Of a stretch of 45,719 nt of DNA, positions 1 through 45,719 are shown one piece after another. A model generated the notes under the pieces. That model worked only from the letters and a program-made list of their open reading frames with translations. It had not been told where the DNA came from and did not search any database. Both the position numbers and the translations under genes were made by a program. This DNA comes from Candidatus Nealsonbacteria bacterium (GTDB lineage Bacteria; Patescibacteriota; Minisyncoccia; Minisyncoccales; RBG-13-42-11): the NCBI GenBank assembly GCA_019923655.1, contig JAHXGL010000003.1, positions 1-45,719 of the forward strand, read 5' to 3'. Positions within the stretch are counted from its first letter, which is position 1. Each line of letters starts with the position of its first letter.

Positions 1-56
1 GCCTTGAAACTTATTGCCTCACTTCTGAAATCGGTCCGGAAAATCGAACTTTACCC
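1..56. repeat. Right-hand end of the structured repeat element that is complete at 20011-20245; the window begins inside it
   Basis: 1-56 matches 20189-20244 at 55/56 positions (single a/g difference at 40 vs 20228). It ends 7 nt from the leuS stop, in the same orientation and position as the full copy has relative to gatC. Confidence 0.85.
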
Positions 57-63
57 ATTTATA

Positions 64-2529
64 TTAAACAACGAAATTAATCAGCTTTTTTGGGATAAAG
101 ATTATTTTTTTGATTTCTTTGTCTAATATCCAATTCTTAACTTTTTCTCGAGATAAAGCAAGTTTTTTGGCTTTGGTTTCAGATATGCCAGCATCAACTT
201 CAATTTTGTCGCGAACTTTGCCATTAATCTGAATAACTAAAGTTGTTATTTCTTCTTTAATCAATTTAGGGTCATATTTAGGCCATTTGGTAAAAAAAAT
301 GCTTTTTGAATGACCTAATTTCCGCCAAAGCTCTTCAGTCAAATGAGGGGCAAAAGGAGAAAGCAAAATCAATGTTTTTTCGATTGTTTTTTTATCTACT
401 TCGGCTTTATGCTCATGACACAAATTGGCAAACTCCATAAAAGCGGAAATTATTGTATTGAATTTTGTCGCTTCTAAATCATTATCTATTTTTTTATTAA
501 GCTTGTGCAAGGCTCGTAAAACATCCGGGCATGCTTTTGCGGCACCAGAAATTTTAGAACATAATTTCCACACTTTTTCTAAAAAGCGATAAACTCCTTT
601 TACTCCTTGGGTATTCCAAACAATGGCTTGATCAAAAGGACCCATAAACATCTCATAAATTCGCAAGGTGTCTGCTCCGTATTTTTGGACAATATCATCA
701 GGGTTAATGACATTGCCAAAAGATTTTGACATTTTTCTGCCATCTTCCGCTAAAACTATGCCGTGGGAAGTTCGACGTTGATAAGGTTCTGGTTGAGAAA
801 CTATCTTAATATCAAAAAGGAACTTATAAATAAAACGGGAATATAAAAGATGTAAAGTAGTATGCTCCATTCCTCCGTTATACCAATCAACTGGCAGCCA
901 ATATCTTATTTTTTTAGGACTGGCTAATTCTTTATCATTCTCCGGGTCGCAATAACGGATGTAATACCAATTAGAACCTGCCCAATTTGGCATAGTGTCG
1001 GTTTCTCTCTTTGCGTCTCCCCCGCATTTTGGACATTTGGTATTAACCCAATCAGAAATTACTGCCAGAGGCGATTGACCGGTTCCTGTTGGCTGATATT
1101 TCTCAACAAAGGGAAGTTCTACCGGTAAATTTTTCTCCGGAACCGCAATCCACCCAGGGTTTAATAATTCCCCTTCATTAAATTCATTATTTTTGATTTT
1201 TGATTTTTGATTTTTGATTTTGACCGCGCAGTTTTCGCAGAAAACAAGCGGGATTGGTTCGCCCCAATAATGCTGCCTGGAAAAAACCCAATCCCGCAAT
1301 TTATATTGAACTGTTTTCCTACCAAAACCATTTACTTCTAACCATTTAGTAATTTTTTCAATCGCCTCTTTTGACTTTAATCCGGTAAATTGTCCAGAAT
1401 TAACCAATCTTCCATAATTAACAAAAGCCTCTTTGGAAATATCTCCACCCGAAACAACTTCTTTAATCTTCAATCCATATTTTTTAGCAAAATCATAATC
1501 CCGGTAATCGTGAGCCGGAACAACCATTATTGCTCCCCCGCCATAAGTTGCTATTGCATAATCGCCAATCCAAATCGGGACTTTTTCGTTATTGGCGGGG
1601 TTAAAGCAATATGAGCCGGTAAAAACTCCTGTTTTTTCTTTCTCTATTTTCTCTCTCTCAAAATCACTTTTCTTTTTTGCCTCAACAATGTATTTTTCTA
1701 CTTTTTCTCTGTTTTTTGCGGTAATTAACCCTTCAACCAAAGGATGCTCGGGAGCAAGTACAATAGCTGTTGCTCCAAAAAGAGTATCAGTTCTGGTGGT
1801 AAAAACTTTTATCTTTCCCGGAGAACCCACAACCTTAAACACAATCTCCGCGCCATAACTCTTTCCAATCCATTCTATCTGTTGAGCTTTAACTCTGTCC
1901 GGATAATTGACCTTTTTTAAATCATCTATGAGGCGGTCTGCATAAGCTGTAATTTTTAGCATCCATTGTTTTAATGTCTTTTTTCCAATAATAGCTCCGC
2001 AGCGCTCGCAAGCGCCGGAAACCACTTCTTCATTAGCCAAGCCAATTTTACAAGAAGGACACCAATTAATTGGTATTTTTGCCTGATAAGCCAATCCTTT
2101 TTCAAAAAGTTTAAGAAAAATCCATTGAGTCCATTTATAATATTTAGGGTCGGTAGTATTAATTTCCCTGGACCAATCAAAAGAAAGACCCAAACTTTTA
2201 ACCTGTCTTTTGTAATTAGCAATGTTTTTTTCAGTAGCGACCTGAGGATGAATTCCGGTTTTGATTGCGTAATTTTCAGCAGGTAATCCAAAAGCATCCC
2301 AGCCAATTGGAAACAAAACATTATATCCTTCCATTCTTTTTTTTCTGGCAACAGCATCTAAAGCAATGTAAGGACGACAATGCCCAACATGAAGGCCTTC
2401 TCCTGAAGGATACGGAAATTCAATTAAAATGTACTGCTTTTTTCCTTGGCCATCTTTAGCCTGATAGAATTTATTCTTTTCCCAATATCTCTGCCACTTC
2501 AGCTCTATTTTTTGCGGGTTATAATTCAT
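64..2529 (-). CDS. leuS: Leucyl-tRNA synthetase
   Basis: 821 aa. Class I HIGH-type motif (HVGH) and KMSKS motif are present, and the N-terminus is LeuRS-like (KWQRYWEKNK). Confidence 0.97.
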   Translation of the reverse strand: MNYNPQKIELKWQRYWEKNKFYQAKDGQGKKQYILIEFPYPSGEGLHVGHCRPYIALDAVARKKRMEGYNVLFPIGWDAFGLPAENYAIKTGIHPQVATEKNIANYKRQVKSLGLSFDWSREINTTDPKYYKWTQWIFLKLFEKGLAYQAKIPINWCPSCKIGLANEEVVSGACERCGAIIGKKTLKQWMLKITAYADRLIDDLKKVNYPDRVKAQQIEWIGKSYGAEIVFKVVGSPGKIKVFTTRTDTLFGATAIVLAPEHPLVEGLITAKNREKVEKYIVEAKKKSDFEREKIEKEKTGVFTGSYCFNPANNEKVPIWIGDYAIATYGGGAIMVVPAHDYRDYDFAKKYGLKIKEVVSGGDISKEAFVNYGRLVNSGQFTGLKSKEAIEKITKWLEVNGFGRKTVQYKLRDWVFSRQHYWGEPIPLVFCENCAVKIKNQKSKIKNNEFNEGELLNPGWIAVPEKNLPVELPFVEKYQPTGTGQSPLAVISDWVNTKCPKCGGDAKRETDTMPNWAGSNWYYIRYCDPENDKELASPKKIRYWLPVDWYNGGMEHTTLHLLYSRFIYKFLFDIKIVSQPEPYQRRTSHGIVLAEDGRKMSKSFGNVINPDDIVQKYGADTLRIYEMFMGPFDQAIVWNTQGVKGVYRFLEKVWKLCSKISGAAKACPDVLRALHKLNKKIDNDLEATKFNTIISAFMEFANLCHEHKAEVDKKTIEKTLILLSPFAPHLTEELWRKLGHSKSIFFTKWPKYDPKLIKEEITTLVIQINGKVRDKIEVDAGISETKAKKLALSREKVKNWILDKEIKKIIFIPKKLINFVV
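1190..1223 (-). repeat. Heptanucleotide tandem repeat (TTTTTGA x about 4.9) inside leuS
   Basis: Direct reading: tttttga repeated at 1190, 1197, 1204 and 1211, plus a partial copy. It encodes the low-complexity insert VKIKNQKSKIKNN. Confidence 0.9.
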
Positions 2530-2539
2530 AAATAAATAA

Positions 2540-4348
2540 TTAGGTGGTTCTCATCGCGTCTAAAAAGGCTTTTGCCGGTATTCGAATCTGTCCTAAAGAT
2601 TTCTTTTTCATCTTTCCCTTTTTTTGTTTTTCCAATAGTTTTCTTTTCCTGGTATAATCCCCTCCATATAAAGGAGCGATTACATCCCGGCGAAACGAAC
2701 TAATTGTTTCTCTGGCAATAATTTTTCCGTCAATTTTTGCCTGCAGAGCAACGCTAAAAATTTGTCGGGGAATAACGGTCTTCAACTTTATTAAAAAATT
2801 CCGCGCTTCTCTCTCTGCTTTTGCCTTTGGTAAAATCATAGCCAAAGACATTTCTTCTTTATTGTTTATTAAAAAATTAACTTTAACTAAATCAATTCTG
2901 CCGTATTCGGATAATTGATAATTCATTGAAGCAAATCCCTGACTTAAACTCTTCAATTTTTCATAAAAATCAGTAATTATTTCTCTTAATGGAATTTCCG
3001 TTCTTAAAATTAGTCTATCTTGGCCTAGAGAAGTTGTTTCTATTGCTGTTCCTCCTCTTTGTTTTATTAATTCGGAAATACGGCTTAGGTATTTCAGGCT
3101 AGTTATTACTTCTAAAAAAACTTTTGGCTCCAATGTCTCGCTGATTATTGCCGGGTCAGGCCAATCAAAAGAAGAATAAACTATTTCTTCTTTTTTATTG
3201 GTTAAAATTACTTTATAAACTACATTGGGCGCGGAGATAACCAGTTCAATTTTAAATTCTCTTTTCAGTCTTTCAATTACAATCTCGGCATGAAGCAACC
3301 CTAAAAATCCGCATAAAAACCCTCTTCCAAAGATTGGCTTTTTTTCTAATTGATAAAACAAAGAAGCATCATTCAGCTTTAATTGACCAAGAGCGCTCTT
3401 TAACAAATCAAAATCTTTGCTCTTTTCCGGATAGACGGTTAAAAAAACAAATGGTTTCGGCTCTTTATAACCGGACAAGGGCATAATTTTTTGGCCCAAC
3501 AGCTTAAAATCCCTTAAAGTAGTTATGGTCTCTCCAATTCTTATTTTCTCTATTTCTTTTATTCCGGTGGCAATATATCCTATTTCTCCGGCTTTTATTT
3601 CTTTAGCAGGCATTAATTCGGGAGAAAAAGTACCGACCTGTTTATTTTTACTCTTTACCTTGCTGGTTAAACAATATATTTCCTCTCCATTTTCAATTTT
3701 GCCTTCTAAAACTCTTACATAAACAATAACCCCCTTAAAAGAATCGTATTTTGAGTCAAAAACCAAACATCTTAAAGGTTTATTTAGTTCATTAATTCCG
3801 TCAGGGCCGGGAATTTTGGTAATTATTAAATCTATCAATTTATCAATGTTAATTCCTTTTTTTGCGGAAATTTCCAGAACTTCATTAGCATCCCTTTTTA
3901 AAACATTCGCTATTTGCTTTTTTGTTTCTGTTGTTTGCGCTTGGGGCAAGTCAATTTTATTAATAACCGGGATTATAACCAATCCTTGTTTTTGCGCCAT
4001 TTCAAGATTAAAAATAGTTTGGGCTTGAATCCCCTGGGTGGCGTCAACCAATAAAACAGCTCCCTCAACAGCGGCCAGCGCCCTTGAAACCTCGTAAGAG
4101 AAATCAATATGCCCTGGCGTGTCAATTAAATTTAAAATATATTCCTGTCCATGTTTTTTATAACTTAAACGGCAAGGATGCATCTTTATGGTAATCCCTC
4201 TTTCCCGCTCCAAATCCATCATATCAAGATACTGCGGCCGTATTTTATTTCTGGGAATAGTATTGGTTATTTCCAGAAAACGATCGGCTAAAGTTGATTT
4301 TCCATGGTCAATATGGCTGATAATTACAAAGTTTCTAATATCTTTCAT
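2540..4348 (-). CDS. lepA: Translation elongation factor 4 (LepA)
   Basis: GTPase G1 motif HIDHGKST and LepA-like domains throughout. The ORF track starts at a TTG (4363); the ATG at 4348 (MKDIRNF) fits the family better. Confidence 0.95.
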   Translation of the reverse strand: MKDIRNFVIISHIDHGKSTLADRFLEITNTIPRNKIRPQYLDMMDLERERGITIKMHPCRLSYKKHGQEYILNLIDTPGHIDFSYEVSRALAAVEGAVLLVDATQGIQAQTIFNLEMAQKQGLVIIPVINKIDLPQAQTTETKKQIANVLKRDANEVLEISAKKGINIDKLIDLIITKIPGPDGINELNKPLRCLVFDSKYDSFKGVIVYVRVLEGKIENGEEIYCLTSKVKSKNKQVGTFSPELMPAKEIKAGEIGYIATGIKEIEKIRIGETITTLRDFKLLGQKIMPLSGYKEPKPFVFLTVYPEKSKDFDLLKSALGQLKLNDASLFYQLEKKPIFGRGFLCGFLGLLHAEIVIERLKREFKIELVISAPNVVYKVILTNKKEEIVYSSFDWPDPAIISETLEPKVFLEVITSLKYLSRISELIKQRGGTAIETTSLGQDRLILRTEIPLREIITDFYEKLKSLSQGFASMNYQLSEYGRIDLVKVNFLINNKEEMSLAMILPKAKAEREARNFLIKLKTVIPRQIFSVALQAKIDGKIIARETISSFRRDVIAPLYGGDYTRKRKLLEKQKKGKMKKKSLGQIRIPAKAFLDAMRTT

Positions 4349-4369
4349 TTTTGAGCTTCTCAATATCCC

Positions 4370-5206
4370 CTACTCCGCGAATAATTTCCTGGCGTTGGTC
4401 GTGGTGCATTCTGATATTTTGGTATAGTTTGTCTTTTTTATTTTAGCGATTTTAGTCGCTATGTGTTTCAGATAGAGGGGTTCATTGCGACCTTTTATCT
4501 GCGGAGGAGTCAAATAAGGACAATCGGTTTCAATTAAGATTTTATCCAGGGGCATTTTTTCAATAGTTTCGTTCCATAAATTCATCTTGAAAATCAAGCC
4601 GTTAAAACCTAAATAAAGCCCAACCTCCATATATTGTTTCGCTTCTTCCCATGTTCCGGTAAAACAATGGATCACGCCTCTGGCTTTAGAATCTTGAATC
4701 TGAAATCTAGAATATAGAACTTCAAGAAGGTCGCTATGCGCAAAACGGCAGTGAAAAATTATTGGCAAATTTAATTCTTCTGCGAGCTTCATTTGCTGAA
4801 TAAGAACTTGTTTTTGTTTCTCTTTGAATTGCTGAACTCTTGTTTTTGTTTTTGGCTTCCAGTAATAATCCAAGCCGATTTCGCCAATTGCTTTTACTTT
4901 AGTAGAAAGGGCTAATTCTTTGTATTTGTTATAGTCAAATTTTTCCTCTTGAGTCTTAAATTGAATTTCTTCCGGATCAATTTTTATTTTCACCAAGCCG
5001 GTTTCCAAATGAATAGGATGAAGCCCGATAGCGGCATAAACTCCTTTTTCGTATTTCTCTGCGATTTCTATTGCTCTCTTGCTGGTAGTATATTGCGAAC
5101 CAACATTGAACATCCAAACATCATTGGCAAGGGATCGTTGAATTACCTCATCAAAATCATCTTTATAATCATTAAAATTTATATGAGCATGCGTGTCTAT
5201 CAACAT
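4370..5206 (-). CDS. TatD-family metal-dependent hydrolase
   Basis: N-terminal DTHAH motif and TIM-barrel TatD-like pattern, 278 aa. Confidence 0.85.
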   Translation of the reverse strand: MLIDTHAHINFNDYKDDFDEVIQRSLANDVWMFNVGSQYTTSKRAIEIAEKYEKGVYAAIGLHPIHLETGLVKIKIDPEEIQFKTQEEKFDYNKYKELALSTKVKAIGEIGLDYYWKPKTKTRVQQFKEKQKQVLIQQMKLAEELNLPIIFHCRFAHSDLLEVLYSRFQIQDSKARGVIHCFTGTWEEAKQYMEVGLYLGFNGLIFKMNLWNETIEKMPLDKILIETDCPYLTPPQIKGRNEPLYLKHIATKIAKIKKTNYTKISECTTTNARKLFAE

Positions 5207-5227
5207 ATTTTTTAAAAAACCGCTTGT

Positions 5228-6256
5228 CTACAAAATCACTGCTTGTTCCTCTTTTCTTCTTTTTAAGAACTCTCTTGAAAATTCAAACAAAATTCCAGCC
5301 AAAGGAATGACTAAAATTGCGCCCAAAAATCCCCAGAGCGCGCCGCCAACAGCTAAAGACACTAAAACCAAAGCTGGGGGCAAGTCAACGAATTTTTTAG
5401 TTAAAATCGGCATTAAAACATTATTTTCCACTTGTTGGATTAAAATAAAGATAATTAAAATAAAAACCGCCTGAAATAAATTTTCCAAAGCAACAACGAT
5501 AAAAATTATTGCTCCGCTGATAATGGGCCCAGCAATTGGAATAAAATTAAAAATACCAGCCATCAGGCCTAAAGAAAAAGGATGACTTACGTCTAAAAGC
5601 AAAAAAGAGAAATAACAAGCCGCGCCAACAAACAAACACGCTAAAACTCTTGACAGAAACCATCCGCTAATTTTACTCTGACACCTTGACCAGAGGGACA
5701 AACTGTAAGCTTCATATTTTTTAGGACAAAGGACACTTATTACTTTTTCAGCTGCTTTCTCTTCCAAAGAAAGAAAAGCGGCAACGGAAAGAATAAAAAT
5801 AGTCGCCATTACTCCGCCAAAAATAGCGAAAATAACGCCAAAAATATCAGCAGCCATTTCTCTTAAGGTTGCCATAAAAGCTTCCGGGCTTTCAAAAGCT
5901 TCAATCCCAAACCCCCTCATAAAAGTGGCAATTTTTTCAAAATAATAAGGATAGTAAGGAATAGCTTGAATTAAAGTGTCAAGCTCGGCAATTAATAAAT
6001 GGGACGCTAAATAAGTCAATAAACCTAAGATTCCAAAAATGCCAAAAAAATAAATAAACGCAATGGTTATTATCCGGGGAATTCTTTTTTTCTGAAAAAA
6101 ATCAATAGCCGGATTAAACAAGATTGAAATAATAAGGGCAAAAATAAACCATATCAAAATATCTCTAATCAAAAAAAGGGTATAAAGGCAAATAATAGCG
6201 ATAGAAACTTTCAAAATCGTTGCCCAGGAAATGTCTAACAGTTTTTCGTTATTCAT
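5228..6256 (-). CDS. AI-2E family transporter (PerM/UPF0118-like membrane protein)
   Basis: 342-aa multi-pass membrane protein with the typical AI-2E layout and a conserved C-terminal region (PILTKKFVDLPP, VIPLAG). Confidence 0.75.
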   Translation of the reverse strand: MNNEKLLDISWATILKVSIAIICLYTLFLIRDILIWFIFALIISILFNPAIDFFQKKRIPRIITIAFIYFFGIFGILGLLTYLASHLLIAELDTLIQAIPYYPYYFEKIATFMRGFGIEAFESPEAFMATLREMAADIFGVIFAIFGGVMATIFILSVAAFLSLEEKAAEKVISVLCPKKYEAYSLSLWSRCQSKISGWFLSRVLACLFVGAACYFSFLLLDVSHPFSLGLMAGIFNFIPIAGPIISGAIIFIVVALENLFQAVFILIIFILIQQVENNVLMPILTKKFVDLPPALVLVSLAVGGALWGFLGAILVIPLAGILFEFSREFLKRRKEEQAVIL

Positions 6257-6269
6257 AAAAAATTAAATT

Positions 6270-7553
6270 TTAAAGTTTCAATAATTGTTGGAACTTTGAC
6301 CTATCTTCAAACGGGCCAATTAAAGCCAGATTTAATTTGCTAGGTCTAAAAATATCTTTGGCTGTTTTTAGAATATCATTTTGAGAAACTTTATCAATCT
6401 TTTTAAAAATTTCTGCTTGAGTTAAAATCTTTTCTTTCAAAATTTCCTGAACAGCGCAAAAAGAAGCTTGAGCGTCTGAAGCCTCCAAAAGCAAAGCTGT
6501 TTTTCCTTTAATATAATCTTTTGCTTTTTTCAATTCTTTTTCAGGAACTTTTTTTTGAGAAATTTTTTTATATTCTTTCAAAATAATTGTTATCGCTTTT
6601 TCAGTATTTTTATTATCCACTCCGATTTGGCTAACCAAACAACCAGTGTCGGGATTCGCTTCAGTATCGGTTCTTACATAATAAGCAATCCCTAATTTTT
6701 CCCTTATCTCTATAAAAAGCCGCGAGCTCATCATTCCTCCCAAAATTATTCCTAAAATTTCCTGAACGTATTTCTGCGGATGAAAAATATTATAAGCCCT
6801 TACGCCCAAACAAAGATGCGTCTGGTCGGTTTTTTTAAAATGCAAAAGGCAATTTGGCTTGAATTGTTTTTCTATTACGGGAAATCCTTTTTTAGGTTTC
6901 TTAATATTGATTTTTGAAAAATATTTTTTAACTTTGGCTAAAATCTTTCTCTCTTCTATTCTCCCTGCCAAACAGCAAATCGTATTAGAAGCCGTGTACT
7001 GGCTTTTCATATAATTAACAAGGGCTGTTCTGTCTATTTTCATTACACTCTCTTTGGCGCCTATTACATCCCAACCAGCCGGCTGGTCGCCATATAATAA
7101 TTTATTCCATAAAGTATGAATATAGCTCATTGGATGGTCAAAATACATATTAATCTCTTCAATAATGACTCCTTTTTCTTTTTGAATCTCTTTGGTCGGC
7201 AGTAAAGAATTTAAATAGATATCAGAAACCCAATCCAAAGCAATATCTGTTTGAGAGGCGGATACCTTGGCAAAATAACCAGTATATTCTTCTGATGTAA
7301 AAGCATTATAAATACCTCCAATCCTATCCAGGGTTTCGGCAAGCGCTATTGCCGAGGGCCTTTTCTTTGTCCCCTTAAAATACATATGCTCTAAAAAGTG
7401 AGAAATACCGCTTACTTCTTTGGTTTCATATTTAGAACCAGTCCTGACTAAAATCAAAACCGTTACTGCTTGAGTGCTTTTCTGCGGCACAGTAATAATT
7501 CTTAAACCATTTTTAAGGATAGTTTTACAAAACATAAAAACATCCCAGAACAT
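6270..7553 (-). CDS. M16-family (pitrilysin/insulinase-like) zinc peptidase
   Basis: Inverted zinc motif HxxEH (HFLEH) near the N-terminus, 427 aa. An alternative ATG lies at 7535. Confidence 0.85.
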   Translation of the reverse strand: MFWDVFMFCKTILKNGLRIITVPQKSTQAVTVLILVRTGSKYETKEVSGISHFLEHMYFKGTKKRPSAIALAETLDRIGGIYNAFTSEEYTGYFAKVSASQTDIALDWVSDIYLNSLLPTKEIQKEKGVIIEEINMYFDHPMSYIHTLWNKLLYGDQPAGWDVIGAKESVMKIDRTALVNYMKSQYTASNTICCLAGRIEERKILAKVKKYFSKINIKKPKKGFPVIEKQFKPNCLLHFKKTDQTHLCLGVRAYNIFHPQKYVQEILGIILGGMMSSRLFIEIREKLGIAYYVRTDTEANPDTGCLVSQIGVDNKNTEKAITIILKEYKKISQKKVPEKELKKAKDYIKGKTALLLEASDAQASFCAVQEILKEKILTQAEIFKKIDKVSQNDILKTAKDIFRPSKLNLALIGPFEDRSKFQQLLKL

Positions 7554-7599
7554 ATTTTAGGAAAAAGATGCCTGGTTTTTATTTGTTATTAGAAAATTA

Positions 7600-7935
7600 T
7601 TAGAAAACTTTCTCCTCAGAAATAGCGACGGCTAAAATCTGCTTTATCGCTACAACAAAAGCAGCCGCAGACATAAAGGTTAAAATCTGGCCCAAAATTT
7701 TCACTGGTGCCTGGGTTAATCCGCCAATCTCCAAAATAGCTACTCCAATAATCAATAAAGCAATTACTGAAACCAGAAAAGAAACGCTCTCTTTCTCTTG
7801 AATATTAATAAGCCCAACAATTATTCCTAAACCAAAAAGCAATATTCCTATTTCCGGAATAACAAACAAAGCAGACAAAATAGCTAATATTATTCCGCCA
7901 ATAAATGCCCATCGGCCAATCTTAATTATATTCAT
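7600..7935 (-). CDS. Small integral membrane protein, function unknown
   Basis: 111 aa with about 4 hydrophobic segments and no recognisable motif. Confidence 0.55.
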   Translation of the reverse strand: MNIIKIGRWAFIGGIILAILSALFVIPEIGILLFGLGIIVGLINIQEKESVSFLVSVIALLIIGVAILEIGGLTQAPVKILGQILTFMSAAAFVVAIKQILAVAISEEKVF

Positions 7936-8146
7936 AATATTTTACTCCGTTAGAAAGCTACATTACTTCTAACTTTCTAACAGGGTTTAAGGTTCTCGAC
8001 CTTTTAATTGCCTTCTTGCTAATTCTTACATACTATTCAACCACTTTGGCAGCAATTTTCGCTCGACCAAGAATTTTTAAGAGACGTTCTTTCGCTTGCT
8101 TCTGTTTGTTTCACTACCAAAAAGGTTATCAACTAATTCTTATATT

Positions 8147-9160
8147 TTACCTTAGATATTTTTGTTTAGCAAGAGAATGTTCTCTTAAACTTACGCTAAA
8201 TATGGTCTGGCTTTCAGGGGTAGAGAGGAAAAACAGATACTCGCTTGCTTGAGGATGCACTGCCGCTATTATACTTTCAAGTCCGGGATTGGAAATCGGG
8301 CCTATTGGCAGACCTGGATAAATATAAGTATTATAAGGCGACTCAATTTCCTTGCCTCTGCCAATCTCTCTTCTCATTTCTTCAAAAGTCCAACCATCTT
8401 TTTCCCGTAAAATGTAAGCAATTGTGGCGCAGCTTTGCAATCGTTTATTGATATTAATTCTTTCCCAGAAAATTCCTGAAACAATTTTTTTATCTTGAAA
8501 CCCTCTTACCTCTTTTTCAAGCAAAGAAGCCATAATAACAATGTCAAAAACCCCCTTCTCTTGCCGGGTAATTTCTTTAACTAATTCTGAAGTAAGTTTT
8601 TTATCAAAGTTGCTTAGTATTTCTCTAATAATTTCTTTGGTAGTAGCTAAATAAAAAAACTGATAAGTGTCAGGGAATAAAAATCCCTGAAGCCCTCTTT
8701 GTTTTGGGACATCCCTTAAAAAATCAAACTCGTCCTGAAAATCAGAAACTTTGAACTGGGCAAAATTCATTTCCCTATCAAATGCTCTAGAAAATCTTTT
8801 TTCTATCTCTTGAAGGCGAAATCCTTCGGGAATAGTTACTTTTATTTTCTTCACCTCGCCAGCAGCCAATTTCATTATAATCTCTGAAACACTCATTGCC
8901 GGACTTAAAAGGTAGGCGCCGGCCTGAAGCTTTTTAAAATTATTGGTAAAAATTCCATAGACATTAAAATACAAACTATCTTTAATCAGCCCTTGTTTTT
9001 CCAGATTGTTGCTAATTTCTAAAAAACCTTGGCCAAATTCAATTAAAAACAATTCTTCCCTTATTGCTTCCCTGTCTTTTGGCAAATAAATGCCAGACCA
9101 AAGAGAAAATCCTAAACCAAGAAAGCAAAAAAATATTAAAAAAATTAAAAAATTCTTCAT
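8147..9160 (-). CDS. mltG: Endolytic murein transglycosylase MltG (YceG-like)
   Basis: N-terminal TM segment followed by YceG-like domain features, 337 aa. A 4-nt ATGA overlap links it to pcm. Confidence 0.85.
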   Translation of the reverse strand: MKNFLIFLIFFCFLGLGFSLWSGIYLPKDREAIREELFLIEFGQGFLEISNNLEKQGLIKDSLYFNVYGIFTNNFKKLQAGAYLLSPAMSVSEIIMKLAAGEVKKIKVTIPEGFRLQEIEKRFSRAFDREMNFAQFKVSDFQDEFDFLRDVPKQRGLQGFLFPDTYQFFYLATTKEIIREILSNFDKKLTSELVKEITRQEKGVFDIVIMASLLEKEVRGFQDKKIVSGIFWERININKRLQSCATIAYILREKDGWTFEEMRREIGRGKEIESPYNTYIYPGLPIGPISNPGLESIIAAVHPQASEYLFFLSTPESQTIFSVSLREHSLAKQKYLR

Positions 9161-9864
9161 CGATTAATTAAAGGCACAAAGGCAAAGCCGGGATATTCAT
9201 ATTCCTCAAATTTTGTTTCTCCTTTTTTAATAAAAAGCCAAATTGATGAGCCAATCGGCGCCACAATTCTGCCGCCAATTTTCAATTGCTCTTTCCAGGC
9301 TCTTGGCGCAGTTTCAGCCGAAGCTGAAACCAAGATCTTATCAAAAGGCGCTTCTTCGGCATAACCCTTTGACCCATCAGCGCAAATACAATCCACTATC
9401 CTTTTTTCCATAAAATTGTATTTGGCCACATTTTGTTCTCCGATTTTTTTTAATTCAAGGATAATTTCTATTGCAAGAATTTTACCGTTTAAGTCTTTAA
9501 GTTTTGAATTTTGCTTATTTGAATTTGAAATTTGTTTGTCCTTTGGAATTTGCAATTTGGAATTTCCCTTCTGGCTCACAATGTGAGCTAAAAGGGCTGT
9601 TGTCCAGCCAGAACCAAACCCAATATCTAAAATTTTATCCCCGGGTTCTGGTTGAAGCTGTTCTAGCATAAAAGCAACCACTAATGGTTGGGAAATGGTC
9701 TGGCCAAAACCGATTGGCAAGGCATTATTCAGCTCTGCAAGATTCTCTGCGTCCTTTGGCATAAAGTCCTTTCTCTTAATCTTTTTGAAAGCTGTAATTA
9801 TTCTCGGAGTTTTTAACCAGCCCTCTTTAACTAATTCTTCAATAAGCGCCATAATTTTTGCCAA
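9157..9864 (-). CDS. pcm: Protein-L-isoaspartate O-methyltransferase with a low-complexity insert
   Basis: Pcm-like sequence (GQTISQP, SAM motif LDIGFGSGW). It is interrupted by the insert KGNSKLQIPKDKQISNSNKQNSKLKDLNGK. Confidence 0.8.
   Translation of the reverse strand: MAKIMALIEELVKEGWLKTPRIITAFKKIKRKDFMPKDAENLAELNNALPIGFGQTISQPLVVAFMLEQLQPEPGDKILDIGFGSGWTTALLAHIVSQKGNSKLQIPKDKQISNSNKQNSKLKDLNGKILAIEIILELKKIGEQNVAKYNFMEKRIVDCICADGSKGYAEEAPFDKILVSASAETAPRAWKEQLKIGGRIVAPIGSSIWLFIKKGETKFEEYEYPGFAFVPLINR
9500..9567 (-). repeat. Degenerate TTTGAA(T/A)-type short tandem repeats inside pcm
   Basis: The tract gttttgaattttgcttatttgaatttgaaatttg...ggaatttgcaatttggaattt encodes the Pcm insert. Confidence 0.7.
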
Positions 9865-10304
9865 AGATTAATTCGGTTTAGAAAAAGAATCCCGTCTAAA
9901 TGGTCAATTTCGTGCTGAAAAACCCGAGCTGGGAGTCCTTCAGCTTTTATTTGAATTTCTTTTCCTTCTATATCAAGGGCTTTAATTTCTACTTCTCTTG
10001 CTCTTTTTATTTTCAAAAAAAGCCCTAGGAAGCTTAAACAACCTTCTTCAGCTATTTCAGTTTCTCGGCTCTTTTTAATAATCTTCGGATTGATAAATAC
10101 CTGCATTTCTTTTTCCATCTGAACCGCGATAACTCTTTTTAATTCTCCAACCTGGGGAGCGGCTAATCCTATTCCTTGATTCTTTACCATTGTTTCTTTC
10201 ATATCTTGCCCAAGTTTTCTTATATTAGCGGTAATTTCCTCCTTTCTCTGGCACTTTTTTCTCAAAATCGGATTTGGATATTTTTTTATTTCTAAAATTG
10301 CCAT
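9831..10304 (-). CDS. def: Peptide deformylase
   Basis: The three deformylase motifs are present (GIGLAAPQ, EGCLS, HEIDH). 157 aa. Confidence 0.95.
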   Translation of the reverse strand: MAILEIKKYPNPILRKKCQRKEEITANIRKLGQDMKETMVKNQGIGLAAPQVGELKRVIAVQMEKEMQVFINPKIIKKSRETEIAEEGCLSFLGLFLKIKRAREVEIKALDIEGKEIQIKAEGLPARVFQHEIDHLDGILFLNRINLWQKLWRLLKN

Positions 10305-10307
10305 ATT

Positions 10308-10694
10308 TTACTCATATCTCAAAGCGTGCATTAGCTTGAGTTTGGCTGCCTGGCGGGCCAGCAAAAAACCAGAAACAGAGCCGACTAAAAAAGCGAAAAC
10401 CAAGCCAAAAATTACAAGCTGAGGCGTGATTGATGCCTCTAAATCATCATCGCTCAATTTTAATCCTCCTATCATAGTAACCATAAAATCAGCAAATTCG
10501 CCGGGCATAATCATAATCACATCCCCGCCCACCATTTTTAATTGTTTTTCAATAGAATTTCTCACCCCCTCGCTTAAAGAAACCATTGAAATAATTAAAA
10601 AAACGCCAATAACTATGCCAAGAATGGTTAGCCAGCTTCTAATTTGCCTTGATCTAAGATTCCTTAAAGCAATTTTGAAATAATCTATAAACAT
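10308..10694 (-). pseudogene. Internally deleted MacB/FtsX-type ABC transporter permease (128 aa versus roughly 400 aa expected)
   Basis: The N-terminus (ALRNLRSRQIRSWLTILGIVIGV, TM1 plus the start of the periplasmic domain) runs in frame into the family C-terminus (GFLLARQAAKLKLMHALRYE). The middle two TM segments are missing. Confidence 0.7.
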
Positions 10695-10695
10695 T

Positions 10696-10926
10696 TTAAA
10701 TTTGTTTTAAAATTTCAAGATATTCATCGGGCTCAATACGTAAAATTCGAAGATTGTTTCGAATAATAAAAACCGGCAGCTCTCTTTCTCTGGGAATAAC
10801 TACCGGACGTTTTAAGTCTTCTCGCCAATAAATTCGATGGTCTCCCTTTTCTCTTTTAAGGTGGCAACCAATGAATAAAAGAAATTTTTCAAATTTTCTC
10901 CATGAAATCGATATTAAATGAGCCAT
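10696..10926 (-). CDS. hicA: HicA-family mRNA interferase toxin
   Basis: 76 aa with a YcfA/HicA pattern (KGDHRIY, VVIPRERELP). It lies 3 nt downstream of the hicB-like gene. Confidence 0.8.
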   Translation of the reverse strand: MAHLISISWRKFEKFLLFIGCHLKREKGDHRIYWREDLKRPVVIPRERELPVFIIRNNLRILRIEPDEYLEILKQI

Positions 10927-10929
10927 ACA

Positions 10930-11217
10930 TTATTTTGCTGGCACTTGAACCATTTGTAATTCCTGAGAAATCAGTACTGGTGGATTCCATTTTGCTTGAA
11001 CCCGTTTCCAGCCCAAATCTCGCAAAACTTCATCCAAAGTACCTTTTTTAATAAGTTCTTCAAAAAAGATATTAACGATTTCATCAAATCGTCTTTTAAC
11101 TTCTTCATAGCTTTTTCCAGAAGTAGATAAATCAAGAACTGGCGTATAAGCGACATATTTTTTACCTTCTCGAAGAATAGAAACAGGAAGTTTAAAATTT
11201 AACATAAGTTTTCTCAT
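10930..11217 (-). CDS. hicB: HicB-like (UPF0150) antitoxin
   Basis: 95 aa. The N-terminal HicB/UPF0150 fold pattern is present (KYVAYTPVLDLSTSGKSYEE) and the gene is adjacent to hicA. An alternative ATG lies at 11205. Confidence 0.7.
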   Translation of the reverse strand: MRKLMLNFKLPVSILREGKKYVAYTPVLDLSTSGKSYEEVKRRFDEIVNIFFEELIKKGTLDEVLRDLGWKRVQAKWNPPVLISQELQMVQVPAK

Positions 11218-11226
11218 ATATTCTAT

Positions 11227-11254
11227 ATAATAACAAAGCAGGTAAACTTGTCAA
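11227..11254 (-). promoter_or_regulatory. Sigma70-like promoter of hicBA
   Basis: In minus sense: TTGACA (11254-11249), 16 nt, TATTAT (11232-11227). The -10 box is only 9 nt from the ATG at 11217. Confidence 0.5.
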
Positions 11255-11275
11255 ATTCTATAAAAATTTTGAGTA

Positions 11276-11469
11276 TCATACAAGCTGACCGTCTTTTATG
11301 TTGATTATTTTCTGGCTGTAGCTGGCGATATTGGAATCATGGGTAACTACTATAATTGTCTTTTGTTTTTTTTGGTGAAGTTCGGTCAAGATTTCCATAA
11401 CCTGTTTTCCTGTTTTGCCAATACCTGCCCTGCTTTCACCTCTTAGCCAACCTCTATTTTTTTAGACAT
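11276..11469 (-). pseudogene. Remnant of an ABC transporter ATP-binding gene (MacB/LolD type)
   Basis: Manual translation gives MSKKIEVG* then EVKAGQV (the pre-Walker-A region), joined out of frame to the family C-terminus GKTGKQVMEILTELHQKKQKTIIVVTHDSNIASYSQKIINIKDGQLV*. The Walker A to D-loop region is deleted. Confidence 0.7.
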
Positions 11470-11472
11470 TGG

Positions 11473-11850
11473 TCAATTTATTTTTTTATTTTTATCTTTT
11501 TTAATTAAAACCCTGCGCCAGTCTGAATAAGAAAAAATACCCTGAAAAATCAACCCTCCTAAAAATCCGAAAGAAAAATGGGGAAAAGGCAGAAATTGAT
11601 GCCAAAGAGCAAAAATTAAAACCATTAAACCCAATAGCCAATGATGTAAATGCAGCCGATAATCACCAACATTAAAAGCAATTGATTTTATTTTTCCGGG
11701 ACAACCGGTTTGCTTCCCTGAAAGAAACTTGGTAATAAAATAACCAAAAAGGGTTCCGAAATAAATTTCCAGCGAAACCAAAGCCAAAGGAAGCCCTAAA
11801 AGAACTTTTGATTTTTTAATTTTTCTAATGTTAATTTTTTTATATAACAT
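11473..11850 (-). CDS. Small membrane protein, function unknown
   Basis: 125 aa with 3-4 hydrophobic segments and an HLHHW motif. No family recognised. Confidence 0.5.
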   Translation of the reverse strand: MLYKKINIRKIKKSKVLLGLPLALVSLEIYFGTLFGYFITKFLSGKQTGCPGKIKSIAFNVGDYRLHLHHWLLGLMVLIFALWHQFLPFPHFSFGFLGGLIFQGIFSYSDWRRVLIKKDKNKKIN

Positions 11851-11895
11851 AACTATCTAAGTTCTAACACATATTTCTTAAAATTTCCAACAAGA

Positions 11896-11967
11896 CGGGG
11901 GTACCAGGACTCGAACCTGGAAAATGGGTTTTGGAGACCCACAGTTTACCAATTAACTTATACCCCC
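11896..11967 (-). tRNA. tRNA-Trp (anticodon CCA)
   Basis: Manual cloverleaf: GGGGGTA/TACCCCC acceptor, anticodon loop CTCCAAA, T-arm CCAGG-TTCGAGT-CCTGG. CCA is not encoded. Confidence 0.9.
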
Positions 11968-12011
11968 GCGAAAAAAGCGCTATGTTAAAGACCGCTGTAA
12001 ACTACAGATCT

Positions 12012-12173
12012 CTACTTCTTCGTTTCTTTGTGTAAAATATGTTTTCGGCACCACTTACAGAATTTTTTCAATTCTAACTTCTTCTCAACCAATTTTGATT
12101 TATGGCTGAAATAATTTATTCTTTTGCACCCTGAACATTGAAGTTTTACAAATGGTTTTCTTTTTACTGGCAT
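12012..12173 (-). CDS. rpmG: 50S ribosomal protein L33
   Basis: Not in the ORF track (53 aa). Translation: MPVKRKPFVKLQCSGCKRINYFSHKSKLVEKKLELKKFCKWCRKHILHKETKK. It has the L33 CxxC...CxxC zinc ribbon and the LELKK(F/Y)C..C(R)KH..HKE(T)K signature. Confidence 0.9.
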   Translation of the reverse strand: MPVKRKPFVKLQCSGCKRINYFSHKSKLVEKKLELKKFCKWCRKHILHKETKK

Positions 12174-12193
12174 AATTATGTTTTACGAAATTA

Positions 12194-12266
12194 AGCCAGG
12201 AGCGAGGCTCGAACTCGCGGCCTTTCCCTTACCATGGGAATGCTCTGCCAACTGAGCTATCCTGGC
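12194..12266 (-). tRNA. tRNA-Thr (anticodon GGT)
   Basis: Manual cloverleaf: GCCAGGA/TCCTGGC acceptor, D-arm GCTC-AGTTGGCA-GAGC, anticodon loop ATGGTAA, T-arm GCGAG-TTCGAGC-CTCGC. Confidence 0.9.
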
Positions 12267-12271
12267 GCTTG

Positions 12272-12355
12272 TGGGTGTGACTGGAGTCGAACCAGCTGGG
12301 CTAAAAAAGCAATGGTTTTACAGACCATCCCCGCGCCGTACGGGACTACACACCC
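12272..12355 (-). tRNA. tRNA-Tyr (anticodon GTA), class II with long variable arm
   Basis: GGGTGTG/CACACCC acceptor, anticodon arm ATGGT-CTGTAAA-ACCAT, long variable arm, T-loop TTCGACT. Confidence 0.88.
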
Positions 12356-12381
12356 TTTTCATTATTTTAGCACGCAAATAA

Positions 12382-13089
12382 CTATTTTCCAATGGTTTTT
12401 TGGTGCTTTGTCCGCCACTCCTCTATTTTTTTATGATTTCCGGAAATTAAAACTTTCGGCACCCGCCAAATTTTCGCTTTGCGAAATTTAGACGGGCAAG
12501 CTTTCCGTTTTTTAATACATCTGTTAGGATTAAATATTTCGGGGCGCGTATATTGCGGATATTCAATAAATCCTTTGGTTTTAGTAATCCTTTCTTTTAA
12601 TAATTGAGGTTTCCCTAAAACACCGGGAATCAACCGACAAACCGTTTCCATTATTACCATTGCCGGCAAATCCCCTCCCATTAAATCATAATCCCCTATT
12701 GATAATTCAATATCAGCAATATATTTTGCCGCTCTTTCATCTACCCCCTCATACCTGCCGCAGATCATTATTATTTGGTCTAATTTTGAAAGCTGATAAG
12801 CTATTTTCTGATTAAATTTCTTTCCCCTCGGCGTAAATAAAACAACTTTAGTTTTTTTCTTTTTTTTTATTTCATTTACCGCCCTATAAATCGGTTCAAT
12901 CTTAAAAACCATTCCCAATCCCCCGCCAAAAGGCTTGTCATCAATACTTTTATGTTTATTATAACTCCATTTCCGTAAATTATGAATTTTAATTTTAATT
13001 AAACGTTTTTTTTGAGCACGGGCAATTAAGCTTTCCCCTAAAAAAGAATTGAATATCTCTGGAAAAATCGTAATAATATCAAAAATCAT
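12382..13089 (-). CDS. trmD: tRNA (guanine37-N1)-methyltransferase
   Basis: N-terminus FDIITIFPEIF and a TrmD knot region (GGDLPAMV, ISGNHKKIEEWR). 235 aa. Confidence 0.93.
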   Translation of the reverse strand: MIFDIITIFPEIFNSFLGESLIARAQKKRLIKIKIHNLRKWSYNKHKSIDDKPFGGGLGMVFKIEPIYRAVNEIKKKKKTKVVLFTPRGKKFNQKIAYQLSKLDQIIMICGRYEGVDERAAKYIADIELSIGDYDLMGGDLPAMVIMETVCRLIPGVLGKPQLLKERITKTKGFIEYPQYTRPEIFNPNRCIKKRKACPSKFRKAKIWRVPKVLISGNHKKIEEWRTKHQKTIGK

Positions 13090-13096
13090 ATAAATT

Positions 13097-13120
13097 TTCC
13101 AAATCTTGTCAGATTTGGAA
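13097..13120 (-). repeat. UUCCAAAUC...GAUUUGGAA hairpin 7 nt upstream of the trmD start codon
   Basis: ttccaaatct (13097-13106) pairs with agatttggaa (13111-13120), loop tgtc. It shares the stem sequence of the four hairpins at 15352-15489. Confidence 0.8.
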
Positions 13121-13122
13121 CA

Positions 13123-13170
13123 ATAAAAAAAACAGCGCTGTTTCTTATAATAGCGCTGTTTTCTTTTTTT
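13123..13170 (-). terminator. Rho-independent terminator after the KH-domain gene (bidirectional in appearance)
   Basis: 9-bp stem aacagcgct/agcgctgtt (13131-13139 / 13152-13160), flanked by an A8 run on one side and a T-rich run on the other. Confidence 0.75.
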
Positions 13171-13192
13171 GTCTATCCTTAGATTAAAACCC

Positions 13193-13501
13193 TTACAGTT
13201 TTAAGTCTTCAAGACCTTGTTCTTTTCCTTGAACATCTTTGCCTCCGGCCGGTTCTTCAATCTTTAAGTTCACTCGGGCGTGAGCTCTCAGACCAATAAT
13301 TCGAACCAAGCTTCTGATCGCTCTAGCAGTAGAACCGCTTCGGCCAATAATTTGGCCCATATCTTTAGGGTTTACTTTCAAAGAAAGCAAGACTCCCATT
13401 TCATCAATTTTGCGATCAATTTTGACATCTTCTGGATAGTCAACTAAAGCTTTAACAATAAACTCAAGGAAATCCTGATCATTTGTCTTTTTCTCTACCA
13501 T
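13193..13501 (-). CDS. KH-domain RNA-binding protein (YlqC/UPF0109 family)
   Basis: 102 aa. It has a KH GxxG-type motif (IGRSGSTARAIRSL), and this gene family is classically linked with trmD. Confidence 0.85.
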   Translation of the reverse strand: MVEKKTNDQDFLEFIVKALVDYPEDVKIDRKIDEMGVLLSLKVNPKDMGQIIGRSGSTARAIRSLVRIIGLRAHARVNLKIEEPAGGKDVQGKEQGLEDLKL

Positions 13502-13648
13502 AAATCTTTTTCGGAAATTAACTGATAATCTTTACGCGTTTTTGATAATATTTCTCGACCTTTCTATCTAATAGTATGACTATTCCCCACGAATTCAAGG
13601 GCTTCTACGGATTGAATACCGAAGCATTGTAGCCCCAATGCTAGCAAT

Positions 13649-13677
13649 ATTTTACCATAGGAAGAAAAAGATGTCAA
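13649..13677 (-). promoter_or_regulatory. Strong sigma70-like promoter with extended -10, about 140 nt upstream of the KH-domain gene
   Basis: In minus sense: TTGACA (13677-13672), 17 nt, TAAAAT (13654-13649), with TGG immediately upstream of the -10 box. Confidence 0.65.
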
Positions 13678-13702
13678 GCATTGCGTTTGCTACCATCCCC
13701 AG

Positions 13703-14140
13703 CTACATCTTTATCTCAATATCAACCCCGGCTGGCAGGTTTAAATTCATTAAAGCGTCAATCACTTTCGTGTTAGGGCTTAAAATATCAATCAGTCTTT
13801 TATGAGTTCGCATTTCAAACTGCTCCCTGCTGTCTTTGTGAATAAAAGAGGATCTATTAACCGTATATTTATCAGTATCGGTTGGTAAAGGAATCGGGCC
13901 TGAAACTTCTGCGCCATAACGCATGGCAACTTCAATAATCTGACGAGATCCTTCGTCAATCACCTTATGGTCATAAGCCCGAAGCTTAATCCTTATCTTC
14001 GGTTTTGCTTCACTCTCTTCTGCTATGTTCTTTTTACTGGTCATCTTTTTATTCCTTATCTCTTCTGCTATGTTCTTTTTACTGGTTATTATCTTCGGTT
14101 TTGCTTCACTCTCTTCTGCTATGTTCTTTTTACTGGTCAT
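13703..14140 (-). CDS. rpsJ: 30S ribosomal protein S10 with a duplicated N-terminal extension
   Basis: The S10 core is present ([15 protein letters not shown]...[10 protein letters not shown]). The ORF has in-frame ATGs at 14140 and 14044 because of a 96-bp tandem duplication, so the true start is uncertain. Confidence 0.9.
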
Positions 14141-14148
14141 CTTTTTAT
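13993..14148 (-). repeat. 96-bp tandem duplication covering the rpsJ start region and the tuf stop codon
   Basis: 13993-14052 is identical (60/60) to 14089-14148. A third partial copy (about 28 nt) lies at 14059-14086. Confidence 0.95.
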
Positions 14149-15344
14149 GTTAATACTTTAGTCACTACTCCGGCTCCCACTGTCCTTCCTCCTTCTCTAA
14201 TGGCAAATCTCTGCTTCTCTTCCATAGCAATCGGCACAATCAACTTTATTTTCAGGTTTACTGTATCACCGGGCATAACCATTTCTGTGCCTTCTGGCAA
14301 GGAAACATTTCCGGTAACATCAGTTGTTCTAAAATAAAGCTGGGGCTTATAACCGGTAAAAAATGGAGTGTGGCGACCACCTTCTTCTTTGGTTAAAATA
14401 TAAGTTTCGCTTTCAAATTCAATATGCGGCGTAATTGAACCTGGTTTAGCTAAAACTTGGCCTCTTTCAATATCCTCTTTTTTCAATCCGCGAAGCAAAA
14501 CGCCGACATTATCTCCGGCCCGGCCTTCGTCTAAAATTTTATTGAACATTTCCATACTCACGGCAACTGTTTTGGTTGTCGGCTTAACCCCAACAACCTC
14601 TACCTCCTCATTGGCCCGAACAATTCCCCTCTCAACTCTTCCAGTCGCTACAGTGCCTCGACCAGCAATAGAAAAAACATCTTCAACAGCCATTAAAAAA
14701 GGCTTGTCTATCTCCCGAATTGGTTCCGGGATAAAACTATCTACTGCTTTGACTAATTCTAAAATTGGTTTTATTGCTTCATCGTCAATAGAATTCGCTT
14801 CAAGGGCTTTCAGGGCCGAACCTCGGATAATCGGTGTTTCATCTCCTGGAAATTTATATTTATTCAATAATTCTCTTATTTCCGATTCTACCAAATCAAT
14901 AATATCCGGATCGCTAACCAAGTCGCATTTATTAAGAAAAACCACAATTGAAGGCAAGCCAACCTGGCGCGCCAAAAGAATATGTTCTCTTGTTTGGGGC
15001 ATTGGGCCATCAGACGCTGAAACAACCAAAATTGCTCCATCCATCTGCGCCGCGCCGGTAATCATATTTTTAATATAGTCAGCGTGGCCCGGACAGTCAA
15101 TCCAGGCGTAATGCCTTTTAGTAGAATCAAACTCAACATGAGTAACATTAATCGTTAACCCGCGAGCTTTTTCTTCCGGAGCAGAATCAATTTGGTCTAC
15201 TGATTTTTCTGTTGCTTTAAAGCCGGCTAATTTCTGAACCTTAAGAACCGCTGCCGTTAAAGTAGTTTTTCCGTGGTCAACATGGCCAATAGAGCCAATA
15301 TTAAGATGGGGTTTTTCCCTTATAAATTTTTCTTTTTCCGCCAT
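14145..15344 (-). CDS. tuf: Elongation factor Tu
   Basis: [15 protein letters not shown] and NKCD motifs. The canonical start [17 protein letters not shown] is at 15344. The longer ORF reaching 15395 begins at a TTG inside the hairpin repeats. Confidence 0.97.
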
Positions 15345-15351
15345 AATTTTA

Positions 15352-15489
15352 TAGTCTTCCAAATCCCTTTGGGATTTGGAAACGAAGTCTTCCAAATCCC
15401 CTGAAAGGATTTGGAAACTTTAGTCTTCCAAATCCCTTTGGGATTTGGAAACGAAGTCTTCCAAATCCTATTTATTTAGGATTTCAGAA
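15352..15489 (-). repeat. Array of four UUCCAAAUCC...GGAUUUGGAA stem-loops in the fusA-tuf spacer
   Basis: Stems at 15357-66/15371-81, 15390-99/15407-16, 15426-35/15440-50 and 15459-69/15478-89 (the last imperfect). 15352-15399 is identical to 15421-15468 (48/48, period 69). Confidence 0.9.
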
Positions 15490-15540
15490 TATTATTTATC
15501 TTATTATCTTTCGACCTTTTCCATAATTCAGAAAAGAAAA

Positions 15541-17658
15541 TTATCTTCTCTTTCCTTCAATGATTTCCTGAATAATATTAGCTGGCGCCTCTTCATAGCT
15601 GTTAAATTCCATTGTAAATATTCCCCTGCCTTCTGTCAAGCTCCGCAAGCTGGTGGCATAGCCAAACATTTCCGCTAAAGGCACTTTAGCATTTATGACT
15701 TTCATTTGCAAGCGGTCAAAAGTTTCTTCAATCTTTCCTCTTCTGGCTGAAAGGTCGCCAATAACATCGCCGAAAAAAACATCTGGCATCACTACTTCTA
15801 ATTTCATCATTGGCTCTAATATAATTGGTTCGGCTTTTTTGACTGCTTCTTGAAAAGCTATTGAGCCGGCAATCTTAAAAGCGATTTCTGAAGAATCCAC
15901 TTCATGAAAAGAACCATCATAAAGAGTGGCTGAAATATCCACCACTGGATAACCAGCCAAAATTCCTTTATCCATTGCCTCTTTTATTCCTTTATTCACC
16001 GCTGGAATAAATTCTTTGGGAATATCTCCGCCTTTTATCTCGTCAATAAACTCATACCCTTCTCCCCTTGCTTTTGGCTCTATTCTTAACAAGACATGGC
16101 CATACTGTCCTCTGCCGCCTGACTGCTTGATGTATTTTCCTTCAGCCTTGCTTTCTATTTTAATTGTTTCTTTATAAGCAACCTGGGGCCTGCCAACATT
16201 GGCGCCTACCTTAAACTCTCTTTTCATTCTATCAGTAATAATCTCTAAATGCAACTCTCCCATTCCAGAGATAATTGTTTCTCCTGTTTCTAAGTCTGAT
16301 TTAACTCTGAAAGTCGGGTCCTCGTCCATTAATCTTTTCAAGGCAGTTCCCATTTTCTCTTGGTCCTGCTTGGTCTTGGGCTCTATCCTAATGGCAATAA
16401 CCGGCTCTGGGAAAACAATTTTTTCCAGAACAATCGGCTCTTTTTCATCACAAAGAGTATGGCCGGTAGAACTTGCTTTTAGCCCAACCGTAGCGGCAAT
16501 ATCGCCGGTAAAAACTTGCTCCACATCCTCTCGTTCCGCGGCGTGCATTCTTAAAATTCTGCCAATTCTTTCTTTGTTACCGGTTGTTGAATTTAAAACA
16601 TAAGAGCCTTTTGCAAGGCAACCAGAATAGACTCGGAAATAGGTTAAAGTACCAACATAGGGATCAGACGCGATCTTAAAAATTAAAGCGGAAAATGCTT
16701 GCTTATCATCTGCTTTTCTCTCTATTTCTAAACCTTTTTTCGGATCAAAGCCCTTTATTGCAGGCATATCAATCGGACTGGGAAGATATTCAATTATTCC
16801 ATCTAACAATAAATGGATTCCTTTGTTTTTCAGGGCAGAACCGCAAAATATTGGAATTAATTTATAAGCAAGGCAGGCTTTTCTTAATCCGTTTTTTAAT
16901 TCATTAACAGAAGGCTCTTGTCCGTCTAAATGTTTTTCCAATAAATCCTGGTCTTCAGCAATAATTTTCTCTACTAATTTTTCGCGGCTTTGTTTTGCTT
17001 TTTCTAACAGCTCCTTTGAAATTCCCGCTCCTTCTAAATAGTCCTCGTCTATGGGTATAATCTTCATATTCTGCCCAAAATCTCCCTCAAACCTATTTGC
17101 CTTCATTTCCAATAAATCAATTATTCCTTCAAATTCAGCCTCTTGGCCAATTGGCAATTGAACAGCCACCGCGTTAGAAGAAAGTTTTTCCTGAATTGAC
17201 GCTAAGCTTTTTTCAAAACAAGCGCCGATTCTGTCCATTTTGTTAATAAAACAAATTCTGGGCACCTTAAATTTATCTGCCTGATGCCAGACTGTTTCTG
17301 ATTGCGGTTCTACTCCGGCAACACCGTCAAAAACCACGACCGCGCCGTCTAAAACTCTTAAAGAGCGTTGAACCTCTGCAGTAAAATCAATATGACCAGG
17401 CGTATCAATAATATTTATCCGATACTCATTTCCAGCTAATGTCCAAAAACAAGTGGTGGCAGCTGAAGTAATGGTAATTCCCCTTTCTTTTTCCTGCTCC
17501 ATCCAATCCATAATTGCTTTGCCGTCGTGAACTTCGCCAATTTTATGAGAGACTCCAGTATAAAATAAAATCCGCTCACTAACCGTTGTTTTACCGGCAT
17601 CAATATGAGCAATAATGCCAATATCGCGAGTTTTTTCAATTGGATATTTCCTAAACAT
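15541..17658 (-). CDS. fusA: Elongation factor G
   Basis: 705 aa. [14 protein letters not shown] and NKMD motifs, with EF-G domains II-V recognisable. Confidence 0.97.
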
Positions 17659-17686
17659 TATAGTTTATTATTATAATTCAAAATAT

Positions 17687-17798
17687 AAAAAAAACAAGCC
17701 CCTTCACATCGGCTGTCTGGAGTCAGACCCCGCAATTCTTGCAAGTCCGTTGTGCTTAAAGGGGTCAGACCCCGCAATGATTTGCGGGGTCTGACCCC
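17687..17798 (-). repeat. GC-rich palindrome region between the tRNA cluster and fusA, ending in a U-run
   Basis: Perfect 17-bp inverted repeat ggggtcagaccccgcaa / ttgcggggtctgacccc (17761-17777 / 17782-17798). A third copy of gtcagaccccgcaa lies at 17722-17735. The A8 run at 17687-17694 reads as U8 in minus sense. A TATAAT box lies 11 nt before the fusA ATG. Confidence 0.8.
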
Positions 17799-17808
17799 AA
17801 TTACATTG

Positions 17809-17883
17809 CGGACCCGATGGGATTTGAACCCACGATCTTCCCCGTGACAGGGGGATGTGTTAACCAAGCTACACCACAGGTCC
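17809..17883 (-). tRNA. tRNA-Asp (anticodon GTC)
   Basis: GGACCTG/CGGGTCC acceptor, anticodon loop CTGTCAC, T-arm GTGGG-TTCAAAT-CCCAT. Confidence 0.9.
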
Positions 17884-17884
17884 A

Positions 17885-17960
17885 TGGTGCCGATGGCTGG
17901 AATCGAACCAACGACCTTGGCCTTATGAAGACCCTGCTCTAACCACTGAGCTACACCGGC
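17885..17960 (-). tRNA. tRNA-Met or tRNA-Ile2 (anticodon CAT), CCA encoded
   Basis: GCCGGTG/CATCGGC acceptor with a G1-C72 pair, so not an initiator. Anticodon loop TTCATAA, T-loop TTCGATT, 3' ACCA encoded. Only 1 nt separates it from tRNA-Asp. Confidence 0.85.
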
Positions 17961-17969
17961 CAAAACTTG

Positions 17970-18040
17970 TTGCGGGGGCCGGAATTGCACCGACGTCTCA
18001 AGGTTATGGGCCTCGCAAGATACTACTTCTCCACCCCGCG
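17970..18040 (-). tRNA. Initiator tRNA-fMet (anticodon CAT)
   Basis: The 5' CGCGGGG and 3' CCGGCCCCCGCAA ends match those of the E. coli initiator tRNA, giving the C1xA72 mismatch. Anticodon loop CCCATAA, short D-loop, unusual T-loop TGCAATT. Confidence 0.8.
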
Positions 18041-18058
18041 ATAATATTCTAACATAAT

Positions 18059-18595
18059 TTACAGCACTTGTAAATCAATCAGGGCTTTTTCGTAAATTAA
18101 CATTGCTTTCCTGGTTTCGTCTAAGCTTAATACATAGTCAGGATTATGAACAATATTATTCCGGATTTGATGAACTTCTCTTATCTGCTCAACATTGGGA
18201 AGAGTAATCTGATCTAATTGCTTTAATTTTTTTTCTAATGTCTCTCCGGGAAAACCTTTTTCTTCTAAAACATCTCCTAATAGGCTATCAGCTTCAATCA
18301 GGGCTAATTTATATTCAGATTCTTTCCCTGTTTCTATTCTGGATTGAATTTTCTTCCAGGTCTTTACATTCTTTTTAACTCCAAGCGGCCGATAAGTTAA
18401 GATCTCTATCATATCTTCTATTAAAAGAGCATTCAGCCAGGAACTCTTAGATAGAAAAAAAATAATAGCGCCTATAAATAATAAGGTAACCAAGATAAAG
18501 ATAAGTTTTAGAATTAGAACATATTCCGCAAATGGCGAAGGCAGAACAGTAATAAGCGAAATTATTTCATTTATGTCTATATTAAAAATTCTCAT
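18059..18595 (-). CDS. Membrane-anchored hypothetical protein
   Basis: 178 aa. One or two N-terminal TM segments are followed by a helical soluble domain. It overlaps the gatA stop by 14 nt. No family recognised. Confidence 0.55.
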   Translation of the reverse strand: MRIFNIDINEIISLITVLPSPFAEYVLILKLIFILVTLLFIGAIIFFLSKSSWLNALLIEDMIEILTYRPLGVKKNVKTWKKIQSRIETGKESEYKLALIEADSLLGDVLEEKGFPGETLEKKLKQLDQITLPNVEQIREVHQIRNNIVHNPDYVLSLDETRKAMLIYEKALIDLQVL

Positions 18596-20003
18596 TTAAG
18601 CGAGCAATTTCAAAAATTTTATCTTCTTCAAACCATTTGCCAATAATTTGCAAGCCAACCGGTAAATCCTTGACTTTGCCTATTGGCAGAGAAAGAGCTG
18701 GCAAGCCCGTTAAATTAACAGAAGCTGTATAAATATCAACCAGATACATAGAAAGAGGGTCCTTAATTTTTTCTCCAATTTTAAATGGTAAAAATGGTGA
18801 AACCGGAGCCATAATAATATCAACTTGTTTAAAAACTTTGGTAAAATCGGCTCTGACTAATTTCCTTACCTTTTGCGCTTTTAAGTAATATGCCTCATAA
18901 TAACCGGCTGACAAAGCATAGGTACCCAACATTATTCTTCTTTTCACTTCCGAGCCAAACCCTTCTTGCCTGCTATCTAAATAAACGCCTAATAAATCCT
19001 TTTCTTTTTTGGCTGAAAGCCCGTATTTTATTCCATCATATCTTGCCAAGTTTGCCGAGGCTTCCGAAGGATTAATAATATAGTAAGCTGGCAGAGCATA
19101 CTCTGTATGGGGCAAGCTTACTTGTTCAATCTTGGCTCCCATATCTTCATATTTTTTAATTGCCTTTCTTACCAGTTTTTCAATTTCAGGATCAATGCCT
19201 TTCACAAAATACTGGCTTGGCACTCCAATTTTTATGTTTTGAATTTTGAATCTTGAATCTTGAATCTTGAATCTTTTCTCTACACTTGTAGAGTCCATCT
19301 CATCTTTGCCAGATATGGCTTCAAATACTATTTTAGCGTCTTCTATTGTTTTTGTGATTGGACCAATCTGGTCTAAAGAAGAAGCAAAAGCAATCAAGCC
19401 ATACCGGGAAACCGCTCCATAGGTAGGTTTTAACCCGACTACTCCGCAAAAACAAGAAGGCAGGCGAACAGAACCACCGGTATCAGAACCCAAGGAATAG
19501 ATTGCCATATCAGCCGCTATTGCCGCAGCAGACCCCCCAGAAGAGCCGCCTGGTACCCGAGTTAAATCATAGGGATTTTTAGTCGGACCAAAAGCTGAAT
19601 TTTCAGTTGAAGAACCCATAGCAAATTCATCCATATTTGTTTTCCCTAAAATCACTGCTCCTTTCTCTTTAAGTTTCTTTGTTACAGTAGCATCATAAGG
19701 AGCAATATAATTTTCCAGAATTTTAGAACCAGCAGTACATTTGAGATTTTCAACCAAAATATTATCTTTTATTGCGCAAGGAAGACCGGCTAAAATTGAA
19801 ATTTCCCTGCCAGTTGAAATTAAACTATCAACTTTCTTTGCTTGAACTAAAGCTGATTTGGCAGCAATGGTCAAAAAAGCGAAAATCTCTTTGTTTTTTT
19901 CTTTAATTTTGTCTAAATAAGCCTGACAAAGTTCTGTTGCTGAAAATTCCTTTTTTATTAAACCCTGATGCGCTTGAGTAATAGTTAGATCTGTTAATTC
20001 CAT
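18582..20003 (-). CDS. gatA: Asp/Glu-tRNA amidotransferase subunit A
   Basis: 473 aa. Amidase signature present (GGSSGGSAAA, GSDTGGSVR). Confidence 0.95.
   Translation of the reverse strand: MELTDLTITQAHQGLIKKEFSATELCQAYLDKIKEKNKEIFAFLTIAAKSALVQAKKVDSLISTGREISILAGLPCAIKDNILVENLKCTAGSKILENYIAPYDATVTKKLKEKGAVILGKTNMDEFAMGSSTENSAFGPTKNPYDLTRVPGGSSGGSAAAIAADMAIYSLGSDTGGSVRLPSCFCGVVGLKPTYGAVSRYGLIAFASSLDQIGPITKTIEDAKIVFEAISGKDEMDSTSVEKRFKIQDSRFKIQNIKIGVPSQYFVKGIDPEIEKLVRKAIKKYEDMGAKIEQVSLPHTEYALPAYYIINPSEASANLARYDGIKYGLSAKKEKDLLGVYLDSRQEGFGSEVKRRIMLGTYALSAGYYEAYYLKAQKVRKLVRADFTKVFKQVDIIMAPVSPFLPFKIGEKIKDPLSMYLVDIYTASVNLTGLPALSLPIGKVKDLPVGLQIIGKWFEEDKIFEIARLNENF
19237..19271 (-). repeat. Heptanucleotide tandem repeat (T[T/C]TTGAA x5) inside gatA
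   Basis: ttttgaa ttttgaa tcttgaa tcttgaa tcttgaa read directly. It encodes RFKIQDSRFKIQNIK. Confidence 0.9.
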
Positions 20004-20010
20004 ATATATT

Positions 20011-20245
20011 AGGGTAAAGTCTGAAAAACGGACCTATTTGTTCGTAATTTAGCTTAAAGCATTAGAAGCTCAGCAATCAAGTTTCAAGTCACCGGCTGTT
20101 AAAATCCCAGCGAGATTTTACAGCCTGCGTTCTCGGCTTGTTGTCCCTCACTTTGTTCGGGAACCATGCCAACAAGCCTGCGAAAGCTGCCTTGAAACTT
20201 ATTGCCTCACTTCTGAAATCGGTCCGGGAAATCGAACTTTACCCT
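20011..20245. repeat. 235-nt structured, multi-copy intergenic element (MITE-like element or novel structured RNA) between gatC and gatA
   Basis: 10-bp terminal inverted repeat AGGGTAAAGT/ACTTTACCCT flanked by ATATT on both sides. Internal pairings: 20029-34/20221-26, about 30 nt of 20059-88 with 20191-220, hairpin 20094-106/20113-124, hairpin 20135-43/20170-78. A second copy lies at 1-56. Confidence 0.8.
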
Positions 20246-20248
20246 ATA

Positions 20249-20545
20249 TTATAAGATTGATTTTACTCTCAAATATTTGTTTTTTGTTTTTGGCGCTAAA
20301 TTTAATAGTTTTTCCCTATCTGTTAAAGTTTTAAAGGGAGCAGAGCTTTGTTCGTCTTTCCTCATTACATTTTCAAGCTTAATTAAATGGCTAGTTGACT
20401 CTACTTTTGAAATATTAACCTCTTTCAATTTTTCTATGTAATCCAAAATCTTCGAAAGCTCCCTCCGGAATTTCTCAATCTCTTTCTCGGTTAATCCAAG
20501 CCTAGCCAATTTTGCGATATGTTTTACTTCTTTTTTTTTGATCAT
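20249..20545 (-). CDS. gatC: Asp/Glu-tRNA amidotransferase subunit C
   Basis: 98 aa with a GatC-like N-terminus (VKHIAKLARLGLTEKEIEKF). Confidence 0.9.
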   Translation of the reverse strand: MIKKKEVKHIAKLARLGLTEKEIEKFRRELSKILDYIEKLKEVNISKVESTSHLIKLENVMRKDEQSSAPFKTLTDREKLLNLAPKTKNKYLRVKSIL

Positions 20546-20572
20546 TGAAAATTGATTGAAAATTGAAAATTC
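20544..20572. repeat. ATTGAAA heptamer repeats in the mreB-gatC spacer
   Basis: The tract attgaaaattgattgaaaattgaaaatt. It uses the same TTGAAA-type unit as the coding-region repeats. Confidence 0.7.
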
Positions 20573-20574
20573 TA

Positions 20575-21627
20575 TTACTTTGGTGGTTCCAAATATTCTG
20601 TTTCCACCAAAACCTCTTTTAGCTGATCAATACTTTCCAGAATCATTCCCGCCCCCCTAACCACGGCAGTCATTGGGTCTTCAATAGTTTTAACGGGAAT
20701 TTTTGTTTCTTTCTTAAGTAAAATATCCAGACCTTTTAGAAGCGAACCGCCCCCAACCAATTGAATCCCTGAAACCATTATGTCGGCTAGTAATTCCGGG
20801 GGAGTTTCTTCAATTGCTGTTTTAATTTCAACAACAATCTGTTTCACTGATTTCTCCAAAGCTTTCCTAATATCTTCATCAGAAACTAAAACCTCTTCAG
20901 GGAGACCGGTTATTAAGTTTCTTCCTCTTATCGGGAATTGTTTTTTTTCTTTTAACGGATATGCTGACCCGATTTCAATTTTGGCTTTCTCGGCTGTCCG
21001 CTCGCCAATTAATAATTTATACTCGCTCTGAGCAAATTGAATTATATCTTCATTAAGTTTGTCGCCAGCCACCCTTAGACTTTTAGCTAAGACTATTCCT
21101 CCTAAGGAAATTATTGCTATCTCAGTAGTTCCTCCGCCAATATCAACGATAAAATTCCCTCCTGGATTCTGAACAGGCAAACGAGCGCCAATAGCTGCCG
21201 CCATTGGCTCTTCAACTAAGAAAACTTCTCGGGCGCCGGCATTTTTAGCTGCGTCAACAACCGCTCTTTTTTCCACTTCAGTCACGCCCCAGGGTATTCC
21301 AATAATCACCCGCGGTCCCGGGGTTAAAAAAAATTTTCTTTTTTGCGCTTTCTCAATAAAATATCTAAGCATTTGTTCGGTTACTTCAAAGTCAGAAATC
21401 ACGCCTGAAACCAATGGCCGGGTCGCGACAATATAAGCCGGGGTCCGGCCAACCATTCTTTTCGCCTCATTGCCAATAGCTAGAACCTGACCGGTCTTTT
21501 TGTTTACAGCCACCACTGAAGGCTCGGTAAGGACTATTCCCCGACCCCGAACATAAACCAAAGAATTGGCTGTGCCCAGGTCAATGGCAATGTCTTCTGA
21601 AATATATGATAGAAGTTTGCTTAACAT
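20575..21627 (-). CDS. mreB: Rod shape-determining protein MreB (paralog 1)
   Basis: 350 aa. Actin-fold phosphate motifs present (DLGTANS, DIGGGTTE, GGGSLL). Confidence 0.93.
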   Translation of the reverse strand: MLSKLLSYISEDIAIDLGTANSLVYVRGRGIVLTEPSVVAVNKKTGQVLAIGNEAKRMVGRTPAYIVATRPLVSGVISDFEVTEQMLRYFIEKAQKRKFFLTPGPRVIIGIPWGVTEVEKRAVVDAAKNAGAREVFLVEEPMAAAIGARLPVQNPGGNFIVDIGGGTTEIAIISLGGIVLAKSLRVAGDKLNEDIIQFAQSEYKLLIGERTAEKAKIEIGSAYPLKEKKQFPIRGRNLITGLPEEVLVSDEDIRKALEKSVKQIVVEIKTAIEETPPELLADIMVSGIQLVGGGSLLKGLDILLKKETKIPVKTIEDPMTAVVRGAGMILESIDQLKEVLVETEYLEPPK

Positions 21628-21675
21628 AAGCGCTTCGCTAAATTAAAAGTGTAAAGTAACAAATGCAAATCAATA

Positions 21676-22944
21676 CTAAAAACATTTTTGTTTTGCATTT
21701 AGTGTTTTTAGTTTTTCGTTTAAGAATTGCGGCAAGTGTTTTATTTTCACAAACTCAATTTTTGGTCTGCCGCGTTTCTTTAATTCTATACAACCTTTCG
21801 CTAATGTCCTCTCACTTACCACAATTCGCCAGGGTATTCCAATTAAATCCGCTTCAACAAATTTGGTTCCAGCTGTTTTATCCTCTCTATTATCATATAA
21901 TACTTTAATCCCTTGTTTCTGTAAATCCTGATATAGTTTTTCTGTTTCTTTTTTTCTTCCCAAATCCAATAAATGAAGATCAAAAGGAGAAAGCTCTTTT
22001 GGCAAAATAATTCCCTTTTCATCATGATGGATTTCAATTACTGCTCCAAGCAAACGTCCAAGACCTATGCCATAACAGCCCATTAACACGAATTTTTCCA
22101 TGCCTTTGTTATCTCTAAACTTAAAATCAAACGCTTTACTGAACCTATCTTTTAGTTTAAAAATATTACCAACCTCAATTGATTTCTTAATTACTAATTT
22201 TTTGCCTTTGCATTTTGGACATTGATATTTTTCTTTTTGAATAATTTCTCTGTTTACCCCCAATTTACACTTTTGGCAAAGATATATCTCGTCCTCGCCA
22301 AACTCGGTTATTGTTTGAAACTCGTGAGAATACCCGCTAAAAGCGCCGCCGGAAGCCAAAGTTAAAAATGTTTGCCTTCCAATGCCGCATCTCTTGAAAA
22401 TTCTAAAATAGGCCTTTTTTACTTTGGTATAATATCTTTCCAGGTCCGTGTCGCTCTGATGAAAAGAATAAAGGTCTTTCATTATAAATTCTCTTCCCCT
22501 TAATAATCCTGATTTAGCTCGCAACTCATCGCGAAATTTATCCTGTATTTGATAAACAAAAACAGGCAAGTCTTTATAAGATTTAACAAATTTTTTAACC
22601 AAAGGAGTAATAACTTCTTCATGAGTCCAACCTAATCCAATCTCTTTCCCCTGCCGATTTTTTAGCTTAAACATTTCCGGGTACTGCCAACGCTCTGTTT
22701 TCTGCCAAATCTCTTTGGGATGAAGAACCGGTAAAAAAACTTCCTGGCAAGAGATGTTGTTCATTTCCTCGCGAATAATATTTTCAATTTTTTTTAACAC
22801 TCGCAGTCCCAAAGGCAGATAAGAATAAACTCCGGCCGTTAATTTATCAATAAAACCAGCTCTGATTAAAAGTTGAGCGTTAATACTTTTCTCGTCTTTT
22901 GGCGCCTCTTTTATTGTCTTTGTAAATAGTTGTGTTTGCTTCAC
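21676..22944 (-). CDS. proS: Prolyl-tRNA synthetase, short form without the INS editing domain
   Basis: 422 aa, GTG start. The N-terminus is ProRS-like (QLFTKTIKEAPKDEKSINAQLLIRAGFI), class II motifs are present, and a CxxC...CxxC insert (CQKCK...CPKCK) is seen. Confidence 0.9.
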   Translation of the reverse strand: MKQTQLFTKTIKEAPKDEKSINAQLLIRAGFIDKLTAGVYSYLPLGLRVLKKIENIIREEMNNISCQEVFLPVLHPKEIWQKTERWQYPEMFKLKNRQGKEIGLGWTHEEVITPLVKKFVKSYKDLPVFVYQIQDKFRDELRAKSGLLRGREFIMKDLYSFHQSDTDLERYYTKVKKAYFRIFKRCGIGRQTFLTLASGGAFSGYSHEFQTITEFGEDEIYLCQKCKLGVNREIIQKEKYQCPKCKGKKLVIKKSIEVGNIFKLKDRFSKAFDFKFRDNKGMEKFVLMGCYGIGLGRLLGAVIEIHHDEKGIILPKELSPFDLHLLDLGRKKETEKLYQDLQKQGIKVLYDNREDKTAGTKFVEADLIGIPWRIVVSERTLAKGCIELKKRGRPKIEFVKIKHLPQFLNEKLKTLNAKQKCF

Positions 22945-22967
22945 GCTAATTACTAAAAAACTAATTA

Positions 22968-24080
22968 CTAATATGCTAATCTGGGAATATCAATAAAGAT
23001 AGTAATATAAAGCATTAAACCTATTAAAAGAAAAAACGAAACAGCTGTAATGCCTTGTTCAATTTTTTGAGGAATAGGCTTGCCCCGCACCCCTTCAATT
23101 CCTAAAAAAATCAGCTTGCCGCCGTCAAGAGCGGGAATTGGCAAAAGATTAATTATGGCAAGATGAATAGCAATAATAGCTATGAACTTTAAAAAATAAA
23201 CAATTCCTAATTGGACTTTATCTCCAATTAAACTGAAAATTCCTACTGGCCCGGCCAGCTGAACTTCAGGAGCCAATGCTTGCCCCTGGACTAAATCCCT
23301 CAAAACCTGACCAGCTATTACAATAATAGTATATGTTAAATTAATAGTGGTCTCGGCTCCTTTAATTGAAGCTTGCCACCAAGGAAAAGATTTTTCAGCT
23401 GTTCTGACTAAAGCCACCCCCATTGCCCCCTCGCCTTCCGGCGGAGAAATTCTTGGGATTAAAGAAACATCAAAAAATTCTTCCCCTCTTTGAATTGTCA
23501 AAATAATCTCTTGACCCTGATGCGCCCTGGTAAAATCTTGAACCTGCCCTACTTTGTCAACTTTAATCTCCAAATCTTGAAATCTAAGGCTCTTAATTAT
23601 ATCGCCAGGTTTTAATCCAGCGGCTTGAGCCGGAGAACCAGGCGCTATTGTTAAAAAATCAGGTGCTGCCGGCAAAATCTGAACCTGTGGATTAATTAAT
23701 CTGTCGTTATATTCAGCGTCGGTAACCCATGTTCTAATGCCTATTCCAAAAACAATACTGAATAATATAGCGGCAATAATCCAAAACGCGACACACCCAG
23801 CAACAATAATTAAAGCTCTTTGCCAGACCGGTTTGCTCGTAAAACTTCGCTGATTTTTAATGTTTTCTTCTTCTCCATACATTTTAATAAAACCGCCAAA
23901 AGGAATGGCGTTTAGAGAAAAGATAGTCTCGCCAATTTTCCTGCCAAAGACACGCGGCGGCAAACCAAGGCCAAATTCTTCAACCTTAACCCCGAACTTT
24001 TTAGCCATTAAAAAATGCCCCAGTTCATGAGAAATGATTAACAGGCTAAATGTTATGACAATAATTATGATTTCTAACAT
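22968..24080 (-). CDS. rseP: Site-2 protease, M50 family (RseP-like)
   Basis: HELGH zinc motif in TM1, a PDZ-like central region and the NLLPIPALDGG motif. Confidence 0.92.
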   Translation of the reverse strand: MLEIIIIVITFSLLIISHELGHFLMAKKFGVKVEEFGLGLPPRVFGRKIGETIFSLNAIPFGGFIKMYGEEENIKNQRSFTSKPVWQRALIIVAGCVAFWIIAAILFSIVFGIGIRTWVTDAEYNDRLINPQVQILPAAPDFLTIAPGSPAQAAGLKPGDIIKSLRFQDLEIKVDKVGQVQDFTRAHQGQEIILTIQRGEEFFDVSLIPRISPPEGEGAMGVALVRTAEKSFPWWQASIKGAETTINLTYTIIVIAGQVLRDLVQGQALAPEVQLAGPVGIFSLIGDKVQLGIVYFLKFIAIIAIHLAIINLLPIPALDGGKLIFLGIEGVRGKPIPQKIEQGITAVSFFLLIGLMLYITIFIDIPRLAY

Positions 24081-24097
24081 ATTAGAAAGTAGAATCC

Positions 24098-24652
24098 CTA
24101 CTCCATTATTTCTTTCTTTTTTACTTCTGTTTTTTGTTCAATCTTCCCATTATATTCATCAATCAATTCCTGAAGCTTATCTTTGGCGCGAAACTTATCA
24201 TCTTCCCGAATCTCTCCTTGCTTAAATCTCTCCTGAATTTCTTCCCATGCCTCTTCCCTCCAATGTTTAACGGTAATCTTTGCTTGTTCTTGTTTTTCCG
24301 AAATAAGCTTGATTAGATTTTTCCGATATTCTTCGTTCAAAAGGGGTAAATATATTCTAATCTTTTCTTGGTCAACTACTGGATTTGCGCAAGTCCCTGT
24401 TTTTCTCAAAGCAGAGACAATCCCTTCAATATAAGAATTATCCCAGGGTTGGATTAAAATTTGTCTTGTTTCCGGAGTAGAAATGGCGGCTAATTGTTTT
24501 ATTGGAAATTTCTGTCCAAAACAATCAACTATTACATCTTCAACCAGGCTCGGCGAAGCCCTGCCAGTTCTTATTTTTGCCATTTCTTTTTCTAAAAAAA
24601 TAACCACTTTATCCAGTTCAGGCTTAATTTTATTGATAATTTCTTGATGCAT
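24098..24652 (-). CDS. frr: Ribosome recycling factor
   Basis: 184 aa with a typical RRF pattern (KIRTGRASPSL, IREDDKFRAKD). Its start overlaps the holB stop (TAATG). Confidence 0.95.
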   Translation of the reverse strand: MHQEIINKIKPELDKVVIFLEKEMAKIRTGRASPSLVEDVIVDCFGQKFPIKQLAAISTPETRQILIQPWDNSYIEGIVSALRKTGTCANPVVDQEKIRIYLPLLNEEYRKNLIKLISEKQEQAKITVKHWREEAWEEIQERFKQGEIREDDKFRAKDKLQELIDEYNGKIEQKTEVKKKEIME

Positions 24653-25509
24653 TATAACTCTAACACCAATACCTCCAGAGCTAATTTTGGATTGACATTG
24701 GTGGTTGAAATTAAAAAATTTGTATTTTCAATCTGTTTAATAATATCTTTAAGTTTACGAATCTCATTGGGGGTCTTTTGAAACGATATCAAGGCTTTTC
24801 TGAAATGTCTTAACCAAATCTCCAAAATCTCTTTTATATTTTGGCTTTCGGATAGTTTTTTAATGTACCGAAAACGGAAAGCCAGATTACTGCCAAGAAG
24901 ACTGATTAATTCTCCTACAATTTTCTTTTGGTTTTTTAATTTTTCAGAATCTAAAATAAAGTCTATGGCTAAACCCGGCTTACCAAAAGAAAGTTCAGTG
25001 ATTTCTTCTGCTTCTTTGTTTTTAATTCCTTGTTTTTTTAAATAAGTAATGATTTCGTTTTTCTTAACCGGGGAAAATTTTATTTTCTGAACCCTGGAAA
25101 GAATGGTTGAAACTAAAAGTTCGGGCATTTCCGTGATTAAAATTAAGAGCGCTCTGCCCCTTGGTTCTTCTAAGGTTTTCAAAAAACAATTTTGAGCTTC
25201 TTGGGTCAAAAGGTGGGCTTGATCTATAATTACTATTTTGAAAAAAGCAGAATGCGGTTTTAAGCACAGCCAACGATTTAATTCTCTTATTTTGGCAATC
25301 TGAATTACTGAATCTTGCGGTTCAATTAAAATTAAATCCGGCGCATTTTTTTTCAACAAAGGCTGTTTGTTAATTAATTTAACCAATTTCAAGGCAAAAG
25401 TTTTTTTTCCTATTTTTTCTTGACCAATAAACAGATAAGCCTGCGAGATTTTTTCCGCTTCAATTGCTCTTTTAAAAAAGCTCCATTGTTTTTGGTGGCC
25501 AATTAACAT
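24652..25509 (-). CDS. holB: DNA polymerase III delta-prime subunit
   Basis: 285 aa with a clamp-loader AAA+ pattern (AYLFIGQEKIGKKT, LKTLEEP). Confidence 0.85.
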   Translation of the reverse strand: MLIGHQKQWSFFKRAIEAEKISQAYLFIGQEKIGKKTFALKLVKLINKQPLLKKNAPDLILIEPQDSVIQIAKIRELNRWLCLKPHSAFFKIVIIDQAHLLTQEAQNCFLKTLEEPRGRALLILITEMPELLVSTILSRVQKIKFSPVKKNEIITYLKKQGIKNKEAEEITELSFGKPGLAIDFILDSEKLKNQKKIVGELISLLGSNLAFRFRYIKKLSESQNIKEILEIWLRHFRKALISFQKTPNEIRKLKDIIKQIENTNFLISTTNVNPKLALEVLVLEL

Positions 25510-26517
25510 CTATTTTTTCGCCATTATGCTTTTCTTGTAAACATCAAGGTTGTCAAGCGCTACTCCTGTGCCTTTAGCCACGCAAATTAAGGGATCTTCC
25601 GCTAAAAAACAAGGAACGCCAACTTCTTGAGAGATTCTCTCTGACATATTCCGCAATAAAGCGCCCCCTCCGGACAAAACCATTCCCTTATCAATTATAT
25701 CAGAAGACAACTCCGGCGGAGTGTTTCTTAAAACTATTTTTACCATCTGGATAATTTCCGATATTATATCAGAAATTGCTTCTGAAATTTCATTAGAAAA
25801 AATCTGAACGGTTCGGGGCAAACCTGAAACTAAATCCCGTCCCTTGATTTCCAAATTTCTTTCTTCTTTTTCGGAAAGAGCGGACCCGATTTTTATTTTT
25901 ATCTCTTCGGCTGCTTGCTCGCCAATGGCTAAATTATATCTTTTCTTAAGATAATCCGAAATAACCAAATCCATTTTATCACCGCCTATCCTGAGTGAAT
26001 TACAAGTAACTACGCCTCCCAAACATATTACCGCTGTTTCAGAAGTTCCGCCGCCAATATCAATAATCATATTGCCGGAACAGGAATTAATTGGAATACC
26101 TGCGCCAATAGCGGCTAAAATAGGCTCTTTGGCTAAATAGACTTGCTTGGCTCCGGCATTTATTCCAGCTTCAATTACCGCTCTTCTTTCAGTAGAAGTG
26201 ATGCCAGCAGGCACGCCAATCATTAATTCGGGCTTTAAAAAACGCCATTGTCCAAGCGCTTTATCTATAAAATATTTCAGCATGGCTTGAGTTATTCTAA
26301 AATTGGCAATCACTCCATCTTTAAGAGGTCTATAAATAACAATTGTATCCGGCGTTCTGCCAATCATTTCTTTTGCCTCTTTTCCAATAGCTAAAATTTT
26401 ATTTCCCTCAACACTTACCGCTACCACTGACGGCTCTTGTAAAACTACCCCTTTATTTGGAACAAAAACCAAAGAATTGCAAGTTCCTAAATCAATACCT
26501 ATTTTTGCGTTAAACAT
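25510..26517 (-). CDS. mreB: Rod shape-determining protein MreB (paralog 2)
   Basis: 335 aa. DLGTCNS, DIGGGTSE and GGGALL motifs present. It is clearly paralogous to the gene at 20575-21627. Confidence 0.92.
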   Translation of the reverse strand: MFNAKIGIDLGTCNSLVFVPNKGVVLQEPSVVAVSVEGNKILAIGKEAKEMIGRTPDTIVIYRPLKDGVIANFRITQAMLKYFIDKALGQWRFLKPELMIGVPAGITSTERRAVIEAGINAGAKQVYLAKEPILAAIGAGIPINSCSGNMIIDIGGGTSETAVICLGGVVTCNSLRIGGDKMDLVISDYLKKRYNLAIGEQAAEEIKIKIGSALSEKEERNLEIKGRDLVSGLPRTVQIFSNEISEAISDIISEIIQMVKIVLRNTPPELSSDIIDKGMVLSGGGALLRNMSERISQEVGVPCFLAEDPLICVAKGTGVALDNLDVYKKSIMAKK

Positions 26518-26528
26518 ATAAATATAGT

Positions 26529-27746
26529 TTAACCCATATTTTCTATTTTAGCAAATTTTTTAGCGAAAAGAGTCATTATTATGACAAAAACCCCGCCAAC
26601 AATAAACAAAAACTGAAACCCCAAAAAGCCAATAATTGCTCCTGATATTAGAGTGCCTAAAGCTATGCCCAAGGGAGCAAAAATAGTGTCTAAGATGCTG
26701 GCTTCTTCAGGATATGCTTTTAATTCCGAAGAAATTAAACCTGACCGGCTAGCGCTGCAAACCAACCCCCCTGCTGAACGAGCAATGTTTATCGCTAAAA
26801 TACTTAAAAAATTTAGAAGAGGCATTGTTACTCCAAACAAAATTGAGAAAAGACCAACGACAATGCCCCCTTGAAAAATATTCTCCTTGCTTTGAGATTT
26901 CTTAAGACGTTTAATTAATAAAAGCGAAATTGGCAAAAACAAAAATGAAAAAACAGAAACAAAAATTAAAATTAGGTTTTGCGACCAAAAAAGCTCTTCT
27001 CTTAAAAACAAAACGAAAAAAGCCTGATAAAAACCGGCTAAAAGCAAAACAGAAAAAGCAGCTGCCATCAAAGGTAAAATATTTCTTCTTTTTACGACTT
27101 GAAAAACTTTCTGAAAGCTTTGCCTGAAATCAGCCAATTCAAAACCCTGGTCAATTAAAATTTTAGCTGGTTGCCTTAGTTTGAAAAAAACAAAAAAAGC
27201 GGTGAATAAAAAAATAATCAAACTTACAATAAAGACACCGCTAAAATCAAATTTCCAGATAAAAAAAGCGCCTACAATTGGTGCGATAACATTAACATAA
27301 AAAGGGGCGGAATAGAACCAACCAAAAGCCTGGTCAGGATTTCTCAACCGCAATCCCATTAAAATTGCTCTCGCTGAAACAAAAAATAAAGCCGCTGAAA
27401 TTCCCAAGAAAACCTGCCAGACATAAAACAAATTTATTCCTTGCCATGTCTGGTAAATTGGAATCAAGATCATTCCCAAAACATAAATTCCGTAACCAAA
27501 AATACCGCTAGTAGCCAAAAGCGCTGGATTTAGTTTATGATTCAGAAAACCGACAATTGGAGAAAAAATAGCAATCGGCAAGTAAATTAAAAAATAAATA
27601 AAACCCACTTCTGGCAAAGACATTCCCCGCGCCACTAAAAATAAAGGGAAATAGAGCGAGAAAAGCTTATAACCAAACATTAATAAAAAATGAGCAATAA
27701 AGACCTGCTTGGCAATCTTTTCAATTTTCGGCAAAAAAGACATCAT
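26529..27746 (-). CDS. MFS-type transporter
   Basis: 405 aa, about 12 hydrophobic segments in a 6+6 layout. Confidence 0.7.
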   Translation of the reverse strand: MMSFLPKIEKIAKQVFIAHFLLMFGYKLFSLYFPLFLVARGMSLPEVGFIYFLIYLPIAIFSPIVGFLNHKLNPALLATSGIFGYGIYVLGMILIPIYQTWQGINLFYVWQVFLGISAALFFVSARAILMGLRLRNPDQAFGWFYSAPFYVNVIAPIVGAFFIWKFDFSGVFIVSLIIFLFTAFFVFFKLRQPAKILIDQGFELADFRQSFQKVFQVVKRRNILPLMAAAFSVLLLAGFYQAFFVLFLREELFWSQNLILIFVSVFSFLFLPISLLLIKRLKKSQSKENIFQGGIVVGLFSILFGVTMPLLNFLSILAINIARSAGGLVCSASRSGLISSELKAYPEEASILDTIFAPLGIALGTLISGAIIGFLGFQFLFIVGGVFVIIMTLFAKKFAKIENMG

Positions 27747-28714
27747 TGTATCGCGCTCAAACGTTTAATTCTTTTCAGGGTGTTGGGATGAGTGGTAAAT
27801 ATCTCCATTATCTTTTCCGCTTTTGTAAGTTTTGTTTTTTTAGTTCTTAGAGCCAAAAGCTCATTCTGGTCTATTGTCCCTGATAAATCCTTGTCAACTT
27901 CTTTTAATTCTTTAACTTCGTTCCAGGCGCGGCTAACATCGTTCAAGAAAAAAGCTTTTATCGCGCCCACTCTTTTTAATTCTTCCTGGCCTTGTCGGGT
28001 TTTTTTAGCTTGAGCCGAGCTATAGACCAATTTATAGAGAGCCGAAGCTAAATAGTGAGGATTATTTCCCAGCTTTACGCTTCTTTCATCGGCATAATAT
28101 TCTCTAATTCGCGAACCATATAAAACCAAGAGGTTAGTCAAAAAGTAAAGCGCCATTGCTCCTAATCCAATTAAAACCGCATAACCTCCCCTCTGGCGGC
28201 CAAAAGCTCCTCCCCACATTAAATTAAAAGCAACCCAATAGAGAATTAAAGGGATAACTGAAATCAGAGTGATAATCATCATATCCCGGTGTTTTAGATG
28301 GGCAATTTCGTGGCCCAGAACTGCTTTTAGTTCATTTTGGTTAAGCAAGCCGCGAATTCCCTGGGTGACGCAAACTCTGCCATCTCTCATCGTTCTGCCA
28401 AAAGCAAAAGCATTTGGGATAGAAATCTGGGAAATGCCTATTTTTGGCTTGGGAATTCCGGCTTTTTGGGACAATTCCGTTATTTGACGATGAAGTTCCG
28501 GCTCTTCTTTTTCCGAAACATATCTTATCCGCATTATCATTGAAACCATTGACGGCCCAAACCAATACTGAAAACCCATAAATAAAAAAGCTAATATAAT
28601 ATAAACGCTGGCATTGCCTATGCCCAAATAACTGCCAATTCCGGTAATTACCCCGTAAAGAATCCCGAACAACAGCGCTACTAATAACCACATTTTTATT
28701 TGAAGTCCAAACAT
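27743..28714 (-). CDS. htpX: M48-family zinc metalloprotease (HtpX-like)
   Basis: HEIAH motif, 4 TM segments and an HtpX-like layout. Confidence 0.85.
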   Translation of the reverse strand: MFGLQIKMWLLVALLFGILYGVITGIGSYLGIGNASVYIILAFLFMGFQYWFGPSMVSMIMRIRYVSEKEEPELHRQITELSQKAGIPKPKIGISQISIPNAFAFGRTMRDGRVCVTQGIRGLLNQNELKAVLGHEIAHLKHRDMMIITLISVIPLILYWVAFNLMWGGAFGRQRGGYAVLIGLGAMALYFLTNLLVLYGSRIREYYADERSVKLGNNPHYLASALYKLVYSSAQAKKTRQGQEELKRVGAIKAFFLNDVSRAWNEVKELKEVDKDLSGTIDQNELLALRTKKTKLTKAEKIMEIFTTHPNTLKRIKRLSAIQ

Positions 28715-28718
28715 AGAT

Positions 28719-29093
28719 TTATATTTTGCGTTTTATTTCTGCCCTTCTTATTCTCCTTTCGTCCATACCAAAATGATGGGCGATTTCATGCCAGACCGTA
28801 TTTTTGACAATTTCTTTTACCTCTTGTTCTGAGCGCGCCATTTTAGTAATCGGTTTTCTAAAAATGGTTATTTTATCAGGCAAAACCTGGCCATAATGCC
28901 ATCTATTTGTTTGAGGCACACCCTCATATAAACCAAGAATAAATGAACCCTTTCTGACATTTAGTTTACTTAACTGATAAGAGCTTGGCTCATCTTCAAT
29001 CACAATATCAATATTCTTTAATTTTTCCAGAAATCTTTCAGGAATAGCCTCAATCCCCTGTTTAACGATTTCTCTAAATTTATTTTCAGTCAT
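28719..29093 (-). CDS. Small zinc metallopeptidase-like protein (zinicin/DUF1025-like)
   Basis: 124 aa with HEIAHHFG near the C-terminus. Confidence 0.7.
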   Translation of the reverse strand: MTENKFREIVKQGIEAIPERFLEKLKNIDIVIEDEPSSYQLSKLNVRKGSFILGLYEGVPQTNRWHYGQVLPDKITIFRKPITKMARSEQEVKEIVKNTVWHEIAHHFGMDERRIRRAEIKRKI

Positions 29094-29094
29094 A

Positions 29095-29523
29095 TTATTG
29101 AATCTTACTTAAATCTCCGTTTAAAATAATAGGGTCCATTGACTTTATCTCTTCAGTATAAGAAACATATTCTGGTACAGAATTGAGTAAATAAATGGGT
29201 TTATTTAGATAGAAAGCTATTGCCATTTCAGCAAAAGTGTTGCCGCCAATATAATTCTTATTACTTTCATCCCTATCGTAATTTAAGACCAGAATCGCAT
29301 CCCCCTTAGCCACTTCTTCAAAATGCTTTCTTACTAAATCATGTTTCTTTTTAAAATTAGCATCTGTCCTTCCGCCTTTGAAGTTGTCCAAATTAATTTT
29401 ACCAGCAGCAAAACTCTCTGCCATTTCCGGCAGCAAAACCTCATGTCCTTTCCTTTCTAAAATCTTTTTTGTTTCAATCATTCTTTTAGCAAATTTTGCA
29501 CTGGCGCAAATCGTAATTTTCAT
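29095..29523 (-). CDS. Nucleoside 2-deoxyribosyltransferase-like (Rossmann-like) protein
   Basis: 142 aa. The pattern MKITICAS..F...M.....L...GHEV..P ... DAILVLN ... GGNTFAEMAIAFYLNKPIYLL resembles the NDT-like superfamily. No search was possible. Confidence 0.45.
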   Translation of the reverse strand: MKITICASAKFAKRMIETKKILERKGHEVLLPEMAESFAAGKINLDNFKGGRTDANFKKKHDLVRKHFEEVAKGDAILVLNYDRDESNKNYIGGNTFAEMAIAFYLNKPIYLLNSVPEYVSYTEEIKSMDPIILNGDLSKIQ

Positions 29524-29984
29524 ATTTTAACGCTATTTTTCATTTCTTCTCCTAAAATTGCTTCATTTGGATTATAACCATCTAAGCAGGTTACTTCTTC
29601 TTTTTTGAAATTTCCAACCGAGACCAACGCAACTTTCTTGCCTTTTAATTTTTCTGAAAGATATAACGGCAAACATCTATCTATAAATGTTTTCATCAAA
29701 GCAGTAACATTGTCAAAATATGTCGGGCTTCCCAAAACAATAATATCTGCTTTAGATAATTTATAATACAATTCTTGCATATCGTCTTTAACAGCGCATT
29801 TATGTGAGTGATAACACCCTTTACAAGCAGTGCATGGCTTAATATTTTTATCTTTCAATAAAATCAATTCGTAAACGCAACTAGTTGCATCAAGCACTGT
29901 TCTCAGCATATAATTCGTATTTTTGTCTCTTGGGCTTCCGGATACGCCAATTATATTATATTTTTTTCTTTTAACAATGCTCAT
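29520..29984 (-). CDS. Flavodoxin-like / iron-sulfur flavoprotein (NAD(P)H-dependent FMN reductase family)
   Basis: 154 aa. IGVSGSPR motif, cysteine cluster CTACKGCYHSHKC, and LGSPTYF. Confidence 0.75.
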   Translation of the reverse strand: MSIVKRKKYNIIGVSGSPRDKNTNYMLRTVLDATSCVYELILLKDKNIKPCTACKGCYHSHKCAVKDDMQELYYKLSKADIIVLGSPTYFDNVTALMKTFIDRCLPLYLSEKLKGKKVALVSVGNFKKEEVTCLDGYNPNEAILGEEMKNSVKI

Positions 29985-29990
29985 ATTGTA

Positions 29991-30024
29991 ATTCTACCAA
30001 AAAACCGCCTCAATAAAAAGGCGA
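29991..30024 (-). promoter_or_regulatory. Hairpin plus U-run plus TGGTAGAAT promoter cassette, copy a
   Basis: In minus sense: cgcct-loop-aggcg hairpin, TTTTTT, TGGTAGAAT, then 6 nt to the ATG at 29984. Confidence 0.65.
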
Positions 30025-30109
30025 TTTTGTCGGCTCGCTTGGTGGACAGCTTCCGCGATGGGCTTTTTTGTTTTGACCAAAAATTCAAAAACGTCCCCAA
30101 TTTCGTCCC

Positions 30110-30134
30110 CTTAATTTTTTCTTTCATAGATTTA
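30110..30134. repeat. 25-bp perfect direct repeat, left copy, flanking the RelE/RHH cassette
   Basis: cttaattttttctttcatagattta is identical to 30836-30860. Confidence 0.95.
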
Positions 30135-30228
30135 TTTATATTAAGAATTTTGCCTTAAAAATTCAATAAAAATTGTCCGGGATGGGCGTTTTATTTCCAC
30201 TAAGAAGGCGATTTAGTAATAGTAGTTT

Positions 30229-30540
30229 TTAATCCCACAATTTATAAATAGAATGTTCTCCAACAGAGTGGAACCAAATCGTAGTCGATGAACTTCGTTC
30301 ATCTTCACCCTTCGCTGTCGCTCGGGTATTTGAATTAACAAATTCAAAAATAATTCGATATTTTTGATTTATAGAAAAAGAAAGAAACCCTTTAAGGTTT
30401 CCTTTTAGTTTGTGAGTTTTAAGTCTTGAGTCAAAAGGATTCTTCCGAAAGATTTGTTCTTTTTTTTCGGCAATTTTCTTAATTCTTAATGGTAATTTCT
30501 GATATTCACGGGCGAATTTGCTCGAATAGAAAATCTTCAT
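30229..30540 (-). CDS. relE: RelE/ParE-superfamily toxin carrying an in-frame insertion
   Basis: 103 aa. The pattern F..KNPF...LKTHKLKGNLKG..SFSIN..YRIIFEF......WFHSVGEHSIY fits the family. An insert of about 16 aa (TRATAKGEDERSSST) is encoded by a GC-rich palindromic patch. Confidence 0.7.
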   Translation of the reverse strand: MKIFYSSKFAREYQKLPLRIKKIAEKKEQIFRKNPFDSRLKTHKLKGNLKGFLSFSINQKYRIIFEFVNSNTRATAKGEDERSSSTTIWFHSVGEHSIYKLWD

Positions 30541-30551
30541 TTAGATATGAA

Positions 30552-30767
30552 TTACCGTAAGTTCTTCAATGATCTTAAAAGTTTTCCCTTGCCGGAAACA
30601 AGTTCTTTCCGACTCTCGGCTAACTCTCGGATAATCTTTCCCTCTATCCACATCCGCAAAAGGTCACGAAAGAATTCGCTCTTTGTAGAGTATTTGCCCT
30701 TCTTTACCAACTCTTCAACTGTTCTATTTAATTCTTTTGGTAATGAAATATTAATTATTTCACGCAT
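30552..30767 (-). CDS. Ribbon-helix-helix (CopG/RelB-like) antitoxin
   Basis: 71 aa. It has the N-terminal RHH pattern (INISLPKELNRTVEELVKKGKYSTKSEFFRDLLR) and lies directly upstream of the toxin. Confidence 0.75.
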   Translation of the reverse strand: MREIINISLPKELNRTVEELVKKGKYSTKSEFFRDLLRMWIEGKIIRELAESRKELVSGKGKLLRSLKNLR

Positions 30768-30772
30768 ATATT

Positions 30773-30822
30773 TGTAATACTTTGTATTACATAGATATTA
30801 GCATTCCATAAACTGTTGTCAA
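30773..30822 (-). promoter_or_regulatory. Promoter and palindromic operator of the RHH-RelE operon
   Basis: In minus sense: TTGACA (30822-30817), 16 nt, TAATAT (30800-30795) preceded by TGC. A perfect 8-3-8 inverted repeat TGTAATAC-TTT-GTATTACA (30773-30791) sits between the -10 box and the ATG. Confidence 0.7.
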
Positions 30823-30835
30823 GATAGGAAAAACT

Positions 30836-30860
30836 CTTAATTTTTTCTTTCATAGATTTA
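30836..30860. repeat. 25-bp perfect direct repeat, right copy
   Basis: Identical to 30110-30134. Confidence 0.95.
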
Positions 30861-30876
30861 CAAATTTAACTTCAGG

Positions 30877-31422
30877 CTAAGTTTTATCAAAACAAGTTTT
30901 TTTTACTAAATCAACATTTGAACCTTTAACTATATCTCCGAGATATTTGAGAAATTTATTTCTATATTGAACAAACATTTTTTCATCTTTTTCCTTGCTC
31001 TCTAATGTAGTTTGAATTTCGATTTCAAAGATTTTACCAACGCTATTTACATCATCAAGGTTGAAAGTAATATTGTCTTTTCGCCATCGCTCTCTATTTT
31101 TCTCAACAATTGCTTTTATTCCCAAAACCTCCGATAAAAAGCTTAATAGCTCATTATCTTTTACCTCATAGAGATACACATTGGCAGGATTACTACTATT
31201 TTTCTTAAAATCCCCTCTTCTGTAAAAGACGAGGGTTTGTTTTCCATTCTCTGTTCGAAGCTTCAATCTTGGCTCAATCAAATAATCATTTTGAGGCAAA
31301 TTAAAGAAATAGTCTTTTTGGAATACTACACCAAGATTTGTCGCTCCATTTTTCTGCAATGTTTCACGAATAGAGACGAAATCCTTACAATAGTGTTTTA
31401 ATTCAAGATTTATTTTCTGCAT
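30877..31422 (-). CDS. CYTH-domain protein (class IV adenylate cyclase / triphosphate tunnel metalloenzyme-like)
   Basis: 181 aa. N-terminal ELK motif (INLELKHY), with alternating beta-strand charged residues typical of CYTH. Confidence 0.7.
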   Translation of the reverse strand: MQKINLELKHYCKDFVSIRETLQKNGATNLGVVFQKDYFFNLPQNDYLIEPRLKLRTENGKQTLVFYRRGDFKKNSSNPANVYLYEVKDNELLSFLSEVLGIKAIVEKNRERWRKDNITFNLDDVNSVGKIFEIEIQTTLESKEKDEKMFVQYRNKFLKYLGDIVKGSNVDLVKKTCFDKT

Positions 31423-31431
31423 TGCAAGTTC

Positions 31432-31460
31432 ATTCTACCAAAAAACCGCCTCCTTGGCGA
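31432..31460 (-). promoter_or_regulatory. Hairpin plus U-run plus TGGTAGAAT promoter cassette, copy b; it also serves as the obg terminator
   Basis: In minus sense: tcgccaaggaggcgg hairpin, TTTTTT, TGGTAGAAT, then 9 nt to the ATG at 31422. It lies 8 nt after the obg stop. Confidence 0.7.
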
Positions 31461-31467
31461 TTAAAAA

Positions 31468-32472
31468 TTATGATTTTTGTTCTGTTTTTTCCAAAATTAA
31501 ATCATTAAGTATTTTTTTGACAAGCTTGATGCTGTCCCAATCAAATATAGAAATCGGAGTTGTATTTTTATTTAATTCTTCAAGATTTTCTACAACCTCA
31601 CGGGCAATATCGGGTGAAACCACGTCTTTTTTGCTTACCAATACATATTCTGGTTTTTCCAGAAGCAATTTATTATATGCCCCTAATTCGCTGCGCACCG
31701 TTTTATAATCCGCCACCGGATTAGCAGAATCTGCGGCAACAAAATGAAACAAGGTCTTTGTTCGCTCTATATGCCGTAAAAATTTAATGCCGAGACCTTT
31801 ACCCATAGACGCGCCCTCAATAAGCCCGGGAATATCAGCGAGTATTAAATCGTAATACACGCCCAAATTCGGCTCTAAAGTCGTGAACGGATAATTTGCC
31901 ACTTTGCTTTTGGCATTAGTCAACTCGTTAAGCAAACTTGATTTTCCGACATTGGGCGTTCCTACAAACCCTACGTCGGCAATCAGCTTTAATTCAAAAT
32001 GGATTTCCAGCGATTCTCCCGGCCTCCCGTATTCAAATTCTTTCGGCGTTGTATTGGTTGCTGAACGAAAATGAAAATTTCCCCTTCCTCCGCGTCCGCC
32101 GCGGACAATTACTGCCCGCTGGCCGATTTTAGTTATCTCAACATCTTCACCCGTGTTTAAATTATGCGCTACTGTTCCGACGGGAACAAATAAAATCAAA
32201 TCGTCAGCGTTATTGCCGTCGCGAAATTGCGAACGGCCGTCCTGTCCGTCTTTAGCTTTAATTTCTTTTTTAAAACGGAATTGATTTAGCGCGCTTAAAT
32301 CAGAAACTCCTTCAATATAAATACTGCCGCCCTTACCGCCGCCACCGCCAACCGGACCCAAAGCCATCATGTTTTTATTAAACGCCACTGTTCCTTTTCC
32401 GCCGCTTCCGGCTGTTACTTTTATTTTTACATCATCAATAAGCATAAAGGTTTTGTACAACTTGACCGGCAT
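31468..32472 (-). CDS. obg: GTPase Obg/CgtA
   Basis: Glycine-rich Obg fold (AGSGGKG, GGGGGKGG), with G1 GTPNVGKSS and G3 DIPG motifs. The family-typical start MLIDDVKI is at 32445; the upstream ATG at 32472 adds 9 aa. Confidence 0.93.
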   Translation of the reverse strand: MPVKLYKTFMLIDDVKIKVTAGSGGKGTVAFNKNMMALGPVGGGGGKGGSIYIEGVSDLSALNQFRFKKEIKAKDGQDGRSQFRDGNNADDLILFVPVGTVAHNLNTGEDVEITKIGQRAVIVRGGRGGRGNFHFRSATNTTPKEFEYGRPGESLEIHFELKLIADVGFVGTPNVGKSSLLNELTNAKSKVANYPFTTLEPNLGVYYDLILADIPGLIEGASMGKGLGIKFLRHIERTKTLFHFVAADSANPVADYKTVRSELGAYNKLLLEKPEYVLVSKKDVVSPDIAREVVENLEELNKNTTPISIFDWDSIKLVKKILNDLILEKTEQKS

Positions 32473-32523
32473 CCTCGGTCTGGAAAAAAATTTTAAGAGG
32501 GTTTTAGAAAAACATTTTTCATA

Positions 32524-33108
32524 TTAAATTCTAAATCCCCTGCCAATAATATAAAATTCTTTGCTTTTCTTGATTACTGCTTTTGGCTTGAATCTTTTTG
32601 CAAAATCAAAACAATTTTTCACTTTTTTGAAAAATTCATCACTTGATTCGCTTTCAAAAACCTTACAGATAAAATTTCCGCCCGGCAGCAAAACTGATTT
32701 TGCGATTTCAAAAGATTTTTCTGCCAACTCTAAAGACTTTCCGGAATCTAAAAATTTTACGCCCGAGGTTTTTGGCGACAAGTCGGAAACAATCGCCTGA
32801 AACTTTTCCTTAAAATCCAATTCTTTTAAATCAAAAATGCTTTTTTTAATGAAAGTAATGTTGGATTTTTTGGGTATTTTAATTTCTTCAATATCAACAC
32901 CAATTACCTTTCCCCTATTGCCCACTTTTTGAGAAATATATAAAATCCAGGAACCCGGCGCACAACCCAAATCTAAAACCTGGCTGTTCTCTTTGATAAT
33001 TTTGTATTTTTTGTCTATTTCTTGTAGTTTATATACTGACCTTGCAGGATACCCATCCTTTTTTGCCAATGCTGTGTAAAACTCATTTTGTCTGTCTTTT
33101 CTGTACAT
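32524..33108 (-). CDS. rlmE: 23S rRNA (uridine2552-2'-O)-methyltransferase RlmE/FtsJ
   Basis: 194 aa with RSVYKL, VLDLGCAPGSW and DLSP motifs. Confidence 0.88.
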   Translation of the reverse strand: MYRKDRQNEFYTALAKKDGYPARSVYKLQEIDKKYKIIKENSQVLDLGCAPGSWILYISQKVGNRGKVIGVDIEEIKIPKKSNITFIKKSIFDLKELDFKEKFQAIVSDLSPKTSGVKFLDSGKSLELAEKSFEIAKSVLLPGGNFICKVFESESSDEFFKKVKNCFDFAKRFKPKAVIKKSKEFYIIGRGFRI

Positions 33109-33165
33109 TATCTTAAACTATCATTTTAAAAACAAAAAACAAATTTTAAAAAACCGAGATTTCTC

Positions 33166-33270
33166 TCAGTCAGATTTCTTAATTGAATATAACCCTTTTT
33201 CATTTAAGTTTACCAGTTTCTTTTTCCACATCTTGACTGCTATTCTTTTGCCTTGAGAGTCATTTTCCAT
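33166..33270 (-). CDS. Candidate 34-aa small protein (MENDSQGKRIAVKMWKKKLVNLNEKGLYSIKKSD)
   Basis: Not in the ORF track. The ATG lies 8 nt after a copy of the TGGTAGAAT cassette, and the ORF is followed by a cugaga-gaaa-ucucgg hairpin plus U-run. There is no homology evidence. Confidence 0.3.
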   Translation of the reverse strand: MENDSQGKRIAVKMWKKKLVNLNEKGLYSIKKSD

Positions 33271-33278
33271 ATTGTTTT

Positions 33279-33308
33279 ATTCTACCAAAAAATCGCGATT
33301 TTGGCGAC
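33279..33308 (-). promoter_or_regulatory. Hairpin plus U-run plus TGGTAGAAT promoter cassette, copy c (degenerate hairpin)
   Basis: In minus sense: gtcgccaaaatcgcga, TTTTTT, GGTAGAAT, then 8 nt to the ATG at 33270. Confidence 0.55.
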
Positions 33309-33337
33309 TCTAATTTCAGCCTAAATTTTATCAAAAA

Positions 33338-33409
33338 ATAGACCCCGTTAGAAATTCTCAAAACAAACTATTTCAGTAATAATTATACGTGTACAATTTC
33401 TAACGGGGT
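33338..33409 (-). terminator. Long-stem hairpin plus U-run downstream of xth
   Basis: 15-bp inverted repeat accccgttagaaatt / aatttctaacggggt (33342-56 / 33395-409) with a 38-nt loop, followed in minus sense by ctatttttt. Confidence 0.55.
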
Positions 33410-33435
33410 AGAGTTGACCCCATTTTTTTGCATTC

Positions 33436-34200
33436 CTATAACTTGTTTTGTAGCTCTATACCGACCGGACAATGATCAGATATATTAATTTTTGGTAGAA
33501 TAAAAGCGTCCTTTAATTTGGGAAGTATCTTCTTTGACGCAAAAACATAATCAATGCGCCAGCCAATATTTCTTTTTCTGGCATTAAAACCATATTGCCA
33601 CCAAGAATAATTTTCTCCTTCTGTGTGAAATTTTCTGAAAGTGTCTATAAAGCCCAAATTTAATAATTTATCTATTTGCTTTCTTTCTTCTGGGGTGAAC
33701 ATAATATTGCGTTGATTTTGTTTTGGTCGAGCTAAATCTATTTCTTGATGAGCAATATTAAAATCGCCAATAAGAATAATATTTTTATCTCTCGTCTCCT
33801 TAAGATAATTAAAAATATACTGATAAGCTTTTAACTTATAACCAAGATTTTCCTTTTGATGGCCGCCATGCGGCAGATAAAGATTAATTAACGTAAAATT
33901 TGGGTATTTGAGTTTTATTATCCTGCCCTCATTATCAAATCTCTCAAAACCTAATTTATATTCTACTTTGGTTGGCTTGTATTTTGTGTAAACCGCCACT
34001 CCAGAGTAACCTTTTTTCTCGGCTGGATTCAAATATAAATGATACTCGTCAATACTAAGTAAATCTTCGGGAAATTGCTGTTTGGCGGCCCTGGTTTCTT
34101 GCAAACAAACAATATCTGCCATGCTATTCTTCAACCATTTTAAAAAACCTTTTTTATGGGCCGCTCTTATTCCATTTACATTACAAGAGAAAATTTTCAT
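33436..34200 (-). CDS. xth: Exodeoxyribonuclease III
   Basis: 254 aa with an EEP-fold pattern (NVNGIRA, CLQETR, GDFNIAH, SDHCPV). TAGAAT lies 6 nt upstream of the ATG. Confidence 0.93.
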   Translation of the reverse strand: MKIFSCNVNGIRAAHKKGFLKWLKNSMADIVCLQETRAAKQQFPEDLLSIDEYHLYLNPAEKKGYSGVAVYTKYKPTKVEYKLGFERFDNEGRIIKLKYPNFTLINLYLPHGGHQKENLGYKLKAYQYIFNYLKETRDKNIILIGDFNIAHQEIDLARPKQNQRNIMFTPEERKQIDKLLNLGFIDTFRKFHTEGENYSWWQYGFNARKRNIGWRIDYVFASKKILPKLKDAFILPKINISDHCPVGIELQNKL

Positions 34201-34239
34201 GCTCTTATTCTATGGGTAACAGCCATCCTTTAAGTTCTT

Positions 34240-35409
34240 TTAATAACATAAATCTAAAATTGTCTTTTTGTATATTTCAAATACTTTGGGGAGGGTGTTA
34301 ATATCCACCCATTCGTTTGGAGCGTGGATATTTCCATCTTCACAACCAAAACTATTTATTATTGGAATGCCAAGTTCGCTTATAATGCTTCCCACGCTTC
34401 CCAGTCCACTACTAACTAAAGGAATTTTTTTATTTAACTTTTTTTGGGCAATCTTTTGAAGCAGTTTTACAAATTTATTATTAGGATCAGTTAAAAAGGC
34501 ATTTTCGCATTGGAAAACCTCTATTTTACATTTACAGAAAAGTTGCGAATTTTTTCTTAATACTTTATAAATCTTATTTAAAATCTCTCTCTTGTTTTGA
34601 GACGGCAAAAATCTAATATCAATTTTTGCTTCGCATTCATCTGGTACAATATTTACAGCAATGCCTCCCTTAATAAGAGAAACATTGAAATTTGAACCAT
34701 ACTCAAAAAAAGGCGCTTTCTTGCCGCCCAAGCTTAACTTCTCCAAAACATTAATAACATCTGCCATCTGATGAATGGCATTGATTCCTTTCTTTCTCTT
34801 GCTTCCAGTATGAGCTGATTGACCCTTAGTGGTTATTTTCAGTCGCAGAAATCCCCTTGCTCCAATAGAGATCTCGTTTATTCTTTGATATCCTAAAATA
34901 CAAACGTCAGCTTTTGGTTTTTGCTTTAAGATGTCTCTTATCCCGGTAAATTCTCCGTTTTGTTCATTAGCATCAAAGCCAAGAATAATATTCCCTTTAA
35001 ATTGAGGATTATTGTACAGTTCTTTTGCTAAATAACAGAAAATAGCTATGCCTATTTTAGAATCAGCCACTCCCCTGCCATACATCTTTGAACCCTTGAT
35101 AACAGCTTTTATGGGAGGATACTTCCACCTTGAAATATCTCCGATCGGAACGGTATCCAAACAAGATTCTAACCAGATAGTTTTTCCTCCGAAACTTTTA
35201 TTAATCTTACAAAATACAGAGGGATGTCTTTTGCTTCCTATTGTTTTGGGAGAAAAGCCAAATGAAGATAATTTCTTAGATACTAAATCAGCTATCTTTT
35301 TTTCTGAGTCAATGCCATTTTGAGATGGCGTCGCTACTAATTGTTTTGTGAAATTGATAATATCCAAATAAATTTTCTCCATATTTTTCTCAAAATTTTC
35401 ACCAGTCAT
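34240..35409 (-). CDS. M20-family metallopeptidase (ArgE/DapE-like deacylase)
   Basis: About 389 aa with M20 metal-binding patterns (GRGVADSK, NEQNGE). ATG at 35409; the track start at 35412 is a TTG. Confidence 0.8.
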   Translation of the reverse strand: MTGENFEKNMEKIYLDIINFTKQLVATPSQNGIDSEKKIADLVSKKLSSFGFSPKTIGSKRHPSVFCKINKSFGGKTIWLESCLDTVPIGDISRWKYPPIKAVIKGSKMYGRGVADSKIGIAIFCYLAKELYNNPQFKGNIILGFDANEQNGEFTGIRDILKQKPKADVCILGYQRINEISIGARGFLRLKITTKGQSAHTGSKRKKGINAIHQMADVINVLEKLSLGGKKAPFFEYGSNFNVSLIKGGIAVNIVPDECEAKIDIRFLPSQNKREILNKIYKVLRKNSQLFCKCKIEVFQCENAFLTDPNNKFVKLLQKIAQKKLNKKIPLVSSGLGSVGSIISELGIPIINSFGCEDGNIHAPNEWVDINTLPKVFEIYKKTILDLCY

Positions 35410-35422
35410 CAAATTTTTAGAA

Positions 35423-35479
35423 CAATGTGTTCAATGTCCGGAGCAATGTGTTCAATGTCCGATATTGAACAATTGAACA
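35423..35479 (-). promoter_or_regulatory. Repeat cluster upstream of the M20 peptidase gene (candidate operator)
   Basis: caatgtgttcaatgtccg occurs twice exactly (35423-40, 35444-61), followed by attgaaca twice (35464-71, 35472-79). This gives four TGTTCAA/TTGAACA half-sites, two in each orientation. Confidence 0.5.
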
Positions 35480-35501
35480 AAATCAGCTTTTGAACTTAAA
35501 T

Positions 35502-36398
35502 TTATTCATGACTTTGAGAGCGACTATCATTTGTAGGTGAATAAGCTGATATATTTAAAAGATCATCAAGTGAAGCAAAACGATAACCTCTATTTCGTAA
35601 TTCTTTAATAATTTTGGGTAGGGCTTTTACTGTTTGAGAACGATCTCCGCCCATCATGGATGGACATCCATCATGAAGTCCAATAATTCCTCCTGGCCCT
35701 ACTCTTCTTAAAATATCTTGGGCAATATGTTCTGCGGTTACTGGATCCCAATCATTAGTCATAGCGCTCCAGGTAATAATTTGATAATTTTTTTCTCTGA
35801 GAATCTCAATCATTAATGGGCTACACGCTCCAAAGGGCGGTCTAAAAAAAATTGGATGTTCTCCAGTTATTTTATAAATTATTTCAGAAGTTTTTTTTAT
35901 TTCCTCTTTAATTTCCTGTTCTGAAATATGAATAAAATTTGGATGCGAAAAACTATGATTTCCAATAATATGACCTTTTTCAAAAATTTCTTTTACCAAT
36001 TCAGGATCTATTTTAGCATATTTTCCTTTTATAAAAAAACCAGCTTTTATGTTATAGTTTTCTAAAATTGACAGAATTTCTCGAGTATATTCTTTATTTG
36101 GTCCATCATCAAAGGTAAGAGCAACAATCTTTTCTGATGTCCTGCCTTGACTAATTCCTTGACAAGCTTCCATTGCTAAAAATTTGGGATAAATCTCGTT
36201 TAATTTTTCTACCTTATTTTCCTCTGTAATTTTGATTTCTTCCATTTTATTTTCCCGCGCAATCTTAATTTCCTCCAACGCTTCCCCCTTTTTTTCCAGT
36301 GTTTTAAAATATTGCCAAACTAAAATTCCTCCGGAAAGAAGAACCATAACTATCAAAACAATTATAATTAGTATAGAATTTTTTTGGTTATTTATCAT
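35502..36398 (-). CDS. Polysaccharide deacetylase (NodB homology domain) with N-terminal TM anchor
   Basis: TFDDGP motif, HSFSHP motif and an N-terminal hydrophobic segment. Confidence 0.88.
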   Translation of the reverse strand: MINNQKNSILIIIVLIVMVLLSGGILVWQYFKTLEKKGEALEEIKIARENKMEEIKITEENKVEKLNEIYPKFLAMEACQGISQGRTSEKIVALTFDDGPNKEYTREILSILENYNIKAGFFIKGKYAKIDPELVKEIFEKGHIIGNHSFSHPNFIHISEQEIKEEIKKTSEIIYKITGEHPIFFRPPFGACSPLMIEILREKNYQIITWSAMTNDWDPVTAEHIAQDILRRVGPGGIIGLHDGCPSMMGGDRSQTVKALPKIIKELRNRGYRFASLDDLLNISAYSPTNDSRSQSHE

Positions 36399-36452
36399 AA
36401 ATTTTGGTTATTTTGCGTCTCTCTAAATATCAATTTATTTGCCATTTTTTTA

Positions 36453-37151
36453 TTATTGTGTTTCTGTTGTTTCTTGTTTAGTTAGCTGAATATAAGCAAT
36501 AGTAAAAACAGACATTAACCAACCTGATAATAAGATTGATATAAAATCAAGAATTATGGCAACCTGAACTGATACTGGGGCTATTATGCTGGCTATTGTA
36601 GACAAAATCATTATTGGGATTAAAAAGATTAAATGAATCCAAAAAACCCCCCACCAATTTCCTGTTACTATGCGCCAACTTTTCTCAAAAGAATCAATTA
36701 TTTTGGTATTGTCTAATAAAATAGCATAGTTATAGAAAACAAACTTATTAAGAAGAAATATTCCAGGAACTATTAAAGCAATCAATCCTATTATCCCTAT
36801 TAAAGAATATAGTATTGTTGCTATAAAGATAAATACGAATTTTCTTAGCGATAAGCTTACTGCTTCAGAAATAGAAACATTGCCCTTAACAGCGTCATAA
36901 ACCATTTTACAAACCATTGAAAGCAAAAACGAAGAAATAAGTAAAGATAAAATGGCATATGCATATAATGCAAAATGTTCTGGCAATACAGGAGCTACTT
37001 TCGAAAAATAAGCCAATTTAGGAGTATAAACAAAAAAGTAAATGAATATACAATTCAAAACAGCATTAATAACTATTGGCGCTAAAATAACTGGATTCTT
37101 TATAATTATTTCTAACCCTTGTTTTATTGATTGAATAACTTGAAGTTTCAT
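36453..37151 (-). CDS. Multi-pass membrane protein, function unknown
   Basis: 232 aa with about 6 hydrophobic segments. No motif recognised. Confidence 0.55.
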   Translation of the reverse strand: MKLQVIQSIKQGLEIIIKNPVILAPIVINAVLNCIFIYFFVYTPKLAYFSKVAPVLPEHFALYAYAILSLLISSFLLSMVCKMVYDAVKGNVSISEAVSLSLRKFVFIFIATILYSLIGIIGLIALIVPGIFLLNKFVFYNYAILLDNTKIIDSFEKSWRIVTGNWWGVFWIHLIFLIPIMILSTIASIIAPVSVQVAIILDFISILLSGWLMSVFTIAYIQLTKQETTETQ

Positions 37152-37242
37152 ATTTTTTTAATTACTTTAATTATTTTTTGTCGACCTTTATACTTTCAAG
37201 ATTAAATTTTTATTTTTCATTGGCCAGTCCTCTGTAAGTTTT

Positions 37243-38505
37243 TTACCCAGCTGGATTGTAATATTTCTTTTCCCCTATTTCTTTTGGAAAATGGGTCTGA
37301 TTTGGTTTTTTACCGGGAATATCGTGGGCGTATTGATAACCCTTTCCATAGCCGATTTTTTTGAGCAAAGAAGTGGTTGCGTTTCTTAAATGCAATGGCA
37401 CGCCAAAAGAACCCTTTTTAGCATCTTCTTTTGCTTTTAATAAAGCAGTATAAGAAGCATTGCTTTTTGGAGCGGTGGACAAATAAGTAACTCCCTGGGC
37501 TAAATTAATCTGGGCTTCTGGCAAACCAACATATTCTACTGCTTGAGCAATAGCTGTTGCTATTTGAATCGCTTGCGAGTCAGCATTGCCAATATCTTCA
37601 GAAGCGAAAACAACCATTCGCCGGGCAATAAATTTTGGGTCTTCACCCGATTCAAGCATCCGAGCCAGCCAATAAAGCGCGGCATCCGGGTCAGAATCTC
37701 TCATACTTTTATGCAGCGCGGAAATTAAATTGTAGTGCTCCTCCCCTTTCTTATCATATCGCAAAGCATGTTCTTTGAGGATTTGAGAAACTTCTTCGGC
37801 TTTGATAATTTTTCTCGGCTTGTTTTTCAAATAATTTGCCACAAATTCCAAACCATTAAGTCCTGCCCGGGCATCGCCATCAGCAAAATTTATCAGCCGC
37901 TCCAATGCCTTATTGGTAATTCTAAGATTCATTTTCCCGAGACCATTTTCTTCATTTCTCAAAGCGCGAAGTAAAATCTTTTCTATTGCTTGAAAAGAGA
38001 GCGGTTTCAAAATATAAACCGCGGAGCGGGACAAAAGAGGAGAAATTACCTCAAAAGATGGATTTTCAGTGGTAGCGCCAATTAGAATAACCCTCCCGTC
38101 TTCAACCGAAGGCAGTAAAGCGTCCTGTTGGGCTTTATTAAACCGATGAATTTCGTCAATAAAAAGAATGGTGCGCTGTTTTTTGAATTTCAGCCGCTCG
38201 CTTGCCTGAACAATCGCTTTTCTAACATCATTAATACTTGCGGCAACTGCTGAAAATTTCACAAAACAGGCTTTTGTTTTTTGAGCAATAATTCTGGCTA
38301 AAGTGGTTTTTCCTGTTCCGGGCGGACCCCAAAAAATCAAAGAGGTTAAATCATCATTTTGGATAACCCTTCTCAAGGGGCTATTTTTACCCACCAACTC
38401 GTCCTGGCCAAAAAAGCAGTCAAAATCAAAAGGCCTTACTCTGTCGGCCAAAGGCGCGCTTTTTTTCAAATATTCTTCAGAATTTTGAACAGACAAATTT
38501 TTCAT
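37243..38505 (-). CDS. rarA: Replication-associated recombination protein A (MgsA/RarA AAA+ ATPase)
   Basis: Walker [10 protein letters not shown], Walker [11 protein letters not shown], and a MgsA C-terminal domain ([23 protein letters not shown]). Confidence 0.93.
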
Positions 38506-39302
38506 CTTCTATACAAATAAATAGCCACTTTTTTATTCTGGCTAATCGTTGTTTTTATTGCTTCTACGTTTTTCGCGGATTTTAACAAGGTTTTCCAGGA
38601 ATATAGATGCCAGGGCTGGTGAAAATCAGAATTAGCAATATAATTAAATTTTTTTAACCCAATAACGTTAAAAAGGTCGTCGCGGTTAGCCACTTCCCAA
38701 GCGTCAAAAAGATTGACGTATTTTTTGTGTTCATCCCAAAGACGAGCGGAAAGCTGTTTGCCTTCTTTGCCTTCTGATGTTTTATGGTGCGGATGGCAGG
38801 CAATGGCAATGCCGCCCTGATTATGGATTTGTTTGATTGCGTTTTCAACCGGCAAACAAGGGTCAATATACTTTTTTATGTCAATGGCTAAAATGTGATA
38901 TTTGCCCCAGTCATTAGTAATCTCAACGCCGGGAATAACCAGCATTTTGTATTTTTGCCAGGCTCTTTTCTTTTCCTTTTGAAGAGCTTTTAAATAATCT
39001 GGAAAATCTTTTTCTGTTATCGCTTCAATAGAGCAATTATTGTCTCGGCGGTTCGCAAAAGTTTTCTTGTCTAAAATATGGTCTGTGATACTAATAGCGT
39101 CAAACCTGTTTCTGCCAAAAAGGTCAATCACTTCCCGAAGCGGCAATACTCCATCGCTGAAATTCGTATGAATGTGAAAATCGCAAAACAGCCAACCTTT
39201 AAGGTTTGGACATTTTGAATCAGCTCTTTGCGCATTTCTACTGTCTTTTGAATTAGGAACATATGCCCCGGTTATTCTTTGTGAATTATAATATTGTGAC
39301 AT
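38502..39302 (-). CDS. PHP-domain metal-dependent phosphoesterase
   Basis: CDFHIHTNFSDG N-terminal PHP motif and a later AIACHPHH motif. Confidence 0.8.
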   Translation of the reverse strand: MSQYYNSQRITGAYVPNSKDSRNAQRADSKCPNLKGWLFCDFHIHTNFSDGVLPLREVIDLFGRNRFDAISITDHILDKKTFANRRDNNCSIEAITEKDFPDYLKALQKEKKRAWQKYKMLVIPGVEITNDWGKYHILAIDIKKYIDPCLPVENAIKQIHNQGGIAIACHPHHKTSEGKEGKQLSARLWDEHKKYVNLFDAWEVANRDDLFNVIGLKKFNYIANSDFHQPWHLYSWKTLLKSAKNVEAIKTTISQNKKVAIYLYRR

Positions 39303-39316
39303 ATTGCAGTTATTTA

Positions 39317-39796
39317 TTAAAAATAGTTAATAAATCTTTTTTTAATGTCTGAAAATTTTTGCTTTTTCCAAAAAATTCTTTTATTTGTTAACCATTCAAT
39401 TACTGCTTTTTGTAATACGACTGGGTAAACCTTCTTGCGGCTAAAGTCTTTCCTGTTTAAAAAGATAAAGTCAATATAGTCTTCCATACTTTTATCTTTT
39501 ACTTTTTCTACCGAAACGCTGAAAACTAAATTAATCTCATGATGTTTCCCCTTGTCTTCCTTGTGTTTGTCCTGCCTTTCTATATAAATATTTTCCACTA
39601 TTCCAATAAAAGATAATTTTTTGACTACGACGCCTAATTCTTCTTTTAATTCACGGATAAGTGCGGACTCAGCCGTTTCACCAAAATCAATATGTCCACC
39701 GGGGAAAAAGTAGTATTTCTTTTCTTTATGCCAACAAAATAGAATTTTTCCTTTAGATTTAATTATTGCCCTAATGCAGATTTCAATATTTTTCAT
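39317..39796 (-). CDS. NUDIX hydrolase
   Basis: Nudix box GGHIDFGETAESALIRELKEELGV. Confidence 0.9.
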   Translation of the reverse strand: MKNIEICIRAIIKSKGKILFCWHKEKKYYFFPGGHIDFGETAESALIRELKEELGVVVKKLSFIGIVENIYIERQDKHKEDKGKHHEINLVFSVSVEKVKDKSMEDYIDFIFLNRKDFSRKKVYPVVLQKAVIEWLTNKRIFWKKQKFSDIKKRFINYF

Positions 39797-39802
39797 ACCT
39801 TT

Positions 39803-39832
39803 ATTCTACCAAAAAATCGCCTCCTTGGCGAC
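39803..39832 (-). promoter_or_regulatory. Hairpin plus U-run plus TGGTAGAAT promoter cassette, copy d
   Basis: In minus sense: gtcgccaaggaggcga hairpin, TTTTTT, GGTAGAAT, then 6 nt to the ATG at 39796. No upstream minus-strand gene needs a terminator here. Confidence 0.65.
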
Positions 39833-39911
39833 TTTTTTCAGCTTCCGGCTAAATTTTGATTATTTTTTATCTTTAGTAAATTATAAGTAATCCCAGGCCC
39901 TTGGGTATAAG

Positions 39912-39940
39912 TTGACAGTTTCATAGTTGTTCACTATTAT
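39912..39940 (+). promoter_or_regulatory. Sigma70-like promoter for the plus-strand prephenate dehydratase gene
   Basis: TTGACA (39912-17), 17 nt, TATTAT (39935-40), overlapping TATAAT. Confidence 0.5.
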
Positions 39941-40021
39941 AATATATACTTGGTTCTATAAAAAACCACAACTTCGTTTAATCTTTATAATACTATTACA
40001 ATACTATTGCTATCATTAATT

Positions 40022-40642
40022 ATGAAAGGCAAAAAATCAATTATTATAGGAGTGTCAGGCGGTAAAGGGAGTTTTTCAGAGGAAGCAGCCTTATATTATT
40101 CTCAGAAATACGATCTAAAAAATTCCAAAATAAAATACTTAATCAGCGTAGAAAGAGTGCTTAAAAATTTGGGCAAAGATAAAGTTGATTTGGGAATTTT
40201 TCCAATCGAGAATTCCAACGGAGGTATTGTTTATGAGGCGATCTATGCAATGGCAAAATATAATTTTAAAATTAAGCATCTTTTTGAAATTGATATTAGA
40301 CATAATCTCTTGGTAAAACCTAATATTAAAAAACAGGATATTAAAAAAATTGCTTCTCATTCCCAAGCCCTAAAACAATGCCGAATGTATTTGAAAAGAA
40401 AATGGCCCAAGATTGAATTGATTGAGTGGTCAGATACCGCTGAAGCTGCCAAAGATTTATCTCAAGGAAAACTTACTCCTGATACCGCTATAGTTGCGCC
40501 GCTTAATTGCGCTAAATTATACAATTTAAAAATTTTAGAGAGGGAAATCCAAGATTTAAAATTTAACTTTACTACCTTTTTAGCGGTAAAAGGATTTGTC
40601 AAAAATTATAAGGCAAGCCGCGGTAATTTCTGTTATAAATAA
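40022..40642 (+). CDS. pheA: Prephenate dehydratase catalytic (PDT) domain protein without an obvious ACT domain
   Basis: GSFSEEAA, IENSNGGIV and SHSQALKQC patterns, typical of PDT. ATG at 40022; the track start at 40007 is a TTG. Confidence 0.75.
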   Translation: MKGKKSIIIGVSGGKGSFSEEAALYYSQKYDLKNSKIKYLISVERVLKNLGKDKVDLGIFPIENSNGGIVYEAIYAMAKYNFKIKHLFEIDIRHNLLVKPNIKKQDIKKIASHSQALKQCRMYLKRKWPKIELIEWSDTAEAAKDLSQGKLTPDTAIVAPLNCAKLYNLKILEREIQDLKFNFTTFLAVKGFVKNYKASRGNFCYK

Positions 40643-40706
40643 AACAGATTTTTTATCTTAAAATAAAAAAACGCCTTTAAAAGATGGCTTTTGGTTAAAA
40701 TCGGGT

Positions 40707-41360
40707 TTATTTTCTCTTTTTTCTTTTTAATTTCTCCAATTCTTCCAATTCTTCCTCGGCTATTGTTCTAATAAACTCTAAGAGAATCGGGTCGTCCACC
40801 ACTTCGTCTGCGTGTTCCCACCAGGGTTTGGTGGGAAATTTTTTATCTTTCTTCCACCATTCAAAAGCCTCTATGAGATTTTCTATCACATCTATCTGCG
40901 AGACAAATTTTGCTTCCGGGCTCTTCCCTTTCTGATATTCCGACCATAAATCCAATACTTCTTTTTTAAAAGCATTGGACAAACAAGCAGTTAATTTTTT
41001 AAGAGCCTGTTTTTCTTTCTTCAATTTTTCAATATGCATTTTCCTTTTCTGGCTTAAAGGAAGACGACGCCAACTTCTGACAAACTTATATCTCCTCTTT
41101 TTTTCTTTGGGTAAAAGGCCATTGTAAGGGGTGATGTCGCCGGTATAGATCTTACAAAGGTCGTGGATGAGAGCCATCTTCAAAGATTTTCTGATGTGAA
41201 TTTTCTTTTTCTTTCCGGCCAACAGCCAAACCATCATTGCCATTCGAAAAGTATGATCAGTAGCCGAATCCGGGCTCTTTATTCCATAAAAAGTCACTCC
41301 TTTTCTTTTAATGTTTTTTAGCTTACCGACTTCCAGTAAAAAATAAAGGACATCCTTCAT
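40707..41360 (-). CDS. HD-domain phosphohydrolase (YfbR/HDDC2-like 5'-nucleotidase)
   Basis: H...HD pattern (TDHTFRMA ... ALIHDLCKIYTGDITP) and a lysine-rich C-terminal tail. Confidence 0.75.
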   Translation of the reverse strand: MKDVLYFLLEVGKLKNIKRKGVTFYGIKSPDSATDHTFRMAMMVWLLAGKKKKIHIRKSLKMALIHDLCKIYTGDITPYNGLLPKEKKRRYKFVRSWRRLPLSQKRKMHIEKLKKEKQALKKLTACLSNAFKKEVLDLWSEYQKGKSPEAKFVSQIDVIENLIEAFEWWKKDKKFPTKPWWEHADEVVDDPILLEFIRTIAEEELEELEKLKRKKRK

Positions 41361-41370
41361 AATTTTAAGA

Positions 41371-41922
41371 TTAACTCAAAATTTGTTTTAATTCGCCTGT
41401 TTTATTAATATATATCAATATTTTTTTAATATCAACTTCAATTTCCGGAGGCAGTCTTCTTTTTCTCAATAATTCCCTGATGGCAATTATTTTTTTGAGA
41501 CTGCCACACTTTAATTGATAATTCCACTTAATATAAGCTAATTCGCTTAAAGTGCCGGCGCTCAACCCGGCGCAGATACAGAAATCAGGGAGGGATACCA
41601 CATTATAGTTCGCCCAAAACCAATTGGGTTCTTTTTTGAGTCTGTCAGCATATTTAACATAGGGTTCAACATGTTTATTGGGCCAGGGCTCGCCTCTCCG
41701 GGGATAGAGAATTACAATTTTTTTCCCAGCATTTTTTTTATAGAAGCGGGCAATAATATTAGTCATGCCTTTATCGCTATTGATCCACAACTCACATCCA
41801 GCTTCTGCTAATAGTTTTCCTATAATTTCTGCCTTGCCAACAAAAAAGCTCCTGGGTTTTTTGGTCAGTTTGCTCAATTTTTGAAGATTGGTTGGACCAA
41901 TAACGCCCACTTTTATTGCCAT
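41371..41922 (-). CDS. LOG/SLOG-like Rossmann protein (TIGR00725-like)
   Basis: 183 aa. N-terminal IKVGVIGP, and GLSAGTLSELA resembling the LOG PGGxGTxxE motif. Recognition is weak. Confidence 0.4.
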   Translation of the reverse strand: MAIKVGVIGPTNLQKLSKLTKKPRSFFVGKAEIIGKLLAEAGCELWINSDKGMTNIIARFYKKNAGKKIVILYPRRGEPWPNKHVEPYVKYADRLKKEPNWFWANYNVVSLPDFCICAGLSAGTLSELAYIKWNYQLKCGSLKKIIAIRELLRKRRLPPEIEVDIKKILIYINKTGELKQILS

Positions 41923-42015
41923 AGATTATAGATTTATGTGTTCCTGGAAAGGGAAATGCTCTGGGTTTAAATCTTGCAAGCGAAAAATGGCTAATTTTTC
42001 TAAGTCTAGTAATTT

Positions 42016-42043
42016 ACTTTAATCTTTTTTAGTATCTTGTCAA
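42016..42043 (-). promoter_or_regulatory. Possible promoter for the LOG-like/HD operon
   Basis: In minus sense: TTGACA (42043-38), 16 nt, TAAAGT (42021-16). Confidence 0.35.
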
Positions 42044-42179
42044 GGATTTACGCTTGACATCATCCACCCCGCCCTTAAAAGCAATAATTCATTTTCTGAA
42101 TATTTGCTAATTATTTCCAATTAGACGACCCAATACAGCGGCAGCGGAAAAACTACTGCTTTTGTGTTAATATTGAAGA

Positions 42180-42851
42180 ATGATGCCCAACTTAAAAGAA
42201 GAAAAAAAATTATGGACACCAACCCAGCTGCTGTCCTCCCATTTACAGGATAGCAAACAAACATCCATGTCCTACAAAAGAGTGGCTGGCTTAGATGAGA
42301 CAGGAAGGGGAAGCTTGGCCGGACCAGTAATGGCAGCAGCGGTGATGATAAATCAGAGAACGTTTCTCCAAAGAAGAAACGTTCTCTTAAACATTAAAGA
42401 TTCAAAACAATTGACGCCAAAAAAGCGCGAAGAGTTCTATAAAATTTTAACTAAAAATCCAAAAATAGAATGGCAGATAGCCAGGGTTTCAGAAAAAGTG
42501 ATTGATAAAATCAATATTTTACAGGCAACGAAACTAGCAATGAAAAAAGCAGTAAACAGGCTTAAGAAAAAACCAAATTTTTTGATTTTGGATGGAAAAA
42601 TGAAATTAGATTTAAAAACTCCTCAAAAATCAATTATTAAGGCAGATACCAAAGTATTTTCCTGCGCAATTGCCTCAATAATTGCCAAAGTAACCAGAGA
42701 TAGAATAATGCAAAAATATCATAAAAAATATCCTCTTTATGGTTTTGACAAACATAAGGGATATCTCACTAAGTTGCATCGAAAAATGCTAAAAAAATAC
42801 GGTCCCTGCGAAATTCATCGAAAAAGCTTTCGCCCAATCAAGGATAGATAA
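42180..42851 (+). CDS. rnhB: Ribonuclease HII
   Basis: GLDETGRGSLAGPV catalytic motif. TGtTAATAT (extended -10) lies 6 nt before the first ATG. An alternative internal start is MSYKRVAGLDE. Confidence 0.9.
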   Translation: MMPNLKEEKKLWTPTQLLSSHLQDSKQTSMSYKRVAGLDETGRGSLAGPVMAAAVMINQRTFLQRRNVLLNIKDSKQLTPKKREEFYKILTKNPKIEWQIARVSEKVIDKINILQATKLAMKKAVNRLKKKPNFLILDGKMKLDLKTPQKSIIKADTKVFSCAIASIIAKVTRDRIMQKYHKKYPLYGFDKHKGYLTKLHRKMLKKYGPCEIHRKSFRPIKDR

Positions 42852-42941
42852 CATCAGCCAATTTTGATAACCTGTCTTGCGAAACACTTATTTTGTTTCT
42901 GTCTTTTTTAATATTACTTTGTATCCAGAACAAAATCTTTA

Positions 42942-43050
42942 CCCCGTAGTGAACTGAAGGTTCTACTACTGGGGCCTGCCCCGTAGTGAACCGAAGGTTC
43001 CACTACGGGGGCTTGCCCCGTAGTGAACGCAAAGCGTTCTACTGCTGGGG
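42942..43050. repeat. Three tandem GC-rich hairpins (CCCCGTAGTGAAC-loop-GTTCNACTACNGGGG)
   Basis: Units at 42942-74, 42979-43010 and 43016-50. In minus sense the middle unit is a perfect stem capped by C(UUCG)G. The array lies between the convergent rnhB and the 217-aa gene. Confidence 0.9.
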
Positions 43051-43100
43051 TTCCGCCGCCGCCGCCGCAATTTTTCGTACCAGCGAAGCTGGCGCACCGC
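43051..43100. repeat. 50-bp direct repeat, left copy
   Basis: ttccgccgccgccgccgcaatttttcgtaccagcgaagctggcgcaccgc matches 45661-45710 at 49/50 positions (43079 a vs 45689 g). Confidence 0.95.
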
Positions 43101-43738
43101 TATTTCAAATTTGGATACAGGGCCCACAACATCGAATCCAGTAATTTTGTATTTGAGATGTATTTATTTTGCCAAAGAAATTTATTCAGAATTGCTTTAT
43201 TTTGCAACTCGTGCCTGACACTGTTTATAAAGTCTTTAATTTCAACATCCGCCAACAATATTTTAAACTTTTCTTTTAATGTTTTATAAATATCAATCCT
43301 ATCTCTAATTTTTTCTTCAAACGAATCTGGATACTTTTGAGGCGGCAATCCAAGAACACGAGCAATATTGCCGTCATAAATTGGTAATTTTTCGTTTATG
43401 GTATGCAATAGCTTTGTTCCAAAACTTAAAAATATTCTGTGGCTATTTTTATACCCAGGTACTCTGTATAACGCCTTGAGAATTTTTTCTAAATCAGTTT
43501 CTCTTGATGAAAGGAGTTTAAAAAATTCTTTTTTTTGTGGCTTAGTTAACCCTCTCGCACCGTTCATAATATAAAATCCACAAAAAACCCTTTCAAATTT
43601 ATCATCTATATTATTTGATAAATATTTCTCTCTAATCAAAAAATAACCTCTAAAATGCCGCCAATTATTGACAGACAAAGTATCGATGATTTCTACTTTA
43701 TGTTTTTTAAGTCGTTCTATTGTTTTCTTTATTAACAT
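43100..43738 (-). CDS. Uncharacterised 212-aa soluble protein, last gene of the Fic cassette
   Basis: Long ORF. ATG at 43738; the track start at 43753 is a TTG. It is helical and K/L/I-rich (SFGTKLLHTINEKLPIYDGNIARVLGL). No family recognised. Confidence 0.6.
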   Translation of the reverse strand: MLIKKTIERLKKHKVEIIDTLSVNNWRHFRGYFLIREKYLSNNIDDKFERVFCGFYIMNGARGLTKPQKKEFFKLLSSRETDLEKILKALYRVPGYKNSHRIFLSFGTKLLHTINEKLPIYDGNIARVLGLPPQKYPDSFEEKIRDRIDIYKTLKEKFKILLADVEIKDFINSVRHELQNKAILNKFLWQNKYISNTKLLDSMLWALYPNLK

Positions 43739-43767
43739 TTTGTTTGTTCTCAAAAATTATCTTTGAG

Positions 43768-43938
43768 TCATTCAATACTTCCTTTGTAATACTTATATTC
43801 CACGCTCTCATTATTTTGTGCCATCGCCGAAATTTTAAAAATTGTGCCCAAGATAATTCGAGTATTCTTTATTTCCTCCGCCATATCAATCGCTGATTTT
43901 CCTTTTGTGCCAGTCCTTTTACTAATTTTATTTTGCAT
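43768..43938 (-). CDS. Candidate 56-aa protein (MQNKISKRTGTKGKSAIDMAEEIKNTRIILGTIFKISAMAQNNESVEYKYYKGSIE)
   Basis: Not in the ORF track. It fills the gap between neighbouring genes, 7 nt after the previous stop. No homology recognised. Confidence 0.35.
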   Translation of the reverse strand: MQNKISKRTGTKGKSAIDMAEEIKNTRIILGTIFKISAMAQNNESVEYKYYKGSIE

Positions 43939-43945
43939 ATTTTAT

Positions 43946-44122
43946 TTACTTTATTAAATCATCAACGTTCACATTTAGCCCTTGGGCGATTTTCTTCAGG
44001 GTTTCAATGCGAGGGTCAGGCGTTGCGCCGGTTTCAATTTTGGTCAAATTCTTCAACTCCTTTTTTAGACGCTCAACTTCGCTTTTTAATTTTTCAACTT
44101 CTAATTGTTTATCTATCGCCAT
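43946..44122 (-). CDS. Candidate 58-aa protein: coiled-coil N-terminus plus the C-terminal part of an Xre-type HTH
   Basis: Not in the ORF track. Translation: MAIDKQLEVEKLKSEVERLKKELKNLTKIETGATPDPRIETLKKIAQGLNVNVDDLIK. The tail matches the usual Xre C-terminus (E.G...P..ETL.KIA.AL.V.VDDL). It starts 3 nt after the Fic stop. Confidence 0.45.
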   Translation of the reverse strand: MAIDKQLEVEKLKSEVERLKKELKNLTKIETGATPDPRIETLKKIAQGLNVNVDDLIK

Positions 44123-44125
44123 AAT

Positions 44126-45118
44126 TTAAGTTAGAAGATTAGTGATAATTTTTATCAAGATATTTTTATCTTTCGGGTCGCTTACGGCAATTAAAAGCGC
44201 AAGCGCAGTTAAGGCATTGTCATTTATTTTCTTTTCTCCGGTTTTTCTATAAAGAAAATTGTTGCGGTCCAAAAAATAAATAAATAAAAAAGAGGCGGTT
44301 CGCTTATTGCCGTCAACAAATGGATGGTCCTTAATCACAAAATACAAAAGATGGGCGGCTTTTTCTTCCAGTGAAGAATAAACCTCTTTTCTGTCAAATG
44401 TTTGATAAATGTTTCCTAAAATGGCTTTAAATTTTTCTTCGCTTTCTTGTCCAAACAAACTACTAGCCTCTTTTTTGTCAATCAGGTCGGTCTTTATTTT
44501 CTGAACTATTTGCTTGGCATCTTCATAAACTAAGACAAATTTCCCTTTTGTTTTTTTAATCAGCGGCAATTTTCCTTTGTCATACTGTCCTAAAATAGAA
44601 AGCGTTTTAGAGTAGTTGGCGAGCAAACTTAAAATTTCCTGTTCCTGTCCGGCAAGTAATTTATGTTTTGTCTTTTCTTGCAGAAAAGAAACAGCGCCTT
44701 GTAATTCTTTTAATTGATTTTTTGCCTGTAAAAGCCGTTTTTCATTTATGGTATAACCCTTAACTAAATGATTTTTTAACGTTTTTGTTGCCCAGATGCG
44801 GAACTGAGTAGCCCGCTTGGAATTTACCCGATAACCAACGGAAATAACGGCATCTAAATTATAAAATTGCGTTTTATAAACTTTACCATCTGCGGCAGTA
44901 TGTTCCAAAATGGAACTAACTGAATTTTTGTTTAATTCTCCTGATTTGAAAATATTATTAAGGTGTTTAGTTATTGCCGGTCTTTGGGTATCAAACAAAA
45001 TGGCTATCTGTTTTTGCATTAACCAAACAGTATCCTCCTCCAAACGAACATCTAACTTCGGTCCCTCTTTGGACTTATAAATTACAATTTTGCCCTTTGA
45101 TAATTCCTGTTTTTTCAT
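44126..45118 (-). CDS. RhuM-like N-terminal domain fused to a Doc-type Fic domain
   Basis: 330 aa. The RhuM-type N-terminus is present (LEEDTVWLMQKQIAILFDTQRPAITKHLNNIFKSGEL ... YNLDAVISVGYRVNSKRATQFRIWAT). The C-terminal Fic/Doc motif is HPFVDGNKRTA. Confidence 0.8.
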   Translation of the reverse strand: MKKQELSKGKIVIYKSKEGPKLDVRLEEDTVWLMQKQIAILFDTQRPAITKHLNNIFKSGELNKNSVSSILEHTAADGKVYKTQFYNLDAVISVGYRVNSKRATQFRIWATKTLKNHLVKGYTINEKRLLQAKNQLKELQGAVSFLQEKTKHKLLAGQEQEILSLLANYSKTLSILGQYDKGKLPLIKKTKGKFVLVYEDAKQIVQKIKTDLIDKKEASSLFGQESEEKFKAILGNIYQTFDRKEVYSSLEEKAAHLLYFVIKDHPFVDGNKRTASFLFIYFLDRNNFLYRKTGEKKINDNALTALALLIAVSDPKDKNILIKIITNLLT

Positions 45119-45392
45119 GTATATGATATTAATCCCTTATTTTTGAAACTAAAAAAATTATCTTTAGCTACAATAATGTGGTCAAATACTTCTATGCCTA
45201 AAATCTTGCCGGACTCAACTAATTTTTTAGTAATCACCAAATCGTCTTCCGATGGTTCGGGATCGCCTGATGGGTGATTATGCGCCAAAACTATTTGAGC
45301 GGCTAAATATTAACTGCTGGCTCAAATACTTCTCTTGGGTGAACTAGATTCGCATTTAGAGAGCCAATAGAAACAGTTTCTTTAATTAAGAT
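45115..45392 (-). pseudogene. RadC-like JAB-domain gene remnant, N-terminally truncated and frameshifted
   Basis: Manual translation gives ETVSIGSLNANLVHPREVFEPAVNI* and then, after a 1-nt frame shift at about 45303, AAQIVLAHNHPSGDPEPSEDDLVITKKLVESGKILGIEVFDHIIVA... (JAMM motif HNHPSG). Its TGA overlaps the Fic ATG (ATGA). Confidence 0.7.
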
Positions 45393-45475
45393 TTTATTAA
45401 ATCATCTACTCCAACGCCGAGGGCTTTGGCGATTTTTTTGTATGCTGTCTGTCCTGAACAAAATCCGAACTTTTT
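45386..45475 (-). pseudogene. Remnant of an Xre-type HTH gene (C-terminal 30 codons only)
   Basis: The frame reads KKFGFCSGQTAYKKIAKALGVGVDDLIKS* and is preceded immediately by a stop. The tail is paralogous to the 58-aa ORF at 43946-44122. Confidence 0.4.
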
Positions 45476-45510
45476 TCAAAGAAAATCCGGACGCTGACTT
45501 TTGATAATTT

Positions 45511-45660
45511 CCGCTCGGGCGGGCCCCATAGCAAAGCCTTCGGCTTGCTACGGGGCAAGCAAAAAGCAAGAATTTTTGTTTACCCCGTAGGGAAACGAAG
45601 TTTCTCCTTCGGGGCCCGCCCTCGCTTGCCCGTCCGTAGCCGAAAGGCGAAGGAGGGCTT
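45511..45660. repeat. GC-rich hairpin cluster (same CCCCGTAG...CTACGGGG family), right flank
   Basis: Hairpins at 45524-55 (ccccatagcaaagcc-ttcg-gcttgctacgggg), 45583-614 and 45618-58 (gccctc...gagggc). Confidence 0.8.
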
Positions 45661-45710
45661 TTCCGCCGCCGCCGCCGCAATTTTTCGTGCCAGCGAAGCT
45701 GGCGCACCGC
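45661..45710. repeat. 50-bp direct repeat, right copy
   Basis: 49/50 identical to 43051-43100. Confidence 0.95.
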
Positions 45711-45719
45711 ATTTTATTT

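Follow-up and report, generated by a model that had tools for sequence, protein, structure and literature searches.

Organization of the gatC-gatA locus

The window analysed here comprises 45,719 nucleotides (positions 1 to 45,719 of contig JAHXGL010000003.1, Candidatus Nealsonbacteria), and the relatives of its leucyl-tRNA synthetase place the host among Parcubacteria/Patescibacteria; no exact record of this synthetase was found, the nearest relatives being at most 71% identical. Within the window, gatC (20249-20545, − strand; 98 aa; Pfam GatC) and gatA (18582-20003, − strand; 473 aa, amidase; Pfam Amidase) are separated by a non-coding element of 233 bp (20012-20244). As described earlier, the element is more GC-rich than its surroundings (45.5% versus 35.8% for the whole window). 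Its longest open reading frame encodes 38 aa; a 64-aa stop-free translated frame has no protein relatives, and none of the ORFs of 38, 28, and 22 aa has an exact match in the protein collection searched.

The boundaries of the element were set by its terminal inverted repeats (TIRs), the flanks of other copies, and the points at which contigs of other copies leave the window sequence. In the metagenome scaffold L013, C precedes another left end (..TCTAAC|GGGTAAAG), and A follows the CCC end of a second copy in the window (CCC|ATTTATA); the element therefore extends from GGG at 20012 to CCC at 20244. The preliminary description had recognized the element but assigned it 235 nt (20011-20245), an extent that the flanks of the other copies correct. 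The inverted repeat that it reported, AGGGTAAAGT/ACTTTACCCT, is exact. The TIRs begin with the exact pair GGGTAAAGT/ACTTTACCC and extend imperfectly to ~24 bp, including the blocks CGGACC and GGTCCG (20029-34 and 20221-26), which follow 8-9 nt beyond GGGTAAAGT and ACTTTACCC. The left TIR, GGGTAAAGTCTGAAAAACGGACC(T), occupies 20012-20035 (+ strand) and the right TIR, GGGTAAAGTTCGATTTCCCGGACC as read on the − strand, occupies 20221-20244; both were delineated by pattern matches, and the right one also by the terminal helix of the predicted fold. The pattern GGGTAAAGTN{8,11}CGGACC has three matches in the window, where none is expected. Between the two conserved end blocks lies a run that is rich in A on the left and in T on the right, both in this element and in the two further elements described below; the ends are therefore asymmetric and the element oriented.

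A direct repeat, TATATTA, flanks the element with a 7/7 match (20005-20011 and 20245-20251), and its right copy contains the gatC stop codon (20249-20251; TAA on the − strand). The target-site duplication had been taken to be the 5-bp ATATT; once the GGG...CCC boundaries are fixed, it becomes a perfect 7-bp repeat, a 5-bp duplication being rejected on the C|GGG junction in L013 and the CCC|A junction in the second copy. A TA duplication of the IS630/Tc1-like kind was likewise rejected, as the bases beside GGG and CCC are not consistently TA.

The ATG of gatA lies 8 nt past the element end. A Shine-Dalgarno sequence is indeed absent in front of it, as had been noted, but this absence is genome-wide, an SD-like motif being found upstream of only 2 of the 48 ORFs in the window, so that gatA is not special in this respect; the proposal that gatA must use the element for want of such a motif fails, because the genome almost never uses one. 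An extended −10 box stands 6-7 nt ahead of many genes, which suggests leaderless mRNAs. The window also carries a repeated module, GAGGCGGTTTTTTGGTAGAAT, composed of a hairpin and a T-run followed by an extended −10 box and ending 6-7 nt before ATG starts (~29988-30028, 31429-31469, 33276-33316, and 39800-39840), and TGNTANAAT occurs 29 times against 13.5 expected.

Empty site in a near-identical relative

The corresponding locus was found without the element in a near-identical relative, L012 (BBPF01000020.1), which was reached through a GatA cluster mate. In L012 only 2 nt separate gatC from gatA (..CTA TAA TA ATG GAA.., reading gatC-TAA-TA-ATG-gatA), and the 7-bp repeat is represented by a single similar form. 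The window sequence from which 20012-20251 is removed aligns collinearly with L012, with 100% identity on both sides over hundreds of bases, except for a patch at the junction. L012 represents an empty site with otherwise identical flanks. The diverged patch of ~190 nt is centred on the junction (window ~19940-20005 and 20250-20370 versus L012 2150-2310), consists of substitutions and indels, and spans the final ~35 codons of gatC and the initial ~20 codons of gatA; it could be a recombination tract that brought in the insertion allele, or a strain mixture in the assembly.

The empty-site sequence is also present within L001, a scaffold that contains Ns. Around this locus the groundwater metagenome scaffolds at NCBI are chimeras (L001, 1417-1490 and 1645-1648; L013, 1157-1162 and ~1330-1500), in which the occupied allele is fused with the empty one and with a copy from a different site, and the repeat thereby corrupts scaffolding.

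Copies of the element and their flanks

The near-identical second copy reported at 1-56 of the window comprises the right-hand 56 bp of the element in the same orientation, is cut by the contig start, and matches the gatC-gatA copy at 55 of 56 positions. It lies 7 nt downstream of the stop codon (64-66) of leuS, the leucyl-tRNA synthetase gene. Another element end was located in L013 beside the 3' end of mreB. A low-complexity tract in L013 (1210-1330) directly adjoins another copy of the element; it is similar to GAATCTTGAAT-type repeats of the window (19229-19286, 4685-4713, and 9496-9534), which occur both inside gatA, where they encode FKIQDSRFKIQN, and in intergenic DNA.

The abundance of the element was estimated by aligning the contigs of four groundwater runs to window positions 19400-20900, with the summed contig depth as the measure. 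In the DNA run X1, the element had a summed depth of 12,600-43,800, compared with 157-330 for its flanks; the values in run X3 were 5,400-30,700 and 380-475, respectively, and a similar excess was seen in X5-X8. Overall, the depth of the element in the groundwater runs is 80-280 times that of the flanks. Many contigs, including those of X5-X8, leave the element at 20004-20007 and 20246-20253 and continue into differing, unrelated sequences, and TATATTA or a similar 7-mer flanks many of the copies. Together with the copy at 1-56 and the end in L013, these loose ends with different flanks show that the element is present in many copies. Among the 91 contigs from X1, 51 are at least 99% alike, their sole common difference from the window being T20063>C; this near-identity fits recent amplification. 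The ends of the element are 3-8 times deeper than its middle, and subfamilies with other interiors therefore exist. With only 1.2 copies of the element in the 45.7 kb of the window, a large part of the depth may stem from other members of the community. The repeat also leaves its mark on assemblies: Logan contigs carrying this gatC all end 21-24 nt inside the element, the short-read contigs L002-L004 break within it, and the window contig itself starts within a copy. In run X9, a bovine gut metagenome, a single 213-nt contig of depth 2 covers window positions 20150-20246, the right half of the element, with 95-99% identity and then continues into a different flank; it may be library carry-over or a real distant occurrence.

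The empty site and the scattered copies bear directly on the possibility that the spacer is a lineage-specific cis-regulatory RNA of the gatCA operon (a riboregulator or attenuator) whose palindromic ends arose by chance. Its position between co-transcribed cistrons, its strong fold, and its GC content relative to the surroundings would suit such a role. However, it is absent from the relative whose flanking genes are 100% identical, the same sequence recurs downstream of leuS and at many other loci, a target-site duplication is present, and the lack of a Shine-Dalgarno sequence before gatA is genome-wide. The empty site and the copies at unrelated loci effectively refute this explanation, and we regard its probability as close to negligible.

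The flanks also inform on how the element may have moved. One could envisage that a tyrosine or serine recombinase of the site-specific kind moves it as a small integrative element, in which case ACTTTACCC-TATATTA-GGGTAAAGT, the sequence created when the ends join, would be a lox/dif-like site whose crossover region is 7 bp long. Two inverted arms of ~13 bp around a 7-bp spacer do resemble recombinase core sites, and the TATATTA flank is common to many copies; this recurrence calls for a strong target preference and counts against the reading of the element as a miniature inverted-repeat transposable element (MITE). Other copies, however, are flanked by ATTTATA, TTCTAAC, TAATATA, TATCAAA, and TACTATT, and one further element by TATTTTA, with no identical core; moreover, the empty site has no arm-like sequences, and the circle junctions of DDE insertion sequences share the same geometry. 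We therefore consider a recombinase-moved element very improbable.

Two other kinds of repeat were observed in the window. A second, unrelated family consists of GC-rich hairpin arrays (CCCCGTAGTGAAC..GTTCNACTACNGGGG, then TTCCGCCGCCGCCGCCGCAATTTTTCGTNCCAGCGAAGCTGGCGCACCGC) at two intergenic sites (42930-43105 and 45510-45719), the second at the contig end. In addition, region 15352-15468 contains an exact 48-nt duplication with the palindrome TTCCAAATCCCTTTGGGATTTGGAA; the duplication lies around the start of the ORF at 14145-15395 and in the intergenic DNA separating this ORF from the EF-G gene (15541-17658).

Elements sharing only the ends, and comparison with known systems

A pattern scan of JGI metagenomes for the ends, which, like the scan of genomes, took in only elements 225-260 bp long, yielded two further elements, namely L005 (Ga0129299_1002973: 8980-9207; 228 bp, a length imposed by the search pattern) and one locus sampled four times (L006-L009; e.g. 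Ga0209225_1002437). Both carry the same ~24-bp ends as the window element, AGGGTAAAGTYYRA..GGACC on both sides, whereas neither the sequence nor the predicted fold of their interiors is related to it. A perfect 7-bp duplication of its own (TATTTTA, 7/7) flanks L005, and the flanks of L006 match at 5 of 7 positions.

In the species-representative genomes scanned for paired ends no element was detected, the window's own record evidently lying outside that set. Scanning viral contigs for the ends gave only two chance matches, inside phage coding sequence, and scanning them for hairpin 1 (see below) gave none; blastn against plasmids and phages gave no match to the element. No transposase gene was found in the window or among the neighbour genes of L005 and L006, nor was an autonomous partner with the same ends found in the window, near L005 and L006, or in viral contigs. 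A literature search on MITEs in CPR bacteria and on the end sequence returned no relevant report.

Bacterial MITEs such as Correia (Neisseria), RUP (Streptococcus pneumoniae), and ERIC/IRU (enterobacteria) are non-coding and ~100-300 bp long. The element resembles Correia, RUP, and ERIC in being short and non-coding, with TIRs and a target-site duplication, and in having many near-identical copies at intergenic or AT-rich sites; their frequent co-transcription with neighbour genes as a long hairpin is a further likeness. Correia and RUP duplicate TA, whereas this element duplicates 7 bp, and it also differs from the three families in its end sequences, in its branched three-way fold as opposed to a simple hairpin, and in its host, a reduced-genome CPR/Parcubacteria organism. 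GGG-initiated ends, an AT-rich target, and the character of a non-coding miniature derivative are shared with Tn3-derived TIMEs; however, TIMEs have ~38-bp GGGG ends and a 5-bp duplication, as against ~24-bp GGG ends and 7 bp here, and this assignment was rejected. Like IS200/IS605-derived PATEs and REP/REPIN sequences, the element is highly structured, repeated, intergenic, and non-coding. Those elements are recognized by subterminal hairpins and a fixed 4-5-nt target on one side, have neither TIR nor duplication, and depend on HUH/Y1 enzymes, which move them in single-stranded form; a PATE or REPIN of the IS200/IS605 type was rejected on the true TIRs and the 7-bp duplication. The IS1595/IS1016 group, with GGG ends and 7-9-bp duplications, offers a lead only as to the family.

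Predicted fold and transcription of the interior

The minimum free energy (MFE) of the predicted fold is −96.6 kcal/mol for the − strand (z −7.5) and −85.3 kcal/mol for the + strand (z −6.8), and none of 200 shuffled sequences folded as well as the element. The terminal helix in the MFE fold has 12 pairs across 13 nt, followed by CGGACC/GGTCCG. The long outer stem that had been recognized by eye is present, with a computed pairing of 20062-20091 (left arm) with 20188-20216 (right arm) plus 20029-34 with 20221-26; T20063 is private to the window copy, and the C found in most copies makes a perfect pair with G20215. The two inner hairpins and the junction were also recovered, the predicted fold being a three-way junction that is equally good on both strands. 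Inner hairpin 1 (20094-20125; 12-14 bp, arms 20094-20106/20114-20125) is the most conserved part of the element in distant relatives, and inner hairpin 2 (20127-20187; arms 20127-20143/20170-20187) has a variable tip (20144-20162).

In agreement with the earlier statement that no known ncRNA motif is present, a search of Rfam 15 at the gathering score found only six tRNAs elsewhere in the window, and at E values up to 10 over 19900-20350 only two chance matches. Metatranscriptome contigs of 180 nt cover the element. In the two samples with both libraries, the RNA:DNA depth ratio was 0.02-0.08 over the element and 0.27-0.53 over the flanks (X2/X1), and 0.01-0.04 and 0.10-0.13, respectively (X4/X3), that is, 3-24 times below the flanking genes, although a ratio from contig depth is crude and the libraries carry no strand information. 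On the + strand, antisense to gatC, an extended −10-like sequence, TGTTAAAAT, lies in hairpin 1 (20097-20105), and the sense-strand 3' end of the element reads GGUCCG-UUUUU.

Since the copies are nearly identical, covariation is not measurable within the family, and more distant variants come from run X10, a different groundwater study, in which low-depth contigs of 80-90% identity aligned only over the interior (20068-20212). In hairpin 1 of these relatives, TA>CC at 20100-01 is accompanied by the compensatory TA>GG at 20119-20; in hairpin 2, 20141 T>C is accompanied by 20172 A>G, which keeps the pairing, these being a handful of positions taken from contig tables rather than from sequences. 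Three variants carry other hairpins in place of the tip of hairpin 2, and the −10-like box is not conserved, the relatives reading TGTCCAAAT in its place.

These observations could be taken to mean that the element, while mobile, has a functional interior, the branched core being a conserved, structure-dependent module carried on transposon ends in CPR bacteria, either a structured RNA or a single-stranded-DNA module (or an RNA cofactor); a regulatory or terminator RNA, an antisense promoter cassette, and a protein-binding hairpin needed for transposition are examples. The retention of hairpins 1 and 2 by compensatory changes in the X10 relatives, which a wholly passive interior need not display, the exchange of the hairpin 2 tip for three different hairpins, the metatranscriptome contigs, the −10-like sequence, and the U-rich 3' end speak for such a module. 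Against it, the ends are shared by elements whose interiors are unrelated, the X10 variant has lost the −10-like box, the flanking genes have the higher RNA:DNA ratio, Rfam gives no match, and the readable variant positions are few. The compensatory changes may reflect selection for structure or template-switch mutation, which is typical of quasi-palindromes and by which adjacent double changes can arise in one event, with no selection. On balance, a functional interior appears unlikely. If real, it would constitute a new class of MITE-borne structured nucleic acid, and could act in cis on operons as a terminator, processing site, or antisense promoter, or could instead serve as a single-stranded-DNA or RNA cofactor of its own transposition.

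Discussion

The gatC-gatA spacer is very probably a MITE, a 233-bp non-autonomous DNA transposon without coding capacity. The preliminary description had offered an MITE-like insertion and an undescribed structured RNA side by side. The former is borne out by direct observations, namely the paired ends, the 7-bp duplication, the empty site, the many copies with varied flanks, and the occurrence of the same ends on elements with unrelated interiors. A structured RNA as the primary reading is disfavoured by the lack of an Rfam match, by folding on both strands, and by the low RNA:DNA ratio, and is further weakened because elements bearing these ends differ in their interiors. The spacer is best viewed not as a new RNA gene but as an ordinary type of mobile repeat whose host, a groundwater CPR bacterium, is unusual.

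The origin of the locus may be pictured as follows. A transposase supplied in trans, most likely of the DDE type and encoded by a full-length insertion sequence with the same ~24-bp ends, would move the element, and insertion at the AT-rich junction between the gatC stop and the gatA start of this Parcubacteria (CPR) bacterium would have duplicated the 7 bp TATATTA. The duplication would have restored both the gatC stop at one end of the element and, at the opposite end, the AT-rich run that leads into the gatA ATG; with these restored, and with translation starting without a Shine-Dalgarno sequence, the operon could tolerate the insertion. The multi-stem fold would be a by-product of the palindromic DNA architecture. 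Co-transcription would place a large hairpin between the cistrons, with GGUCCG-UUUUU at its end on the sense strand; this hairpin could bring about attenuation or processing of the transcript, and the insertion might influence the expression of gatA.

Although the insertion comes between two cistrons that are coupled in translation and belong to an essential operon for tRNA amidation, the occupied allele is the one assembled in samples from 2017 to 2024; the locus thus provides a natural test of SD-less initiation against a 233-nt structured spacer. It also carries a warning for annotation, in that a GC-rich, strongly folding intergenic region of an AT-rich genome can be a MITE rather than an RNA gene, and MITE repeats would explain why assemblies break at these points. 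The small genomes of CPR/Patescibacteria are generally considered to contain little mobile DNA. In several metagenomes from deep groundwater, k-mer depth is dominated by this recently amplified family of MITEs, which would point to active transposition in these communities.
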